From contig CAWBEG010000001.1 of the NCBI GenBank assembly GCA_963787755.1, forward strand, positions 28,089-92,088: DNA of 64,000 nucleotides, given 5' to 3'. Position numbers and translations under genes: made by a program. Below, in pieces: positions 1 through 64,000 of the stretch; the first letter of the stretch is position 1; each line of letters starts with the position of its first letter. The notes below the pieces were generated by a model. It worked only from the letters and a program-made list of their open reading frames with translations, searched no databases and had not been told where the DNA came from. Source of the stretch: Vicinamibacterales bacterium. Its GTDB lineage: Bacteria; Acidobacteriota; Vicinamibacteria; Vicinamibacterales; JAMQPK01.

Positions 1-209
1 CCTTTCCGGGCGGGCGCCCGTGGAACCTGTATGTCGGCGGCGGGCCGTCGATCAACTGGTACGACTTCGACAACGGAGAGCTCAGACACAGAAGGTGGCT
101 TCAACTTTCTGGCGGCGTGAAGGGTCGCAGCGGCCTGTTTTTCGAGGCGAAGATCGGCGTCGAAGGCAGCCCGGACTTCAAATTCGGCGTTGGGTACACC
201 TTCAGATAG
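1..209 (+). CDS. C-terminal part of an outer-membrane beta-barrel protein (partial, frameshifted)
   Basis: Manual translation gives WNLYVGGGPSINW...GFNF...FFEAKIG...PDFKFGVGYTFR*, i.e. alternating aromatic beta-strands and a barrel-type C-terminus; TAG at 207-209. Confidence 0.6.
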   Translation, partial: FPGGRPWNLYVGGGPSINWYDFDNGELRHRRWLQLSGGVKGRSGLFFEAKIGVEGSPDFKFGVGYTFR

Positions 210-232
210 GATCGCAGGGCGGACCCTGCGTC

Positions 233-2056
233 TTGACCAACTCAGCACCAAGTGAATATCGCGAACGGCGGGCGGCGCGCGCAACGGAACATGCGCGCCT
301 CGCCCGCCTCGACGCGCGCGTCAGCTACGCGCGTCTTGCCGCGGTTGCCGCGTTCGCACTGACCGCCTGGCTCGTGCTCGGCCCCGGCGTCACGGCTTGG
401 TTATTCGCCGTGCCCGTTTTTGCCTTCGGCGCGTTGGCTGTGTGGCACGACCGCGTCCTTCGCGCTCTCGATCGCGCCGCTCGTGCGGTGACGTTCTACG
501 AACACGGCCTCGCGCGTCTCGAAGACAGATGGCACGGTATCGGCGAGCCAGGCACCCGCTTTCTCAGCGACGATCACTTATATGCCGGCGATCTCGATGT
601 GTTCGGTCCCGCCTCGTTGTTTCAATTGCTCTCGCGCGCCCGCACGCACCTCGGCGAAGAGCGGCTCGCACGATGGTTGAGCGCTCCGGCCGACGTCACC
701 ACCGTGCGTCAGCGGCAGGCGTCCATCATGGAGCTGCGCGAAGCGCTGGATTTTCGCGAAGCGCTCGCGACAGCCGGCGGAGCGTCGCGCGACATCGATA
801 CGGTCGCACTCAGCGCCTGGGCGTCGGCGCCGGCGGCGCCCGAAAGCATCTGGCTCCGCTCGGCAGCAGTCGTCCTCGCGGCCGGCATCATCGGCGGCGT
901 GGTGTGGTGGGTGCAGGGAGGCCCGGCGACTCCGCTGCTGGTCGTCATCCTTCTCAAGATGATCCTGACGCGATCGTCGCGCACACGTGTCTCGCGCATC
1001 GTCCGCGGCGTCGAGCGGCCGCTCGGACAGCTCGACATCCTCGCCGACACGCTCTCCCTCATCGAGCGCTCCGCCTTGCGCAGCCCGCGCCTCACGGAGA
1101 TACGCGCCGGGATGATGAGTCACGGCGTCGTGCCATCCGAAGCGATCCGCCGTCTCAAGCGGCTCGCCGACATGCTCGACTGGCGGCGCAACGCATTTTT
1201 CGCGCCCATTGCAGCCGCCCTGTCCTGGGCGCTGCACCTTGCGTCGGCGATCGAGAGCTGGCGGCGCGAATTCGGACCTAAGGTCATCGCATGGCTTTCC
1301 GCGGTGGCCGAGTACGAGGCGCTCAGCTCGTTGGCCGCATACGCCTACGAGCATGCCGACGACCCGTTTCCCATCCTCGTCGAAGATGGAGGGCCGGCGC
1401 GATTCGAAGGCGCGAGCCTCGGACATCCGCTCGTGCCGGCCGGGCGCATGGTGCGAAACGACGTCTTCCTGACGCCACAAACACGACTCCTGATTGTGAG
1501 CGGCTCGAACATGTCTGGCAAAAGCACGCTGCTGCGTACCGTGGGTGTCAATGTCGTGCTTGCGATGGCCGGCGCACCGGTGCGCGCCGCCACGCTCACG
1601 CTGACACCCCTCGCCGTGGGCGCGACGCTCCACGTGCACGACTCGCTGCAGGCAGGCCGCTCGCGATTCTTTGCAGAGATTTCCCGCATCCGCAGCGTCG
1701 CCGATCTCGCCGGACCGCTGCCAGTGCCGTCATCGACCGGGCTGCTGTTCCTGCTCGACGAGCTCTTCCAGGGAACCAACTCTCACGACCGGAAAATTGG
1801 TGCCGAGGCGCTGCTCCTCAACCTGATCGATCGCGGAGCCATCGGCCTGACAACGACGCACGATCTCGCGCTGACGGCGATCGCCGATCAGTCAGGCGGC
1901 CGTGCGGTGAATGTGCACTTCGAAGATGAGCTGCGGGATGGGGAACTGATTTTTGACTACAGGATGAAGCCCGGACCGGTGACCCACAGCAATGCGCTCG
2001 CCCTCATGAAAGCGGTGGGTCTGCCTGTGGCCACCATTGATAGATTGGAAGATTGA
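233..2056 (+). CDS. MutS domain V family ATPase with N-terminal membrane helices
   Basis: Walker A SGSNMSGKST, LLDELFQGTNS, TTHDL, HFED, DYRMKPG; two hydrophobic segments. Start moved downstream of the ORF-track start (20), which overlaps the upstream gene. Confidence 0.85.
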   Translation: MTNSAPSEYRERRAARATEHARLARLDARVSYARLAAVAAFALTAWLVLGPGVTAWLFAVPVFAFGALAVWHDRVLRALDRAARAVTFYEHGLARLEDRWHGIGEPGTRFLSDDHLYAGDLDVFGPASLFQLLSRARTHLGEERLARWLSAPADVTTVRQRQASIMELREALDFREALATAGGASRDIDTVALSAWASAPAAPESIWLRSAAVVLAAGIIGGVVWWVQGGPATPLLVVILLKMILTRSSRTRVSRIVRGVERPLGQLDILADTLSLIERSALRSPRLTEIRAGMMSHGVVPSEAIRRLKRLADMLDWRRNAFFAPIAAALSWALHLASAIESWRREFGPKVIAWLSAVAEYEALSSLAAYAYEHADDPFPILVEDGGPARFEGASLGHPLVPAGRMVRNDVFLTPQTRLLIVSGSNMSGKSTLLRTVGVNVVLAMAGAPVRAATLTLTPLAVGATLHVHDSLQAGRSRFFAEISRIRSVADLAGPLPVPSSTGLLFLLDELFQGTNSHDRKIGAEALLLNLIDRGAIGLTTTHDLALTAIADQSGGRAVNVHFEDELRDGELIFDYRMKPGPVTHSNALALMKAVGLPVATIDRLED

Positions 2057-2122
2057 TAGATTGGAAGACTTCAATATCACTGTCTTCCCATCTCACAATC
2101 TTCCAATCTACCAATCTACCAA
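2036..2122. repeat. Inverted arrays of 8-nt tandem repeats between convergent genes
   Basis: gattgata-gattggaa x2 facing caatcttc-caatctac-caatctac. Confidence 0.7.
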
Positions 2123-2785
2123 TTCCTGCGGGCCGACTTCCCGCGCGGACGCCACACCGTTCCGAAGTCCGAGGTTTCGCACGTCGGGAACGCTCTCGCT
2201 GACCGTCACGCAGCGTGCATTGCGGGACGAGCCTTCACACAGTTCCCAGGTCCCGCCATAGACCTGGACGCTGCGGGCGCTATCGCCTCCGAGGTTGGTC
2301 GCGCTGTTCAGCACATTTCGTGCGTCGCCGCGGAAATTCGGGCGATCGAACAGCACCAGCCGCGACTGGCGGTTGTTGGCGTTGGCTCGCGAATTGCCCC
2401 ACATCCCGCCGCGGTTGCTGTTGCCACGCGCGAACCCGACGGCGCGCATCGAAGAAATGCGATCGTTCCAGCCCTCGGACCGGAGATCGTCGATCGTGCC
2501 TTGGAACACGCGGCATCCGCCGCCGAAGTTGACGTCACGGCACACTTCCCACGCCTGGTTGCCGTCGACCTCGAGGCTGCTGATCCGATCGTTCAGTCCT
2601 TCCTCCCGCAGGTCGCGCACCTCGTTGCGGAAGGTAAAGCTGTCGCCGCGAAAATTCGGATCCTCGTACACCGTGATACCGCTGTATCCGTTATATCCGC
2701 CATTGCCCCTCCCGCGCTGCGCGGACGCATCGAGCGAAAACGCCGAAACCGCCAGAGCGAGGGCCAGTGCAAACCGCAGAGTCAT
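2108..2785 (-). CDS. Secreted beta/gamma-crystallin domain protein
   Basis: Signal peptide MTLRFALALALA; repeated Greek-key motifs YEDPNFRG...NDRISS, WEVC.D.NF.G.C, FDRPNFRG. Confidence 0.85.
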   Translation of the reverse strand: MTLRFALALALAVSAFSLDASAQRGRGNGGYNGYSGITVYEDPNFRGDSFTFRNEVRDLREEGLNDRISSLEVDGNQAWEVCRDVNFGGGCRVFQGTIDDLRSEGWNDRISSMRAVGFARGNSNRGGMWGNSRANANNRQSRLVLFDRPNFRGDARNVLNSATNLGGDSARSVQVYGGTWELCEGSSRNARCVTVSESVPDVRNLGLRNGVASAREVGPQELVDW

Positions 2786-2981
2786 ACGCACCTCCGAAAC
2801 GGCGTAGTGCAACCGCCGTGCCGTTGAAATTCCTAATAAAAACGGGCAATTTCGAAAAGTATGACGTCGCTGTCCGCGCTCAAGGACAGCACCTGCGTTA
2901 CCGGAATTGGAACAGGAGATCAGGAGTTCAGGAGGCGTGTCTCAACATTTTTGAAAATCAGCGAAGTGGGACTCGAGAGGA

Positions 2982-4384
2982 CTACCGCTCGATCATTTCA
3001 ATCGCCGTGTCGGTCTGGAGCGCGAAGCGGCCCCGGCCAGTTGAGACGATCTGTACGTCCGGGCATTTTTCCTGAAGGCGATGGCGCAGCAGGATGAGGC
3101 GGCTCTCGAAGTTGTCCTTCACCGGCGGCAAGCCGAGCGATTCGTCCAGCCGCACTTCGCGGTTCGTGAATTCCGTGCGCCCCGTGCGCTGCGATTCGTC
3201 GAGCAGCTTCCACAGAATACGCGCCGGGATGTTGCGGATCAGATATTCGCCGTCGACGAAGATCGCGTCGTCCTTCCTGTAATAGGTCAGCGTGCGTTTC
3301 TTCTTCGCAGGGTTTACCACTTGCCCCTGCCCCTCACCCCTCGCCCCTCACCCCTTACCCCTTTCGATGGCCGCGCCGGCGAAGCGTCGGCGTCCGTGTC
3401 AAGAGTCGTCATCCGATCGATGCCCAGCGCGATCTGGTTGCCGATAATCTGCAGATACGCCTCGTGCCATTCACCAAAGCGCATCGGATCGCGATCTTCG
3501 GCCGACAGCACGCCGACAAGGCGATCGCCGACCGTCAGCGGAATGGCCAGGGTGCTTTTCGCGTCGGCCAGTCCTGGGAGCGGGATGTCCGCGCACGCGT
3601 CCTCGCTGGCGGCCTCGCGGCGAATCGCGCGCCCATAGGCGAGGTCCGCATCGAAGCTGCTGAAGCGCAGCACCTGGCGATCTCGCGCGGCGGTGCCGAT
3701 CACCCCCTCGCCGAGCCGCACCTCCGCGCCGATGCCGCTCTCGCCGTAGCCGCGGCTCGCGAGCGTCACGAGCTTCCCGCAGGGCTCGTCGTACAGCAGC
3801 ACGCTCGTGTGCCTGAACGTAAAATATTCCTCGAGCGCCTCGAGCGCCGCATGCAGCAGCGTCTCGAGATCGCGCGCACGGTTGATGCGCTCCGACACCC
3901 ATTGCAGCCCACGCACCTCCGAGCGGTGCCCTGCAAGCGACGGGGCCTCCGATGCGACCTCGGGGCGACCGGCGACGAGAAACCCTTCCACTCTTTCCAG
4001 CGACTGCACTTCGAACACGTCCGCCGCAATCAAACGGAAAATGCCTTTCATGCCTGTCGCCGACGCGATGGCCTCTATGCGCGCCGACATCGTGTCGAAC
4101 AGCGGCCCCTGATTCTCCGACCGCAGGAATTTCAACCTGATTCGGTACGCCTGAAGGGTAAGCGGATCGACCATCTCCACGCACGCGCGCGGGTTCTCGT
4201 CGAGATTGCGGCGCGTCTTGTTGAAGAACTGGCACGACAACGCAACGTGTCGCTCGTCAAGGTAATAGACCTGGCTGACGTACGTGATGTTCGGTACGCC
4301 GCGTCCATCCACCGTGGCGATGAGGCTGGGCGTGACTCCCTGAAAGCAGCTCGAAAGGTCCGATAACTTCACGGGTGCGGTCAT
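2982..4384 (-). CDS. PNPOx-like (FMN split barrel) + GAF + C-terminal winged-HTH regulator, split by a 1-nt frameshift near 3325
   Basis: N-term [21 protein letters not shown]...[12 protein letters not shown]; GAF with GEGVIG and [15 protein letters not shown]; ORF 2982-3320 continues in frame if one base is added to a 6-nt unit within a 7-nt repeat. Confidence 0.8.
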
Positions 4385-4836
4385 CGCAGACGGGTGCCGG
4401 CCTTCGGTCCAGGTGATTGTTCGTAGATTTCTTCGACCCGCATCTCGAGCGCGAAGGCAGGCCAATGCGTAATCGACCGCGTCACGCGCAACGGATAGCC
4501 GATGGTGTTGAGCACGCCGCCGAAGCCCGCGAAGTGCTCGACGATGAACGGTTCCTCGTCATCGCGTGCGGGACGGGTGCGCTCGACGACACCTTTCAAC
4601 TGCGTCGCGCAATGCGAGATGGGGTGTGTCGTGACGATCGCCAGCCGTTCGGTGACGGCGACATTCGCCATCGTGTCGGTGCTCGTGGCCACCGGCACGA
4701 ACACCGTCACCGTCGCGAGGTCGTCGTCAGACCTCAATCCGACGGCGCGGCAACACGACGGATTCCCCGCCGCGTCCACCGACCCGACGATGACCGAGAC
4801 GCCAGGTTCCACGCATTTGCGAAGACGTTCGTTCAT
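4381..4836 (-). CDS. Pyridoxamine 5'-phosphate oxidase-like FMN-binding protein
   Basis: VGSVDAAGNPSCCRAVG, QLKG, VEEIYEQSPGPKAG; ATGA overlap with the downstream GAF gene. Confidence 0.75.
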   Translation of the reverse strand: MNERLRKCVEPGVSVIVGSVDAAGNPSCCRAVGLRSDDDLATVTVFVPVATSTDTMANVAVTERLAIVTTHPISHCATQLKGVVERTRPARDDEEPFIVEHFAGFGGVLNTIGYPLRVTRSITHWPAFALEMRVEEIYEQSPGPKAGTRLR

Positions 4837-4858
4837 GAATCCCGGTGATTATGAACCA

Positions 4859-4928
4859 TTTAGGAAGTTTTTAGGATCGCGCGGACAGCTTAGGAAAGTT
4901 TTCAGATGTCTCTAGGGAAGTCTTAGCA
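4859..4928. promoter_or_regulatory. Putative operator array of TTAGG-like half-sites at 11-bp spacing
   Basis: ttagg 4860 and 4871; ttagg 4890, ttcag 4901, ctagg 4912, ttagc 4923, in a divergent promoter. Confidence 0.55.
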
Positions 4929-4962
4929 ACGCGCCTTCGCGCGACTCTGTAAATTCCTGCAT

Positions 4963-5541
4963 ATGAAAAACACATTCATCGCCGCAACCGCCGTCTTCTT
5001 TGTCGCCGCCGCAGGATTCGTCACGCTCTCCACCAGTCAGACACAACCTCAGGATCCTGCGCCTTCACACGCCGCGAAGGTGCAACGGGGCGAGTACCTC
5101 GTGAAAATCATGGGCTGCAACGATTGCCACACGCCGTGGAAGATGGGGCCGCAGGGCCCCGAGCCCGACATGGACCGTTTCCTCTCGGGGCACCCTGAGC
5201 AGATCGGACCGCTGCCGAACGTGAAGGCCGCCGAGCCGTTCCTCTGGTCGGGCTTCCCCACCAACACCGCGTTCAGCGGACCGTGGGGTGTGAGCTACGC
5301 GTTCAACCTGACGCCCGAGCAGAACACGGGGCTCGGCATCTGGACCGAGGAGATGTTCGTGCAGACGATTCGCACGGGCAGGCACATGGGCGTGTCGCGT
5401 CCCATCAACCCGCCGATGCCGTGGCCGGCGTATCGGAACGCAACGGACGACGATCTGAAAGCGGTCTACGCGTATCTGCGGACGATCAAGCCGATCGTCA
5501 ACCACGTGCCTGAGTACAAGGCGCCGGGCGATTCCAACTAG
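4963..5541 (+). CDS. Periplasmic c-type cytochrome
   Basis: Signal peptide; RGEYLV..GCNDCHTP; NLTP..TGLG.WT; PPMPW. Confidence 0.9.
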   Translation: MKNTFIAATAVFFVAAAGFVTLSTSQTQPQDPAPSHAAKVQRGEYLVKIMGCNDCHTPWKMGPQGPEPDMDRFLSGHPEQIGPLPNVKAAEPFLWSGFPTNTAFSGPWGVSYAFNLTPEQNTGLGIWTEEMFVQTIRTGRHMGVSRPINPPMPWPAYRNATDDDLKAVYAYLRTIKPIVNHVPEYKAPGDSN

Positions 5542-5680
5542 CGGTTACGGGTTCCTGTTCCGAACTATCAGCCACGCGCTTGCGAGATGCTGATGCGTCA
5601 GAGGGTCTGACGCAGGCCTTACTGCTTCTTGCGATTTGTGCTTGGACCCCTAATCCCAAGTCCCCAATCCCTGTTTTCAG

Positions 5681-6997
5681 CTAGTCCTTGAACGGATCGA
5701 ACGTATCAGCACCGGCCATCGCCACGCCGATAGGCCGCAACGTGTGCAGGACTTTGATCGTGTCGCCGTGATGCGCGAGCACATCAGGAAGATGCTTGTA
5801 GCATTCAGGCGCTTCGTCGGCTCCGGCTCCGCGCAACTCAACGCCTTGCGCTTTGAGCTTCGCTTGCCAGTTTGGCCAATTCACGACGCCATCCCTGACG
5901 CGATCTTCCTTGGTCTGCCGGTGCATCTTCGACTGACACAGTGGACACTTCGGATTGCCGCCGTCAACGCCGCGTTCAGTCTGAATTGGCAGCGTGCCGT
6001 TGCAGTCGCGTTGTCCGCAGCCCCAAATAGTGCGCCGTTTCACCTTGCCGGCTGCTTGAGTCCGACTCATTACGCGGCCCGCTCCGTGGACGGTCGAGTA
6101 CAACGCCGCCGCAGACTCGGGCGAATCCACGCCCTCGACGATCACAGCGTCGTCGCCCATCGTCCCGCCGATGAATCCACGCTGACCGGGGAACGCTGGC
6201 GTAGCGCCCTTCCGAATGACGATGAACGATTCGCCGCCGTGCGTTTCTTCCCATGCGAAGTTGTGGTGGTTGTGGACACGCAGCGTGTCCGACGCACCCA
6301 GGATCGTCAGCACGCGATCAACGACCCAATTCCTGCCCGCATAGGCATACTCGCCCGCAATCTTCATCGCCGCGAGATAGTCCTGACCGAGTGGCGACTG
6401 GAGCGACAACAACATCGGGGGATCGTCCATGCCGCCCTCGCTGGTGTGTTCATCAAAGGCCTTGCCAGCCGCGAGCGAGAGAAACCCTGTGCACGTCTTG
6501 TGACCGAGGCCGCGAGAGCCGAAATGCACACCAATCCACAGACGCCCATCGGCTCGATCTTCGAATAAATCGACGTAATGATTGCCGCTACCGACCGTAC
6601 CGAGCTGGTTGCGCGCCGACTGCAGGAGCCTTCGCTGTCCCGCAACCGGACTGTTCGCGATCAGGTCGTAGACCGGATGGGCATCGATGCGCTCGTCATT
6701 GTTCCGGCCCATGCCGAAGGAAATCACCTGCCAGATCTCATCCATCAGCCGCGACACCTCCAAGCGGAGATCGGGCACGTGGATGTTCGTCCGCACCGCG
6801 CAGTTCCCGCACGCGATGTCATAGCCGACACCAGCAGGAATAACCGAATCCTTCAGCGCGATCACGCCGCCAATCGGCATCGAGTAGCCGGGATGGTGAT
6901 CCGCACACAACACGGCTGGCGCGGCCTCACCGCTGGCCGTGATGCAGTTGTCGAGTTGCTGGCGCGAACGCTCATCCGTCGGACCAAACACCTTCAT
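5681..6997 (-). CDS. rtcB: RtcB family RNA ligase with a four-Cys insertion
   Basis: ADHH, GYDIACG, GSGNHY, HFGSRG, NHHN, RKGATPA, HGAGR, DEAP.CYK motifs. Confidence 0.95.
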   Translation of the reverse strand: MKVFGPTDERSRQQLDNCITASGEAAPAVLCADHHPGYSMPIGGVIALKDSVIPAGVGYDIACGNCAVRTNIHVPDLRLEVSRLMDEIWQVISFGMGRNNDERIDAHPVYDLIANSPVAGQRRLLQSARNQLGTVGSGNHYVDLFEDRADGRLWIGVHFGSRGLGHKTCTGFLSLAAGKAFDEHTSEGGMDDPPMLLSLQSPLGQDYLAAMKIAGEYAYAGRNWVVDRVLTILGASDTLRVHNHHNFAWEETHGGESFIVIRKGATPAFPGQRGFIGGTMGDDAVIVEGVDSPESAAALYSTVHGAGRVMSRTQAAGKVKRRTIWGCGQRDCNGTLPIQTERGVDGGNPKCPLCQSKMHRQTKEDRVRDGVVNWPNWQAKLKAQGVELRGAGADEAPECYKHLPDVLAHHGDTIKVLHTLRPIGVAMAGADTFDPFKD

Positions 6998-7009
6998 CGC
7001 ATCTCCCTT

Positions 7010-7849
7010 TCAGTAATTCGTCGTCCGATCGATCAGCCCGCGCTCGCGTGCAATGAGGTCGCAGCGGCGGAATATCGCCGCCGCCATGACTCCCATCGCA
7101 GCCGTCATCGCCACGACCAGAACGACCAGCTCTCCATCGCCGATACCCGCCAGCGACGGATACTGATGAGCGACGCGGGCGAGGAGCGCGCGCCGCACCA
7201 GCTCGAGCCAGTAGGTGACCGGCATCAGGTAGCCGACCGGCCGCAGCCACGCCGGCAGCGCATCGAGTGGAAACACCGCGCCGCAGAAGAGAAACAATGC
7301 GCCGGCGACGGCCTCTCCTACCAGCCACGATCCATGGGCGATGGTCAGCACGACGCTCGCGAGCGCCAGCCCCATCATGGCGAGCATCGCGACACCGATG
7401 CCGAGCGCCACGATGAACAGCACCCACCGCACCTCACCCAGGTTCAGCTGCAGGTGCAGGAACGCCATGCCGGCGCCGATCGTCACCAGAACCGACAACG
7501 ACGTCGTCAGAAACCGCGCGAAGCCGCGGCCGATCAGGTACATCGGAATGCTGACCGGCGCGACGTACATCGACTTGAGCGTTCTGAAGCGCTCGCGATC
7601 GTCAACGACGCACTGCGCCATACCCGCCATGATGGCGCCGACGTACATGTAAAACGCGTTGCCGATATACATGTACGAGAACGCCGTCGACGCGAAATTC
7701 CCCTGCGTCACCATGCCGAACATGACGACGAGGATGGCCGCCGACGTGAGCGGCTTGATGATCGAATAGAGCGCGAACAGGGCAGGCGACGCCCAGTTCG
7801 ATTCAATTTGCCACCCGAGCCACGCCGCGGTGCGCAACGATGTCCACAT
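7010..7849 (-). CDS. ABC-2 type exporter permease
   Basis: About six TM segments; FCGAVFPLDALP.WL...P.TYWLE. Confidence 0.9.
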   Translation of the reverse strand: MWTSLRTAAWLGWQIESNWASPALFALYSIIKPLTSAAILVVMFGMVTQGNFASTAFSYMYIGNAFYMYVGAIMAGMAQCVVDDRERFRTLKSMYVAPVSIPMYLIGRGFARFLTTSLSVLVTIGAGMAFLHLQLNLGEVRWVLFIVALGIGVAMLAMMGLALASVVLTIAHGSWLVGEAVAGALFLFCGAVFPLDALPAWLRPVGYLMPVTYWLELVRRALLARVAHQYPSLAGIGDGELVVLVVAMTAAMGVMAAAIFRRCDLIARERGLIDRTTNY

Positions 7850-7901
7850 ATTTCCTCAATACTTGCGGTTCTAGGTCCTAGGTTCTGTGGTTCTGTATCC
7901 G

Positions 7902-8750
7902 TTACGCCCTGGCTTCTGTAAGCCGTCCTTCGGCAATTGCCAACCGTTCCAGCCGCTGCAGTAACATCCGCGCTGCAATCAGGAACAGCACGCACAGACC
8001 GGCCAGCACGGCGATCTCGGTCCGCACGTCGAGAAAACCAAGCTCCGCGCCGGATGCGAACGACAACTGGCGAATCGCGTCGAGCGCCAGCGTCAGCGGA
8101 ATAATCGACGCCCCTGCGGCGACCCAGAAGTTGAAGCTGCGAATCGGGAAAAACGTACCCGACAGCAGAAACACCGGCTCCTGCGCCAGATTCACAAGAT
8201 GCCAACCCTCGCGGCCGAGCATCAGGAACATCGAAGCGAACATCATCCCCATCCCGTAGAGCGCAACAAGCGCCAGCGCGAACACCGCCGCCAGCAGCGG
8301 AACGCTCTCAACCGCGAAGTGCACATCGAACAGCAGGCTGCCGATCACGAGGATGCTGACCGCGCGCACCGTTGTCGTGAACATGCCGCCGAGCGCCATG
8401 CCCAGCAGTACGGCCATCATCGAGTTCGGAGCCATGATGTAGAGCGCGAGGTTGCCCGTCTCTTTCTCCCAGAAGAGCTGGTTCCCCATCGACCACAGCA
8501 CGTTCATCCAATACGCGCTCATCGCGCCGCCGATAATCACGAACCCGATGAGATCGGCCGGCGCGTTGTTCGCGCGATAGATGAACACGTACGCGCAGAG
8601 ACCGATCAGCGGCAGCACGATATCGAACACGAGCCACCACTTCTCCCTGACGTTCATGATGAGGCGCGGATACGCGCGCGCCGCCACCGTGCGCGCGAAG
8701 AGGCGCCATCCGGACGCTCGACTTTCGACTCTGGACAATGGACTATTCAT
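7902..8750 (-). CDS. ABC-2 type exporter permease
   Basis: EKETGNL, LSGTFFPI, PLTLALDAIRQ. Confidence 0.9.
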   Translation of the reverse strand: MNSPLSRVESRASGWRLFARTVAARAYPRLIMNVREKWWLVFDIVLPLIGLCAYVFIYRANNAPADLIGFVIIGGAMSAYWMNVLWSMGNQLFWEKETGNLALYIMAPNSMMAVLLGMALGGMFTTTVRAVSILVIGSLLFDVHFAVESVPLLAAVFALALVALYGMGMMFASMFLMLGREGWHLVNLAQEPVFLLSGTFFPIRSFNFWVAAGASIIPLTLALDAIRQLSFASGAELGFLDVRTEIAVLAGLCVLFLIAARMLLQRLERLAIAEGRLTEARA

Positions 8751-9744
8751 GCTCGACCTCTTCCATACTCCGTCCCACGAGATCGACGAACACGTCCTCG
8801 AGCGTCGGCTCGCGCTTCGTCAGGGTGACCAGGCCGATCTGTCTGGACTCGAGCAACCCGATCACGGGACCGAGCACGCGCTCCTCCTGCAGGATGAGCT
8901 CCACCGTTGAACCTCCGTCCTTGATGCGATGCGTGGCCTTCTGCACGCCTGCGAGCGAAGCGAGCGCCGACACATCACCGTCTCCAAGCGCCGTCGTCTC
9001 GAGGTGGAAGATCGGCTCCCGCTGCAGCTTCCGCTTCAACGCCGACGGCGTATCGCACGCGAGCACGCGGCCGGCGTTGATAATCGCGACGCGATCGCAC
9101 AGCTCATCGGCCTCGACCATGTAATGCGTCGTCAGCAGCACCGTCCGCCTGGCGTCTTCGTCGACCCAGCGCCGGATGTACTGCCGCGCGTCGCGCGACG
9201 CCTCGACGTCCAGCCCGAGCGTAGGCTCGTCGAGAAACAACACTCTTGGATCGGTGAGGAATCCGCGGGCGATATTCATCTTCTGTCTCAGCCCGGTCGA
9301 CAGCTGCGACGATTTGGTGTGCAGCCGATCGGCCATCTTGACGATGTCGAGCAGCTCGACAATGCGCCTGTTCGCGTCGGCAGAGCTCAGCCCGTAGAAC
9401 TGCGCGAACATCCACAGGTTTTCGCGCACGGTCAACAAGCCGTACCCCGACGCCTCGCCCCCCGACACCATGTTGATGCAGGGGCGCACGAATTGCGGCT
9501 CGTGGCGCACGTCGTAGCCTTCGACCGCCGCCCAGCCGGACGAGGGTGCGAGCAGCGTCGTGAGGATCTTGATCAGCGTCGTCTTGCCGGCGCCGTTGGG
9601 GCCGAGCAAGCCGAAGAGCTCCCCTCGCGACACGGTCAGCGTGACGTCGCTCAGCGCGATGCGCTCCTTTGACTCCTCCTTGTTGTTCTTCCGGGGTTTG
9701 TAGATCCGCCCCAGCCGCTCCGTCTCAATCGCCAGTGCCTGCAT
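8743..9744 (-). CDS. ABC exporter ATP-binding protein (DrrA-like)
   Basis: GPNGAGKTT, LSTGLRQK, LDEPTLGLD, TTHYM; start placed at MQALAIE because the longer ORF runs into the terminator. Confidence 0.92.
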   Translation of the reverse strand: MQALAIETERLGRIYKPRKNNKEESKERIALSDVTLTVSRGELFGLLGPNGAGKTTLIKILTTLLAPSSGWAAVEGYDVRHEPQFVRPCINMVSGGEASGYGLLTVRENLWMFAQFYGLSSADANRRIVELLDIVKMADRLHTKSSQLSTGLRQKMNIARGFLTDPRVLFLDEPTLGLDVEASRDARQYIRRWVDEDARRTVLLTTHYMVEADELCDRVAIINAGRVLACDTPSALKRKLQREPIFHLETTALGDGDVSALASLAGVQKATHRIKDGGSTVELILQEERVLGPVIGLLESRQIGLVTLTKREPTLEDVFVDLVGRSMEEVEHE

Positions 9745-9774
9745 GGGTGCCTCGTACGTAAACTTCGCCGGACC

Positions 9775-9811
9775 AAAAAAAAAGGCCATCACCTCGCGGG
9801 TGATGGCCTTT
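9775..9811 (-). terminator. Intrinsic terminator/attenuator upstream of the ABC-rtcB operon
   Basis: Minus strand AAAGGCCATCACC-CGCGA-GGTGATGGCCTTT followed by a U-run (9 U in total). Confidence 0.9.
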
Positions 9812-9839
9812 GGAAAAAGGGCTCTTGGGTCTGGCTACA

Positions 9840-9926
9840 TCACCCGGACACGTCTGCACACATGCCGACGCCGATGGCGTCGAAAGCGGTGCGCGACGAA
9901 CGATACACGTGGGTGAATGCCTGCAT
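9840..9926 (-). CDS. Putative 28-aa leader peptide MQAFTHVYRSSRTAFDAIGVGMCADVSG
   Basis: Manual translation; ATG overlaps the kinase stop (TGATG); its stop region is complementary to the terminator 5' arm. Confidence 0.65.
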   Translation of the reverse strand: MQAFTHVYRSSRTAFDAIGVGMCADVSG

Positions 9927-11291
9927 CAGAGTGAAGTAGGAGAACACAGAGAGGGGTCTGGTGTCAATGCGGGCAGCGAAATGACAAACATCGAACCGAC
10001 ACCCGGCTCGCTTGTACAGGTGATGTCGCCGCCATGCGCCACGAAGACGGTGCGCGCAATCGAGAGACCCAAGCCCGATCCTCCCATCTCGCGCGAGCGC
10101 GCCTTGTCGACCCGAAAGAACCGGTCGAACACGCGCGGCAACGCCTCGCCGGGAATCCCGATCCCCGTGTCAACAACCTCGATGCGCGCCGTCACACCGG
10201 ATTGCCGTGTGGAGATCGTCACGCTGCCGCCGGGCTTGTTGTAGAGAATCGCGTTCGCGATGACGTTGTTCAGCGCTTCGCGCAACTGCTCGGCATCGCC
10301 GTTCACCGTGAACGGATCGCCGCCGACACCCAAACGAATCCCGCGCGCCTGCGCCATGGGCGCGAGCCATGTGACGACATCGTCGATGAGCGTTCGCATG
10401 GCGACCGGTGCGGGGTCTTGTACATCGGGCGCAACTTCGGCGCGAACCAGCGCGAGGAGCCGCTCGACGATATCCTGCATGCGGAGCGCGGCGCGCCGGC
10501 CTACCGTCAGCGCGTCCTTGTACTGTTGAGCGGATCGCTCGCGATCGAGCGCCCACTCCGTCTCGGCGCGGAGCACCGAGATGGGCGTGCGAAGCTCGTG
10601 CGACGCATCGGCGATGAACCGGCGTTCCTGCTCGACCACCAGGCGCAGCCGATCGAACGCGTCATTCAACGTCGAGGCCACTTGCTCGAGCTCGCTCTCG
10701 GTATGTTCGACGGCGATGCGTGCATTCAGATCCCCCTCCGACATCGCTCGCGCTGTCTGGCTGATTCGCTTAATCGGCGCCAGAGCTCGTCCTGCCACGA
10801 ACCACCCGCCGAAGACCGCGACGACGAGCGTCGCGACGCCGGCCAGGAGGACGTTCAGGAACAAGCCCCATTCTGCGCGTCGTAAGTCGGCAATGTCGCG
10901 GCCGACGAGCACGGTCGCACCACCGGCGGCCAGGAGCGCCTTTTCACGGCGTCCTTCCGCAGTGTTGCCCGGGCGCCCAACGTGCAGATCCGGATCTGAT
11001 TGATCGACGAGCTCGCCGCCCGGACCCCAGATGACGTAATACGGCCGTCCTCCCTCGCGCCGGAAGAAGTACGTCGCTGCGTCGGACGGCAGCTCGAGGT
11101 CGAAGCGGCCGCCTTCGACCGGCTTCAGCGCCTTGCTCACTTCACGCGCGTACGCATCGAGCTCGGCATCGACGCCGGCCATCATCGAGCGCCACGATTG
11201 ATAGACGACCGCCCCGCCGTACAGACACGACGACGAGGGTGAGGACCAGTGCGTACCACAACACCAGCCGGACGCGCAGCGAATCACGCAT
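9926..11291 (-). CDS. HAMP-domain sensor histidine kinase (frameshift near 11230)
   Basis: MRDSLRVRLVLWY start; ADASHELRTP, NVIANAILY, DTGIG, FDRFFR, GSGLGL. Confidence 0.92.
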
Positions 11292-11941
11292 TGACAATGT
11301 AGCCCTGCCCCCGGCGCGTGTGGATGACAGTGGGCCCGAGCTTCCGGCGGAGCGCGGCGATATGCACGTCGATGACGTTCGAGAACACGTCGCTCGCCTC
11401 GCTGTAGATGTGCTCGCAGATCGCCGACCGCGTCACGAGGGTGCCGCGATGTCGAACCATCAGCTCGAGAATCGCGTACTCGCGCGCCGTCAAGCTCGAC
11501 CGGCACGTTCTCGCGATACACCAGCCGCGCCGCCCTGTCGATCGTGATATCGCCGACGACGAGCACCGGCGCGGGGTTGCCTCCGGCTCTCCGTACGAGC
11601 GCGCGAAGGCGTGCCACGAGCTCGGAGATGGCGAACGGCTTCGGCAGATAATCGTCGGCGCCAAGGTCGAGCGCCTTGACGCGATCCTCGACGGCGTCGA
11701 GCGCGGTCAGAATCAGAACCGGCGTACGCGCCCCCGATTGCCGCAAATCCTGCAGAAGCGTCCAGCCGCTGCGCTTTGGCACCATCAGGTCGAGCACGAC
11801 CGCATCGTAGGAGACTTCGTCCAGCATGTACTGCGCTTCGTCCCCATCCGCAGCGATATCGACGGCAAAGTGCGACTCGTTGAGCGCACGGCTCAGTGTG
11901 CTGGCCAGATCGGCCTCATCCTCGACGACGAGCACTCTCAT
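11284..11941 (-). CDS. OmpR/PhoB family response regulator (frameshift near 11490 fuses it to the kinase in the ORF track)
   Basis: MRVLVVEDE, LDLM, GADDYLPKPF; alternative frame LTAREYAILE...NVIDVHIAALRRKL...IHTRRGQGY. Confidence 0.92.
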
Positions 11942-12591
11942 GGTTTCTTGATCGCGGCAGGTGGCGTATCCTCGGTTTCATCCTCGATGCGGAAGTCGTC
12001 GAACATGACGGTGGAATCACCGCCGGTCCAAAGCCCGACGCTGGCGCTGGCGCGCGGCAGACGGTCACGCTCGGTGAGGACGCGGATGCCGCCGAGGTAC
12101 ACGCGAATCTCTCCGCGTTCCTGAAAAATCTTCAACGAGTGCCACGCGTCAGGATCGAGCTCGAGATCGTCCTCGCGCTCGATCCGGATGCGATTGCCAT
12201 TGACGACGCGGTACATCGCGAGCTCCTGCTTTGCGAGATCGAGCTGCGCCGAGTAGTGGTTCATTCGATCCTGATATTTCCATACCAGGCCCGCCGTACG
12301 CGCACCGCCGGTCGTCTTGAAACGCACCGACACCTGAACGTCCTGATACTGCGAGCCCGAATAAATGGCAACCGCGAAACTGTCGGCAGGAGATGGCTTC
12401 CCCTCGTGCGCGAGGACGCGCCCTGTGCCCTCGCGCTTGATGATCCACCCCTCGGGCGCGGCGTCGCGCCCGGCTGCCATCGCAAATCCCGCGGGCGGCG
12501 CGCCGATCTTGTCGTCGTCGAACGTGCGCAGGACTACGTTCTGCGCCGCCACGGCAGCCTGGAGGAACATCGCCAGCGCGAGCAGCAACAT
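11938..12591 (-). CDS. Secreted concanavalin/LamG-like (DUF1080-like) beta-sandwich protein
   Basis: Signal peptide; AGLVWKY.D..NHY, WHSLKI, VGLWT, FDDF. Confidence 0.65.
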   Translation of the reverse strand: MLLLALAMFLQAAVAAQNVVLRTFDDDKIGAPPAGFAMAAGRDAAPEGWIIKREGTGRVLAHEGKPSPADSFAVAIYSGSQYQDVQVSVRFKTTGGARTAGLVWKYQDRMNHYSAQLDLAKQELAMYRVVNGNRIRIEREDDLELDPDAWHSLKIFQERGEIRVYLGGIRVLTERDRLPRASASVGLWTGGDSTVMFDDFRIEDETEDTPPAAIKKP

Positions 12592-12616
12592 GCTGATGGA
12601 ATTGTAGCGCCGGCTC

Positions 12617-12665
12617 GTGAAGCTGCCGTGAAGCTTTTCGAGCCGGGACTTCACAGCACCTTCAT
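12617..12665. promoter_or_regulatory. Two inverted pairs of TGAAG-N6-TGAAG direct repeats (OmpR-type operator)
   Basis: gtgaag 12617 and 12628; cttcac 12649 and cttcat 12660; minus-strand TACAAT at 12601-12606. Confidence 0.6.
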
Positions 12666-12730
12666 CTCGCTGCAGTTATAAACATCACAGAACAAAGGGC
12701 GTTTTTCCATGTCTCCAGAGGGCGTGTCGA

Positions 12731-13974
12731 ATGTATTGTCGGCTGTTGATTGGGTTGGTTCTCGCGTGCGTGCTTCCGTCGAGCGTTTTCGCGCAGGACG
12801 CCAACGGCCGGCTGAAAGTGTACCTGGACTGCAACGACTGTTTCGGCGATTACATCCGCGAGGAAGTCAACATGGTGGAGTACGTGCGCGATCCGGCCGA
12901 GGCCGACGTGCATATCATCGTGTCGCAATCGGATACCGGCAGCGGTGGCATCGAGCGCGCGGTCGCGCTGATCGGCATCGGCCGCTTCAAAGGCATGGAC
13001 TTCAAGTCACGCGCTATTTCGCAGAGCGGCGACACAGAAGACACGCAACGGCAGCGGCTCGCGACGGCGATCACCATCGGCCTGCTGAACTATCTCGCGA
13101 GTGAGGGCGTCAAGGGCGGTTTATCGGTCGAAGTCGAGCAGACAGCGCAGCCCGGCCAGGCCGGTCCGGCCACCGATCGGTGGAACTTCTGGGTGATGAG
13201 CCTGCAGGGATCGGTCGCGATGACCGGCGAAGAAAGCAGCCGCGAGCTCGACCTGGAAGCCCAGCTCGGCGCTGATCGCATCACCGACGAGTGGAAGATT
13301 ACGACAGGTTTCGAGATCGAATACCGGCGCGAAGACTTCGATCTCGACGAGGACGAACCGCTGCGTGCCGATCCGGACGCAGCGCGACTTCGACGGCCTC
13401 GTCGCGCGCAGCCTGAACGATCACTGGTCGGCGGGCGGCCGCGCGAGCATCGATTCCTCGACGTTCGACAACATCGCCATCCGGTCGTTCATCGGTCCTG
13501 CAATCGAATACAACCTCTTCCCGTATTCGCAGTACACGCGCAGGCAGTTGCGCTTCGGCTATGCCGTCGGGCCGTACTACGCTCGGTATCGCGAAGAGAC
13601 ACTGCTGTTCACGATGTCCGACAGAATGACCCAGCAGGAGGCGTCAGTCACGATCGATCAGCGCGAGCCGTGGGGATCGTTGCAGGCGGAAGTCGAATAT
13701 TCGACGTTTCTTCCGGATGTCTCGCTCTACCGCATTCAGCTCGAGGGGGACGTCAACGTGCGACTGGCGCGCGGGCTGTCACTGTCCATCGAAGGCAGCA
13801 CGAGCCGCATCCGCGATCAGATTTCGATTCCTCGACGGGGCGTGACGGAGGAGGAAGTGCTGCTGCGCCTTCGCCGTCTGCGCAGCGGCTACGAGTACAA
13901 CCTGCAGATAGGGCTTACGTACACATTCGGGTCGATCTTCAACACGCATCGTCAATCCGCGGTTCGGCCAGTAG
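12731..13974 (+). CDS. Outer-membrane beta-barrel protein (frameshifts near 13370 and 13945)
   Basis: Signal peptide, N-terminal YLDCNDC domain, barrel strands, reconstructed C-terminus YTFGSIFN.IVNPRFGQ*. Confidence 0.7.
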
Positions 13975-14037
13975 GATCGGTCGACGGTCCCTGGTCTGCT
14001 CATCGTCGATGGTCGCGTCTCGATACATGCCCGTTTA

Positions 14038-14105
14038 AGACCATCGACCATGGACCATGACAGACCATCGCCCATCGACCCACGACCATAGCCCATCGAC
14101 CACGT
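14038..14105. repeat. Heptamer tandem repeat (GACCATC-like)
   Basis: gaccatc gaccatg gaccatg ... gcccatc gacccac gaccata gcccatc gaccacg. Confidence 0.8.
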
Positions 14106-14148
14106 CGAATGGAACGCCTCCTGCATTCGATGCGGCGGAGGTGTTCGC

Positions 14149-14410
14149 ATGTTCGGCATTCTCGGATGGATTGTTTTTGGTCTTATCGTCGGCGTGATCG
14201 CCAAGCTCTTGATGCCCGGGAGGGATCCCGGCGGCATCATCGTGACGATGCTGCTCGGCATCGTAGGCGCCGTCCTGGGCGGGTACGCCGGTCGCGCGCT
14301 GGGGCTGTACGGGCCGGCCGACAGCGCCGGCATCTTCATGTCGATCTTCGGCGCGATCGCCGTGCTGCTCGTCTATCGGCTGGCAGTCGGGCAGGCGACG
14401 GACGATCTGA
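14149..14410 (+). CDS. GlsB/YeaQ/YmgE (transglycosylase-associated) membrane protein
   Basis: WIVFGLIVGVIAKLLMPGRDPGG...LGIVGAVLGG; likely stop at 14410 via a frameshift (ORF track reads on to 14505). Confidence 0.85.
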
Positions 14411-14516
14411 TCGCGGTGCGATCGGGTGCAGATGCGGGTACTAGGTGCAGATTCGGGATCGAGTCGCACGAACCTGAACCCGAATCGCACCCAGATCGCA
14501 CCTAGTACCCTGGTTC

Positions 14517-15777
14517 TCATCCCCACCACGTTTCCCCCGCCGCGAGGTGCGCTTTCACGACATCGGGATTCAGCGTGATGCCCAATCCCGGCTTAGCGCT
14601 GACCTGGATGAACCCGTCCTTGATGTACGGGCCGTCGAGCATCAGCACCTGATCCATCCAGCCGCCTTCACCGGTCACCGTTTCGCACGACATGTAATCG
14701 CGAATCGACGCGGCCCACTGACACGTCGCATACGTGTTCACCTGGCTGCCGGTGTTGTGGGTCGCCATCGGGATGCCGTAAGATGTGCGCGAGATCGGCG
14801 ATGCGCTTGGTCTCGAGGAAGCCGCCCGAGTTGCGCAGATCGGGATGCAGAATATCGGCGCCGCCGTTGATGATGAAGTCCTTGAACCCTTCGCGTCGCG
14901 CGAGGTTCTCGCCCATGCAGATGGGCACTTTCGTGCTCTCGCACAACCGCCTCCACGAATCGGTGTAGTCGACCGGCAGCGGATCTTCGAGGTAGAGCGG
15001 CTTGATCGATTCGACCGCGTCCGCGATTTGTATCGACGTGCGCAGGTCGTATTCCCAGTGGCAGTGGACCATGATGTCGTGGTCCCACCCGATCGCTTCG
15101 CGGCAGTTCTCGAACCCCTGCTGGATGTTGATCAGCTCTCTGGTCGACAGCATGCGATTCGAGGGATCGCGGCCGGGATCCGACGTCAGGCTCGTGTGCG
15201 GAAACCCGAATTTGTGGGAGGTGAAGCCGCTCGGGTGCGCCTTCACTCGTGCCGCCCATTCCCGGCACGACGCTTTGTCGAGCATGTTCTTCGGCGCCGC
15301 GTGATCGTACACGCGCACGCGATCGCGGAATTTTCCGCCGAGGAGCGTCGATGTCGGCACGTCGAGGATCTTGCCGGCGAGATCCCAGAGGGCCATTTCG
15401 ATGCCGCTGACTGCGCGGATGAGGTTGTGCGCCGACCCATCGGTGCGCGTCCCGCTCAGGTTCCGCGTGCCCTCGCCCATCGTCACGTACAGCGTGTCAA
15501 TCTCGAGCGGATCCTTTCCGACGAGCCAGGGCTTCAGCGACAGCACCTGTTCCTTCACGCCGACGCCTGGACTTCCGTAGGCTTCCGCAATGCCGAACAG
15601 TCCATCATCAGCGGTGATCTTCACGAGCGTGTAGGTGCGCCCACCTTCGAGCATCATCACCTGCACGTCGCGAATCTTGACGCGCTTGCGCTGCGCCGCG
15701 GCAAGCTCGTGGAACTGCAGCAGGAAAGGAAGCGCGGCCGTGTAGCCGAGAAACTCGCGGCGAGAAAGCGGAGCCAT
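14517..15777 (-). CDS. Tat-exported mandelate racemase/muconate lactonizing family dehydratase (frameshift near 14780)
   Basis: SRREFLG; SGIEMALWDLAGK, LLGGKFRDRVRVY, YLEDP, MGEN, HPD, KPGLG. Confidence 0.88.
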
Positions 15778-16008
15778 GCGGACCTCCTCTGAGTGAGGGC
15801 TAAGGGCTAAGGGCTAGATTTGAGGGGTTTAGGGTTCAGGTCGGCGACCTCAGGCTAGCACAACTGAGGGTGGCAGAAATGGCCGACGTTGATTCCTCGA
15901 TGTGGCGCATCACGAAAATTCAATCGGCACCAACGTCGCAACTGACTCATTCCCAGTCGTGAAAATACTCCCGCGCGGTTGGTGTGTGGTTTGAAGCTGA
16001 TCGTGGCT

Positions 16009-16383
16009 ATGAGTGAGTCGCTGATTTGCACATCGCGCGTTTGAGTTCGGATGTCGCATCATGTCACTCGCGGAAAAACTATGGGAGCGCGGGCCAGCGG
16101 CGCTGCATATCGGGTCAGAGTTGATGCGTTGCGGACCGTCCGTCGGTGCCAATGGCAGAGCCGAAGCGCAGGAGTGGCCAGACGAAAGCAGAACTTCATC
16201 AGCGAAGCTGGCCATCTCGTCGAAAGGAGTCGCGACGAGAGTCGCTACTGGCTCAGGGTTGCAATCCGATTGAAGAAGCGTGACGAAAGAGCAGATTGCG
16301 TGGGAACTCACACGAAGCCGGTGAACTGAGAGGCCATGATCGTTGCGGCAATAAAAACGGCGCAGGGTTCTCTCATCGCATAA
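16009..16383 (+). pseudogene. Four-helix-bundle (23S rRNA IVS-protein/Avd-like) gene with many frameshifts
   Basis: Pieces across frames: RAFEFGCRI, SELMRCGPSVGAN, EAQ, KLAIS.K, ESRYWLRV, EL.AMI; heptamer repeats upstream at 15795-15835. Confidence 0.65.
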
Positions 16384-16420
16384 GCGAGTTCTTATGACAA
16401 GCTTTAATTCTCCTAATCTC

Positions 16421-16993
16421 CTACGCTCCTGTTAGATCTTTCTGCCTTTGACAGCTTGTTCGATGCTCTTCGCTCACTTCATCCAGCGGCCGATTTCCAT
16501 CGAGAATCGCGACCACACTGCGGCGCCGGTAGTACTCGAGCACCGGTTCCGTCTCGCGCGAGTAGACCGCAAGGCGTTCCTTGATGACAAATGCCTCATC
16601 ATCTTCACGCCCGCGGCCGGCGAGGCGGCGGATCACTTCGTCGGCGTGCACGACCAGCGCGATCACGCTGAGGCCGCCTCGATCGATGAGCAGCGCGTCG
16701 AGCGCGGCGGCCTGCGGAATCGTGCGCGGGAAGCCGTCGAGCACGAACCCGTTCGCCGTGTCGGGCTGCTCGAGCCGCTCGGCCACTATCGGGATGATGA
16801 GATCGTCGCCGACGAGCGCTCCGCGCTGCAGCGTGTCGCGCACGATCGCGCCGACGCGTGTCCCGTCCTGAATCGCTTTCCGCAGCATGTCGCCGGTGGA
16901 GATTTTGGGAATGCGGTGCCGCGCGGCAAAGCGGTCGGCCTGCGTGCCCTTGCCCGCGCCAGGAGGCCCGAAGAACACGAGGTTGAGCGGCAC
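16421..16993 (-). CDS. adk: Adenylate kinase, short form lacking the LID domain
   Basis: GPPGAGKGTQA, ISTGDMLR, GFVLDGFPRT..QA, RGREDD. Confidence 0.92.
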   Translation of the reverse strand: MPLNLVFFGPPGAGKGTQADRFAARHRIPKISTGDMLRKAIQDGTRVGAIVRDTLQRGALVGDDLIIPIVAERLEQPDTANGFVLDGFPRTIPQAAALDALLIDRGGLSVIALVVHADEVIRRLAGRGREDDEAFVIKERLAVYSRETEPVLEYYRRRSVVAILDGNRPLDEVSEEHRTSCQRQKDLTGA

Positions 16994-17154
16994 AGGGGCT
17001 AATGCAGTTCGACGCGCAACCCGAGGCTGCGGGAGGCCGGTCGGACGACACGACGGGCTGGCACGCCACTGAAAGTAATCCTGCCTCGTGAATTAGACAA
17101 TTGAATTGTTCTTATTTCAGTAATTAGGGAAAATGATAACAAATCTGTCGCCCC

Positions 17155-18036
17155 ATGATCCACGACCTGCGCCATATTCGTGCATTTCTCGCCCTCGCCC
17201 GCGCCGGCAGCTTCACGCGCGCCGCGGTCGAGCTGCACATGTCGCAGCCCACGCTCACGGTACAGATTCAGCAGCTCGAGTCCGCCGTCGGCGTGAAGCT
17301 GTTCGACCGCAATAAGCGGCACGTCGCGCTCACACAGGCCGGCCGCGATCTGCTCGTGCCGCTCGAGCGCATCCTCATCGACGTCGAAGCGATCGCCGCG
17401 AGCACGACGAGCTGCTCGCGCACCGGCGCGGCCTCGTCACGGTCGCCGCCCTGCCATCGGTGGCCGCCGGTCTGCTGCCGCGCGCCATTCGCAAGCTGTC
17501 CGAGTCGTATCCCGGCATCACCGTCCGCGTCTTCGACGGCGTCGCCTCGACGGTCGCCGCGATGGTCAAGGCGGGACAGGTGGATTTCGGCATCAGCAGC
17601 CAGACGTACGGCGACCGCGAGCTGACGAGTCACGTGCTGAGCATGGACCGCCTGTGCGCCGTCGTCGCCACCGATCACGCGCTCGCGAAAAAGCGGAGCA
17701 TGACGCTGCTCGAGCTCGCCAGGCACCCGTTGATTCTGATGTTGAAGGACAGCAGCAGCCGGCAGATCGTCGATCTTGCATTCAATCGCGAGGGGCTCGT
17801 CAGCAATGTCGCGTACGAAAGCGACGTACGGCACCACGGTCGCCGGACTGGCCCAGGCTGGTCTCGGCGTCGGCATACTGCCCGAGTCGATGGTGGGTCA
17901 TATTCGCCTCCATCAACTGCGTATCCGCGGAGAGGCGCTGACCCGGCGCATCAGCGTCATCATGCGCGCCGGGCGATCGCTCTCGCCCACGGCCGGCAAG
18001 CTCCGGCAGATGCTCGAGACCGTCGCACAAGCGTAA
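17155..18036 (+). CDS. LysR family transcriptional regulator (two frameshifts)
   Basis: [25 protein letters not shown]...LFDR..RHVALT.AG; substrate-binding domain in other frames ([15 protein letters not shown]). Confidence 0.9.
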
Positions 18037-18077
18037 AGTGGCAATCGGGTTGCATTGAAGGCGGGCTGGAGGTTCAG

Positions 18078-18255
18078 ATGCTTCTTTCCGCGTTTTCGCG
18101 CCTGTTTCTTGTCCTGCTGGCGGGCATTGCGCTGTCCGGGTGCGAGCTGGCCGAGGGTATCTTCAAGGCGGGCATGGCATTCGGCGTGTTCATCGTCATC
18201 GCAGTCGTCGCGTTGGTAATTTTCCTGGTGAGCAAAGTGCCGCAGCCGGATCTGA
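18078..18255 (+). CDS. Small lipoprotein-like membrane protein
   Basis: MLLSAFSRLFLVLLAGIALSGCELAEGIFKAGMAFGVFIVIAVV: lipobox LSGC plus one TM helix; end reconstructed. Confidence 0.6.
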
Positions 18256-18282
18256 AGGCGGGTTACCATAGAACCAGCCCAC

Positions 18283-19048
18283 ATGAGAGCTGGTTCTTTC
18301 GCCGCCTTCGCGCCGCTGATGCTGCTCGCGGGTGTATCCCTGGCTGGCGCGCAACGGCTGCCACCCCGGCCGCCACCGCAGCCGCCGCCGACTACACAGC
18401 TTCCTCCCGCTCCGGCGGCCCTGAGCGTACCGGACCCGTTCGCAGGATTTCATCCGGGGCCGCGCGATCTGTATCGATCGCCGGACGGATCGGATCGATT
18501 TCAACATCTCAGTCAGTATCCTGCGCCGCCGCCAATCGTGCCAGGTTGGGGCGGCGTCTATTTTCCCGGTCCCTACTACTACCCGTAGCTCCGTGACCTA
18601 CGAGACGTCTCTGGCGGAGACGTATCGGATGACGATGGCGGAAACCTATCGGCGACGCCAGCGCGAAGCCGAGCGTGGCGGCCTGGTGTTGCAGACGGTG
18701 CCCGACAATGCGCAGGTCTTCGTCGATGGATCTTACGTTGGGCTCGCCGAGGAGTTCGGACTGGGCGGACGAGCGATCAATTTGAACGCCGGCGCGCACC
18801 ACGTCGAGGTGCGCGCGACGGGATACGAAACGCTCACGTTCAGCGTCGCGATCGAACCGAACAGCATCGTTCGCTATCGGGGCGAGATGCAGCCGATCGC
18901 GGTGAAGCCGGCTGCCGCCACCGCGCCGCCCCAGCCGGCCGCCGTGAAAAGCTTCTACGTGATCCCCAACTGCTACGCCGGCGACAAGCCGCCCTCAGGA
19001 ACGCTCCCCAAGGGTTGCGATCTGAAAAAACTTCAGACGCGTAAGTAG
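18283..19048 (+). CDS. Secreted PEGA-domain protein (frameshift near 18588)
   Basis: Signal peptide and Pro-rich region, then P.NAQVFVDG.YVG...LNAGAHHVEVRATGYE. Confidence 0.75.
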
Positions 19049-19064
19049 CCAGTCTTTTTCTATC

Positions 19065-19212
19065 TCGACACAGAGGCACGGAGACACAGAGGTCGGATCG
19101 CAGAGAATGCATTTCTCGGTTTGCGGGCGTTAGTCGGGCTCCGCCGTCCGCGTCGAATCGACGTCACGTCTGCGTCTCTGGCGCCGGAATTTTCTCTGTG
19201 CCTCTGTGTCGA
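19065..19212. repeat. REP-like inverted repeat (ACAGAGGCAC family)
   Basis: tcgacacagaggcac ... gtgcctctgtgtcga between convergent genes. Confidence 0.7.
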
Positions 19213-19220
19213 AACGCCTG

Positions 19221-20883
19221 TCACTCCCGCAGCTTGTACACAAACAGCGCACTGCCCGCGGCGATGGCGATGTGCTGCTTGCCGTTCACTGCGTAGCTCA
19301 TCGGTCCCGAGCGGACGACCGAACCGAGTTGCGTTTTCCACAGCAGGTTCCCGGTTCGTGCGTCAAGCGCGAAGAAGTAGCCCTCTCCGCTTCCGCTGAA
19401 CAGCACGTTCGACGCCGTCGTCATGACGCCCGCCCACGTGAGGTCGCTCATCTTGAACTCCCATCGCAGGGCGCCGGTGTTCGGGTCGATGGCGCGCACG
19501 GCGCCGTAGCCTTCCTCCTCCTTCGCCCAGCTGTAGCCGCCCTGACCGGTTCTGATGCCCGGCACCGGTGCTCGCCCTCCCCCGCCGGCAAAGCGGCGCC
19601 CTTCGACGTACTCGACTTTGTCTCTGACGTAGAGACTGCTGTAATTCGCCCACGTCGGAATGTAGAACAGGCCGGTGCGCGGACTATACGACGGTGAGTA
19701 CCAGTTGGTGCCGCCTTGATTGCCTGGAAAGATCAGCGTTCCAGGCGGCGCGCTCGGCGCTTTACCTGCGATGCGAATCGGCCGGCCGCTCTTCGGATCG
19801 AGGCCGGATGCCCAGTTCACTTCGACGAACGGCTTGCCCGACAGGAACTGTCCTGTGCACGCGATCGAGGACGTAGAAATAGCCGTTGCGGTTGGCAAAG
19901 TACATCAGCTTGCGCGGCTGCCCCTGCCATTGCGCATCCGCGAGCACGGGGATTTGCACGGCGTCGTAGTCGAACTCGTCGTGCGGCGAAAACTGGAAAT
20001 GCCATTTCAGCTTTCCGGTGTCGGCGTCGAGCGCCACCACGCTGTTGCTGTAGAGGTTGTCCCCTTCGCGGTTATCGCCGTTCCAGTCCGGCCCAGGATT
20101 TCCAACGCCCCAATAGGTGAGGTTCAACTCGGGATCATAGGAACCGGTCAGCCAGATCGAGGCGCCGCCGGTTTTCCACGAGTCCCCCTGCCACGTCTCG
20201 AATCCAGGCTCGCCGGGACCGGGCACGAGGTTGAATCGCCACGCTTCGTTACCCGTCGCAACGTCGAACGCCGCGAGGAAACCGCGGATGCCGAATTCGC
20301 CACCGGCCGGCCCCATAATCACTTTGTCTTTGATGACGAGCGGCGCCGATGCGAACGCATAACCCGCTTCGGGTCTCACAACCGTCTTATCCCAGAGCAA
20401 CTTTCCGGTTTTCGCATCGACGGCGACCATGTGGCCGTCGATCGTGCCCATGAACAGCCGGTCTCCGTGAATCGCCACGCCGCGATTCAGCCGGCCGCAG
20501 CAGGGGCGCGCCTGCGGCGACGGGTTGTAGGAATACGTCCAGTACGGACGGCCAGTGACCGCGTCGAGCGCGATGATGTCGTTGGGCGGCTGGACGATGT
20601 ACATCACGCCGTCGACGACGACGGGCGTCACTTCGAAGCGCGTGCTGGTCGGCTCGCGCGACGTCAGCTGGTAGATCCACGCAGGCTCCAGGTTCTTGAC
20701 GTTGTCGGGCGTAATCTGCGCGAGCTCGCTGTAACGCTGACTGAAGTAGCCGCCCGAGTACGACAGCCAGTTGTGCGGCTCCTGCGAGGCGCGCACGAGA
20801 CGATCGAACGTGACCTGTCCTTGCGCCTGCAAGGAGACCACCACGAACAAGGCAACCACGAAAGCACGAAGCACAAACCTCAT
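19221..20883 (-). CDS. PQQ-dependent dehydrogenase, methanol/ethanol family (frameshift near 19860)
   Basis: Signal peptide, QRYSELAQITPDNV, vicinal PCCG, YWGVGNP, PHDEFDYD, GGTNW, tryptophan docking repeats. Confidence 0.92.
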
Positions 20884-21657
20884 TGCCCACCCCCCTGCAG
20901 CGAGACGAGATAGCTGACAAGATCTGTCATCTCCTGCGGACTCAGCTTTCCACGGTACGACGGCATCGGCGATTTGTCGATGAACGTAAATTCCTTGAGG
21001 TCGGCGCGCATCAGCGTGCGCAGCTGCTCTTTCGAATCGAGGAGCTGCACCGTGAAGGCGTCCTGATTCAACATGCGCCCTGTGATCGTCGCGCCGTCGC
21101 GCGTGACGAGCCGCACGAAGCGGTTGCTCGGCACGATGAGGGCGTCGGGATCGAGGATGGCGCTGCTCGATGTCGGTCGAGTGCCGCAGGCGGCCAATCT
21201 CGCTGAGATCCGGCCCAAGCCGCGAGCCGCTGCCGTTGACGCGGTGGCAGCTCGCGCAGTTGCCTTTGCCGGTGAAGATCGCCTGGCCGCTGGCGGTGTT
21301 TCCCGCGCTCGCGGCCGCCCGCCGGGCCTTCGCGCGCAGAAACTGGACGATCGCCGATGCCTGCGCTTCGGAAAAATTGTTGGGCGGCATCGCGGTGTTG
21401 GGGATGCCTCGCAGGACGATGCCCACGAGCTCGGGATCGGTGGTCGCGCGGCGGAACCGGCCGTGCCCGAGATCGACGTCCGGCACGACGTCCCCTTCGG
21501 GGCCGTGGCATTCGACGCAGTTTTCCGTGTAGAGCTGCTCGCCGTTCGGCGGCGGCCCGGGAGGACCGATATTTGGCGTGGTCGGGGCCTGCGCCCAGCT
21601 CACAGACGTCGAGATGCCGAAGACCAGAACAGCCAGCGCGACCGCAGCTCGCAACAT
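20880..21657 (-). CDS. Di-heme c-type cytochrome with putative heme-binding C-domain (frameshift near 21170)
   Basis: CVECHG, CASCHRV, GPDLSEIG, SPMPSY; overlaps the dehydrogenase start. Confidence 0.88.
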
Positions 21658-21745
21658 GACCCGCTCCTGAAAAGGGTAAGGGGCAAGGGGAAAGGGTAAG
21701 GATTGGGGTGATTCTACGCGATAATCCTCCCGGAGGACGCCTGCC

Positions 21746-23754
21746 ATGCCCGCCAGCAAATTCACCCCGGCGCTCGCGCTCTGTCTCCTCGTCGGCACCG
21801 CTGCCGCACACGCCAACATCGTCAAGCTCGAGATCACCAGAGTGGAGCCGGCGGGCCCGACGCACGAACGCATTACAGGCAAAGCCTACGGCGAGCTGGA
21901 CCCGGCGGATCCGAAAAACGCGGTCATCACCGACCTCGACCTCGCGCCGCGCAACGCGCGCGGCAAAGTCGAGTACGTCACCACGTTCACGCTCGTGAAG
22001 CCGAAGGACATGACGAAGGCGAGCGGTGTGCTGATATACACGGTCGTGAATCGCGGCGGCGGCAATGCAGCCGCGCATCCGGACGGTCACGTGACGTTCG
22101 TCAGCGGATGGCAGGGCGACGTGGTTCCCACCACGTCCAATTTCACGATTCAGGTGCCTGTCGCGAAGAATCCCGACGGATCGAGCATTACCGGCCCCCT
22201 GGTACTGCGATTTACGAATCTGAGCGGAAACACGACAGCGCTCACGATTCCACGCGGCCAGCCTTCGCCATATCCACCGGCATCATTGGATACGACGAAG
22301 GCAAGCCTCATCTCGGCGACGGGCGAGATTGCAAGCGGCGCGAAGAAAGGTACCGTGAAAATTCCCGGCACGGACTGGGCGTTTGCGGACTGTTCGACCA
22401 CGCCATTTCCCGGCACGCCGGATCCCGGCCGCATCTGCGTGAAAAACGGCTTCGATCCCGCGCTTCTCTACGAGCTGCAATACACCGTGAAGGATCCTCT
22501 GGTACTCGGCATCGGGCTCGCGGCCACGCGAGATCTGGGATCGTTCTTCAGGTACGAAAAGCAGGACGCGTCGGGCACGCCGAATCCGGTCGCGGGTTCG
22601 ATCACGCACGCGATCTCCGAAGGCAGTTCGCAATCGGGGACGTACCTCAGATTGTCGCTGCTGCTCGGGTTCAACCAGGACGAGCGCGGACGCATCGTGT
22701 GGGACGGGATGAACCCGCACATCGCCGCGCGATTCACCGATCTCAATCGCCGCTTCGCGTTTCCGGGCGGTCTCGTTTCACCCTACGAGCTTGGACACGA
22801 AGGACCGGCCTGGTGGACACCATGGGCTGACACGGCGCGCAAGCGTCCTGCCGCGAGCCTGCTGGATCGCTGCCGCGCCACGAACACGTGCCCGAAGATC
22901 GCGGAGACATTTGGATCGGCGGAAGTGTGGGGACTGCGTCAGTCGTTCACACTCGTCGGGACGACGGCGAAGAAGGACATTCCACTGCCGGAGAACGTGC
23001 GGCGCTACTATTTTCCGGGCACCTCGCATGGCGGCGGGCCCGGCGGATTCGCGACGTCAACCAATCCTGTGAAGGCCGCGGCGACGTGCGCCTTGCCGAC
23101 GAACCCCGCCCCGGAGGGCCCGATGCGCGCGGCGCTCATCTCGCGGCTCGTCGCGTGGGTGACGAAGAACACGCCGATGCCGGAGAGCAAGTATCCGACG
23201 CTTGCAGACGGCACGCTTGTGGCGAACACGAACGCAGCTATGGGCTTTCCCGCGATTCCAGGGAAGCCGATGCCCGAGGGCATTCAGTACCCGCTCGTCG
23301 ACTACGATCTCGGACCGCACTTCCGCTACGCCGATCAGTCGGGAGTGTTGACGAAGGTCCCGGTCGCGAAAGGCACGCTGCCTCAACTCGTCGTGCGCGT
23401 CGATGCCGACGGCAACGAGGTTGCCGGCATCAAGTCGCCGCTGCTGTCGGCGCCGCTCGGCACCTACACCGGATGGAACGTGACAACCTCAGGTCTCTAC
23501 GAGGGCCAGCTGTGCGGCTCGAGCTTTGGCGCCTCGCCGATCGGCGGGTTCATTCCGTTCGCGAAGACAAAAGCTGAACGCACGGCGAGCGGCGATCCGC
23601 GGTTATCGCTCGAAGAGCGCTACATCGACCACGCCGGCTACATCCGCGCGGTAAAAACTGCCGCCGACAAACTCGTGCGCGATGGGTATCTCCTCGCCGA
23701 TGACGCAGCGTGATGATCTCGCAGGCAGAGCAAAGCGAAGTGCTGACACGATGA
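21746..23754 (+). CDS. Secreted alpha/beta hydrolase domain protein
   Basis: Signal peptide; GELDP.DP.N, G.SQSG, GTSHG, DADGNE, DPRLSLEERY; last codons frameshifted. Confidence 0.8.
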
Positions 23755-23843
23755 CACGACGAGCCGTACTGGAACCGCGGACGAGACGCATCCAATTTCG
23801 CCGTTCAGACAGAGATACGTCGCCCCTCAGCGTATGATGCGCC

Positions 23844-24215
23844 ATGCACAAGAACTTCTTACTGGTCGCGGCGATTCTCGGCTTCCTCGGCGTGGCGTTC
23901 GGCGCGTTCGGCGCGCATGGGCTGCGGGAACGGCTGTCGCCCGAGATGCTGGCGGTGTTCGAGATCGGCGTGCGGTACCAGATGTACCACGTGTTCGCGC
24001 TGTTGGCGGTCGCTGCGGCGATCGCGCATTTCGGCCGCGCGCGATTGCTGCTCATTGCCGGCTGGTCGTTCATTGCCGGCGTGCTGATTTTCTCTGGAAG
24101 CCTCTACGCGCTGGCGCTGACCGGCACGGGCATGTTCGGCGCGATCACGCCGATCGGTGGAGTGGGACTTCTGCTCGGATGGGCGTGTCTGGCGTTCTTC
24201 GCCGCGTCTCTTTGA
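23844..24215 (+). CDS. DUF423 (YgdD/TMEM256) membrane protein
   Basis: GAFGAHGL, YQMYH, FSGSLY, ITPIGG. Confidence 0.92.
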   Translation: MHKNFLLVAAILGFLGVAFGAFGAHGLRERLSPEMLAVFEIGVRYQMYHVFALLAVAAAIAHFGRARLLLIAGWSFIAGVLIFSGSLYALALTGTGMFGAITPIGGVGLLLGWACLAFFAASL

Positions 24216-24226
24216 GTTTTCTGTGT

Positions 24227-24301
24227 CCTCACCGCAAAGACGCTGGGACGCAGAGACATTTTTCAAAAACTTCTTTGCGCCTCTGCGTCTCCGCGGTGAG
24301 A
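24227..24301. repeat. REP-like palindrome
   Basis: ctcaccgc..agacgc...gcgtctccgcggtgag. Confidence 0.7.
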
Positions 24302-24312
24302 CATGGAAGCTC

Positions 24313-25669
24313 TTACTGCGCCGGCGCTACGCCACGTCCACGCCGCACGAAGATCTTCGTGGGATCCGCTTTCGCATCGACGAGCACGCCCATGAAGGCG
24401 ACGTGCATCTCGTCGTTACTCTGCAGCCCGAACCTCACGCGCGCCGACGGATCGGGATTGAACTTGTTCGCCGCTGAGTTGTCATACCGTCCGAGTGTCT
24501 CGAGCCGCGTGCCCTTCGGCAGATCGAGCGGCTCGGCGAGCTCGTAACCCACCTGCCAGTCGAACCGGTAGTTCGGTACACGTAACACCTTCTTACGCTC
24601 GCCGTTCGGGTACACCACGTCCATCTCGAAATAGCGGCCGCGGTAGTGCTGGTGCGGCTGCACCCAGACGAGCTTCGCGTCGGATGCGAGCGTGGCTTCG
24701 CCACGAATTTCGTGATTCGGATCGCCCGGCGCGATGTCAATGTTTCCGTTGTTCGTGCCTGTGACGGTGAGATGCCGAACTGGCGGCGGGCCGTCTGCCA
24801 GCACGATGCCGACCGCCGATCGGTCGGTCTCGGGCTTGCCTGTCGTCGTGTAGTGAATCTCGAACACGATATCCGAACCGGCTGCGATGAATTTCGCCGC
24901 GTCACCGACCGTGAAGTTCTGCCCGGCGACACCGGGGTTGTACTTCGCCAGAATGTCCTGCACCGGAAGCGGACCGCTCGCGGAGGGCTGCGGCGACTGT
25001 CCTGTCGCCACCTTCGCCGCGCTGCGGGACGTACAACTCCCCTTCCGGCACTTTCGCCAGCCAGCTCGAATTCGGGGGCCTGATGATCGCCTTCATGTGA
25101 TGCACGACGCGGGCGTTGCCAGGCTTCACTTCCGCCGCCTTGACCCACATGTCGCGCTCGAAGCGCGCCCTCACGACAAGGTTGGACTGATCGATGACGC
25201 CGGTCGCTGGAATTTGAATCTCTTTCGGGAACTGGACGATGATGTCGGGCTTCCCGATCGTCCACCCTTCGGCGAACTGCACGGGCGCCGGCTTGTCTTC
25301 CGGATCGCCCTCGGGCGCCCCATTGTTCGCCCACGCGCTGATCAGTTCGATCTCGGCGTCGCTCAGCAGCTTGGTGTTTTTGAAATGCCCCACGGTCGGG
25401 TCGGCAAACCATGGCGGCATCGTCCGGCCGACCACGGCTTTTTCGATGGCGCGCGCGTAGGGACGCGTATCCTTATATGTCAAGAACGACATCGGCGCGA
25501 TCGAGTTCGGCCGGTGGCATTCCTGACACTGCTTCTGCAGCACAGGCAGCACGTCTTTGTTGAACGTCGGCGTCGCGGGAGGCGCGGCCTCTACCGGGAC
25601 AGACGAGGGCCAGGTTGCGGCGACCGCGACAACCACGGCGAAGAGCGCTGAGAGGGACACACGCTTCAT
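24313..25669 (-). CDS. Cytochrome c fused to a copper type II (PHM/DBH-like) monooxygenase fold (frameshift near 25010)
   Basis: CQECH..MPPW; VVHH, EIHY, PHQHYRG, FDWQ, EMH. Confidence 0.75.
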
Positions 25670-25735
25670 GAAGTCTCCTTAAGTGCAGCTCTTATTATAC
25701 GGCTCATATCGTCTTACGGCTCATATGGAGGAACT

Positions 25736-27052
25736 GTGTTTCAAACACGCGCACTCGCGGCTCTGTCGCTGATTGTCGCACTCGCGTCCCCACTGTGGGC
25801 GCAGAGCGCCCGAATGCCCGACGGGCAGAAGTGGGTCGCGACCTGGGCGGCGTCGGTACACGGGCCGTACCCCACAGGAAATCCCTCGGCGCAGCCAGAC
25901 CTGAAATTCGCGTTCCCCGAGCCCGTGAAGGGCGCTGTCGACCAGTCGTTCCGCTTGATCGTGAAGCCGGACTTGTGGGGCGATCGCTTCCGCATTCGTC
26001 TCGCCAACACATTCGGCACGCAGCCCGTGACGTTCGACGCGATATACGTCGGTGTGTCGTCGTCTGCCGGTGCCGTCGTGACGGGCACGAACCGTCCCGT
26101 GTCGTTCGGCGGGCAGCGCAGCGTCACCATCGCAGCCGGTTCGTCGATGTACAGCGACGAAGTGGAGTTGAAGCTGCCGGCCGGCACGCTCACCGAAGGG
26201 CGCAAGCTGGCGGTCTCGTTTCACATCGCCGGGCCGGCGGCCTCGATGACGTGGCATGCCAAAGCCCTGCAGACGTCGTATCTCAGCCGTCCGCAGTCGG
26301 GCGTGCACACACAAGACGAAAGTGACGCCGCATTCCCCTTTACGACGACGTCGTGGTACTTCCTCGATGCGGTGGATGTGATGGCGCCGTCGAACACAGT
26401 CGTCGTCTGCGCGTTCGGCGATTCGATTACCGACGGGACGCTGTCGACGCTGAACGGCGACGACCGTTGGCCCGACGTGCTGTCGCGCCGGCTTCACGCG
26501 GCGTACGGAAGCCGTGTGTCGGTGGTGAATGCGGGGATTGGCGGCAATCGGATTCTGACGCCCGAAAGCTATCCGCCGCCTCAGCCGTTCGCCGGAGGGC
26601 CGTCGGCGCTGCAGCGCCTGGATCGAGATCTCTTCGGGTTGTCAGGACTGTCGGCGGTCGTGCTGCTGGAAGGCATCAACGACATCAGCGCAGGCGCATC
26701 GGCCGACGCGATCATCGCTGGAATGAAGGAGCTCGTGTCGCGCGTGAAGATGAAAGGCATCAAGATTATTGGCGCGACCATTACACCGTCGCTCACGGCC
26801 AATGGCAATTCAGGGACACCTGACGCGAACGTGCGCCGCCAGGCCGTCAACACCTTCATTCGCACAGGTGGACTCTTTGATGCCGTGGCCGACTTCGATG
26901 CGGCGACCGTCGATCCGGCAACGGGAGCGCTCCGGGAAGAGTTCGTCCCGAACAGCACGATCGGCGGCGCCGGCGATCGGCTGCATCCGAACCGTGCGGG
27001 GTATCAAGCGATGGGCAACGCGGTGGATTTGAAAATTTTTGCGCCACGCTGA
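25736..27052 (+). CDS. Secreted SGNH/GDSL hydrolase
   Basis: FGDSITDG, NAGIGGN, EGIND, DRLHPN. Confidence 0.92.
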   Translation: MFQTRALAALSLIVALASPLWAQSARMPDGQKWVATWAASVHGPYPTGNPSAQPDLKFAFPEPVKGAVDQSFRLIVKPDLWGDRFRIRLANTFGTQPVTFDAIYVGVSSSAGAVVTGTNRPVSFGGQRSVTIAAGSSMYSDEVELKLPAGTLTEGRKLAVSFHIAGPAASMTWHAKALQTSYLSRPQSGVHTQDESDAAFPFTTTSWYFLDAVDVMAPSNTVVVCAFGDSITDGTLSTLNGDDRWPDVLSRRLHAAYGSRVSVVNAGIGGNRILTPESYPPPQPFAGGPSALQRLDRDLFGLSGLSAVVLLEGINDISAGASADAIIAGMKELVSRVKMKGIKIIGATITPSLTANGNSGTPDANVRRQAVNTFIRTGGLFDAVADFDAATVDPATGALREEFVPNSTIGGAGDRLHPNRAGYQAMGNAVDLKIFAPR

Positions 27053-27058
27053 TCTTCG

Positions 27059-27127
27059 TGTCTCGACGCAGAGGCGCAAAGACGCGGAGAAGATTTCTCT
27101 GCGCCTCCGCGCCTCTGCGTCGAGACA
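27059..27127. repeat. REP-like palindrome
   Basis: tgtctcgacgcagaggcgc ... gcgcctctgcgtcgagaca. Confidence 0.8.
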
Positions 27128-27168
27128 TGGAAAGTTGGGAGATTGAGGCGCCCTTATAGCGCTGTAAG

Positions 27169-28530
27169 ATGGCACTCATGCGTATCGTGCGGTGGTTCTT
27201 CGGCATGCTCGTTCTGGCTGCTCTCGCGTTCGGCGCAGCGTATTACTACGCAGGCACCGTCGACGGCCCGGCCATCACTATCAACCAACCGTCGGTTATA
27301 GGACAGGGAGGCACACTCGACGTCATCGTCGAATCACCCGGCGCCGAGCTCACGGCGCTCAATATTCAGGTTGAACAGAAAGGGCGAACCATTCCCGTAC
27401 TCGACATCGCTTCGGCTTCAGCGGACGCGCTGGTCAAGGACGGCGATCGCGTCCGCATTACACGGCCGATCGGCAAGAAGACGCTGCCCGATCTGGAAAG
27501 CGGGCCCGCAACGCTCAGAGTCAGTGCGTCGCGGCTCGTCTTCCGAAAGCTGCGTCAGGTGTCGTCTGAGGCATCGAAAGAGATTCAGGTGCGGCTGACG
27601 CCGCCCCGGGTGGCCGTCATCTCGACGCATCACTACGTGAATCAAGGTGGCGCGGAAATGATCGTCTACCGCGTATCCCCGCCGGACGCCGAGTCCGGCG
27701 TGCGGGTCGGCGATGTCACCTATCCCGGCTTCCCGGCCTCTGGGGCGCGAATGAGCGACCCGGAACTCAAAGTCGCGTTCTTCGCACTGCTCTACAACCA
27801 GACGCCGGACACGCCGATGGAAGTGTTCGCGCGCGATATCGCCGGAAACGAGGCGCGCGCGCAGTTCGAGCATCGCGTGTTTCCGAAGAAATTCCGGAAC
27901 AGCAGAATTCCGCTGGACGACAAGTTTCTCTCGCGCGTGGTGCCGGCAATCCTTCAGTCCTCTCCGCAGCTGCAGGCATCGGGGAATGATCTGCTCCCGG
28001 CATTCCTCAAGATCAACAACGATCTTCGCCGCATGAACAACGACACGATCGCGGCGCTCGCGAAGAAAACGGCGCCGGCGATTCTCTGGGAAGGCGCGTT
28101 CCAGCCGCTCGGCGGATCGCAGGTCGAATCGTCCTTTGCCGACTTCCGCACGTACCTGTACGACGGTAAAGACGTCGACCGCCAGGTGCATCTGGGCTTC
28201 GACCTCGCGAAGACGGCCAACGCACCGGTGACGGCGGCCAACAACGGCAAGGTGGTGTTCGCCGGTGAGCTGGGTATCTATGGCAACACGGTGATCGTCG
28301 ATCACGGTATGGGCGTGCAATCGCTCTATGCGCACCTGTCGTCGTTGGCGGTCAGGGAAAGCGACGATGTGAAGAAGGGGCAACAGCTGGGCGCAAGCGG
28401 CCAGACCGGCCTTGCGGGAGGCGATCACCTGCATTTCAGCATGTTGGTGAACGGGCAGTTCGTGAACGCGACCGAGTGGTGGGACCCGCACTGGATCGAG
28501 GATCGGATTCTGCGTAAGTTGCGGCCATGA
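27169..28530 (+). CDS. M23 family metallopeptidase
   Basis: N-terminal TM helix; HLGFD, YGN.VIVDHG, YAHL, HLHF. Confidence 0.93.
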   Translation: MALMRIVRWFFGMLVLAALAFGAAYYYAGTVDGPAITINQPSVIGQGGTLDVIVESPGAELTALNIQVEQKGRTIPVLDIASASADALVKDGDRVRITRPIGKKTLPDLESGPATLRVSASRLVFRKLRQVSSEASKEIQVRLTPPRVAVISTHHYVNQGGAEMIVYRVSPPDAESGVRVGDVTYPGFPASGARMSDPELKVAFFALLYNQTPDTPMEVFARDIAGNEARAQFEHRVFPKKFRNSRIPLDDKFLSRVVPAILQSSPQLQASGNDLLPAFLKINNDLRRMNNDTIAALAKKTAPAILWEGAFQPLGGSQVESSFADFRTYLYDGKDVDRQVHLGFDLAKTANAPVTAANNGKVVFAGELGIYGNTVIVDHGMGVQSLYAHLSSLAVRESDDVKKGQQLGASGQTGLAGGDHLHFSMLVNGQFVNATEWWDPHWIEDRILRKLRP

Positions 28531-28991
28531 CGTCGAATCCCACGGACGCCGAAAAACTTTCCTGCCTGTTGAAGCTCGCGTTCGATAACGATCGAGCACG
28601 CTACGATCTCTTCTGCGACATCGTTCGCAGCACCGTACCCGAGGCGCATGCGGCCGTTCTACGTGGCAGCGCCGTCACCGGCACGCGCTACGTCGACGGG
28701 GCGCCGTTCGACGCTGACGGGCCAGGCACGAGCGACCTCGATTTGACGCTCGTGGGCGCCGACGTGCTTCGCTATTACAGCGCATTCTGGATTCCAGGAA
28801 TCCACTCGAAGCCACTCAGCGACAAGGATCCAGACATCGCGCCAGAGCTCACTCCGTTGAGGCGGCAATTGATGGACATGGTACGGAGGCCCGTGAACAT
28901 CCAGGGTACCCGCGACTGGCTGCAGCACTTCCGCGGCGACATCATGAATCAGCCCTACCTCACACTGTTCGGCGACATCCAGGAACCGTGA
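28527..28991 (+). CDS. Hypothetical protein with a pol-beta nucleotidyltransferase-like motif
   Basis: LRGSAVTG ... SDLDL; ATGA and GTGA overlaps with both neighbours. Confidence 0.6.
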   Translation: MTSNPTDAEKLSCLLKLAFDNDRARYDLFCDIVRSTVPEAHAAVLRGSAVTGTRYVDGAPFDADGPGTSDLDLTLVGADVLRYYSAFWIPGIHSKPLSDKDPDIAPELTPLRRQLMDMVRRPVNIQGTRDWLQHFRGDIMNQPYLTLFGDIQEP

Positions 28992-29734
28992 AGACGCTGC
29001 GGCTTCTCAGCTACAACATTCTCAAAGGGGGCGTGGGGCGCGAAGCGCCGCTGGCCGCCGTCATCTCCTCGTGCGAGGCGGATGTCGTCATCCTGCAGGA
29101 GGCCTATCGCCCTTCCGTGATTCAACAGCTCGCCGAGACGTGCGGCTTCGAGCATTGGGCATCGTCGCAAGGGCACTCTGTCGCGTTCATGAGCCGGCTC
29201 GCCATTGCGGAACATGTCTGGCGGCGGGTTCGCTGGGCCAAACGCGCCTACCTCGAAATCGTGACGTCGAACGACGTTCGCATCTACGGAGTGCATCTGA
29301 GCGCGGTTCACAGCAACCTCACCGAGCAGCGGCGCGCGTACGAACTGCGCGCGCTCTTGCGCAGCGTCGAGCGCCACCAGCACGGGCTGCACATCGTCAC
29401 CGGCGACTTCAACACGCTCGCGCCCGGTGAGCGGCTCGACATGGACAAGCTGCCGCCGCGCCTGCGCGCGCTCGCATGGGTGACCGGCAAGTCGATTCGG
29501 TGGATCACGATACGCATGATGCTGGAGGCGGGCTACGTCGACGCCTACCGGAAATTCCACGGGGACGAAGGGCACACGTTCACGGCGTGGGATCCGCACG
29601 TGCGGCTCGACTACGGTTTCGTGCCGGAGGCATTCAAGGGCAACCTGCAGCGATGCGAAGTGGTGTCCGGTCATCCGGCGCTGAAAGAAGCGTCGGATCA
29701 CCTTCCGCTGTTGACGGAACTGGCGCTGAAATGA
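28988..29734 (+). CDS. Endonuclease/exonuclease/phosphatase family protein
   Basis: SYNI, LQE, GVHL, GDFN, RLDY, SDHLP. Confidence 0.92.
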   Translation: MKTLRLLSYNILKGGVGREAPLAAVISSCEADVVILQEAYRPSVIQQLAETCGFEHWASSQGHSVAFMSRLAIAEHVWRRVRWAKRAYLEIVTSNDVRIYGVHLSAVHSNLTEQRRAYELRALLRSVERHQHGLHIVTGDFNTLAPGERLDMDKLPPRLRALAWVTGKSIRWITIRMMLEAGYVDAYRKFHGDEGHTFTAWDPHVRLDYGFVPEAFKGNLQRCEVVSGHPALKEASDHLPLLTELALK

Positions 29735-29957
29735 CCATGAGAACACGGTGCACGCGGCTGCACACGGCTGCACAGATATTGCGGTTCCCAAGTCGCAGGT
29801 TTATATTCTTGGCATCTTCGTGCCATTGTTCGCTTGCGCCGGCTGCAGCGTTTAAACCTATAACACCGCCCTACGGGCTTAACTGATTCGGACGACTGTC
29901 GACGGATGTAACGAGTTGCGGCTTCGACGCCGCGCTCCAATTCGAGTGAGGTATTCG

Positions 29958-31406
29958 ATGAAAAGGTCACTCTCTCCCTGGCTCGCGCTTGCCGTGCTGA
30001 TGACTCCACTGCCAGCTGCGCGCCCAGACGAATGACGAAGGTCTCGCGCACCTCGTGCCGGATCTGATTCTCAGCGGGATCACCCTGCCGGGCGCCGGGG
30101 ATCCGGGATCTCCACATGCCGGACATTTCACCCTCGGCAATCCGACGTTTGGCGGTTCGCAGGCGAGCCTCGCAGCCCGACGTTCCGGCCATCAGAGCTG
30201 TCGAAGCCTTCGGAGACAGGCTGACGGACGCAGTTCGCGAATTTTCCGCTGGGATCATCGACCGGCGGCTTCACTTACAGCTTCAACGAACAGTCGGGGA
30301 TTTACACGCGCAACACCGAGAGCTTTGGTCCGGCATTCACCGAACGCGCGGCGACGATCGGCCGAAAGAAATTCAGTCTCGGCGTCAACTATCAGCACAC
30401 GAGCTTCGATACCTTCGGCGGCCAGGATCTGCAGGACGGCTCGATCTCCTTCTATCTTCCGCACACCGACTGCTGCAACCCGGCATGTCGCCACCTCCGA
30501 GCCCCCAGACCCCGGGGTTCGAGAGCGACCTGATGCAGGCGACGCTCACCCTGAAGGCCACAACCGATACCGTCGGCGTGTTCGCCAACTACGGCGTGAC
30601 CGATCGCTTTGACGTGGGCGTCGCAATCCCGATTACCCACGTTGCTCTGGATGCGGACGTCAACGCGACGATTCTGCGCCTCTCGAGCGCAGACAACCTG
30701 CTCGTCCACACCTTCACTCAAGGGCAGAACGATACCGAAAACAGCTTCACCGATGCGGGGTCGGCCACGGGCATCGGTGACGTTGTCCTCAGAACGAAAT
30801 ACAACTTCCTCCGCGCGGCTAGCACCTGGATGTCGCTCGGCGTCGATGTGCGCCTGCCAACCGGCGACGCGGACAACCTGCTCGGATTGGGAACAACCCA
30901 GGGCAAGTTCTTTTTGATTGCATCCTCCAACAACCCACGGATCTCGCCCCACGTGAACCTTGGCTTTACGGTCTCGGGCGAAGGGAACCGTGAAACGGTG
31001 TTCCAGTTCGAGCCGCTTGGCGTGAGCGACGAATTCAACTATTCGGGTGGAGTGGAGATCGTGGCGCACCCGAAGCTGACTCTGCTGGCCGACTTCCTTG
31101 GCCGCACGCTCTTCGATGCGGGAGTAGTCGAGCTCGAGACCAAGACCTTCCCTTTCCGCGCTGGAGCCGCTTCCACTCCTAGCAACGACGCCATTGCAGA
31201 CGAGCTCGACCAACCCGGTCACCGGTCAGCCGTACGAGCAACTGGGATTGCGCGACGGAAACCTCTCGCTGCTGCTGGGCGCGGCGGGCTTCAAATTCAA
31301 TGCGGGGACGAACCTGCTCCTGAATGCGAATTTCCTGTTCCCGATTAACGATGCGGGGCTGCGGGACCGGCTGACGTTCGCGATCGGGATCGACTACGCG
31401 TTCTGA
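29958..31406 (+). CDS. Outer-membrane transporter-like beta-barrel (MetA-pathway/SphA-like), several frameshifts
   Basis: Signal peptide; YGVTDRFDVGVAIP, GIGDVVLRTKY, RLPTGDADNLLG, C-terminal GIDYAF. Confidence 0.75.
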
Positions 31407-31407
31407 A

Positions 31408-34400
31408 TCAGCGAATCCGGACGATTATCCAGGAGTTCCCGCGCTTCTCGAACGTGAACTCCTGGGTGCGATCTTCGTTCCGCGTTCTGCCTACCTTAGG
31501 TTGGAAGAAATGGCTCAGCCGCGCGACAGCCGTAGCTGAGTTCAAGTCGGGAGCGAAGTTCACCCTTTGGACCACGAGCTCCAGGCGATAGAACTCGTAT
31601 TGCGCGAATGTCGTCGCCAGGTTTGCCGGCGCGCCGGGATACAAGGCCCGCACCGCTGCAGCATCGAGATTGTCGTAGGCCGATTCGTATCGTTCGAGCG
31701 CCCCTCTGATGCGTCTTTCCTCTTCGAGGCGATCGGGGACCGGTGGCGTCACCGCTTCGGGTGCCGGCGGCTTGGCGGTAACGACAGCCGGCGGAGGATT
31801 CTCGACCGGCTCCTTCGTGACGGCTGGGGGTATCTCAGGCGCCGGCGTCTTGGTGACGGGCGGCGGCGAAGTGGTCTCTGAGGGAACTGGCGTCGGTGGT
31901 GCACCTGGACCGGCGGCTTTGCCGTCGTCGCTGGTTCGGTCGCTCCACCACGCGACGGCGGCGCGCCTCGTCTGCCGCTCGCAGTCGTCGGTGGCTCGAC
32001 AGGGGCAGGCGACGGAGGTTTGACCGCGGCACTCGGTGGAATGGCGGTCGCTGCTGGTGGCGGATTCGCACCGGCAGGCACCTGGACAGATGGCGTCGTC
32101 GCTGACCGCACCCCCGCGACTCGGCGTCGTGGATGGCAGGTCGGTCTGCGCCTGGGGCGCCGATTGTTCTGGGGCGGGAGGACGATTCAACACGGTGAAG
32201 TAGAGTCCGACTGCTGCGACCAGAACAGCTGCCGCCGATCCGTAGCTGATCAAGCGAGATATCGGCGCACGCCGCACTTCCGGCGGTGCCTCCAGAGCGG
32301 GCGATGGCAATGGCGTCGCTTCGCTTGCGGGCGATGGCAACGCGGACGGCGACGGTGACGGCGCGATTAGCGGATAGACACGCTGAAAGTGGAGGCGTCG
32401 GAGCTCGACAGGCGGAAGGCCGGCCTGCTCGGGCAGCGGCTCCTCCCAGTAGACGGGCCTCACGAAGTGTGGACGGTTCAAAGCGAGCGCCTGCCGCCAC
32501 TCTTCCCGCACAAGCGGTGAACTCAACGCGTTCCACGACCAGAAGAGCTGGAAGACATCGGCCTGCTTCATGATCTCGAGCAGCCGTTGATCCCAGACTT
32601 CGCCCGCGCGCAGCGTCACAACGTCGCGAAGATATCTATCGCCGGTCGCAACGGCATGCCTTTCGAACTCCTCGACGATGGCGGTGTCGCGGTGCGAGTA
32701 GGAGGCAAAGATTCGCCGGTAGGGCCGCGCGTGCGTCTCTTCCTCGTGCGACTCTGCCGGCTTCCGATCGACCTTGATACTCAGCTGCACCTCGGCGAGC
32801 AGAAGATTTCCGTAGAACACCGACAGGGCGCCTCGAGCGACGTGCCCATCCATTGATTTATCAGCGCGGAGCCGGAAGTCTTCGCGGTGCACGCTCTCGG
32901 TCCACAGGAACCGGCGTTCTGGCGGGTTGAACGTCACCCCTTCCATGTGTGGCACAAATCGCAGCTCGCCTTCGCGCGCGACAGGGTACCCGCTGTCTTC
33001 GGTCGCGGACCGGAACTTACCCATGTCATCGCCCAACAGTTGCCTGGCTTGTGCCTTGACCTCTTCGATCGGATCGGGCTCGTCCGGCGGTGCGTCGGGC
33101 CGCCGATCGGCGAGATGAGCGAAGGCAAGAAGCGGATACCAGTGCTCAGGCTGGATCGCGGACCGTCTGAAGACCGTAAACTGGACGTTCTCGTCCATGG
33201 CGACGGGTTTCTGCGCGGCCGCGGCAGCTGCCTGTGATGCCCGTTCTTCCTCGATTCGTCGTCGCTCGTTCTCCTGCTTCCGCCGCTGTGCGTCTTCTGC
33301 CTCTTTCTGCCGCCGCGCCTCGGCTTCTTTCTGCCACCGCGCCTCGGCTTCCTTCTGCCGCTGCGCCGCGGCTTCTCTCTGCCGCTGCACCTCCGCTTCT
33401 CTCTGCCGCTGCGCTTCGGCTTCTTTTTGCCGTTGCGCCTCGGCTTCCTTCTGGCGCTGTGCTTCGGCGGCAAGCCGCCTCGCTTCATCCTCCTTCTTTA
33501 TCCGCTCGCGTTCTGCTGCAAGGCGGCGCTCCTCCTCCTCTTTCTTGCGGCGCTGCTCCTCCTGTCGGCGCTGCTCTTCTTTTCGGCTTTGTTCCTCGGC
33601 GAGTCTCTGCGCTTCTTCCTCCTTCTGGCGCCGTTGCTCTGCCGCCTTGCGCTCTTCTGCGAGGCGCCGCGTTTCCCGTTCCTGCCGTTCCCTCTCCTGC
33701 CGTTCCTTCTCCTGTCTCTCCTTCTCTCGCCGTTCCTTCTCCTGCCGTTCCCTTTCTTCGCGCGCCTTCTTCTCGGCCAGTGCCAGTTCCTCGGCGACAC
33801 GCCGTGCCTGTGCCTCCTCCTCCGCGCGACGAAGCTCTTCGCGCCGTGCTTCCTCTGCGGCAACCTTCTGCTGGATCGCTCCTGATTCCTCCTCGAGCTC
33901 ACGAAGCGCCTGGGAGACGAGCTCCTGCTCAGGACTGAATTCGCGCAACAACGCCAGGGCGTCCTGATGCTGGCCCGCCGCGAATCGGGCACGCGCGTCT
34001 GTCACTGCCTGCTGTGCTCGACGCTTGAGATCGCGTTGTCGCCGCCGCTCCTCGAGCGCCGACTGCGCTTTCGACTTGATGCCTAGCGCTTCCAGTTCTC
34101 CAGACTCGACGCCCAGAGCATCTTCGGCGGAGCGGACTGCGGCCTCGAAGTCACCCTCTTCAAAGCTCGCCCGCGCGCGATCTTTCGCAGCTTGGATAGT
34201 ACGCGCCCGTTCGCGTTCCCTCTCGCGCTCGCGCCGCAGCTCCAGCATCTCGCCCCGAATCGTCAGCGCCTGCTTCGAATCGCGATCGACCGACAGCGCC
34301 TGATCGATCAGGTCAGACGCTTTGCCGATATCTCCCTGGCTCAGTGCCCGCCGCGCATCTTCGAGCCATGCGTTGATTTTCCGCTCATCGAGCGCCTTTC

Positions 34401-35094
34401 TTGCGCGATCCATGAGGTCGAGCACATCCGGCATCTGGGGATCGAGAAGCAACGCCTTGTCGCAGGCCCACAAGGTCCCTTCGAAATCCCCCGACTCGAA
34501 CGCCTGACGTGCGTTGGCGAGTTGGGAGGCAATTTCGCGAGCTCTGCGTTTCTGCACATCCATGAGCTCCGGACGCGCTGGCGCCTGCGGCTTCGCGACG
34601 GATTCGGCGACCGCATGCTCGATGGCTTCAATGAGGAGCCGAACGTCCGACTCCCACCGCCCATCGCTGAGCTCGACGGCATTTCGAAAGGCGAGGTCGG
34701 CGAGATCGGATGGCAGGTCCTGGGCAGCGGGCATCGGGGCCCGTTCGATCAGGATGGGAATGACCCGAATGCGCTCGTTCTTGAGTGCGGTCGCTACTTC
34801 AACGCGCAGAAAATCGTCGGGGTTATCCAGGCGCCGGCGCTTGAGGCGGGGATCCTGGATGCTGAGCCATTCTCGCCCGATGATGGCGAGAAGGACGGAG
34901 CACGATTCGAGCTCGTTCTTGATGAACTTGAGGAAGTCCGCCCCGGGCGGAATGTTGTCAGTGTCCTTGAAGATGCGGTCGGCGCCGAAATGACTCCGCA
35001 ACGAGGGCAGCAGGGCCAGGACATGCCCCGAGCTGTCTTCGCGGCGATAGCTGATGAAAATCCGCGATGAGGTTTCAGCATCGACGCCGGGCAT
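31408..35094 (-). CDS. Membrane-anchored protein: TIR, TPR/coiled coil, second TIR, TM helix, Pro-rich linker, NTF2-like domain
   Basis: IFISYRREDS...DFLRVEVATAL; IFASYSHRD...LVREEWRQAL; EAEAQRQK repeats; TM AAAVLVAAVGLYFTVL. Confidence 0.85.
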   Translation of the reverse strand: MPGVDAETSSRIFISYRREDSSGHVLALLPSLRSHFGADRIFKDTDNIPPGADFLKFIKNELESCSVLLAIIGREWLSIQDPRLKRRRLDNPDDFLRVEVATALKNERIRVIPILIERAPMPAAQDLPSDLADLAFRNAVELSDGRWESDVRLLIEAIEHAVAESVAKPQAPARPELMDVQKRRAREIASQLANARQAFESGDFEGTLWACDKALLLDPQMPDVLDLMDRARKALDERKINAWLEDARRALSQGDIGKASDLIDQALSVDRDSKQALTIRGEMLELRRERERERERARTIQAAKDRARASFEEGDFEAAVRSAEDALGVESGELEALGIKSKAQSALEERRRQRDLKRRAQQAVTDARARFAAGQHQDALALLREFSPEQELVSQALRELEEESGAIQQKVAAEEARREELRRAEEEAQARRVAEELALAEKKAREERERQEKERREKERQEKERQERERQERETRRLAEERKAAEQRRQKEEEAQRLAEEQSRKEEQRRQEEQRRKKEEEERRLAAERERIKKEDEARRLAAEAQRQKEAEAQRQKEAEAQRQREAEVQRQREAAAQRQKEAEARWQKEAEARRQKEAEDAQRRKQENERRRIEEERASQAAAAAAQKPVAMDENVQFTVFRRSAIQPEHWYPLLAFAHLADRRPDAPPDEPDPIEEVKAQARQLLGDDMGKFRSATEDSGYPVAREGELRFVPHMEGVTFNPPERRFLWTESVHREDFRLRADKSMDGHVARGALSVFYGNLLLAEVQLSIKVDRKPAESHEEETHARPYRRIFASYSHRDTAIVEEFERHAVATGDRYLRDVVTLRAGEVWDQRLLEIMKQADVFQLFWSWNALSSPLVREEWRQALALNRPHFVRPVYWEEPLPEQAGLPPVELRRLHFQRVYPLIAPSPSPSALPSPASEATPLPSPALEAPPEVRRAPISRLISYGSAAAVLVAAVGLYFTVLNRPPAPEQSAPQAQTDLPSTTPSRGGAVSDDAICPGACRCESATSSDRHSTECRGQTSVACPCRATDDCERQTRRAAVAWWSDRTSDDGKAAGPGAPPTPVPSETTSPPPVTKTPAPEIPPAVTKEPVENPPPAVVTAKPPAPEAVTPPVPDRLEEERRIRGALERYESAYDNLDAAAVRALYPGAPANLATTFAQYEFYRLELVVQRVNFAPDLNSATAVARLSHFFQPKVGRTRNEDRTQEFTFEKRGNSWIIVRIR

Positions 35095-35161
35095 TTTGTG
35101 ACGTTATCTCCCCTTGGCTGATGCAGCGGAGTGTACCCTAACAGCCTTATTCCGCATAAGG

Positions 35162-35722
35162 TTATCCGTGCGACCCCAGGGTCAGGACGTCCATGATTTC
35201 GAACCCGCGCCGCCCGGCCGATTCGCGAAACCGCGCCGTCAGATCGACGCCGGGCCGGGGGCGCCCGTCCCAGACAACCATGGCTACAAGACGATCGCCG
35301 TTCTCTCTGGCGATTCGCTCTGCTTCGGCAAGGACCGCCTCGCCCACGGCGGCATAGCCGTTATCGTCAAGGCTCTCGTCGAGGATTAGGACGTCTCCGA
35401 CGGCCTGGAGCTGCAGCATCGTTTCGTCGAACAACGGCCCCCAATCGCCCGGCCTGTCGATGACAGACGTCTCTCGAAAGTGCTCCGGATCGAACGGCAA
35501 TATGACGCGCCTCCGCAAACGCAGATCGGCTGCCGCCGAAAGGGCGAGGAGGTCGGCACCGCAGGCAGCCGAGGTGACGAGGGAGGTCGCTCCGGACCGC
35601 ACCAACGTCTCATTGATGCGCTGCCGAGTCTCGTAGATTGCCGCCGACGGGAATCGCGTGAACGTCGCGTCATCCGGATCGATGCGCCGTCCGGCCGCCG
35701 CGACAATGGCGCCTCCTTTCAC
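35162..35722 (-). CDS. Stand-alone SLOG (SMF/DprA-LOG) superfamily protein
   Basis: AAAGRRID, TSAACGADLLA, VILPF...F..TSV, VWDG. Confidence 0.7.
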   Translation of the reverse strand: MKGGAIVAAAGRRIDPDDATFTRFPSAAIYETRQRINETLVRSGATSLVTSAACGADLLALSAAADLRLRRRVILPFDPEHFRETSVIDRPGDWGPLFDETMLQLQAVGDVLILDESLDDNGYAAVGEAVLAEAERIARENGDRLVAMVVWDGRPRPGVDLTARFRESAGRRGFEIMDVLTLGSHG

Positions 35723-35771
35723 AGCGCCGCAACGATAGCAGACCTTCGCGCTCTTCGCCGCGATGGGATTT

Positions 35772-36401
35772 TCAGTGAGCGAGGATGCCGGCCATGCGCC
35801 GTCGATCCGCGTTCATTTCAATCACTGTGCTCCGAATTGACTTGCCCTGCTCGCTCGTGAACCCCAGCACGCTCATCTCAACACTTTGAATTTGATCCCG
35901 ATCCCACCGGCCACTCATGATTCCTGCGAATGAGTGCGACCCCCGCCCCAGGAGGAGATGACCCAGTTCGTGTGCCATGACACAGCCAAGAATCTTCGCT
36001 GGATCGGTCCCATGCCGCCGAGCAGACGCCTCTATTCGTTCGTGGAACGCATAGGCCAGTCGACCCGTGCCATCGTCCCCAGCTGGCGCCGCACCCAAAG
36101 CAGTCGCGACAACCCTTTCGGACCAGGCATCTGGGCTGGAAACGATGAGCATCGTGAGGCGAGGGAGTAAAGACAAAGGGTCGGTCTCCCAGACGAGCCT
36201 TACTCCCACGGCCGCATAGATTCGCGCGGTTTCGGTCTGTGCGCGCACGAGCATGTCAGGACGAACGCCCGCCACGGTGCCCACGAGAATCCGTATCGCG
36301 AGCAGGTCCGGTTCGGCACCGAAAGCCGACAATGTGGTACCCGCCGACCCGGCCACCACAATTCCCATCACCACCACCAGATTGCGTGCCGTTTTCGCCA
36401 T
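35772..36401 (-). CDS. Secreted HExxH zinc-metalloprotease-like protein
   Basis: Signal peptide; MAHELGHLLLG..SH...GIM. Confidence 0.7.
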   Translation of the reverse strand: MAKTARNLVVVMGIVVAGSAGTTLSAFGAEPDLLAIRILVGTVAGVRPDMLVRAQTETARIYAAVGVRLVWETDPLSLLPRLTMLIVSSPDAWSERVVATALGAAPAGDDGTGRLAYAFHERIEASARRHGTDPAKILGCVMAHELGHLLLGRGSHSFAGIMSGRWDRDQIQSVEMSVLGFTSEQGKSIRSTVIEMNADRRRMAGILAH

Positions 36402-36514
36402 CTCGTTTTCCCCTCTGTTACGAGAGACGGAAAACGAGAGCGGAAACTGTCATGGGCTAAAAACGGGCGTAAGATGCCAGCATTCAGACATCTGGAGCCG
36501 GTGTAACCCAACTG

Positions 36515-37066
36515 TTGCTGGCATGGAGGGAAGGGGACGAGGCGGCCCTCACCCGGCTGATACCGCTTGTTCACGCCGAACTGCAGCGCATCGCGCGGCG
36601 TTGCATGCGTGGTCAGCCGCCTGACCACACACTGCAGGCGACCGCGCTGGTGAACGAGGCGTACGTGCGGCTCGTTGACGTGCAGAAGATGAACTGGCAG
36701 AACCGCGCGCACTTTCTCGCGATGTCGGCACGATTGATGCGCCGCATTCTGGTCGACTCGGCGCGGGCCCGCGGGGCTCACAAGCGAGGCGCCGGCGTGG
36801 TCAGAGTGTCCTTTTCGGAAGGGCTCGCCGTCACCAACCCGAAAGGCCTCGATCTGGTGGGCCTGGACGACGCCCTTCAGGCCCTGGCCGACATGGACGA
36901 ACGACAAAGCCGGGTCGTGGAACTGCGCTTTTTCGGCGGTCTGAGCGTGGAGGAGACGGCCGCGGTGCTGGGGATTTCGGGCGAGACTGTGGCGCGCGAC
37001 TGGAAGGTGGCGCGGGCGTGGTTGATGCGCGAGATGAAACACCGCGGCGCTAATCATGACGCCTGA
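36515..37066 (+). CDS. ECF sigma factor, Ser/Thr-kinase-associated type
   Basis: HTLQATALVNEAY, NRAHF, RRILVD.AR, VELRFFGGL, RDWKVARAWL; true start probably near 36474. Confidence 0.92.
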   Translation: MLAWREGDEAALTRLIPLVHAELQRIARRCMRGQPPDHTLQATALVNEAYVRLVDVQKMNWQNRAHFLAMSARLMRRILVDSARARGAHKRGAGVVRVSFSEGLAVTNPKGLDLVGLDDALQALADMDERQSRVVELRFFGGLSVEETAAVLGISGETVARDWKVARAWLMREMKHRGANHDA

Positions 37067-39638
37067 ACGCTGGCGTCAAATCACCGAGATATTCCACGCC
37101 GCGTGCGAGCGCGATCCGGCGCGCCGCGAAGCGTTTGTCGCCGAGGCATGCGGGGACGATCCGGCGCTGCGGCTGGAGGTTGAGGCCATGCTGGTGGGAC
37201 TCTCTGACACCAGTCAAATTGGAGAGATCCCGCTGTTTGCATCGGCGTCACGATCCGGCCCGGCCTCCCCACTCGACGTTCGAGAGCTGGCCCCTGGCTC
37301 GTTCCTGGGACCGTATCGGATTCTCAGCCTCCTGGGAGCTGGTGGCATGGGTCAGGTCTACAAGGCCTTTGATCCTCGCCTGGACCGCGAGATCGCGGTC
37401 AAGGTTGCGGCCGAGCGCTTCAGCGAGCGATTCAATCGTGAAGCGCGCGCCGTCGCAACCCTGAACCATCCGAACATTTGCACGCTGCACGACGTCGGCC
37501 CCAACTACCTCGTGATGGAGCTGGTGGAAGGCGAAACGCTGCGTGAATGGCTCAGGCGCTCGCTGCCCCTCGAGCGAAGCCTCGAGATCGCCAGGCAGGT
37601 GCTTGGAGCACTTCGCGCTGCGCATCAGGCGGGCATTGTCCATCGCGATATGAAGCCCGAAAACGTGATGGTGCGCTCCGATGGTTACGTGAAGGTGCTC
37701 GATTTCGGTCTTGCGGCGCGGATGCCGACAGCTCATCTGCCGCAGGCAGAGACCAGCGCAACAACCGACGTGACATTCATCGCACGTGACACCGAAGACG
37801 TCGACAAGCGACGTCTCAGTCTTCCCGGTCAGATCCTGGGGACGATCCCGTACATGTCACCGGAACAAATCCAGGGGCACGAGGTCGATCAGCGCAGCGA
37901 CCTCTTCGCGTTCGGGATCATTCTCTATGAAATGCTGACAGGGCGACATCCGTGGCCTCGCCCGTCACCGGTAGATATGCTCCACGCGATCCTGCACGAT
38001 GATCCTCCTGCGATTCATGCCGCGTCTTTGATGGACGCAGAGTTGGCCGCTATCGTACAGAAGCTTCTCCGCAAGAGTCCCGCGGAGCGATATCAGGTGG
38101 CCGACGCGGTTCTCGAGGTCCTCGGAAGCCATCCGGCTTCCCGGGGATCGTCGGCAACGAGCGTGGCGGGTCCGACTCCCCTCACATCGATTGCCGTGCT
38201 GCCTTTTGTTTTCTTGAGCCAAGTCGAAGAAGCGAGAGGATTCTCGCTGGGGTTTGCTGATGCATTGATTACGATGCTCGGCAGGCTCGACGACATCACC
38301 GTCCTTCCGACATCGGCCATCCTCAACTATGCGGCTGGGACAGACCCTGCCTGCGCGTGTCGCGATTTGGGGACGCGCCACCTCTTACAAGGGAACGTCC
38401 AGAAACTGGGAGACCACTGGCGCGTCTCGCTGCACCTCTTCGATGCGATGATGCAGAAGAGCATTTCTTCCGAGCAGCACGACTTTGTCCTGGAAAGCAT
38501 CTTCGACGTGCAGGACGAAATTGGACGCCAGGTGGTGGAATCGCTGCGAAAACGGTTTCCGCCTGCCGTGCCGAAATCCCGCGATCGGTACAGCAGCGAC
38601 CCGGAAGCGTATAACGAATTCATGGCCGGTCTCCGTGAGAGTTACTCTGACCGGCGGGACACCCTCGAGAGCGCCATCCAGCATTTGTCGACGGCCATAG
38701 AGCGCGACCCTGACTTTGCCCTGGCCCACGCCTGGCTGTCCTATGTCTTGACGAACGTGCATTTCACCTTCGACCCGCGGCCCGTTCGGCTGGAGAAGGC
38801 GGAACACCACTGCCGCCGCGCCCTTATGCTCGACCCCGCGTTGCCGGAGGGACATCTGGCGCGGGCATTTATCCTGTGGAGTCCGGCAAATAATTTCCAG
38901 CACGCTGAGGCCCTCGAAGCGCTGGAGCGGGTTCTGGCCGTCCAACCAAATCTCGAGCAGGCGCATAATCGAATCGCCTCGATTTGCCTGCACGTCGGAC
39001 GACTTCAAGAAGCGCGCGTCGCCCACGAACAGGCGCGGCGGTCGAATCCAAGGACCCGAAGCGGCAGCCTCGAGTACTACTTACTCTATAGCGGCGACTT
39101 CGCAGGCGCGGAAGAAGCAGGCGAAGCATGGATTCGGGAAAGACCGGGAGCCACGTATGCGCTCTGTTTTCAACCACAACCTCCACTTTTGCGTGGGGAC
39201 CTCGATCGAGCCGAGCAACGGTTGGCCATGGCTCTTCAACAACTTCCCGGCGAGCCTTTGATCACCAGCCTTCAAGGCATTCTGTACGCGCGGCGCGGTC
39301 AGACCGGCCTGGCGCTCGAGTGTGTTCGCCGGGCGCTCGAGTTGCCGCGTTCCTTCGGCCACACGCATCACACCTACTACCAAATCGCCAGCGTGTACGC
39401 AGTCCTCGGAGAAACGGACAATTCGATGGCATGGTTGGAACGCAGCGTCGACACCGGTTTCGCCTGCTGGCCCTTCTTCCGCGTGGATCCACATCTCGAA
39501 AATCTGCGTGAGAAGACAGAATTCCAACGGCTGGTCGCGGACCTTGAACACAAGTACACCGCTCTGAAGATCCAGAGCGTAGCGCTAGGGACCTCCTATG
39601 CCACAGGACCGGACACATCGAGCAGGCGGGTCGATTGA
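37056..39638 (+). CDS. Ser/Thr protein kinase with TolB-N-like and TPR domains
   Basis: MTPERW, GAGGMG.VY, HRDMKPEN, DFGLA, YMSPEQ, SIAVLPF, TPR-like helices; no TM helix evident. Confidence 0.95.
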   Translation: MTPERWRQITEIFHAACERDPARREAFVAEACGDDPALRLEVEAMLVGLSDTSQIGEIPLFASASRSGPASPLDVRELAPGSFLGPYRILSLLGAGGMGQVYKAFDPRLDREIAVKVAAERFSERFNREARAVATLNHPNICTLHDVGPNYLVMELVEGETLREWLRRSLPLERSLEIARQVLGALRAAHQAGIVHRDMKPENVMVRSDGYVKVLDFGLAARMPTAHLPQAETSATTDVTFIARDTEDVDKRRLSLPGQILGTIPYMSPEQIQGHEVDQRSDLFAFGIILYEMLTGRHPWPRPSPVDMLHAILHDDPPAIHAASLMDAELAAIVQKLLRKSPAERYQVADAVLEVLGSHPASRGSSATSVAGPTPLTSIAVLPFVFLSQVEEARGFSLGFADALITMLGRLDDITVLPTSAILNYAAGTDPACACRDLGTRHLLQGNVQKLGDHWRVSLHLFDAMMQKSISSEQHDFVLESIFDVQDEIGRQVVESLRKRFPPAVPKSRDRYSSDPEAYNEFMAGLRESYSDRRDTLESAIQHLSTAIERDPDFALAHAWLSYVLTNVHFTFDPRPVRLEKAEHHCRRALMLDPALPEGHLARAFILWSPANNFQHAEALEALERVLAVQPNLEQAHNRIASICLHVGRLQEARVAHEQARRSNPRTRSGSLEYYLLYSGDFAGAEEAGEAWIRERPGATYALCFQPQPPLLRGDLDRAEQRLAMALQQLPGEPLITSLQGILYARRGQTGLALECVRRALELPRSFGHTHHTYYQIASVYAVLGETDNSMAWLERSVDTGFACWPFFRVDPHLENLREKTEFQRLVADLEHKYTALKIQSVALGTSYATGPDTSSRRVD

Positions 39639-40242
39639 GGACTATTGCCGCGCGTGCAAGACCGACCGCACTCACACCGTCATCGCGGTGGACGAAGCAG
39701 GTAGGCCCGTGCGGGTCTCGTGCGGCTTCTGTCGCAGCGAGCACAACTATCGCGGTGGGCCGAGGGTCACGACGTTCGGCGCGCCATCGACCGTCACACC
39801 CACCCCACGGGCGCGGGCATCGGCCAACCCGTTCCCCATTGTGAGCGACCGAGAGAGGATTGCACCTGTCATGACCCCCACAAGTTCCACCACCGGCGAC
39901 CTCGAGCTGCTGCTGCGGCGCATCATCCGCGAAGAGGCCGGCATCACCCCGGCGGTGCCCGCCGAGAAGTGGCGCGGCGGGACGCTGGTGCTGCGCCCGG
40001 GCGCAGAGGGCCAGCAACCGAAGAGCTGGCCGATTGAGACCTTCTTCCACAAGATTGTGATGGTGCGAAATCGTCTGCGCACCCTCGAGCAGCAAGTAAA
40101 CGCGTCCGACCTCGCCGAGGATGTGAAAGTGAAACTCCAAAGCTACGTAAGCGGTTGCTACGGATCGTTGACAAGCTTCAACGTGTTATTTGCAGACGAT
40201 GCGGATCAATTCAAGGGCAGCGGGGCCGACCAGGAAAAATAG
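39598..40242 (+). CDS. Hypothetical protein with N-terminal zinc ribbon
   Basis: CRAC...CGFC.SEH; C-domain FFHKIVMVR.RLR.LEQ.VN...CYGSLTSFNVLF. Confidence 0.75.
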   Translation: MPQDRTHRAGGSIEDYCRACKTDRTHTVIAVDEAGRPVRVSCGFCRSEHNYRGGPRVTTFGAPSTVTPTPRARASANPFPIVSDRERIAPVMTPTSSTTGDLELLLRRIIREEAGITPAVPAEKWRGGTLVLRPGAEGQQPKSWPIETFFHKIVMVRNRLRTLEQQVNASDLAEDVKVKLQSYVSGCYGSLTSFNVLFADDADQFKGSGADQEK

Positions 40243-40248
40243 TAGTGG

Positions 40249-41634
40249 CTACGACTGCTGGTCCAGTATCTGCGATATGGTCTCGAAGAACTTCTGCAGC
40301 GGATTCCTGCGGCGCCATTCGTCGAGGTTGATGGCCTTCGCGCGCGGGAGATCGTTGTCGAACGTCGCGTGGAGCTTCGCTCCTAACCCCGCGTCGTAGA
40401 TCCCGAACGCATTCTCTTCGTCGAGCTCCCGCGAGCGTGAGTTGAGGTTCGGCGAGCCGATGATTGACCACTTGCCATCGACCACGCCGTACTTCGCGTG
40501 CATGAACGTCGGCTCGTACTCGTATATTTTTGCGCCGGCTTCCAGCAATTCCTGATACCGCGCCTGCGCGCTTGCGCGCGTGATCCAGTTATCCGTGCGC
40601 GGACCTGGCAGCAGCAGCCGTACGTCAACCCCTTTCTTCGCCTTGTCGACGAGCGCAGACTGCAGATCCTTGTCGGGGATGAAATATGGCGCCGCAAAGT
40701 AGATGGATTCGCGGGCCGACAAGACCGGCAGCAGGAAGAAATAGGCCATCGACTGGTCATCGTCGGCGGGCGAGTTGGCCAGATGAATGAACCGTTCCAC
40801 ACCGGGCGTCGACGCATTGGCCGGAACGGGATAATGCTTCGGATCGATGAGGAGTTCGCCTGAAGAGCTCACCCACAGATCGACGAACGCCGTCTGGAGA
40901 CTTCGCGCCATCGGCCCCGTCACCTTGAACATCAAGTCGCGCCAGTGCTCGGGGTCCTGCGCATGGCCAAGCCAGATGTCCGACACCGCCATGCCACCGG
41001 TAAACCCGACGTCGCCGTCGATGACGATCGAGCGGCGATGGCTGCGGCGGTGAAACCGAGTGAGCTTGCCGAATTTCGGCGTGCGGAACTTCTGCACTTT
41101 GCCGCCGGCCGCAATCAGCGGCTCGAAATCTTCGTCGGGCACCTTGAGACTGCCCAGGCCGTCGAGCAGCACACGCACCTCGACACCCTGACGCTGCTTC
41201 TTTTCGAGCGCGCGGAGCAGTTGGTCGCTGAACGTCCCTTCCGTCCAGATGTACACCGTGAAATTGATGGTGCGCTGCGCCTGGTTGACGCTCTCGAGCA
41301 GAGCCGGCACGAACTCGTCGCCATTGTCGAGGATGTGAACCGTTCCTCCACCCTCGACGGGTGCACCCACAATCGCGCTGAGCGCCGTGGCAAAGTCCGG
41401 TGAATCGACACTGGGTGGCGCGCTATCGGTATAGATTCGCGCGGGCTTGTAGCCCACGGCAAAGAACAAGGCACTCATCACGGACACGAAGGACACGACA
41501 CCGATCACGAACAAAGCGAGCTGCCACCATTTATAGCGGCGCCGAACGGCGTGCCAGCGGGCTCCCATCCCATGTGATGCCGTGCTTACCCGTGGTCGCA
41601 CCTTGTGGCCGATGTGCACCGAATCTGTACGCAT
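40249..41634 (-). CDS. cls: Cardiolipin synthase / phospholipase D family
   Basis: Two HKD-type motifs: HRRSIVIDG (variant) and HAKYGVVDG; start uncertain (41568-41634). Confidence 0.88.
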   Translation of the reverse strand: MRTDSVHIGHKVRPRVSTASHGMGARWHAVRRRYKWWQLALFVIGVVSFVSVMSALFFAVGYKPARIYTDSAPPSVDSPDFATALSAIVGAPVEGGGTVHILDNGDEFVPALLESVNQAQRTINFTVYIWTEGTFSDQLLRALEKKQRQGVEVRVLLDGLGSLKVPDEDFEPLIAAGGKVQKFRTPKFGKLTRFHRRSHRRSIVIDGDVGFTGGMAVSDIWLGHAQDPEHWRDLMFKVTGPMARSLQTAFVDLWVSSSGELLIDPKHYPVPANASTPGVERFIHLANSPADDDQSMAYFFLLPVLSARESIYFAAPYFIPDKDLQSALVDKAKKGVDVRLLLPGPRTDNWITRASAQARYQELLEAGAKIYEYEPTFMHAKYGVVDGKWSIIGSPNLNSRSRELDEENAFGIYDAGLGAKLHATFDNDLPRAKAINLDEWRRRNPLQKFFETISQILDQQS

Positions 41635-41769
41635 TAAAACTCCGTCCTGCGCTAATGCAAGATCCGGGCGCAGCGTCGAATCGGGCATCCGGTTTGCACT
41701 TGGACGAGGCGTGCTGCCAGGCAAGCTCAGTCGATATACCAGTTCGGATACTGAGGGCCCCAGCACAGC

Positions 41770-42270
41770 GAACGAATCCCCTGAGCCGGAACGCCTTGCG
41801 AAAGATTTGGAAAAACTCGGCCCGACATCGTCGGCCACTACTTCGGAGCGTCGCTTCAGGAGTTTCAGGTCGGCAGGATCGTCCTCGCAGTGAACCAGTC
41901 CGCGGGCGCGCACGGCATCAAGTCGCCGGTCGAGCTCACCATGCTGGGAAAGACGCTGTTGACGCTCGACAACGTTGCGAGGACCCTGGCGCCGGCGCTC
42001 GACGTCAACGCCTCGATCAGGAAGAATGCGTCGAGTCTGATGCAGCGCAGGTTGCTGAAGAGCCTGTCGCCGGGCACTGTGTTCACGACCGTGCTCGAAG
42101 CGAAGGAGTTCGCCGAACAACTGCCGCGCCGCATCAACCGCGTGCTCGAATCACTGGCCAGCAGTCAGCTGAAATTGAAGGTCCCGGCTTCCCAACCGTG
42201 CTCATGCTGATGCCGGCAGCCTTGGCCTTTGGCTGATCCACAGCATCATCACCCATGACCGGGTGCAAGA
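41770..42270 (+). pseudogene. Internally deleted ABC1/UbiB (AarF) kinase remnant
   Basis: ERLAKDLEKLGPT then GIKSPVELTMLGKTLLTLD...LAP.LD...EQLPRRINRVLE; kinase core absent. Confidence 0.6.
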
Positions 42271-42334
42271 AACAAGAAGATAAACAGGAGATCACGCTCC
42301 TAAACTCCTGTTAATCGCTCTTTTTGTCTTTTCA

Positions 42335-42814
42335 TTACTGAGATTGCGTCTGGAAGACAATGCGATCTTTTTTCGCTTCGATTTTTTTGTAGATGGCAGG
42401 GTCGAGTCCTTTGAGGTCGTCGAGCGACGAGAGCTTCCCGCGTGTGCTGCGATACTCGAGCACGGCCTTGCTCTCGCGGCGAAGCAACTGCAGCACGCTT
42501 TCGAGATCGATCGACTCGGCGGTGTTCATGTCGAGGGGACGCACGGTGTCCCCCTTGAAGTTGGCCGCCAGGTATTCGAGGACGGCCGCAAAGTCGTCGT
42601 CCGCTCCGGCGGCCCCGAACGCCTTCATGCGATCGATCGTTTCAATCCATCCGTCGCGCGTGAGTTTCACCGACGTGGCTTTCGCGGCCTCGTGGCACGT
42701 GCCGCACAGGCGAAGCGTCTGTTCCTTTCCCGCCCCCTCCGGCAATGTGTCTTGCGCCGACGCGACGTCCGCGAATCCAATCGCCAACAGTAATGTGCAC
42801 ACAGCAATCTTCAT
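42335..42814 (-). CDS. Cytochrome c fused to a helix-hairpin-helix (ComEA-like) domain
   Basis: LPEGAGK..CGTCH; LDMNTA...L..SLDDLKG. Confidence 0.8.
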   Translation of the reverse strand: MKIAVCTLLLAIGFADVASAQDTLPEGAGKEQTLRLCGTCHEAAKATSVKLTRDGWIETIDRMKAFGAAGADDDFAAVLEYLAANFKGDTVRPLDMNTAESIDLESVLQLLRRESKAVLEYRSTRGKLSSLDDLKGLDPAIYKKIEAKKDRIVFQTQSQ

Positions 42815-42832
42815 GTTCGTCCCCACGATCCG

Positions 42833-44488
42833 TTAGTTGATCGCTAACGGGATTCCGAACGCATACACCGTGTTATCTGCGGTCACCACGTACACCTGTC
42901 CCGTACCGGAGGACAAGCCGGCGCTCGCTGCCGACGTGATCGTAGTGCCGCTGTTCCACAGTTCCTTGCCCGAGGCCGGCTCGAGCGCATAGAGCACCGC
43001 GTTCGCGCTGCTATTGCCGCCAGCCAGGGCGAAGACGACGCCATTGACGATGATCGGCGTCCGCGGCGAGGGCATGGGACGCGAGGTCCACCCGCGCTCG
43101 ACCGTGAGCGCGCCGCCTTTGTCGGCCACCTTGAACGCGCCGATCGCGCCGCTGACCTCGGCGAGAATCCAGCGCGTGCCGGCTGTATCGCGCCAGGTGG
43201 CGATACCGTCGCTGTTGAAGCGGACGTTCGCGGCATCCTGCGTGGCGAACAAGGGCGTTCGATGATTGGCGCCGCCGAGCGACGCCGCATCCAGCACATA
43301 TAACCGTGTACCGGATGTCGCGGCGACATACGTCTTGTCGCCTTCGCTGAACACAACCGGGGTGGAGCTGAAGGGCGAGTCGTGCCGCAGCCAGTCCTGC
43401 TGCTTCAACGTCTTTCCTTCGAGCGCAACGATCGAATTGGCGTGTTCGGAGCCGCCGCTGCCCGTCGAGACGTAGACGGTGCCGTCCTCGCCCAGCGCAA
43501 GGCCCACAATGGCCGCGCCGTCCGACTCCCACATCGTGACGGGCTTGGTCTCGGCCATGAAATCCATGGCGTACACCGCCGTCGGCGCGCCGCCGCACGT
43601 GTTCGACGTGGCGGCGTAGACCGAACCGTCAGCCCAAATCAAGCCGGTTGCGGTGGCGTTCGCGGGAAGGAACCTGGCCGGCGCGAGCGCGAGGTCGCCG
43701 GTGTCGGGAATGATGCCGCGCAGAAGACCATCGGCCGCAACGCTGAAGACGAAGTTAGGCCCGCGGCCGCCACCTCCTGCCTGCGGAGTGGCACCGCGTG
43801 CCGGCGGAGGTGTACCGCGCGCCGGCTCGGCGCCGCGCGCGGGACCGGGACCACCGGGCCTGCCCGCCGAAGCGGCACCAGCCGCGGAGGCGGGCGTGTC
43901 GCCCCCACCGCCACGATTGCCGCGCGATGCGATGCGCGCCGCGATCTCCGCGAGCTGCGGTGCGCCCTTCCCGGGCTCGCCGACATCTCCCTTCGCCGGG
44001 CGCGGCGGGCGCGCGAACCCGAAGAATGCGAGCTGCGCCGGCGGCGTCAGTGCCGTCGCCCTCGTCAGCGGCAGCGTCATGCCTCCGGGACATGTCGGAG
44101 ATCCTGCATATTCGCGCTGTCCGGCCGCGTAGTTGTGATGCATTCGCCAGAACATCGTGCCGAAGTCGTAGTCGATGCCGTACACGTTGTTCGAGCTGCC
44201 GCCGACGAAAATCAGCGACTTGAACCCTCGAAACGTCATCAGGTTGCCGAGCGCCACGGGCGCGGTCAGCGCGTTGCCGTAGCGCGACTCGTTATCGACC
44301 TTCAGCTTCCAGAGAAACTGAAACTTCGACAGGTTGTCGATCGAGATGTACGGATCCGCACGCATCCACGACGTGCGCTGCGCATCGAACCCTTGCGTCG
44401 TCCAGTCGGGTGCGCTGCGCGCCTGCGCGTAAAGGAGCCCGCTCATCGCCGATGCGAAGGCGACCGCGAACAGGCAACGTTTCCTCAT
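42833..44488 (-). CDS. PQQ-like beta-propeller protein
   Basis: Signal peptide, DW.T.G.D.QRT.W, NSIVAL, NGVVF, LYAL...GKELW.SG. Confidence 0.8.
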   Translation of the reverse strand: MRKRCLFAVAFASAMSGLLYAQARSAPDWTTQGFDAQRTSWMRADPYISIDNLSKFQFLWKLKVDNESRYGNALTAPVALGNLMTFRGFKSLIFVGGSSNNVYGIDYDFGTMFWRMHHNYAAGQREYAGSPTCPGGMTLPLTRATALTPPAQLAFFGFARPPRPAKGDVGEPGKGAPQLAEIAARIASRGNRGGGGDTPASAAGAASAGRPGGPGPARGAEPARGTPPPARGATPQAGGGGRGPNFVFSVAADGLLRGIIPDTGDLALAPARFLPANATATGLIWADGSVYAATSNTCGGAPTAVYAMDFMAETKPVTMWESDGAAIVGLALGEDGTVYVSTGSGGSEHANSIVALEGKTLKQQDWLRHDSPFSSTPVVFSEGDKTYVAATSGTRLYVLDAASLGGANHRTPLFATQDAANVRFNSDGIATWRDTAGTRWILAEVSGAIGAFKVADKGGALTVERGWTSRPMPSPRTPIIVNGVVFALAGGNSSANAVLYALEPASGKELWNSGTTITSAASAGLSSGTGQVYVVTADNTVYAFGIPLAIN

Positions 44489-46141
44489 TGAGGTAACCCG
44501 AAGCAGTAAACGGTGCCGTCGTAGGTGCCGATGTACACACGGCCGTTCGCGACGGAAATTCCGCTGTAGTGATTCCACGACGTAATCGTGTCACCGCTCG
44601 ACCAGAGCTCCTGGCCTGTCTGTCCATCGAGCGCGTACAGCACCGAGTGCGTGGAGCGCGAGATGCGGCCTGGCGTGCCGCCGTTCTCGGGCGGAACGCC
44701 AAACGGCATCGGCGGCATCCGAAGCACGACGTCTTCTCCGCTTGCAAAGCCAAAGACGATGCCGTTCGCAACGAGGGGCGGGTCTGCATGCTTCATGTCG
44801 CGTGAAATCCACGCGGGATCAAGGAAGAACTGCCCGGTGGCCGGGTTCTTCTCCATCCTGAACGCGGCGACCGCGCCATTGAACACTTCGCCGTGTTCGA
44901 TCGGCGCCTTGAACTTCGGATGCTTCGGTCCCCAGAACGGTACGAGCGCCCAGCGCGTCCCCTTCGCGTCTTCGTAGGTAGCCATCGCGCCATAGACGCC
45001 CGCGGCCTGGTAGTCCTGATCTTCGTTGCAGATGAGCGGCGACCGATGCTCGGCTGTCGAGTGGTCCTCGCCACCGAGCGCGCTCGTGTCGAGCAGCCAC
45101 GTGCGGCACTCCTTGCTGGCCTGCAGGAGCCACTCGCGGCCCGCATGCTCGAAGACCGGTCCGGTAACCTGCAGATCCAGGTCGCGCTTCAACAGGTACT
45201 CGGCGTTCGGGGGGCCGAAGTAGTCCTTCAGTTTCAGCGCGCCTGTTTTCGGATCGAGCTTCACGCCGATGACCGCCGTGCCGTATGACCGAAGCTCGGG
45301 GTTGTACGAACCGTCGCCGGTGCCGGTGTACAGCGTCCCGTCTTTGCCGATCGACGGCCCGCTGCGTCCCCACATGCCGCCACTGCCCGGATCGAACGTC
45401 GCGGTGCGGCGCGTGGCGAGATCGAACGCGTACACGTAATTCGGATTGCCGCCGCATCCCTGCGCGCTCGTCGTATACACGACGTTGTTCCAGAGATTCA
45501 ATCCGTACGGCTTGCCGTTGGGCGGCATGAACAGCTCTGACGGCGCAACCGCTTTCCCAGTGGCCACATCGAGCTGATGCAGGCGCCCGTCCCATGCTGC
45601 CGCATAAATGATGTAGCTGCCCGGCGTTTTGCCCGGACCGATCACCGGCGTCGCCAGTTGGCCGCCCGGGCACAACGTGCCGAAGCTGACGCCCGGAGGC
45701 GGCAGAAAAGGTCGTGTCGAAATGGTGTTTCCACAACAAGCCGCCGGTCGCGACGTCGATCGCGTAGATGTTGTCGGAGATGCCCGCGACAATCGCGACC
45801 TGCCTGGGGCCGGCCGGCGTCAGCACTCGCCCGACGATGAGCGGCGGGAAGAGCGCGTGCATCTCGCGCGCCTCGTTGTCGGTTTTGTATTTCCACAACA
45901 GCTTCATCCCCTTGACGTTCGACACGTTGAGGATGTTTTCGTTCTTCTGCCAGGCCGTCCGCTGCGGATCTCCGCCGTCGGTCAGCCAATCCGCCTCCGC
46001 GCCTCCGGCGCTTCGGCGAGACAGGTCCGCCGTGGCAGGTGGCGATTGGGCGATAGGTGATTGGGCGATCGCGCCGGTGTGCGCGGCCGCCCAGACAGTC
46101 ACAATCGCCGCGAACATTTTATGTGGTACGTGTCGTTGCAT
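44485..46141 (-). CDS. PQQ-like beta-propeller protein, paralogue of the downstream gene (frameshift near 45700)
   Basis: DWLTDGGDPQRTAW, CPGG, GCGG, LYALDGQTGQELWSSG. Confidence 0.8.
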
Positions 46142-46154
46142 TATTCGTTTTTCG

Positions 46155-47944
46155 TTACTGCCGAAGTGCAAACACCCACACCGCTCCGCCTTCCGGCACT
46201 TCAGGATATTCGCCTGGAAACAGGCGATTGAGGCGCGCCTGCATCGCCGCGCGAGTCGATGCCGAAACCCGACTGCACCGCGATGTACTGCCTGCCCTCG
46301 ATCGAGAAGGAGATTGGGACGCCGATGATGCCGGAGTTGGTCGGCGTTTCCCACAGCAATTTGCCGCTCTTCGCGTCGAACGCGCGGAACATCCGATCGT
46401 TGGTGCCGCCCGAGAACACGAGCCCGCCGCCGGTCGTGAGGATCGGCCCCCAGTTCGCCGACTTCGCGAATGTGTGCGTCCACACGCGCTTGCCCGTGTC
46501 GACGTTCCACGCCCTGCACTTCGCCGAAATGCTTCGCGCCCGGATAGGCATACAGCGTGGTCGTCGTGCCGGTGTAGCTGCGGCCCTTCACGTACGTCGA
46601 CTTCGCGACCGATCATCGTCGAGCACAGATTCTCGTTGGCGGGAATGTAGAGCATGCGCGTCTTCGGGTTGAACGCCGCAGGCGGCCAGTTCTTTCCGCC
46701 CCACCACGACGGGCAGAAGTCCGCCAATCTTGTCGGTGCCCGGTTTCTTGTCCGGATCGACATCGGGACGCCCGGTCTTCGGATCGAATCCGCGATAAAC
46801 GTTCTGCCGCACGAACGGCGTCGCGTCGACGAATTTGATCGGGCCGGCCGTACGCTCGAGGAAATACAGAATGCCGTTGCGCGCGACGTTGACCAGGCCC
46901 TTGATCGTGCGGCCGCCGCGCTGGAAGTCGATCGAGAATCGGCGGCGACACCTCGTCCCAGTCCCACGATTCATTCGGGTTGTACTGCATGTGGCCCTTG
47001 ATCTGACCCGTCGCGACATCGATGGCCACCGTCGAGCCAATGTACAGGTTGTCGCCGGGCCGCCGATCGCCGATCCACGGACCACCGTTGCCGGTGCCCC
47101 AGTAGGACAGGTTCGTCGCCGGATCGTAATTCGCCGTCACCCAGACCGAGCCGCCGCCCGTTTTCCATTCGTCGCCCTTCGGCCATGTTTCGCTGCCCGG
47201 CTCGCCGGGCGCCGGCACCATGTAGGTCTTCCACAGCTTCTTTGCCGGTCTGCGCGTCGAGCGCCGACACGTAACCGCGGATGCCGAGCTCGCCGCCCGA
47301 CGTTCCGATCATCACCTTCCCATCGGCGACGAGCGGCGCGAGCGACATGTAATACCCGCTCTCGTTGTCCGCAACGGTCGTTGTCCACTTCTCCTCGCCC
47401 GTCTTTGCGTCGAGCGCAACGAGCACGGCTTCACCTGCGGCGAAGTACACCTTGTCGTCGTAGACGGCGACGCCGCGGCTCGTCGGATGCAGCAGCAATG
47501 ACGGAGGTCGGCAGCGGCCGGCGATACCGCCACAGCAGCGTGCCGGTCCTCGCGTTAATGGCGAGCACCTGATTGCCCGGCGTCGACACGAACATCACGC
47601 CGTTGACGACGATCGGCGGCGCCTCGTGTCCGTTCTCCATCGACGGTCGAGAACACCCATGCGGGCTGCAGCCGCTTGACGTTGCCGGTGTCGATCTGGC
47701 TGAGCGGGCTGTAGCCCCAGCCGTCATACGTGCGGCGAAACATCGGCCAGTCGCCATCCGGCGGATTCTTCAGACGCTCGGCCGGAATCGACTGGTATTG
47801 TTTGAGAATCTCCGGCATGGGCAGTGGCACCAGAAGCGCAGCACCTGGCGCCGCGGGCTGCTGTGCACGCGCCGTCCACCGGGGAGCGGTCGCCGCGACA
47901 GCGCACACAGCCAGAACTCCACACACGTAGCGGCGCCTCAACAT
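46155..47944 (-). CDS. PQQ-dependent dehydrogenase (multiple frameshifts)
   Basis: YSPLSQID..NV, GGELGIRG, YWGTGN, NESWDWD, CPSWWGGKNW, GKLLWE. Confidence 0.85.
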
Positions 47945-48045
47945 CCACCCTCCTCACGTACGAACATGGGAATGGCGGGATCTTACCTTAAGTTGTTGGG
48001 GAATTCTGGGCTCCGAGCGCACTTGCCCAGAGCCCTGAACGCTGT

Positions 48046-48255
48046 TTACATCGTATTGCGCTTCAACCGGCGCTCGAGCGGATCTTCGGTGAGCGGCAAC
48101 AGCCCGGGATCTTCGCCGGTGCGCGGGTTGAATGTATCGTGGTCACCGCCCTCCTCGTCGAGCAGACGGCGAATGGCATCCTCTCGATCGACGTCGGAAT
48201 CGTGATCCTGCTCGGGCTCCTGCTCCTTACCGGAATGCTTGTCCATGCTCCCCAT
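48046..48255 (-). CDS. Small acidic hypothetical protein
   Basis: ORF preceded by GGAGG; no recognised motif. Confidence 0.4.
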   Translation of the reverse strand: MGSMDKHSGKEQEPEQDHDSDVDREDAIRRLLDEEGGDHDTFNPRTGEDPGLLPLTEDPLERRLKRNTM

Positions 48256-48289
48256 CCTCCGGTAACACTTAGAGCAATCCCCGGGCCAG

Positions 48290-49541
48290 CTACGTAGCCC
48301 ACTCCCCTTTGCGCATCAGCGGCTCGGCGGTGCCGTTCGGGAGCACGCCATCGACGTCGAGCTCGCCCGATCCGATCATGAAGTCGACGTGAACGGCGCT
48401 GCGATTGCCGCCGGCGCGCTCGAAATCGGCATCGCTCATGTCGTTGCCGCCCTTCAGCGTGAACTTGTACGCGTTGCCGAGCGCGACGTGGCTCGCGGCG
48501 TTCTCGTCGAAGAGCGTGTTGTAGTAGAGCAGCCCAGACTGCGAAATCGGCGAGCTGTGCGGCACGAGCGCCACTTCTCCGAGACGGCGTGCGCCTTCGT
48601 CGGTGTCGAGCAGCCGCTGGAGAGTGTCTGGATTTTTGTCGGCGGACATCTTCACGATGCGCCCGCGCTCGAAGGTGACGTTGAATCCGTCAATCAGCGT
48701 GCTGCCGTAACTGAGCGGCTTCGACGCCCGGACGGTGCCGTCAACGCGATCCTTGTGGGCGATGGTGAACACTTCTTCCGTCGGCAGGTTTGCGGTAAAC
48801 GGAATGCCGTTGCGGCTCGCGCTGCGGCCGCTCACCCAGATGTGCCCTTCAGGAAGGCCGAGCGTGAGATCCGTGCCGGGCCCGGTGTACTTCAACGCTG
48901 CGTACCGCTTGCTGTTCAAGTAATCGCTGCGAGCGGCGAGGCTTGCGAGGTGCGTCTCCCACGCTGCGAGCGGATCGGGCGCGTCGAGCCGGCACATGCG
49001 CGCGATCGCATCCCAGAGCCGCGAAACCGCCTCGCTCGTCGGCACACCCGGAAAGATTTTTTCGGCCCAGCCGGCGCTCGCCGCCGCGACGATCGCCCAA
49101 TTCGTGGCGTTGCGCGAAACCTGCTCGCGAAACGGCCGCATCTCACGCGCGGTCGCCTGCAGGACCGCGCTGACCAGCTCCGCCGGCTCGCCTTGAAGCA
49201 GATCGGGATCGTTCGCGCTGATTGACAGGACCGCATGCCCCGCGGCGACGTGCTCGGACAGCGCCTTCGGAAGCCACGCAGAATAACTGACCGAACGAAT
49301 CGCGCGGCGCGTGCTTGAAGCGGATCGATTGCTGCGCCTCGTCGCCGTATATCGTTTCGACGAGCGGCGAACCCGCGCGATATGCGGCCGCTGCGATCTG
49401 CCGCGCGAGCGGCGCCGATTCGAGCGACGCGCCGCCATTCGCGAGCGGCCCGATGATCAGCAGGCGTTGTCCCGGCTGCAGATTCAACGCAACCTTCACC
49501 GCGAGCTCTGCATACACTTGTAGTTGGCGATCGAGATCCAT
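48290..49541 (-). CDS. Aminopeptidase, M29 (AmpS/PepS) family (frameshift near 49290)
   Basis: NLQPGQ, NLPTEEVF, LGEVALVP, LFDENAASH.ALG.AY, HVDFMIG. Confidence 0.93.
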
Positions 49542-49666
49542 CACGGCAATTCTAATTCGGCTCGCAGAAAATGCGTACGTGTTGCATCTTCCTACAAACG
49601 CGTACACTGCGACGCGGGGTTGTGCTAATCCCTAATCCCTAATCCCCAGTTTCTAATCCCTGATTT

Positions 49667-50938
49667 CTAGTCGCGGCTGTACACCAACCGGCCACCGATG
49701 TATGTCTGCTTTACGGTTAAATCGCGATCCATGACGACGAGATCTGCGATCGCGCCCTTGATGATGGAGCCCAGGTCTGTGAGTCCGAGCTCCGAGGCGG
49801 GAGTGGTGGCGCACAGCTGCGCGCCGTCGTGCAGTGAAAGGCCGACGTCGTTGATCAAGAAATCGAAACACGCGGTCCATCGTCGCCACGCTGCCCGCCA
49901 GCGTGCCGTCTTCGAGATAGGCTGCGGAGTTCCTCACACGAATCGTGCGGCCGCCCAGCGATGCCGTCGATCCCTCGGATAATCCCGCGGCGGCAACACC
50001 GTCGGTAATCGCCATCATCCGCGCCGCGCCTTTGGCCGCGATCGCCATGCGCACCATGTCGCGATGCACGTGCACGCCGTCGCAGATGATTTCTGCGGCG
50101 ATCTCCGCGCTCGTCAGAATGGCGCCCGCGAGGCCGGGCTCGCGATGGCCGAGCGGACGGCATCCGATTGAACAAGTGAGTGGCCTGCCGCGCGCCCGCT
50201 TCGATCGCCGCACGCGATTGCGCCAGCGTCGCGCCGGAGTGGCCGAGGGACACACGGCGTCCGCGCGACACGAGGCGGCGAATCAGATCGAGCGCTCCAT
50301 CCAGCTCGGGCGCCAGCGTAACGATGCCGACGCTGTCGCCGGCGATCTCAATTTCGGCGAGGATGTCGCGGCCGTCAAAATCGCCCGCACCCCTCGCACC
50401 CACCGCACCCATTGCACCCGTTGCACCCGATTGCACCGAACGGGCTTCGAAGACAGGCAATCGGCTGCGCGCCGCGATACTCGGGATTGATGAAGTTGCT
50501 CTCGAGATGGGCCGGCAGCACGCGAGCACCCGGCTTCGCGGCTGACGCCGCTACGTTGGACAGGCCCCTGTTCGAACCCGCTCGAAGCGCTGCAACGCTT
50601 TGCAGCACCTCGCGCAGCGCATGCGGAGCGCACGCCACCGTCGTTGGACAAAACGCGGTGACGCCGAACTTCGGAAGTCGCTCCGCAATCGCGGCAATCG
50701 CGTTCCCACCGTCGAGCGTGTCGAGACCATCGAGCCCATGAACGTGAACGTCGATGAAACCGGGAAGCACGACATGCCCGGGCAAATCGACCGCACCTGT
50801 CGCACCTGTCGCATCGCACCCATTGCACCCATTGCACCTTGTTCGGATATCGACAATCCGTTCGCCATCGATGACGAGGGTGCCACCCGATTGCACACCT
50901 CCGGGCAGGACGAGATCGGCGCCAGACAGGACGATCAT
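49667..50938 (-). CDS. nagA: N-acetylglucosamine-6-phosphate deacetylase (frameshifts, repeat insertions)
   Basis: PGFIDVHVHG, PTT, HLE, TLAPE, GHS, THLFN.M, DGVH, TLAGS. Confidence 0.93.
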
Positions 50939-50957
50939 GAACGGTAATATATCGGTA

Positions 50958-51905
50958 ATGCCTGTCCTTGGCATCGACGTCGGCGGCACCAAGACGGTCT
51001 GCCTGCTCGCAGATAACGACGAGCATGTCATTGCTGAAGCGCGCGAAGAAGGCGCGAACCTGCAGGGCGCGGGAGAGCTCGCGCTCGAGAAGGTTCTTCA
51101 TTCGGTGATGGAAAAGGCGCTCGAGGGTACAGGCGTCGTTCCTTCGGCTATCTGTCTGGGCATCGCGGGCGTCGATCGCGCGTCCGATGAAGCCGTGGTT
51201 CGCAGCATCATGAGCCGCATCGGCCACAAGGCGCGCCTTCTGATCGTCAACGACGCGCTCATCGCACTGCAGGCGGGCGTCGGAAACGCGGCCGGCATCG
51301 TGATCGTGTCTGGCACAGGATCGATCGCGTATGGGCGCAACGACCAGGGCGAAGCCTCGCGGGCCGGCGGCTGGGGCTACGTGCTCGGCGACGAAGGCAG
51401 CGGCTACTGGATCGGCCGTCTGGCGCTGCGCGCGGTGGTCCGTCACGCGGATGGCCGCGGTCGCGTGACGAGCCTCACGCCGCGGCTCCTCGCACATTTC
51501 GGCGTGGCGCGAGCCAGCGACCTGATTCACCAGGTCTACCACCAGGAGCTGAGCCCGCGGTCGCTCGCAGCCGTCGCGAAGTACGTACAGCTGGCGCGAG
51601 ACGAAGGCGATATGGTCGCCACGGGTATCCTGAATCGCGCCGCGGACGAGTTGGTGACGGCGGCAACGGCGGTGATGGCACGGCTGGAGCTTGGCGACCG
51701 GGACTTCACATTTGTGCTTGCGGGCGGCATGTTTCACGCCGTGCCATGGTTGTGCGATCAAATGCAGCTGCTTCTGCCGTCGCTCGCCCAGCAGAGCAAA
51801 GTGATGCGACTCGATCAGGAGCCCGCGCTTGGCGCCGTCCGGCTTGCGCTGGCCGAGCTGAAGGGCGGCGCCAGGTTGCCGGTCTACCGCCCCACCCTCA
51901 CATGA
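50958..51905 (+). CDS. BadF/BcrA-type N-acetylglucosamine/MurNAc kinase
   Basis: GIDVGGTKT, NDA, SGTGS, GGWG..LGDEGSG. Confidence 0.9.
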   Translation: MPVLGIDVGGTKTVCLLADNDEHVIAEAREEGANLQGAGELALEKVLHSVMEKALEGTGVVPSAICLGIAGVDRASDEAVVRSIMSRIGHKARLLIVNDALIALQAGVGNAAGIVIVSGTGSIAYGRNDQGEASRAGGWGYVLGDEGSGYWIGRLALRAVVRHADGRGRVTSLTPRLLAHFGVARASDLIHQVYHQELSPRSLAAVAKYVQLARDEGDMVATGILNRAADELVTAATAVMARLELGDRDFTFVLAGGMFHAVPWLCDQMQLLLPSLAQQSKVMRLDQEPALGAVRLALAELKGGARLPVYRPTLT

Positions 51906-52658
51906 ACCTCCGCGTATTCAGAACACCCGAAGACGCCGCGCACGCAGCGGCCGCCGCAGTAGCCGCCCAGCTCAAGCGCAATCCTGCCTCAGTCCTGGGG
52001 CTTCCGACGGGACGAACGTCGCTCGAGGTGTACGACGAGCTTGCACGGCTGCACGAATCGGGCGACGCAGATTTTTCCCAGGCGCATACGTTCAACCTCG
52101 ACGAGTTCGTGGGACTGCCGTCGAGCGACAAGCGCAGCTACTGCGCGTTCATGCAGAAACACCTCTTCACGCGCATCAATCTTCCCGGGCGCCACATCCA
52201 TTTTCTGAATGGCGGCGCGCGCGATCACGAGGAAGAATGCGACAGGTTCGAGCGCGAGATCAGCCGAGCTCGGGGGAATGGATCTGCTGCTGCTCGGCAT
52301 CGGCGCGAATGCGCACATCGGGTTCAACGAGCCCGCGCGCGCCTTGCACGCGCGCAGCCACAGGACACGGCTCGCGCTCGCGACCCGCCGCGCGAACGTC
52401 TCGCTTTTCGGCGGGCGGCTCGATCGCGTCCCGCGCGAGGCGCTGACGATGGGAATTGGCACGATGCTGGACGCGCGGGCCATCGTGCTGATTGCAACCG
52501 GGCGGGAGAAAGCGCGGGCCATCGCCGCCATGTTCGAGGGGCACATCTCGACCGAGCGGCCGGCGTCTGTGCTGCAGCTGCACCGGAACGTCGAAGTGAT
52601 CCTGGATTTACCTGCGGCCGAGAAGCTTCCGCAGTCTGGGTTCGACGCGCAGCCGTGA
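51902..52658 (+). CDS. nagB: Glucosamine-6-phosphate deaminase (frameshift near 52262)
   Basis: LGLPTG, FNLDE, LGIG.NAHIGFNEP, ALTMGI, PASVLQ.H. Confidence 0.92.
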
Positions 52659-53513
52659 CAGCGCTTTCGCGCGCGTCAGGCCGGCCTGCTGCATGAGGAT
52701 GGCGGCTTTCACGTTCCACTGCGCCCGCTGCAGGAGCCCGTCCGCAGCGTCGTAGTCCAGACCCGTGACGCTTCCGATGATGCGGCGCGCGCGATCGCGC
52801 AGCTTGTCCGAGTTGGACTTCACGTCCACCATCAGATTCCCGTACGTCTTCCCTGCCCGAACCATCGCCGCGGTCGTCAGCATGTTCAGGACAATCTTCG
52901 TTGCGGTGCCGGCCTTCAGCCGGGTCGAGCCGGCGATGACCTCGGGACCCACGCCGAGGATGATGGCCACATCGGCGAGATCCTTCAGCGCCGATCGCGG
53001 GTCGCAGGTGACGCCGATGATGGGCGCCCGTGCCGTGCGTGCTCTCGCCACCGCACCCCGCACGAACGGCGTAATACCGCTGGCCGAGATCCCGATGACG
53101 ACATCTTTGCGCGTGGGCCGGAGGCCGCGCATGGCGCGCTCGCCCGCTTCGTAATCGTCTTCGACCCCCTCTTTCGCTCGATGAACCGCGGCCGGCCCCC
53201 CGGCCATGATCGCCTGCGCCATTTCCGGGTCTATGCCGAACGTCGGGGGCAGCTCTGCCGCCTCGAGCACGCCAAGCCTGCCACTCGTGCCGGCGCCGGC
53301 AAAGATCAGCCTTCCGCCTTTCAGCACCGCATCGGCCAGAAGCTCTGCACCGCGCGCAATGCGCGTCTTTTCGCGCTGCACGGCCGCGAGCACGTGCCTG
53401 TTGTCGAGAATCATCACCTCTACGATCTCGTCCGGCGTCAGCGTGTCGATGTCGCGGCTGCGCGGATTCACCGCTTCGGTCGCCAGATGCTGCCATTTCG
53501 ATCGCGTGGACAT
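52608..53513 (-). CDS. murQ: N-acetylmuramic acid 6-phosphate etherase
   Basis: TE..NP, GAGTSGRLG, PPTFG, EG.ED, GPEVIAGSTRLKAGTA, GNLMVD. Confidence 0.96.
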   Translation of the reverse strand: MSTRSKWQHLATEAVNPRSRDIDTLTPDEIVEVMILDNRHVLAAVQREKTRIARGAELLADAVLKGGRLIFAGAGTSGRLGVLEAAELPPTFGIDPEMAQAIMAGGPAAVHRAKEGVEDDYEAGERAMRGLRPTRKDVVIGISASGITPFVRGAVARARTARAPIIGVTCDPRSALKDLADVAIILGVGPEVIAGSTRLKAGTATKIVLNMLTTAAMVRAGKTYGNLMVDVKSNSDKLRDRARRIIGSVTGLDYDAADGLLQRAQWNVKAAILMQQAGLTRAKALSRLRVEPRLRKLLGRR

Positions 53514-53560
53514 TCATTTGACCTTAACCTGAAACGCATTTTCTCGGCTAGATTTAAGGA

Positions 53561-54620
53561 ATGTTCTTCAGCGGGCTTGGCACGGCGGCGCCGTCGACGC
53601 GTTGGACGCAGGTGCAATGCTGGGACGCCCTCGTCGCGTCCAACTACCTTTCAGCGCTCAATGCGCGGTCGCAGGCGATCCTCCGGAAGGTGCTTCGCGG
53701 CAATAACGGCATCTGCAGCCGGCACCTCGCGTTCGATCACCTGAGCGAGGCCTTCAACTTCGATCCCGACGTGCTCGACGCGCGATTTGCGAAACACGCG
53801 CCGGCCGTGGCATCGCGCGCCGCTGAGCGCGCGCTGGCCGACGCCGGCCTCGACGCCCGGCGACATCGACGCGGTGATCATCAGCACGTGCACCGGATAC
53901 CTGTGCCCCGGCCTGACGAGTTATGTGACCGAGCGGCTCGGCCTGCCGACCGACGTTCTTGCGCTCGACCTCGTCGGCCAGGGCTGCGGCGCCGCCCTGC
54001 CGAACATGCGCACGGCCGAGGCGCTGCTCGCAGGCGGGCGCGCGAAGCGGGTACTGTCGATCTGCGTCGAGATCTGCAGCGCCGCGATGTACCTGGACGA
54101 CGATCCGGGCGTCCTCATCAGCGCGTGCCTGTTTGGAGACGGCGCGGGTGCGGCCGTTCTCACCGTCGATCCGATGCCGGGACGCCGCCGCATCGAATGG
54201 AAATCGGCGGGCACGCTGATGAACGTCGGCGATCGCGACGAGCTGCGCTTCGAGCGGCGCCGCGGCATGCTGCGCAACATCCTGTCGCCAGCGGTCCCCG
54301 AGCTGGCGGCGAAACACGTCGATCAGGTCCTGACCGAAGGACTGGAGCGCGAAGGGCTGTCGCGCGACAGGATCACGGGATGGATCCTTCATGCCGGCGG
54401 CCGGGAAATTCTGGCTGCCATTGGCCAGCGTGTGGGCCTGACGCAAGGCGACACGCGATGGAGCGCGGCGATTCTGCGCGACTACGGCAACGTCAGCAGC
54501 CCATGCGTCTACTTCGTGCTGCAGGCCGCGCTCAACGAACAAGCGCCCGGCGGGTACTGGTGGATGTCGTCGTTCGGCGCAGGGTTCAGCTGCCACGGGG
54601 CCCTGCTCCAGGTCGAGTGA
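53561..54620 (+). CDS. Type III polyketide synthase (frameshift near 53860)
   Basis: TCTG, GQGCG (catalytic Cys), LFGDGA, HAGG, GNVSS, FGAG. Confidence 0.93.
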
Positions 54621-54622
54621 TC

Positions 54623-54691
54623 GCCGGCCTCAAGGCCGGCACTACGTGACGTAGCAACGAGCACACCATTAGTGCCGACCTTCAGGTCGGC
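54623..54691. repeat. Pair of GTAG-type REP elements
   Basis: gccggcctcaaggccggcactac and tagtgccgaccttcaggtcggc in opposite orientation. Confidence 0.7.
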
Positions 54692-54697
54692 CCAAAA

Positions 54698-55390
54698 ATG
54701 CGAAGACACATTCAACCTGAAATTCTGGACGAGCTAGCCGTCGACGACCCGCGTGCCATTCAGTCGCGGCGCGATCTGCGAAAAATCAACTCGTTCATGG
54801 GACACACGGGCATGATGACGCGCGCCCTGCGCGCGGCATCGACACCCCCGCGCATTCTTGTCGAGCTCGGTTCGGGCGATGGCACGTTCCTGCTGAGAGT
54901 CGTCCAGAGGCTCGGACGTCAGACCGGCATGCGCGCGATGCTCGTCGATCGCCGTCCGTCTGTGAGCGTGGCAACCCGGGATGGGTTCAAGGCCGCGGGC
55001 TGGACGATCGACATCTGCGAGTCTGATGTGTTCGAGTGGCTGTGCCGCCCGCGCGCCGAGACCGCAGATGTGACCATCGCGAACCTGTTCCTGCATCACT
55101 TCCGCGAGGGTGAGCTGGCCCACCTGCTGAATCTCGCCGCCGAGCAGACGACACGGTTCATCGCCTTCGAGCCGCGGCGATCGCGCACCGCCCTCGCCGG
55201 CACATCGCTGCTGCCCCTGATTGGCTGCAATGACGTCACCCTGCACGACGCGCGCGTGAGCGTACGCGCGGGGTTCCGCGATCGCGAGGTATCGGCGTTG
55301 TGGCCGCCCGATGCAGGCTGGCGGCTGAGCGAAAGGCAACGGGGTCTGTTCACGCACGCGTTCGTCGCCGCGCGGGGCGAAGTCCCTTAG
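54698..55390 (+). CDS. SAM-dependent methyltransferase (type III PKS-associated)
   Basis: PEILD, DLRKIN, ELGSGDG, NLFLHHF, HDA..SV.AGF. Confidence 0.88.
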   Translation: MRRHIQPEILDELAVDDPRAIQSRRDLRKINSFMGHTGMMTRALRAASTPPRILVELGSGDGTFLLRVVQRLGRQTGMRAMLVDRRPSVSVATRDGFKAAGWTIDICESDVFEWLCRPRAETADVTIANLFLHHFREGELAHLLNLAAEQTTRFIAFEPRRSRTALAGTSLLPLIGCNDVTLHDARVSVRAGFRDREVSALWPPDAGWRLSERQRGLFTHAFVAARGEVP

Positions 55391-56722
55391 AGCCGCCGCT
55401 CCACCTTCACGCGAATCCCGGATTTCGGCGTGAGCGTCAACGCGGGGTGCATTTCGGGATGCAACGATTCGTCGAGCAGCCGAAAGCGCCAGCGCTGCGC
55501 GATGACCGCCAGCAGAAGGACACCTTCCATCCACGCAAACGCCTCCCCCATGCATCCTCGCGATCCGCCTCCGAACGGAAAATACGAGAATCGGGGACGA
55601 CCGTTGTGGCCCACCGTGCCCCATCGGTCGGGATCGAATTGCTCCGGCTCCGGAAAGTAGCTCGCGTTCCGATGAACCACCCAGGGACTCATCACGACGA
55701 ACGATCCCGCATGAACGACGTAACCCCGGGCTTCGTGATTTTCGACGGCAACACGGGCGAGCAGCCAGGCCGGAGGATACAGCCGCATCGCTTCGGCCAG
55801 CACCATCCGCGTAAACGTCAGGGCGGCGACATCTCCGGCCAGCGGAAGGCGGCCTCTCCCAAGGACCGCGTCAATCTCGGCGTGCATGCGAGCTTCATCG
55901 CGGGCGTGACGGGCCAGCAGATACCACGTCCATGCGAGCGCGTGTGCGGTGGTTTCGTGGCTCGCCAGCAGCAGCGTTATCACCTCATCGCGAACCTGGC
56001 TGTCCGACATTCTCTCGCCAGTCCCCTCGTACTGCGCCGACAGCAGCAGCGACAGGACATCTCCGTCCTCGCCGCCACCGCGCCGCCTCCGTTCGATCAG
56101 GCGGTCTATCACACGATGCAGCGTCGCTCGCGCGGCGCGGAATCGTCGCACCTGTGGCAGCGGAAACAGATCGGTGAGCGCCGCGAACGGCAGGACGGCA
56201 ACCTCTAGAAGACTCGTCGTCGCCTCCAGCGCATCGCCGATTTCTGCCGCGACGGCGTCCCCTTCGGCGCCGAACAGGATCCGCCCCGTGATCATCAGCG
56301 TGAGGCGGCTCATTTCACGCGGCGATATCGATGGTGTCTCCATCGCGCCACCGATCGCGCTGTTCGACGCCGAGCGTCGTCATTACCTGGGCATATTCGT
56401 CCAGACGCACGCGATGAAAGACTGGTTGAACAAGCCGGCGCTGGCGCGCGTGCAGCGCGCCGTCGCTCGTCAGCAACCCGTTGCCGAAGAGCCGCCGCGC
56501 GCCGCTCAGCGATCGCCCTTTGATGAACCGATGATGGTGTGTCACCAGCACCTGCTCGATGTCGTCGGGATGATTCAGCAGAAACACGTGGAATGGGCCG
56601 AGCTTTACGTGCGCGATCTCGCCATACTCGGCGCTCACTCGCAGCAGAAACGCCAACGGATCGCGCCGTATCTCTGGGAGGCTGCCAAGCAAGAGCCTTC
56701 CACGCGGCCCAGGTGGAAACAC
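55387..56722 (-). CDS. Cytochrome P450 (frameshift near 56315)
   Basis: PPGP, ASHETT, EAMRLYPP, FDPDRW, FPFGGGSRGCMG. Confidence 0.95.
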
Positions 56723-56773
56723 ATGAAAATCTTACTCCGCCGCCGGCAGGCTCGAAGGACGATACTAGTTGCG

Positions 56774-57661
56774 ATGATGGCGATCGTGCTGAATTCCGCG
56801 AGTGGTGTCGCGCGCCGCCCGCGTCTTCGCGAAGAAGTCGAAGAATTGTTTCGAGACGCTGGCATCGACGCGCGCATCCGCGAGCTCGCCGATCCCAGCC
56901 GCGTTGCGTCCGCAGCGCGAGTGGCGCTCGACGCGCACCCCGAAGCCGTTGTCGCAGGTGGCGGAGATGGAACGGTCAGCGCGGTCGCCGCTGCACTCGC
57001 CGGTACGTCGACCCCGCTTGGGGTGCTCCCGCTCGGCACGCTCAATCACTTTGCGAAGGATGCCGGCATCCCGCTCGATCTCCGAAAAGCGGTGCAGACC
57101 GTCGCCGCGCGCCATTCGAAGCGTGTCGACGTCGCGCGCGTGAACGATCGCATCTTCATCAACAATTCGTCGATTGGCGTCTATCCGAGCTTCGTCGCGT
57201 CCCGGGAGCGGCTGCGCCAGCAGGGACATTCGAAGTGGGCCGCGTTCGCGCTGGCAACCGCCGAAGTGCTGCGGCGCGACGGCGAAGTGACGATCCGGCT
57301 GGAGGGCGATCTCGCGAGGATTGGGATGCGCACGCCGTTCGTCTTTGTCGGCAATAACGAATACTTTGCCGAGGGCCTCAAGCTGGGCGGCCGTACGCGG
57401 CTCGACGCGGGCCGGCTGTATGCGTATTTCGCGCCACCGGTGCGGACGCGCCACCTTCCGAAGCTCCTTGCCCGGGCGCTGTTCGGCCACGCGCGCCGCG
57501 ATCACGCGCTCGAATCCCTGGCTGGAACCGAGCTGTGGGTCGACACTCCTCTGACGGCGACGATCAACGTCGCGTGCGACGGCGAGCTGCTGACGCTTGC
57601 CACGCCGCTTCACTATCGATCGTGGCCCCGCGCGCTCGCAGTCCTCACGCCTGCCGGCTGA
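56774..57661 (+). CDS. Diacylglycerol kinase family lipid kinase
   Basis: GGGDGT, PLGTLNHFAKD, NNSSIG, DGE. Confidence 0.9.
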   Translation: MMAIVLNSASGVARRPRLREEVEELFRDAGIDARIRELADPSRVASAARVALDAHPEAVVAGGGDGTVSAVAAALAGTSTPLGVLPLGTLNHFAKDAGIPLDLRKAVQTVAARHSKRVDVARVNDRIFINNSSIGVYPSFVASRERLRQQGHSKWAAFALATAEVLRRDGEVTIRLEGDLARIGMRTPFVFVGNNEYFAEGLKLGGRTRLDAGRLYAYFAPPVRTRHLPKLLARALFGHARRDHALESLAGTELWVDTPLTATINVACDGELLTLATPLHYRSWPRALAVLTPAG

Positions 57662-57665
57662 CGCC

Positions 57666-58472
57666 ATGCGGATCATCGTTCATCTTTCCGATTTGCATTT
57701 CGGGCGCCTCGACGAGCGCATCATCGCGCCGCTGGTGGAACGCATCACGGGAATCCATCCCGATCTGATCGCGGTGTCAGGCGATTTGACGCAGCGCGCG
57801 CGGCGGCGCCAGTTCCAGCAGGCATCCGCGTTTCTCGGCCGCCTGCCGTTCGCGAAAATCGTCGTCCCAGGGAATCACGACGTTCCGCTGTTCAACGTCG
57901 CGGCTCGGCTGTTCGATCCCTTCGGCGGATATCGCCGCTGGATCAGCCCCGACCTCGAGCCTGCATACATCGACGACGAAGTCGCGATGATTGGATTGAA
58001 CAGCGCGCGCGCGCTGATTACCGGCGGACGCGGGAGGCTGAACATGGAGCAGATTGAGGCGGCGGCGGCACGGCTGGTGCCGCTTCCGCTGGCGCCAGTC
58101 AAGGTGATCGTCACGCATCATCCGTTCGATCTTCCCCGAGGGTTCCCTGCGGAGCATCTGGTCGGACGCGCCTCGATCGCGATGCAGCGCTTCGCCGAGG
58201 CGGGCGCAGATGTTTTTCTCGCTGGACACCTGCATGTCAGCCATGTCGGCCACACGGCCCATCGCTACCGCATCGCGGGACACTCGGCGCTCGTCGTGCA
58301 GGCCGGCACCCTGTCCATGCGGGGCCGCGGCGAGCTGAATTCGTTCAACGTCCTGCGCATCGGCCGGCCAGAAATGACCATCGAGCGATACAGCTGGGAA
58401 ACCGGCAGTCAGGTCTTCGACCAGGCTTTCGCGGGAACATTCAGGCACACGCCCGAAGGTTGGACGGCATGA
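57666..58472 (+). CDS. Calcineurin-like metallophosphoesterase
   Basis: SDLHFG, GDLTQ, PGNHD, HHP, GHLH. Confidence 0.92.
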   Translation: MRIIVHLSDLHFGRLDERIIAPLVERITGIHPDLIAVSGDLTQRARRRQFQQASAFLGRLPFAKIVVPGNHDVPLFNVAARLFDPFGGYRRWISPDLEPAYIDDEVAMIGLNSARALITGGRGRLNMEQIEAAAARLVPLPLAPVKVIVTHHPFDLPRGFPAEHLVGRASIAMQRFAEAGADVFLAGHLHVSHVGHTAHRYRIAGHSALVVQAGTLSMRGRGELNSFNVLRIGRPEMTIERYSWETGSQVFDQAFAGTFRHTPEGWTA

Positions 58473-58563
58473 CTGTTGCTGAGATCTAGAAACTGAAATC
58501 TAGAATCTGGATCTGTCCAGATTTTAGCTTATAGATTTTAAATTCCAGATTCGGGAGGCGACC

Positions 58564-59394
58564 ATGCGCTGGACACCGGGTAACAGGGGTAACGTGCAGG
58601 ACGCTCGCGGCGGGGGCGGCGGTTTCGGCATCCCGCTTGGCATCGGCGGCGTCGTGGTACTTCTCATAGGTTCCTGGCTGACGGGCGTCAACTTGTTCGA
58701 CGTCGTCGGTGGCGGAGGCTCGGCCGATGTCGTGGCGGACCGCCCCGTGACGGCATCACCCGAAGAAGAGCGGCTCGTCGATTTCGTCGATGCGGTGATG
58801 GGCGACATCCAGCACACGTGGTCGTCGAAGATCAGCACGTATCAACCGACGACTGCCGTCCTCTTTCGAGATTCGATTCAATCGGCGTGTGGGCTTTCGA
58901 GCTCGGCGACCGGACCTTTTTACTGTCCGAGCGATCGCAAGGTGTATCTCGATTTGAGCTTCTTCGACGATCTGCACCAGAAGCTCGGTGCGCCTGGCGA
59001 TTTCGCGCAGGCGTACGTGCTCGCGCACGAGGTCGGCCATCACGTGCAGAATCTCACCGGCACGCTCGAGAGCACGCCGTTCACCGGTAATGCCAACGAG
59101 CGGTCCGTGCGAGTCGAACTGCAGGCCGATTGTTACGCAGGCGTGTGGGGACATGAAGCGTCGAAACCGGGGCGGTTCGCCGCAGGCCGGGTGGAGCTCG
59201 ATCCGGGGGACGTCGAAGAAGGCCTGAACGCCGCTGCCGCGATTGGCGACGACCGCCTGCAGAAGAAAACCCAGGGCCGTATCGCACCGGAATCATTCAC
59301 ACATGGCAGCTCTGCACAGAGAGTGTCGTGGTTCAAACGCGGAATGGAGTCCGGCGATCCCCGCGCCTGCGATACCTTCGCCGACGGCCGGTAG
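58564..59394 (+). CDS. Neutral zinc metallopeptidase (YpfJ-like)
   Basis: GPFYCP.D, AHEVGHHVQ, ELQADC.AG, FTHGSS.QR. Confidence 0.93.
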   Translation: MRWTPGNRGNVQDARGGGGGFGIPLGIGGVVVLLIGSWLTGVNLFDVVGGGGSADVVADRPVTASPEEERLVDFVDAVMGDIQHTWSSKISTYQPTTAVLFRDSIQSACGLSSSATGPFYCPSDRKVYLDLSFFDDLHQKLGAPGDFAQAYVLAHEVGHHVQNLTGTLESTPFTGNANERSVRVELQADCYAGVWGHEASKPGRFAAGRVELDPGDVEEGLNAAAAIGDDRLQKKTQGRIAPESFTHGSSAQRVSWFKRGMESGDPRACDTFADGR

Positions 59395-59452
59395 ATCGTG
59401 AAATGAGATCTGTGAACAGGAGTCCTGAACTCCTGATCTCCTGTGAGACTTT

Positions 59453-61252
59453 CTAGAACAGCCAGCTCTCGATGGCGATCACGACGGTAATCAGCGCGAA
59501 CATCTCCAGGATGATCGGCGTCATCTGCCTGATCCACTGGACCGGCGTGAAGGCGGCATCGACGTCGCGCTGGATGAACGAGTACGCGACGACCGACTGC
59601 GCCGACCCGATGTGCGTCCAGCAGCCGCCCAGCGCGTAGCCCGCAATCTGCGCCATCGCGAAGAGGTGCAGCATCTGCAGGTCGAAGCTTTCCAGCGCGC
59701 GCGACGCAAAGTCGGCGACGATGTTGTTGTCGAGAATCGCCGAGAGGAACGTCGCGCCCGCAAACTGCGCCCACGCCACCGGCCCATGGCCGAGCGTTGC
59801 AATACCACCGCGAATGAGCCCCGCCATCTGATCGAAGAAGCCCGCCTGTGTCAGCAGCGTAATCGACAGGAACAGCGGAAACAGGAAGTAGTACTCCGCG
59901 TACTCGTGACGCGCCTCATGCAGCGCGAGCGCGCGCATCTTCGGAATGCCGGCGATGCCGGCGATCGCGACCGCGAAGCCGGCGAACGACGCGAGAAACA
60001 GCGGCACGTCATGGTTCACGCCGTGCAGCATCAGCAGCCCGATGAACGGAACGAGCGCGAGCGCGCCGATCGTCTGCGCGCGCCGCCGCGCCTGGGCCGA
60101 AGCCGCAAGCGTGTCGTCGACCCACTGCTCCGCCGTCATCGCGCCCTCGTCGTCTCCCATCGAATCGAGTACGTAGTGGCGATCGAGCGAGGCGGCGAGC
60201 TCTTCCGTCACGTAATGGCCGAGCAGCAGCTCGCGGATCTCCCACGGCAGATCCGCCTCGACGAGCGCTCTCCCGAGTGACGTCCCTGACTGCAGCTTCC
60301 GGATGATGTCCGGAGCCTTCCCCTGGAGATGCGCCGCGTGCGCCTCGACGAGCTCGACAGGCGTCAGCACTTCGCCGTGCCGCGTCGCCTGAAGGAACCT
60401 GACGTCTTCGGCGTTGGCGTCGAGCACATCCATCGTGTCGAGGTTGATGCGGCTGCCGGCGAGCTGCCCGCGCAGGTGCCGCGCGACGACGAGATACGTG
60501 ACGATCGCGATCGGTCCGCAGTAGCGGAGAAAAAACATGCCGCCGAGATGCGGATCCAGATTCGCCTTCATGATCAGGTTGGGCGGCTCGCCGTACGCCA
60601 GCCACACGCCGCAGATCGTCGTCACGGTGGTGCAGATCATCACCGCCTGCAGAATCGCCGCCTTCGGCGCCGCAGCCAGCATCAGGATGATGACGAGCGT
60701 GCGGATCGTCAGCCCGATCATCGACACACCGTCGAGAATGCCGGACGCGAACGCGACGACGGCCGTCACCGCAATCACCGTCGGCAGAATCGCGCCCCCG
60801 TTGCGCCGAAGCAGGAAGAATGTCACCCCCTCGAGCACGCGCGTCTGCGCGATGACGGCGACGAAGAACGTCAGACCGAGGATGAAGAGCATCGTGTCGG
60901 CGTGAATCAGGTTGTCGAGCCCGTGGAACGACAGCACATGCTCGCGCGACCACGCCCACCATCCCGCGCCGGCCACCTGACGGTGCCACTCGGACGTCTC
61001 GAGCCCGAGGAAGGTGGCGACGATGACGAGCGCCATGCCGTAGGTGAGCGCGTTCTTGTGAATCTGGTATTTGAAGGAGCCGAACACGAAGAGGCCGAGG
61101 ATCGTGGCGAACAGCTCCGCGGCGAGCAGGGATACCGGCAGCGCCGCCACGCGACCGAGAGCCAGCAGCAGGCATGCGACAATAGCGCAAGCAATCACAA
61201 ACTTGCGTCCCGACATCATCACGATTGGGGAATCGTCTGCGCTCATCCGCAC
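59453..61252 (-). CDS. IT-superfamily (NhaB/NhaD/CitMHS-like) permease with a central soluble insert
   Basis: Many TM helices; SGILDG, YGEPPN, SAILDN, THIGS. Confidence 0.75.
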   Translation of the reverse strand: MRMSADDSPIVMMSGRKFVIACAIVACLLLALGRVAALPVSLLAAELFATILGLFVFGSFKYQIHKNALTYGMALVIVATFLGLETSEWHRQVAGAGWWAWSREHVLSFHGLDNLIHADTMLFILGLTFFVAVIAQTRVLEGVTFFLLRRNGGAILPTVIAVTAVVAFASGILDGVSMIGLTIRTLVIILMLAAAPKAAILQAVMICTTVTTICGVWLAYGEPPNLIMKANLDPHLGGMFFLRYCGPIAIVTYLVVARHLRGQLAGSRINLDTMDVLDANAEDVRFLQATRHGEVLTPVELVEAHAAHLQGKAPDIIRKLQSGTSLGRALVEADLPWEIRELLLGHYVTEELAASLDRHYVLDSMGDDEGAMTAEQWVDDTLAASAQARRRAQTIGALALVPFIGLLMLHGVNHDVPLFLASFAGFAVAIAGIAGIPKMRALALHEARHEYAEYYFLFPLFLSITLLTQAGFFDQMAGLIRGGIATLGHGPVAWAQFAGATFLSAILDNNIVADFASRALESFDLQMLHLFAMAQIAGYALGGCWTHIGSAQSVVAYSFIQRDVDAAFTPVQWIRQMTPIILEMFALITVVIAIESWLF

Positions 61253-61274
61253 GCAATCATAGAATCAGCCTTCG

Positions 61275-62424
61275 ATGACGCCGCCGCCGCCGACAAAATT
61301 GCGCCAAGCGACAAAAACGTTCGTAAATAACTCCGGGCTGCTCGTGCTCGGCACGCTCATCGCGCTCGTGTGGGCGAACATCGAGCGCGAGAGTTATGTC
61401 CGCTTCGCCCACAGCATCCACTTCATCGTCAACGACATCGGCATGGCGTTCTTCTTCGCGCTCGCCACGAAGGAAGTCGTCGAAGCCACCGCCCCCGGAG
61501 GCGCGCTGCACTCGCCACGCCGTGCGGCCATGCCGCTGGCGGCTGCCGTCGGCGGAATGCTCGGTCCCGCTCTGATTTTCGTGACGCTGACAATCGTGCT
61601 CGACCGGCCGAATCTGGAGCGCGGCTGGGCGATTCCCACCGCTACCGATATCGCGTTCAGTTACCTCGCGGCCCGCATCATCTTCGGGGCGAAGCATCCG
61701 GCTATTCCCTTTCTCCTGCTGCTGGCCATCGCCGACGATGCGCTTGGGTTGTTGATCATCGCGGCGTTTTATCCCACCGGACCGTTACGACTGATCGATT
61801 TCACACTGCTGCTGGGCGCGGGCATGGCTGTCGCCTGGTGGCTGCGGAAGCGGCGCGTCGTCAACTTCTGGCCCTACATTCTTGCCGGCGGCGTGTTGTC
61901 GTGGCTCGGCTTCTATCGCGGAGGAGTGCATCCGGCGCTCGCGCTGGTGCCGATCATCCCGTTTCTTCCGCACGCCGAGCGCGACCCGGGGTTGTTCGTG
62001 GAGGCGCCCGACGCGCACGACACGCTCGACGAGTTCGAGCATCGGTTCAAGCGGCCGGTCGACGTGATGCTGTTTTTCTTCGGTCTCGTCAATGCAGGCG
62101 TCGTGCTCGGCAATGTCGGCGCGGGCACGTGGTTCGTGCTGCGTCTCGATCATCATCGGCAAACCGGCCGGTATCCTCGCTGCGACTGCGGTGGCTGCGT
62201 TTGCCGGCCTCCGCCTGCCTGCGCACGTCACGTGGCGGGATATGACGGTCGTCGGCATCGTCGCCGGCATCGGTTTTACCGTCGCGCTGTTCTTCGCGAC
62301 TGCCGCCTTCCCGTACGGCCGGCTGCTGGACGAAACGAAACTGGGCGCGCTGCTGAGCTTCGGCGCGTTCTTTATCGCGCTCGGTGCCGCGCGAGTGTTG
62401 AACGTCGAACGACGCTCCGGTTAG
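61275..62424 (+). CDS. nhaA: Na+/H+ antiporter NhaA (frameshift near 62140)
   Basis: VND.GM..FF, GWAIPTATDIAF, LAIADD, GVH, GKP.GI, GIGFT. Confidence 0.92.
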
Positions 62425-62443
62425 GTGTTACATTCGGAGCGGG

Positions 62444-63330
62444 ATGCGCAGACTCGTCTTCGGCGTGGGACTGTTCGTGGCAGCCGGTTCACTGGCGTGC
62501 AAGAACGGCGGCGTTGAGAGTCCGACCGGACCTGGACCGATTCCTCAACCGAACACCACGATCTACTACACCGCAATCGGCGCGAGCGACGCGATCGGCG
62601 TTCGGCGCATCGGTCGTCGTGCTTGCCGTATTCCGACTGCCCGAACGGACGTGGGTACGTGCAGGTGGCGGCGCGCGAGCTGAACGCGCGAGGTTTTACG
62701 GTCAATCTCAACAACCTCGGATTTCCCGCCCATGTCCTGAGCCGCAGGCTGCAGGATCTCGGAACGCAGTATGGCCGCGCGATGACGGGCAACTTCCTCG
62801 ATCAACAGGCACCGTTCGTGATGTCCAACACCACGTTCGTCACGATGTTCGCCGGCGCGAACGACGTCGACACCATAATGGCGGCTCTTGGCGGTGGCGC
62901 GGGCGGCTCGGATCAGACGGCTCAAACGGCCTACATCAATAGTCAGATCGATGCGTTCGGTCAGGAATTTGTCACGCTCATAGGAATGGTTCGCGATCGC
63001 GCGCCTGATGCGCGTATCGTCGTGCTCAACCTCCCGAACATGGCAGGGATGCCGAGGCGCGCTGGAGCACCCGTTCAACGTCGCCGTGCCGAACAGATGC
63101 TGTCGGTCGGCATCACCACGAGAGTCATCAACCCTCGAGCATCACGCGACGTGCTCGTGATCGATCTGATGTGCGATCCGCGGTCGTCGCAGGCAGCGAC
63201 GTATTCGTCTGATGGTTTTCACCCGAGTGACCTGGGCTACGCGTGGATCGCCGCCGAGGTGATCGCAGCAGCGACGACGTCGTATCGCGCTCCGGCAACA
63301 AGCTGCCCGCAGATGACGTTGGTGCAATAG
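62444..63330 (+). CDS. SGNH/GDSL lipoprotein (frameshift near 62600)
   Basis: Lipobox LAC, AIGASD, GAND, DGFHP. Confidence 0.8.
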
Positions 63331-63440
63331 GTCCGCACCTCTCGCTGTCATCGTTTTTTCACCTGTCCAAAGGTGGGAAAATCTGTCCCAGACGCGGGAT
63401 CGGGAAACCTTGGGAGGGGTTTTGTCGTAGTCTTCTCTAT

Positions 63441-64000
63441 ATGAAACACATCATCTCTTCTGCCCTTATTGCGCTCGTCGTGGCGGTTCCGGCGTCGGCG
63501 CAAAGCCGATTGAAGCTGCCGCCGAATCTCTTTGCGGCAGGCCAGACCGTACCCGGCCAGGCCCCGCCGACCGTTCCGCTTCCGGTTCAGACCGATTCGG
63601 GCGGACCGCGCGTATCGCTGACGCTCGAAGACGCGGTGAAGCGCGCCCTCGAGAACAACCTCGATATCGCAGTCGAGCGCATCGGCCAGCAGATCTTCGA
63701 CGTCAACATGGCGAGCATCCGATCGGTCTACAGCCCTGTTGTGTCGTCGCTCATCAGCAATCAGAGCTCGAAGAACGCGTCGACCAGCACGATTTCCGGC
63801 GGGCAGACGGGCGCGACCATCACCAACTCCACGTTCGTGTTCAACGGCGGCCTCGCGCAGGACGTGAAGTGGGGCGGCGGCAATTTTTCTGCGACGCTCG
63901 ACAATCGACGCCAGGAAACGTCGAACCTGACCGCCACGATCAATCCTTCGTACCAGCCGACGTGGTCGGCGCAATACACCCAGCCGCTGCTGCGCGATTT
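63441..64000 (+). CDS. TolC family outer-membrane protein (runs off the window end)
   Basis: Manual translation MKHIISSALIALVVAVPASA...LTLEDAVKRALENNLDI...YTQPLLR. Confidence 0.85.
   Translation, partial: MKHIISSALIALVVAVPASAQSRLKLPPNLFAAGQTVPGQAPPTVPLPVQTDSGGPRVSLTLEDAVKRALENNLDIAVERIGQQIFDVNMASIRSVYSPVVSSLISNQSSKNASTSTISGGQTGATITNSTFVFNGGLAQDVKWGGGNFSATLDNRRQETSNLTATINPSYQPTWSAQYTQPLLRD

Follow-up and report, generated by a model that had tools for sequence, protein, structure and literature searches.

The window considered here is a stretch of 64,000 nucleotides from a Vicinamibacterales bacterium (GCA_963787755.1 CAWBEG010000001.1:28089-92088), in which a minus-strand operon encodes a DrrA-like ABC ATPase, two ABC-2 permeases and an RtcB-family protein (Table 1). 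The four genes are co-oriented, with an 8-nt overlap followed by spacings of 52 and 12 nt, and both the Pfam assignments and these spacings bear out the tightly packed ATPase, permeases and rtcB of the original prediction. Against NCBIfam models, the ATPase (9744..8743) scored 274.8 bits for drrA (cut-off 312.45), and the permeases scored 49.8 and 38.0 bits for drrB (cut-off 223). Neighbouring ORFs were assigned by Pfam to cytochrome c, ABC genes, a two-component ORF and a 3-keto-disaccharide-hydrolase-like ORF. One metatranscriptome library provided just three short exact contigs at a depth of 2-3; the contig at 9851-10001 crosses the predicted transcription start, consistent with either carried-over DNA or transcription running on from the kinase gene.

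Table 1. Positions of the operon genes and leader elements in the window.
Feature	Position	Strand	Remarks
Two-component ORF, CopR/CzcR-like receiver and CusS/CzcS-like kinase in one frame	9926..11941	-	Last 13 codons cover the promoter-like box
-35-like box TTGACA	9962..9967	-	Within the final kinase codons; invariant in 11/11 orthologous leaders
TGTGTTCTCCT, extended -10-like TG and weak -10 TCTCCT	9938..9948	-	Putative promoter element
uORF	9840..9926	-	28 codons and TGA; no Shine-Dalgarno; predicted 5' UTR of ~0-6 nt
Candidate region 1, UUCACCC, uORF codons 4-6	9911..9917	-	Can pair with GGGUGA of region 2
Hairpin P1 in the uORF, GACGCC AUC GGCGUC	9867..9881	-	Possible pause hairpin; pausing role putative
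Region 2, antiterminator 5' strand CGGGUGAUG-UA-GCC	9833..9846	-	Covaries with region 3
Region 3, terminator 5' arm AAAGGCCAUCACC and two loop bases	9797..9811	-	Loop bases pair with region 2 only
Region 4, 3' arm GGUGAUGGCCUUU and nine-U run	9775..9793	-	Terminator hairpin, -22.0 kcal/mol
Shine-Dalgarno GAGG (9753..9750) and DrrA-like ABC ATPase (ATG at 9744)	8743..9753	-	Pfam ABC_tran and DrrA1-3_C
Two ABC-2 permeases, 8750..7902 and 7849..7010	7010..8750	-	Pfam ABC2_membrane
RtcB-family gene	5681..6997	-	Pfam RtcB, E 6e-67; own Shine-Dalgarno AAGGGAG

The RtcB-family protein keeps its motif blocks, including HGAGR, on alignment to P. horikoshii RtcB and solved RtcB structures; its catalytic core is present, its scores for the NCBIfam equivalogs fall under their cut-offs, and it carries a Cys4 insertion. 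The gene shares aligned catalytic motifs with the RtcB-family ligase gene of the Rtc RNA-repair operon (rtcR-rtcBA), but differs in the Cys4 insertion, in being attached to an exporter in this genome only, and in that a Pfam scan of the adjacent ORFs turned up no product resembling RtcR or RtcA; that no RtcR-type regulator is adjacent had been anticipated. Each of the 11 orthologous operons examined has both permeases, and none has RtcB. On this distribution, the proposed co-induction of export and RNA repair is not a conserved design, and no finding points to cleaved tRNA, which had been put forward as a signal. The other best RtcB matches in the genus (32-41% identity) lie at unrelated loci, and repeats that stand 3' of the permease gene in relatives stand 3' of RtcB here. 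By these comparisons, RtcB was inserted recently behind the permease genes and is a genome-specific passenger outside the conserved design.

Upstream of the ATPase, the predicted 28-codon uORF was recovered at the same coordinates, running from ATG to TGA and encoding MQAFTHVYRSSRTAFDAIGVGMCADVSG. Its ATG overlaps the stop (9928..9926) of the 671-aa kinase ORF in the sequence TGATG. The element TGTGTTCTCCT stands 17-18 nt 3' of TTGACA and 11-12 nt 5' of the uORF ATG, and the block TGTG(T/G)T(T/C)TCCTA is kept in 11/11 orthologous leaders. Paralogous leaders have TTGACA at equal spacing and T(C/G)TAAT or nATAAT in place of TCTCCT, with the start codon 6-11 nt further on; the TG/TCTCCT box of the window is an atypical -10 that a strict sigma-70 scan did not call. 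Given the conserved promoter-like box immediately 5' of the uORF, the leader is probably transcribed as a separate unit whose 5' UTR is very short. Hairpin P1 is present in the RNAalifold consensus of 14 leaders, where two of its five pairs are preserved via two-sided changes, and paralogous leaders contain P1-equivalent hairpins of different sequence.

The terminator was confirmed as a 13-bp stem (5' arm 9811..9799, loop 9798..9794, 3' arm 9793..9781) with nine T (9783..9775), and its energy given in Table 1 is that of a predicted fold. It is the clearest of seven terminator-like sites in 5000-13000, a region in which shuffled sequence gives 5.2 +/- 2.3 such sites. The complementarity predicted between the uORF stop region and the terminator 5' arm was also found: CGGGTGATG-TA-GCC (9846..9833) is complementary to GGC-CATCACCCG (9808..9797), forming a predicted 12-bp duplex with a 2-nt bulge (-19.2 kcal/mol). 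The two hairpins are mutually exclusive, as had been proposed, because the antiterminator takes the 5' arm of the terminator. Region 2 contains two stops, the TGA of the uORF (9842..9840) and a TAG in another frame (9837..9835). A scan for an independent promoter between 9775 and 9744, the presence of which would have spoken against the original prediction, detected none, and the 31 nt from the T-run to the ATPase start are too short for one. Rfam gave no match at the gathering score in the 5000-13000 region of the window or in 15 sister leaders; the best score was 24.8 bits for Thr_leader (gathering score 55), on one lysC-type member.

Conservation was examined at 12 orthologous ATPase loci in the genus, which were picked by protein similarity and therefore independently of the leader. 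The leader was kept in 11 of the 12 operons, and all 11 leaders contain TTGACA, the TG/-10 block, the ATG, an open uORF of 27-32 codons ending at region 2, and the terminator; the ATPase start is conserved as well. In three further leaders (L037, L041 and L044), the frame that begins at the conserved ATG is likewise uninterrupted until it meets a stop at the antiterminator strand. The uORF peptide is highly variable among orthologues. Its 3' third is conserved as nucleotides, yet it stands in two different frames in L005 and L006; the L006 uORF, with its 8-nt indel, terminates at the second stop, 5 nt downstream and still at region 2. Both the uORF and the alternative pairing are thus conserved in relatives, as the original prediction had asked, and the pairing covaries. 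The coupling of the uORF start to the kinase stop is present here, but is conserved in 3 of the 11 leaders only: in 8 of the 11 relatives the kinase stop lies at or before the promoter-like box, in four of them more than 90 nt upstream.

Covariation of the antiterminator was measured in 84 unique leaders with the exact motif, in which the base 5' of GGUGA and the base 3' of CAUCACC form G:C in 28, A:U in 22 and G:U in 20. This flank pair is paired in 87% of leaders, compared with 70% in shuffles, a value attained by 0/2000 shuffles; the leaders are interrelated, and shuffle statistics here and below therefore overstate independence. The antiterminator covariation score was 0.094, versus 0.053 when shuffled (0/500 attained) and at most 0.058 when the partners were slid. 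Among 100 model-aligned leaders, one antiterminator core pair was G:C in 47, A:U in 39, G:U in 9 and unpaired in 5, and its region-3 base faces the terminator 3' arm as C:G in 49, U:G in 31 and U:A in 16. Both states of the core pair occur inside the ilvD-, hom-, pheA- and BCAT-type leader groups, and the association was also found in the 59 leaders ascertained by the model alone (Fisher p = 3e-4). The first base of the loop is complementary to region 2 in 75 of 89 leaders, but to the terminator 3' arm in only 51 of 89. The base of the terminator stem covaries too (GC 45, AU 36, GU 8).

For the single locus, the most stable duplex that the terminator 5' arm forms with the 80 nt upstream has -20.9 kcal/mol, compared with a mean of -10.0 +/- 3.4 kcal/mol for segments elsewhere in the locus, of which 0.4% attain the observed value. 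Between 0.3 and 4.4% of background segments attain the observed energy, a figure uncorrected for the ~48 overlapping positions among which it is the best, and one locus alone is therefore merely suggestive. By comparison across relatives, conservation and covariation lift the antiterminator pairing above chance. In the minimum-free-energy fold of the leader alone, region 1 pairs with region 2 in a short duplex (6 bp, -12.8 kcal/mol), and the full-length leader folds into this 1:2 pairing plus the terminator. When the transcript is cut before region 4, the minimum shifts to 2:3 pairing in 6 of 11 orthologues, including the window, and the other five show no 2:3 pairing in it. YCACC stands 66-78 nt 5' of the motif in 37 of 84 leaders; covariation of the flank of 1:2 is weak (0.73 vs 0.65, attained by 263/5000 shuffles). 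Within the first 8 codons of 40 exporter-type uORFs, ACC accounts for 36 of 53 Thr codons, and later in the uORF for 25 of 61.

The leader belongs to a wider family, in which the uORF stop lies within a conserved strand, GGUGAUGUAGCC, that pairs with the terminator 5' arm. The motif has 97 exact matches in species genomes, and the model finds matches in 75 of 151 genomes of the order Vicinamibacterales. In the genome of the window, the terminator hairpin occurs at just three intergenic sites, each with region 2 upstream, and on this evidence it is no common terminator there. A second copy of the leader in the same genome (C6:10855-10937) precedes a fused ABC exporter, and elsewhere the leader and promoter box precede an MFS gene (L041, L044) and fused ABC exporters; these MFS and ABC exporter leaders occur without any kinase. 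From its distribution, the leader reads as a movable unit. The downstream genes of other family members were checked with Pfam. Sixty weaker model matches were read, of which 25 lie before ilvD-like, 14 before hom-like and 5 before pheA-like genes, with one each before ALS-, BCAT-, IlvA- and Asp-kinase-like genes. The uORFs of ilvD-type leaders have runs of 3-5 Val, Thr and Met make up 16-49% of the uORF in 13 of 14 hom-type leaders, the Asp-kinase-type uORF reads TMTRTTTITT, and the IlvA-type uORF reads AIIRI. Across the leaders read, the stop codon lies in region 2 or at most ~10 nt before it, and both built-in stops are used. Canonical -10 boxes stand 6-11 nt 5' of the uORF start in many members, and a very short or absent 5' UTR is therefore a rule of the family. 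The sequence of the module is also unusually conserved among operons whose functions and uORF sequences differ. Across this soil Acidobacteria group the same switch design stands before many transporter and amino-acid genes, and the anatomy of the leader, its conservation, the covariation of the antiterminator and the reuse of the scaffold as an amino-acid attenuator can be taken as established by sequence comparison.

We consider it probable, at roughly 0.78, that 9967..9775 on the minus strand is a self-contained, ribosome-dependent transcription attenuator gating the DrrA-like ABC-2 exporter operon. The proposal of a leader-peptide attenuator, in which a ribosome at the stop masks the antiterminator, is well supported by conservation, by covariation and by the codon runs of sister leaders, which are the classical mark of ribosome dependence of the scaffold. 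We infer where transcription starts, that the uORF is translated, and in which direction the switch works. Transcription would begin a few bases 5' of the uORF AUG, from the TTGACA/TG/TCTCCT box, and the 28-codon uORF would be translated without a Shine-Dalgarno sequence. We know of no documentation for this phylum of the leaderless or near-leaderless initiation on which such translation depends. The uORF stop lies inside region 2, which could pair with region 1 or, more stably, with region 3. An unhindered leading ribosome reaching the stop would cover region 2, so that the 3:4 terminator forms and the transcript ends at the U-run. A ribosome delayed earlier in the uORF would leave region 2 free as region 3 emerges; the antiterminator would then form, and RNA polymerase would go on to transcribe the genes of the ATPase and both permeases and, in this genome alone, rtcB.

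As for what delays the ribosome, our best guess, held tentatively and somewhat short of even odds, is a general or drug-induced slowing of translation, by analogy with bmrB-bmrCD. The same attenuator might instead respond to how much of an amino acid or of a charged tRNA is available, and its exporters would then handle amino acids or metabolites related to them. Amino-acid attenuators make up most of the wider family, exporter-type uORFs share an early Thr with an aromatic residue or His directly after it (T-[FYWH]), and the uORF of the window contains less-favoured codons (GCA 0.12, twice; GCT 0.12; CGT 0.14), all of which would suit such a signal. However, exporter-type uORFs, that of the window included, have no run of any single codon, the early Thr codons are mostly ACC, which better suits an RNA constraint (CACC) than codon sensing, and the genes downstream are DrrA/ABC-2, MsbA-like and MFS exporters, none of them biosynthetic. 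We regard this signal as unlikely, with some chance left to it.

Three other explanations were also weighed. Protein-dependent antiterminators have conserved sequences overlapping terminators, and the GGUGAUGUAGCC / GGCCAUCACC module, given its unusual conservation across differing operons and uORFs, could be recognized by an RNA-binding protein or respond to a small ligand, antitermination then being independent of the ribosome and the uORF incidental. Such a reading is improbable: a stop lies in the strand or within ~10 nt of it in every leader read, with two frames used, the ORF is retained despite a frame-breaking indel, the start codon keeps a fixed short distance from the -10 box, and cognate codon runs precede ilvD-, hom- and lysC-like genes. 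The small ORF might also encode a peptide with a function of its own, for instance an exported or membrane-bound one that the ABC system handles, with the hairpin setting the ratio of peptide to transporter transcript; a small gene and an ABC exporter separated by a strong hairpin recall the layout of bacteriocin operons. Such a peptide is very improbable, as the peptide varies while the 3' third of the uORF is kept as nucleotides in the two frames of L005 and L006, the same scaffold stands before ilvD, hom and pheA, and the pairing accounts for the conservation of the module. Least credible of all is that the hairpin, ~115 nt 3' of the kinase stop, is a mere terminator of the two-component operon and that the uORF and the complementarity arose by chance, even though open frames of ~28 codons are common in G+C-rich DNA. 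Against it stand the kinase stops of most relatives, which lie at or before the promoter-like box, the leaders before MFS and ABC exporter genes that have no kinase, the conserved and covarying uORF and pairing, and the confinement of the hairpin to leaders in the genome of the window.

The ribosome-dependent attenuator favoured here can be compared with known systems. Classical leader-peptide attenuators of the trp, thr and ilv types, such as ilvBNC of Corynebacterium glutamicum (PMC11857589), have in common with it a short leader ORF, a terminator, an antiterminator on the terminator 5' arm and possible 1:2 pairing. In them the position of the ribosome decides the outcome, and the sister leaders carry Val, Thr/Met or Ile runs accordingly. 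The window leader differs in having no regulatory codon run and in gating an exporter, and its uORF lacks a Shine-Dalgarno sequence and begins 6-12 nt past the -10 box; moreover, one near-fixed module with two stops in two frames is common to functionally different operons here. The mechanism is textbook, and the lineage-specific variant is new. In Bacillus subtilis, a multidrug ABC exporter is under ribosome-mediated attenuation by bmrB-bmrCD, where antibiotics that act on protein synthesis are reported to induce only if the leader is translated (PMC4191407). Compared by architecture only, the two systems share a small ORF directly 5' of an ABC exporter, alternative stem-loops and an intrinsic terminator, but bmrB-bmrCD belongs to another phylum, and in the window the terminator comes after the uORF rather than inside it and the exporter belongs to the DrrA/ABC-2 type.

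Mycobacteria use leaderless polycysteine short ORFs as attenuators (bioRxiv 10.1101/834739). These resemble the present leaders in that an unannotated short ORF lies at the 5' end of a polycistronic mRNA and a single ribosome-sensed design is common to several operons, for which the authors use the term 'ribulon'; in the present leaders the output is an intrinsic terminator, and codon runs are absent from the exporter subclass. This subclass, which includes the leader of the window, is found before both ABC and MFS exporters. A more speculative extension, possible but in our view rather doubtful, is that the exporter-type leaders form a lineage-wide 'ribulon', in which at least two unrelated exporters per genome (DrrA/ABC-2, MsbA-like fused ABC, MFS pump) would be co-induced when translation of the leader peptide slows. 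The peptide, M-x-x-T-[FYWH]-[VI]-..., starting at or near the mRNA 5' end, would then serve as a nascent-chain sensor of a soil compound that targets the ribosome. If this were true, the fixed cassette with its two built-in stops would be a reusable output stage onto which new sensor ORFs have repeatedly been grafted.

The elements described in the original prediction, namely the short ORF, the hairpin, the complementarity between the two and the gene order downstream, were all found in place in the window, and their coordinates are collected in the table.

Features of the exporter locus and its leader in the window
Feature	Coordinates	Strand	Remarks
Two-component ORF, 671 aa	11941..9926	minus	CopR/CzcR-like receiver and CusS/CzcS-like histidine kinase in one frame
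Upstream ORF (uORF), 28 codons	9926..9840	minus	
Region 2 (antiterminator strand), CGGGTGATG-TA-GCC	9846..9833	minus	contains two stops in different frames, TGA (that of the uORF) and TAG
GGC-CATCACCCG	9808..9797	minus	terminator 5' arm plus two loop bases; complementary to CGGGTGATG-TA-GCC
Terminator	9811..9775	minus	13-bp hairpin, then nine T; computed -22.0 kcal/mol
Shine-Dalgarno sequence GAGG	between hairpin and ATPase	minus	
DrrA-like ABC ATPase	9744..8743	minus	
Two ABC-2 permeases	8750..7902 and 7849..7010	minus	
RtcB-family gene	6997..5681	minus	

The alternative duplex of region 2 with GGC-CATCACCCG was computed at -19.2 kcal/mol, and a third pairing, of UUCACCC in uORF codons 4-6 with GGGUGA, at -12.8 kcal/mol. 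Rfam 15 gave no match at gathering score for the window region or for 15 sister leaders. Exact pieces from one metatranscriptome RNA library lay at 9278-9448, 9851-10001 and 10037-10187 (depth 2-3), a sign of presence only that carries no strand, start or end information. The comparison with sequencing reads from four runs yielded only short contigs and left parts of the stretch uncovered; coverage peaks at 9556-9663, in the conserved Walker A region, to which many organisms contribute. In the two-component ORF, the receiver occupies aa 1-150 and the sensor kinase aa about 240-671. These parts match in different frames in two relatives (L162 and L163), as against a single frame in the window, where the ORF is either a fusion or the product of an assembly frameshift.

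When 41 related genomes were searched with the ATPase protein, 11 orthologues with 76-92% identity were obtained, all from one genus, and the entire leader, including an open uORF that ends at region 2, was kept in 10 of them as well as in the window. At a twelfth locus (L012, genome G023), a fused ABC exporter gene is inserted between leader and ATPase. The leader-bearing orthologues share an invariant TTGACA, followed 17-18 nt on by the block TGTG(T/G)T(T/C)TCCTA, an ATG 9-12 nt past this block, an open frame of 27-32 codons with its stop at the complementary strand, and a nearly invariant hairpin. The uORF peptides diverge widely. L006 carries a frameshifting indel of 8 nt, and its uORF nevertheless reaches a stop at region 2, namely the second one, which comes five bases later. 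The final third of the uORF is thus conserved as nucleotides yet read in two frames. The TGATG overlap of the kinase stop with the uORF start was found only in L001-L003. L005 and L010 have the kinase stop within TTGACA; L004 and L006 have it 18-19 nt before that box, and in L007-L009 and L011 it precedes the box by more than 90 nt. Because this position varies, the overlap is incidental, and translational coupling to the kinase, which the overlap occurring in only three of the 11 leaders does not sustain, was rejected as a conserved feature. Given the conserved box and a start codon about 11 nt past the -10-like hexamer, we infer that the leader has its own promoter, with a 5' UTR of at most a few bases. 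A strict sigma-70 consensus scan called no site in 5000-13000, neither this box nor an independent promoter between the terminator and the ATPase (9775-9744). Decayed copies also occur: in L042 (G003:C41) the promoter box is joined straight to the antiterminator strand and T-run, with most of the uORF and hairpin gone, and L036, L038 and L046 retain the kinase end and promoter box without leader or exporter operon.

The alternative pairing of region 2 with region 3, the terminator 5' arm, was found to covary. Since the pattern scan had fixed the core bases, the flanks were examined first, in 84 unique leaders. The base 5' of GGUGA and the first 'loop' base after CAUCACC were paired in 87% (70% when shuffled; none of 2000 shuffles reached the observed value), as G:C in 28, A:U in 22 and G:U in 20 leaders, with A opposite C once; the next flank pair gave 55% versus 41% (0/2000). 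Of 89 leaders, only 51 have this loop base paired with the terminator 3' arm. In the leader alignment (A1), the covariation score was 0.094 versus 0.053 shuffled (0/500), and at most 0.058 with partners slid. We then fetched 60 weaker matches of R1, a covariance model of the leader 3' module built from 89 leaders without encoding the 2:3 pairing, and aligned 100 forward matches to this model. The weaker matches contained a second core allele, GGAUGAUG opposite CAUCAUCC. Over the 100 rows, the core antiterminator pair was G:C in 47, A:U in 39, G:U in 9, A:C in 2 and other in 3, and the same region-3 base faced the terminator 3' arm as C:G in 49, U:G in 31 and U:A in 16; the antiterminator partner therefore follows the base change more closely than does the terminator partner. 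The association held in the 59 rows found through the model alone (Fisher p = 3e-4), and both alleles are present in each of four leader groups, the ilvD, hom, pheA and BCAT types. As the leaders are interrelated, all these covariation figures overstate independence.

These data are best read as a two-state switch, in which the outcome would be set by the position of the leading ribosome when region 3 emerges. A ribosome at the stop codon would cover region 2, so that the terminator forms; a ribosome delayed earlier would leave region 2 free and permit read-through. Folding followed the succession expected for such a switch: regions 1 (the 5' uORF segment) and 2 paired in the leader alone, regions 2 and 3 in the transcript cut before the terminator 3' arm (6 of 11 orthologues, the window's included), and 1:2 plus the terminator at full length. 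The 1:2 pairing is retained as a candidate anti-antiterminator, its flank covariation being weak. YCACC sits 66-78 nt before region 2 in 37 of 84 leaders, and in exporter-type uORFs the early Thr codon is ACC in 36/53 cases, compared with 25/61 for Thr codons further along these uORFs (Fisher p = 0.005) and an ACC share of about 0.19-0.31 in genes of the window's genome; this preference fits an RNA constraint, the pairing of YCACC with GGUG. With respect to the signal, exporter-type uORFs (about 24-32 codons, M-x-x-T then an aromatic residue or His, ending -RR or -xG) contain no codon run, and their leaders share the atypical TG/TCTCCT box. The closest known analogue is bmrB-bmrCD (PMC4191407), by likeness to which the signal may be general or drug-induced slowing of translation; an amino acid signal is possible.

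The same architecture recurs in the genus before an MFS transporter (L041, L044), fused MsbA-like ABC exporters (e.g., L040, L045, L054 and L057, the last on contig C6 of the window's genome) and prephenate dehydratase (L056, L059 and C12 of the window's genome). The hairpin sequence turns up at no more than three intergenic places in that genome, which is 75% complete; each has the complementary strand upstream, so the hairpin is neither a common terminator nor a repeat element. Scanning for the exact pattern, with one genome taken per species, gave 97 stretches; among the 80 matches listed, nearly all were from Vicinamibacterales or Acidobacteriota MAGs. In the order, R1 matched 1-5 times per genome in 75 of the 151 genomes sampled; 42 of 79 genera had a match. 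In the genus, the prephenate-dehydratase leaders (L056, L059 and G000:C12:243132-243217, minus strand) carry a variant module, GCGGAUG...UAGCC, then GGCCAUCAUCCGC, then GCGGGUG(A/G)UGGC; their uORF, MTLRPILSSFVTVVVTVTGITTMPVEQLRMS, has a single Phe, versus four in each of the pheA-type leaders L259 and L260 of other genera.

Amino acid genes follow many of the 60 weaker R1 matches: 25 precede IlvD-like, 14 homoserine-dehydrogenase-like and 5 prephenate-dehydratase-like genes, with single matches before ALS-, BCAT-, IlvA- and aspartate-kinase-like genes. These are not exact tallies, because classes were assigned by N-terminal reading, automatic picking being unreliable in G+C-rich DNA; Pfam confirmed the corresponding classes for nine representatives of other members. 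The ilvD-leader ORFs contain runs of 3-5 Val (e.g., SVVVGV, PVVVVV, RLVVVAVRVV), hom-leader ORFs have 16-49% Thr+Met in 13 of 14, and the aspartate-kinase and IlvA leader peptides include TMTRTTTITT and AIIRI, respectively. Such bias toward end-product codons is the classical signature that ribosome-stalling attenuation would leave. Many sister leaders have a canonical -35 box, TTGAC(A/T), and after 17 nt a canonical -10 box of the form T(C/G)TAAT or nATAAT; the start codon comes 6-11 nt past the -10, so that a very short or absent 5' UTR is the family rule. A small hairpin within the uORF is conserved as well, with compensatory changes at two of five pairs (14 leaders). One aspartate-kinase-type leader (L219, 423-553, minus strand) scored 24.8 bits (E 0.41) with Rfam Thr_leader, whose gathering score is 55.

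In another subclass of 28 leaders (L063, L067, L069, L074, L080, L082, L084, L085, L088 at 493-666, L089, L091, L098, L103, L108, L110, L114, L115, L118, L121, L127, L129, L130 at 3264-3452, L132-L134, L136, L139 and L140), the uORF ends ...L(V/L)L(I/T)S(V/I)GI.LPT..G and a small acidic ORF comes after it, 48-68 aa long and ending E(E/A)(P/A)GYG(H/Y)GV. This tail is conserved at the peptide level, with synonymous variation in the Gly, Tyr, Val, Glu and Pro codons. A homoserine-dehydrogenase-like gene follows twelve of these small ORFs, its frame apparently beginning a few bases from their stop in L082, L115 and L121, and a 2-hydroxyacid-dehydrogenase-like gene follows several others. NCBIfam held no family for two tested members, and the protein atlas returned only 'hypothetical' clusters for such proteins, with scores below 0.9.

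RtcB was originally proposed to be co-induced with the exporter, linking export to RNA repair. A tblastn search with the window's proteins, covering 7.5-10 kb at each of the 11 orthologous operons, recovered the ATPase and the two permeases from all 11 and RtcB from none, and the proposal that RtcB belongs to the attenuator-operon design was rejected on this count. The next-best RtcB matches within the genus have 32-41% identity and are located elsewhere. Short repeats rich in G and T come after the second permease gene in relatives, and repeats of this kind come after RtcB in the window, which indicates that rtcB was inserted at the 3' end of the operon. It has a Shine-Dalgarno sequence of its own and starts 12 nt past the permease stop, and co-transcription with the exporter in the window's genome is plausible. 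Its motif blocks align to solved structures and thousands of homologues with 60-87% identity are named RtcB in Acidobacteriota MAGs; by sequence it looks like an ordinary family member. Judged from gene content, RtcB is a passenger, and its pairing with export is not a conserved design. At about aa 319-363, RtcB (5681-6997, minus strand) carries a four-Cys insertion, C-x4-C ... C-x2-C, with a weak Pfam YdjO match (E 6.5e-05, below cut-off). The G/T-rich (C/A-rich on the other strand), tandem-like repeat units resembling GGGATTGGGGA flank operons at window 5640-5680 and in L158-L164, and G/T- or C/A-rich repeats also lie upstream of leaders L045, L048 and L051.

The attenuation mechanism itself is textbook. 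A 2010 survey notes that attenuators predicted in Acidobacteria had no function assigned (PMC2965389), and a full-text literature search on attenuation, leader peptides, leaderless ORFs and uORFs in Acidobacteria or Vicinamibacter found no prior description. What appears to be new is the documentation of an attenuator in Acidobacteria, the predicted near-leaderless uORFs, the fixed antiterminator/terminator cassette that can be reused and has two stops built in, and its use before several exporters. The analysis also corrects an appealing idea that proved unfounded, namely that RNA repair is linked to efflux. As an annotation aid, R1 points to 1-5 regulated operons per genome in half of those sampled from the order and brings out unannotated uORFs, which improves the annotation of soil bacteria that have not been cultured. 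The exporter subclass suggests that several efflux systems in these bacteria are tied to the state of the ribosome.

Follow-up and report, generated by a model that had tools for sequence, protein, structure and literature searches.

A SLOG-fold protein and a membrane-anchored dual-TIR protein encoded side by side in a Vicinamibacterales bacterium may form the signal-making half of a Thoeris-like immune system

In type I Thoeris, which consists of the TIR protein ThsB and the SIR2-SLOG protein ThsA, the SLOG domain is reported to sense the TIR product 3'cADPR (bioRxiv 10.64898/2025.12.03.692087). Type III Thoeris is described as combining several TIR proteins with a SLOG-domain protein, ThsD (van den Berg et al. 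2024; via bioRxiv 10.64898/2025.12.03.692087), and the same preprint reports its signalling mode as uncharacterised; a review assigns its SLOG domain to the SMF/DprA type (PMC13276650). In type IV Thoeris, a caspase-like protease is reported to be switched on by N7-cADPR, the product of a TIR protein (bioRxiv 10.1101/2024.10.24.620036). Type VIII Thoeris pairs ThsB with the CMP-hydrolase-TPR effector ThsI, which cADPR activates. TPR-S was predicted by Burroughs and Aravind (2020).

We analysed a stretch of 64,000 nucleotides (the window) that carries a SLOG gene, encoding P0002, and a TIR gene, encoding P0001, 67 bp downstream of it on the same strand (Table 1). Both open reading frames are intact, and no terminator-like site was detected on the minus strand between 31000 and 37200. 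The adjacency of the two genes exceeds chance, since the 5.0-Mb host genome contains a single copy of the P0002-type SLOG family and only three TIR_2 ORFs. An earlier note, made from the letters alone, had described a 186-aa SLOG-like gene upstream of a 1228-aa gene with two dissimilar TIR domains, each with a Glu at the expected position. These observations were confirmed, and its interpretation as an NAD+-derived signalling or defence module was partly supported. The window neighbours are an ECF sigma and Ser/Thr kinase pair, an M23 peptidase and an outer-membrane protein, none of them a known defence gene, and the pair lies in no obvious defence island. No gene for TPR-S, patatin or another effector was found close to the pair in the window, and the gene upstream of the pair is not conserved.

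Table 1. Positions of the two genes and their parts within the window
Feature	Coordinates	Strand	Evidence
P0002, stand-alone SLOG-fold protein, 186 aa, GTG start	35162..35722	-	ORF and translation
Intergenic spacer, 67 nt	35095..35161	-	sequence read; AAGGGGAG upstream of P0001 ATG
P0001, bitopic membrane protein, 1228 aa	31408..35094	-	ORF, Pfam, AF2 model of parts, hydropathy, Atlas features
TIR1, residues 12-152	34639..35061	-	Pfam TIR_2 E 7.5e-11 (scan of the N-terminal 421 aa of P0001 alone); conserved Glu E99 codon 34798-34800
Helical, TPR-like region, residues 166-400	33895..34599	-	TPR_14, TPR_16, TPR_19 matches below threshold
Charged coiled-coil spacer, residues 401-632	33199..33894	-	composition and tandem repeats
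Beta-sandwich domain, residues 633-790	32725..33198	-	AF2 model pLDDT 87.6
TIR2, residues about 793-909	32368..32718	-	Pfam TIR_2; conserved Glu E865 codon 32500-32502
Single TM helix, residues 948-969	32188..32253	-	Kyte-Doolittle, sole window above 1.6
Cys- and Pro-rich linker, before outer domain	31705-32187	-	
C-terminal outer domain, NTF2/Cds6_C-like, residues about 1131-1228	31411..31704	-	Atlas features 0.92

P0002 had no match in Pfam, PADLOC or NCBIfam, and its sequence matched none of Pfam's SLOG families (YpsA, DprA, LOG). Its fold was assigned from an AF2 model (pLDDT 92.4), which aligned best in VIA-align with YpsA of Bacillus subtilis, the founder of the YpsA clade of SLOG domains (PDB 2nx2; Z 16.3, 155 aligned residues, rmsd 2.8), followed by DprA (Z 13.4), ShosA (Z 13.0) and LOG-type proteins (Z 8-10). 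The top 13 Foldseek matches were YpsA, ShosA or DprA throughout. The model confidently places P0002 in the SLOG fold, nearest to YpsA and DprA. The likeness to YpsA extends to a Gly-x-Asp after strand 2 (G55-A56-D57 in P0002), given as GxD/E in YpsA (PMC6459960). However, the two proteins share only 17% identity, and for the Firmicutes YpsA the roles described lie in cell division and oxidative stress rather than alongside TIR genes (PMC6459960). The family to which P0002 belongs is large (2459 homologues matched) and has no name; the motifs AGRRxD, SAACGADL, SVxDRPGxW and VWxGxxRxxxD are invariant in its alignment. On the model, the invariant polar residues map to the C-terminal ends of strands 1, 2, 3 and 5, the Rossmannoid ligand crest, and the modelled fold is not one from which the ligand can be deduced.

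P0001 begins with TIR1, a helical, TPR-like region and a charged coiled coil, and continues with a beta-sandwich, TIR2, a TM helix, a Cys/Pro-rich linker and an NTF2-like outer domain. TIR1 and TIR2 show zero detectable similarity in BLASTP. The TIR1 motif LRVEVATAL (residues 96-104) contains E99, which is invariant in 10/10 SLOG-associated TIR1-type domains and aligns, in a weak match (E 0.089), with the Glu of DWVHKE in Caenorhabditis elegans TIR-1 (8p2m). The best Pfam TIR_2 stretch of TIR2 covers residues 795-900 (E 9.4e-23 from the whole-protein scan), and its motif VREEWRQAL (residues 862-870) contains E864/E865, of which E865 is invariant in all 26 TIR2-module relatives (26/26). The fold of TIR2 matched MyD88 (Z 11.0), SpbK (10.2), RPP1 (10.1), ThsB (9.2) and SARM1 (9.1). 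Both TIR domains retain the Glu used by TIR NADases and cyclases. PADLOC (2023), one of the checks proposed in the earlier note, returned nothing for P0002 and, for P0001, TIR matches at the domain level only, including a marginal match to ThsB (E 0.0024).

The remaining parts of P0001 agree with the earlier description to different degrees. The charged coiled coil stands: 71% of residues 400-632 are E/K/R/D/Q, and the underlying DNA contains tandem repeats of 24 nt x 7 (33302-33468) and 15 nt x 4.8 (33680-33751). Most of this spacer is missing from the relative P0125. The TPR-like helices are represented by sub-threshold matches at residues 243-390, every one under the Pfam gathering scores. 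TPR-S was considered for this region and rejected (hhalign probability 2.3% against the TPR-S alignment). The beta-sandwich matched no family in the Pfam scan, and its fold matches were generic only (Ig/ZU5/FIIND-like, Z about 8-8.7). The TM helix is borne out as one hydrophobic segment, and Arg residues on its N-terminal side suggest that TIR1 and TIR2 are both cytoplasmic. The external domain had no match in the Pfam scan and was called from language-model features alone (Atlas, 0.92 to Cds6_C/DUF4440 clusters), a call to be taken as a lead only; it is kept in P0125 and P0130.

The earlier note had not recognised the architecture as a named system, yet relatives have been named: type III Thoeris, described as several TIRs with an SMF/DprA-type SLOG, and the TPR-S sensors described in type VIII. 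Type III Thoeris, as described, shares with the pair more than one TIR domain and a SLOG protein without SIR2, and its SLOG type is likewise close to the nearest folds of P0002, a likeness to ThsD that is drawn by description. In contrast to type III, a single membrane-anchored polypeptide that also bears an outer domain carries both TIRs here, and the P0002 sequence does not match the Pfam DprA family. Type I Thoeris also has a TIR gene adjoining a gene with a SLOG domain, but P0002 carries neither SIR2 nor any other effector domain, and the fold of the ThsA SLOG, in its 3'cADPR-bound structure, resembles that of P0002 only distantly (Z 7.1 in VIA-align).

The neighbourhoods and fusions of the P0002 family tie it to TPR-S systems, including type VIII Thoeris. 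We examined 80 loci of the family from other genomes with flanks of roughly 6 kb. A TIR, TPR-S or patatin ORF was found within about 6 kb at 54/80 loci and within 300 bp at 52/80. TPR-S occurred at 44 of the loci, patatin at 35 and TIR at 26, with at least two TIR ORFs at 14 of these 26; Pfam upheld 48/48 TPR-S, 42/45 TIR and 37/39 patatin calls. None of the three was found in the flanks of 26/80 loci, some of which lie on short contigs. All 95 longer proteins with a P0002-type SLOG were sorted with local HMMs into SLOG-TPR-S (35), SLOG-TPR-S-patatin (29), TPR-S-SLOG (16), patatin-SLOG (8), SLOG-patatin (3) and other (4) arrangements. TPR-S is thus present in 80/95, CHAT and cyclase domains also occur among the SLOG-domain fusions, and TIR is fused in 0 of the 95. 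Since the SLOG domain is fused to TPR-S, patatin and the like and never to TIR in this set, its sequence associations place it on the receiver/effector side. The window pair differs from the TPR-S systems in that it has no TPR-S nearby and the repeats of P0001 are not TPR-S. The description of P0002 as a free SLOG without a SIR2 effector holds locally, whereas elsewhere the same SLOG is fused to TPR-S-patatin or CHAT-TPR-S.

We consider it somewhat better than even (roughly 55%) that P0001 and P0002 form a split, Thoeris-like, NAD-derived signalling module, nearest to types III, IV and VIII, and the pair resembles the part of such a bacterial immune system that makes the signal. P0001 would cluster via its TPR-like and coiled-coil region, and TIR1, possibly also TIR2, would then cleave NAD+ to an ADP-ribose-derived signal. 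The trigger could be read by the outer NTF2-like domain, where envelope sensing is suggested by topology only, or by the cytoplasmic repeats. P0002 would bind the signal nucleotide on the receiving side, as SLOG does in ThsA, might trim or turn it over, and would activate a non-fused effector. In addition, the TIRs themselves could deplete NAD+ as a secondary output.

The killing enzyme is probably a caspase-like protease encoded elsewhere in the genome, and the absence of an effector noted earlier probably does not extend genome-wide. The only TPR-S match in the genome is a DUF7379-CHAT-TPR-S caspase-like protein on another contig (C18), which has no SLOG domain of its own and is the best candidate. 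It is linked to P0002 by a Rosetta stone protein, P0336, in which CHAT-TPR-S is followed by a C-terminal SLOG; P0336 is 44% identical to the C18 protein over 998 aa and 43% identical to P0002. Such a route would resemble type IV Thoeris in that a TIR signal acts on a protease of the caspase family (CHAT) whose sensor region is C-terminal. However, the candidate protease lies outside the operon, and it has TPR-S (and, in relatives, SLOG) where the type IV effector, compared by description, has an unnamed C-terminal domain. Among the 25 genomes surveyed in the genus, the SLOG gene is found in three (G000, G198, G205), and CHAT-TPR-S in the same three and in G125 and G203, where SLOG is absent; the co-occurrence comes from three related genomes and is phylogenetically non-independent.

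The polarity could also be reversed, with SLOG making or maturing a nucleotide signal, TPR-S sensing it and the TIRs acting as effectors through NAD+ depletion, like patatin and CHAT. It would explain why SLOG is constant where TIR, patatin, CHAT and cyclase vary, and the many invariant charged residues of P0002 are enzyme-like. Fusions of TIR to TPR-S recur beside a free SLOG in cyanobacteria and on a Lichenicola plasmid, and a published prediction describes SLOG proteins as sensors or as signal-generating or signal-processing enzymes. However, P0001 has no TPR-S, and therefore the TIRs here would have no sensor for a SLOG-made signal. In the characterised Thoeris systems, moreover, the generator is the TIR protein and the receiver is SLOG (type I) or a TPR-bearing effector (type VIII), and P0002, a single domain, has no evident part for sensing a trigger. 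We regard this polarity as unlikely.

It also seems improbable that the pair serves ordinary envelope or stress signalling, in which a membrane TIR would relay a cue from the periplasm and SLOG would be a nucleotide-binding regulator with a housekeeping role, the output being an NAD-derived second messenger or TIR-TIR scaffolding only. A bitopic protein whose outer domain is NTF2/Cds6_C-like would suit such a function, as would the window neighbours and the roles described for YpsA. The usual fusion partners of the TIR2 module, in which the beta-sandwich invariably precedes TIR2, are Ser/Thr kinases, Hsp70-like ATPases and GAF-PP2C, and this fits ordinary signal transduction as well. On the other hand, the SLOG family is patchy (3/25 genomes in the genus, 8/201 in the order), and its fusions and gene neighbours tie it to patatin and CHAT, typical suicide effectors. 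On the Lichenicola plasmid, its copy and the TIR and TIR-TPR-S genes have an MmeI restriction-modification system and recombinases as neighbours. The C-terminal half of the TIR protein is, furthermore, swapped like a cassette among close relatives: the closest complete orthologue of P0001, in L001 (genome G198), has TIR1 and no TIR2, and synteny between the two ends inside the first tandem-repeat array of the coiled coil.

The occurrence of the pair in other genomes, which the earlier note had set as a test, also supports a split Thoeris-like module. SLOG and TIR genes lie side by side in three of the four same-genus genomes with a TIR orthologue, and on one metagenome contig (L093); G205 and L093 encode both TIRs. 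The dual-TIR architecture does not belong to the conserved core; the beta-sandwich and TIR2 form an independently mobile, very widespread add-on. Frameshifts affect the SLOG gene, the TIR gene or both in the assemblies of G205 and L093, which could reflect decay or sequencing error, and G204 (62% complete) has a syntenic, frameshifted dual-TIR gene with no adjacent SLOG gene. These copies, with the lack of an effector near the pair, would suit neighbours without a common function or the decaying remains of a more complete TPR-S/patatin system, but this is very unlikely given two intact window ORFs, the scarcity of TIR and SLOG genes in the host genome, a 67-nt same-strand spacing shared with L001, and a TIR ORF within 300 bp of the SLOG gene at 16/80 unrelated loci.

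The SLOG gene and the dual-TIR gene lie in a stretch of ~63% G+C from a 5.0-Mb genome assembly (21 contigs, 75% complete), and among public sequences the locus is closest to L001, from a Vicinamibacterales MAG (genome G198). Both open reading frames were confirmed, with the SLOG gene upstream of the 1228-aa gene and a 67-nt gap between them, as the earlier note had described. The GTG start of the SLOG protein P0002 is supported, because its relatives start with M/V-K-x-G. A scan for promoters and terminators around the pair was uninformative, with one promoter-like site against 0.5 expected and three terminator-like sites, all on the strand opposite to the pair.

Features of the locus and the candidate effector gene on another contig (C18) of the same genome
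Feature	Coordinates	Strand or residues	Remarks
P0001, dual-TIR protein	31408-35094	-	1228 aa
Beta-sandwich+TIR2 unit	32290-33198	P0001 residues 633-935	beta part without a Pfam model
Tandem repeat, 24 nt x 7	33302-33468		encodes part of the charged coiled coil
Tandem repeat, 15 nt x 4.8	33680-33751		encodes part of the charged coiled coil
P0002, SLOG protein	35162-35722	-	186 aa, GTG start
Putative secreted metalloprotease ORF	35772-36401	-	209 aa; signal-peptide-like N-terminus, HELGH motif
ECF-type sigma factor ORF	36515-37066	+	called from reading the translation, without a family search
Ser/Thr kinase with TPR repeats	37056-39638	+	860 aa
Protein with two PLD-like domains	40249-42120	-	623 aa; weak PADLOC DrmC matches, E 1.3e-11
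DUF7379-CHAT-TPR-S protein	L083:7711-12099 (contig C18)	-	1462 aa; the genome's only TPR-S match

The AF2 model of P0002 (pLDDT 92.4) has a three-layer alpha/beta Rossmannoid SLOG fold. It aligned in VIA-align with YpsA (Z 16.3), DprA (13.4), ShosA (13.0), LOG-type proteins (8-10), and the SLOG domain of ThsA (7.1), and the Foldseek check proposed in the earlier note agreed (E 4.6e-6 to 2nx2). The SLOG-like reading of the small gene was thus borne out, and the model places P0002 in the SLOG superfamily (SMF/DprA-LOG Rossmannoid fold). Atlas pointed to YpsA-family clusters (0.88), which is a lead only. P0002 had no match in Pfam, PADLOC, or NCBIfam, and the Pfam YpsA model did not match it at E <= 1. 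The profile of the P0002-family alignment reached at best E 0.2 against PDB sequences, and tblastn of P0002 against phage genomes gave no match at E <= 0.01. Homologues numbered 2459 at E <= 1e-3 among 4019 candidates and, where named, are called 'hypothetical protein'. Four motifs are invariant in a 34-member alignment (AGRRxD, SAACGADL, SVxDRPGxW, and VWxGxxRxxxD) and sit after strands 1, 2, 3, and 5 of the model. The triplet G55-A56-D57 is invariant in 34/34 family sequences and lies at the end of strand 2; it may correspond to the GxD/E signature that follows strand 2 in the YpsA clade and is predicted to bind substrate (PMC6459960).

Pfam TIR_2 matched P0001 twice, at residues 12-152 (E 7.5e-11, with the N-terminal 421 aa scanned alone) and with its best stretch at 795-900 (whole-protein E 9.4e-23), and BLASTP found no similarity between TIR1 and TIR2, in line with the two dissimilar TIR domains seen earlier. 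SARM1-type TIRs use a conserved Glu as their catalytic residue. The Glu noted in each domain proved conserved, E99 being invariant in all ten TIR1-type domains beside SLOG genes and E865 in 26 of 26 TIR2 relatives. In weak alignments, DFLRVE(99)V lies opposite DWVHKEL of C. elegans TIR-1 (E 0.089), and E865 lies opposite the Glu of the TIR-TPR protein 9m0n (E 0.71). Both domains match the TIR fold or family and carry a Glu at the expected catalytic position. The TIR2 segment had no match among PDB sequences, and the TIR2-module profile had one (E 0.71). In the model of residues 640-935 (pLDDT 87.6), a TIR comes after a beta-sandwich and matches MyD88 (Z 11.0), SpbK (10.2), RPP1 (10.1), ThsB (9.2), and SARM1 (9.1). 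The beta-sandwich gave generic, middling matches (ZU5/FIIND and MG domains, Z ~8) and was assigned no family name.

The charged coiled coil described between the two TIRs was found at residues 400-632 (71% charged or Gln), and the TPR-like helices described with it correspond to a helical region (166-400) with sub-threshold Pfam TPR matches only. The idea that this region is a TPR-S domain of P0001's own was dropped, since hhalign against TPR-S gave a probability of 2.3%. The predicted TM helix was likewise recovered (residues 948-969), with Arg residues ahead of it and a Cys/Pro-rich linker after it. The external domain, the C-terminal ~100 aa, had no Pfam match and is NTF2/Cds6_C-like by language-model features only (0.92). 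Topology alone suggests that P0001 may be triggered at the envelope.

One genome per species was scanned for relatives of P0002, which gave 311 relatives and 80 retained loci, mostly from Acidobacteriota, with some from Alphaproteobacteria, Cyanobacteria, Chloroflexota, and others. Flanks extended up to 6 kb (some contigs were shorter), ORFs were called greedily by length, and domains were assigned with local HMMs built from Pfam-verified seeds; of the segments so assigned, Pfam confirmed 48/48 for TPR-S, 42/45 for TIR, and 37/39 for patatin. TPR-S was present at 44 of the 80 loci, patatin at 35, and TIR at 26. By combination, the loci held patatin + TPR-S (16), TIR + TPR-S + patatin (12), TIR + TPR-S (9), TPR-S only (7), patatin only (5), TIR only (3), patatin + TIR (2), or none of these partners (26). 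At distances up to 300 bp from the SLOG gene, patatin was present at 33 loci, TPR-S at 27, and TIR at 16, and 28 of the 80 loci had none. At least two TIR ORFs occurred in 14 of the 26 TIR-bearing loci, and nine TPR-S proteins (584-690 aa) in the 80 loci end in a P0002-family SLOG. Among other recurrent neighbours of the family, compared with PDB sequences, two were unmatched and one was a PAS-histidine kinase.

The 95 longer proteins containing a P0002-type SLOG, classified with the local HMMs, comprised SLOG-TPR-S (35), SLOG-TPR-S-patatin (29), TPR-S-SLOG (16), patatin-SLOG (8), SLOG-patatin (3), and SLOG with other or unrecognised parts (4), and TIR fusions among them were zero. All recognised fusion partners of this SLOG are thus receiver or effector parts, with no TIR among them, and we therefore place P0002 on the receiving side. 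The opposite assignment, in which the SLOG would be a signal-making or signal-processing enzyme and the TIRs the effectors, is unlikely. In the precomputed Pfam annotation, ten of the TPR-S forms also have a class III adenylate/guanylate cyclase domain (P0358-P0367, ~610-720 aa), whose SLOG is more distant (E 1e-9 to 1e-14) and which hint at cross-talk of NAD-derived and cNMP signalling. The same annotation identified CHAT in one longer SLOG protein, P0336.

The genome of the pair has one SLOG copy, three TIR_2 ORFs, two patatin matches, and one TPR-S match, the last being the DUF7379-CHAT-TPR-S protein on C18, near which there is no TIR gene. P0336 is 44% identical to this protein (residues 491-1437) over 998 aa, and after its CHAT-TPR-S part it ends in a SLOG with 43% identity to P0002. 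As a Rosetta-stone fusion at the sequence level, P0336 links P0002 to the putative CHAT-TPR-S protease. The earlier note had described a free SLOG lacking a SIR2 effector; the single-domain SLOG stands, and it now has a candidate effector on C18. Across 25 genomes of the genus, P0002 occurs in the source genome (G000), G198, and G205, the CHAT-TPR-S protein in these three plus G125 and G203, and the TIR1-TPR orthologue (at least 74% identity) in the same three plus G204. Since these genomes are kin, their shared gene content serves as a lead and does not amount to a test.

P0001 would then be the signal generator and P0002 a detached receiver subunit, and the CHAT-TPR-S protease on C18 would be the likeliest effector, acting in trans. 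We give roughly one chance in five to a three-part immune pathway split across the chromosome, in which a bitopic receptor with two different TIR enzymes would read the envelope via its NTF2-like domain and make an NAD-derived messenger, and the free SLOG would act in trans to couple this messenger to a caspase-like CHAT-TPR-S protease whose gene lies hundreds of kb away, the SLOG being a detachable ligand-binding subunit common to interchangeable patatin, CHAT, and cyclase effectors. Two complex predictions of TIR1 with P0002 each returned 'no answer' (score 0.00) and count neither way. If our reading is right, a large SLOG family (>2,400 sequences, no Pfam model) would be a recurrent partner of TPR-S, patatin, and CHAT, free or fused, and the membrane-anchored TIR generator would suggest sensing at the envelope. 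Generator and effector would not be adjacent, so operon-based defence finders would miss such cases, and the P0336 fusion would make the in-trans link between SLOG and protease directly testable.

The combination of a membrane-anchored two-TIR generator, a free SLOG, and an unlinked effector is unusual; to our knowledge, the systems characterised so far are almost all compact operons that encode soluble proteins. Burroughs, Aravind, and colleagues reportedly predicted TIR-SLOG and TPR-S systems, and such systems are reported to be partly validated in the Yirmiya preprint. In the characterised Thoeris types, the TIR makes an ADPR-derived signal that is read by the receiver domain of the effector. 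TIR-to-SLOG signalling is established for type I. There, the receiver is a SLOG (bioRxiv 10.64898/2025.12.03.692087). The type I effector ThsA fuses SIR2 to SLOG, whereas P0002 is a single 186-aa domain without a Pfam or PADLOC match. Type III is described as an operon of several TIR proteins and an SMF/DprA-type SLOG protein (ThsD), with signalling reported as uncharacterised (bioRxiv 10.64898/2025.12.03.692087; PMC13276650). The pair may be related to type III: two TIR domains lie beside a DprA/YpsA-like SLOG, but the TIRs are fused in a single protein, P0001. The earlier note recognised no named system, and PADLOC indeed gave none for P0002, but type III is a possible named relative, and PADLOC-DB 2.0.0 (2023) predates the type III source paper. 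In type IV, the effector is a caspase-like protease (bioRxiv 10.1101/2024.10.24.620036). That protease is encoded in the TIR operon, whereas the CHAT-TPR-S gene lies on C18, and its link to the pair comes from the P0336 fusion and the co-occurrence. In type VIII, ThsI responds to cADPR, and its TPR is presumably the receiver. Type VIII and TPR-S systems have a TPR-S effector beside the TIR; none is near our pair, the genome's sole TPR-S being on C18, but the wider SLOG family shows this feature at the 44 TPR-S-bearing loci. Our literature search did not turn up an account of a free SLOG alongside a membrane-anchored protein with two TIRs, which does not prove that none is published.

The HELGH ORF lies 49 nt upstream of the SLOG gene, had no Pfam or PADLOC match, and is not conserved in L001. 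The sigma-factor ORF overlaps the kinase start by 11 nt, and these two genes are divergent from the SLOG/TIR pair. The PLD-like protein is ~4.5 kb from the pair, and its DrmC match is probably generic PLD-domain resemblance. Run on ten ORFs around the pair, PADLOC returned nothing beyond generic matches, to kinase (PD-T4-6) and PLD (DrmC), and there is therefore no clear defence island. Non-immune envelope signalling by the membrane-anchored protein would suit such surroundings, and we consider it improbable. In the wider family, a 214-kb plasmid of Lichenicola cladoniae (L099; NZ_CP053711.1, record 2255-4613) carries a unit of three genes, for TIR (131 aa), SLOG (194 aa), and TIR-TPR-S (441 aa) proteins, which adjoins an MmeI-type restriction-modification system and recombinase genes.

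The neighbourhood conservation proposed as a check held in part. L001 has a 76% identical SLOG, followed by a 796-aa protein (TIR1-TPR-coiled coil-TM-CarboxypepD_reg-like outer domain) that covers only residues 1-621 of P0001 and is without TIR2. SLOG and dual TIR also occur together, with frameshifts in the assemblies, in G205 and the metagenome contig L093. G204 (62% complete) departs from this pattern, with a syntenic, frameshifted dual-TIR gene and no SLOG gene. Conservation does not extend to the gene upstream of the SLOG. A coincidence of neighbours, or decay, is the least probable explanation. Several long genes in G203, G204, and G205 (dual-TIR, SLOG, and CHAT-TPR-S) carry frameshifts or in-frame TGA codons, and may be pseudogenes or reflect indel-prone assembly.

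The beta-sandwich+TIR2 unit is a module in its own right. A search found 5606 cluster representatives at E <= 1e-3, of which 1486 reach E <= 1e-30 and show ~55% identity. Elsewhere the unit is fused to Ser/Thr kinases, Hsp70-like ATPases, GAF-SpoIIE (GAF-PP2C), and AAA domains, or, as in P0130 and P0133, has only a TM helix and an NTF2-like tail attached. When the 80 SLOG loci were searched with phmmer, the beta-sandwich part had no match, and TIR2 yielded one weak ORF match (L009, E 1.5e-4). Independent dual-TIR relatives (P0125, P0127, P0131, P0132) show that the fusion in P0001 is not an assembly artefact. Synteny between the P0001 and L001 loci is lost within the array of 24-nt repeats and returns past the gene, and P0125 (93-95% identical) lacks most of the coiled-coil spacer; the repeats may therefore be a hotspot of recombination or length variation.
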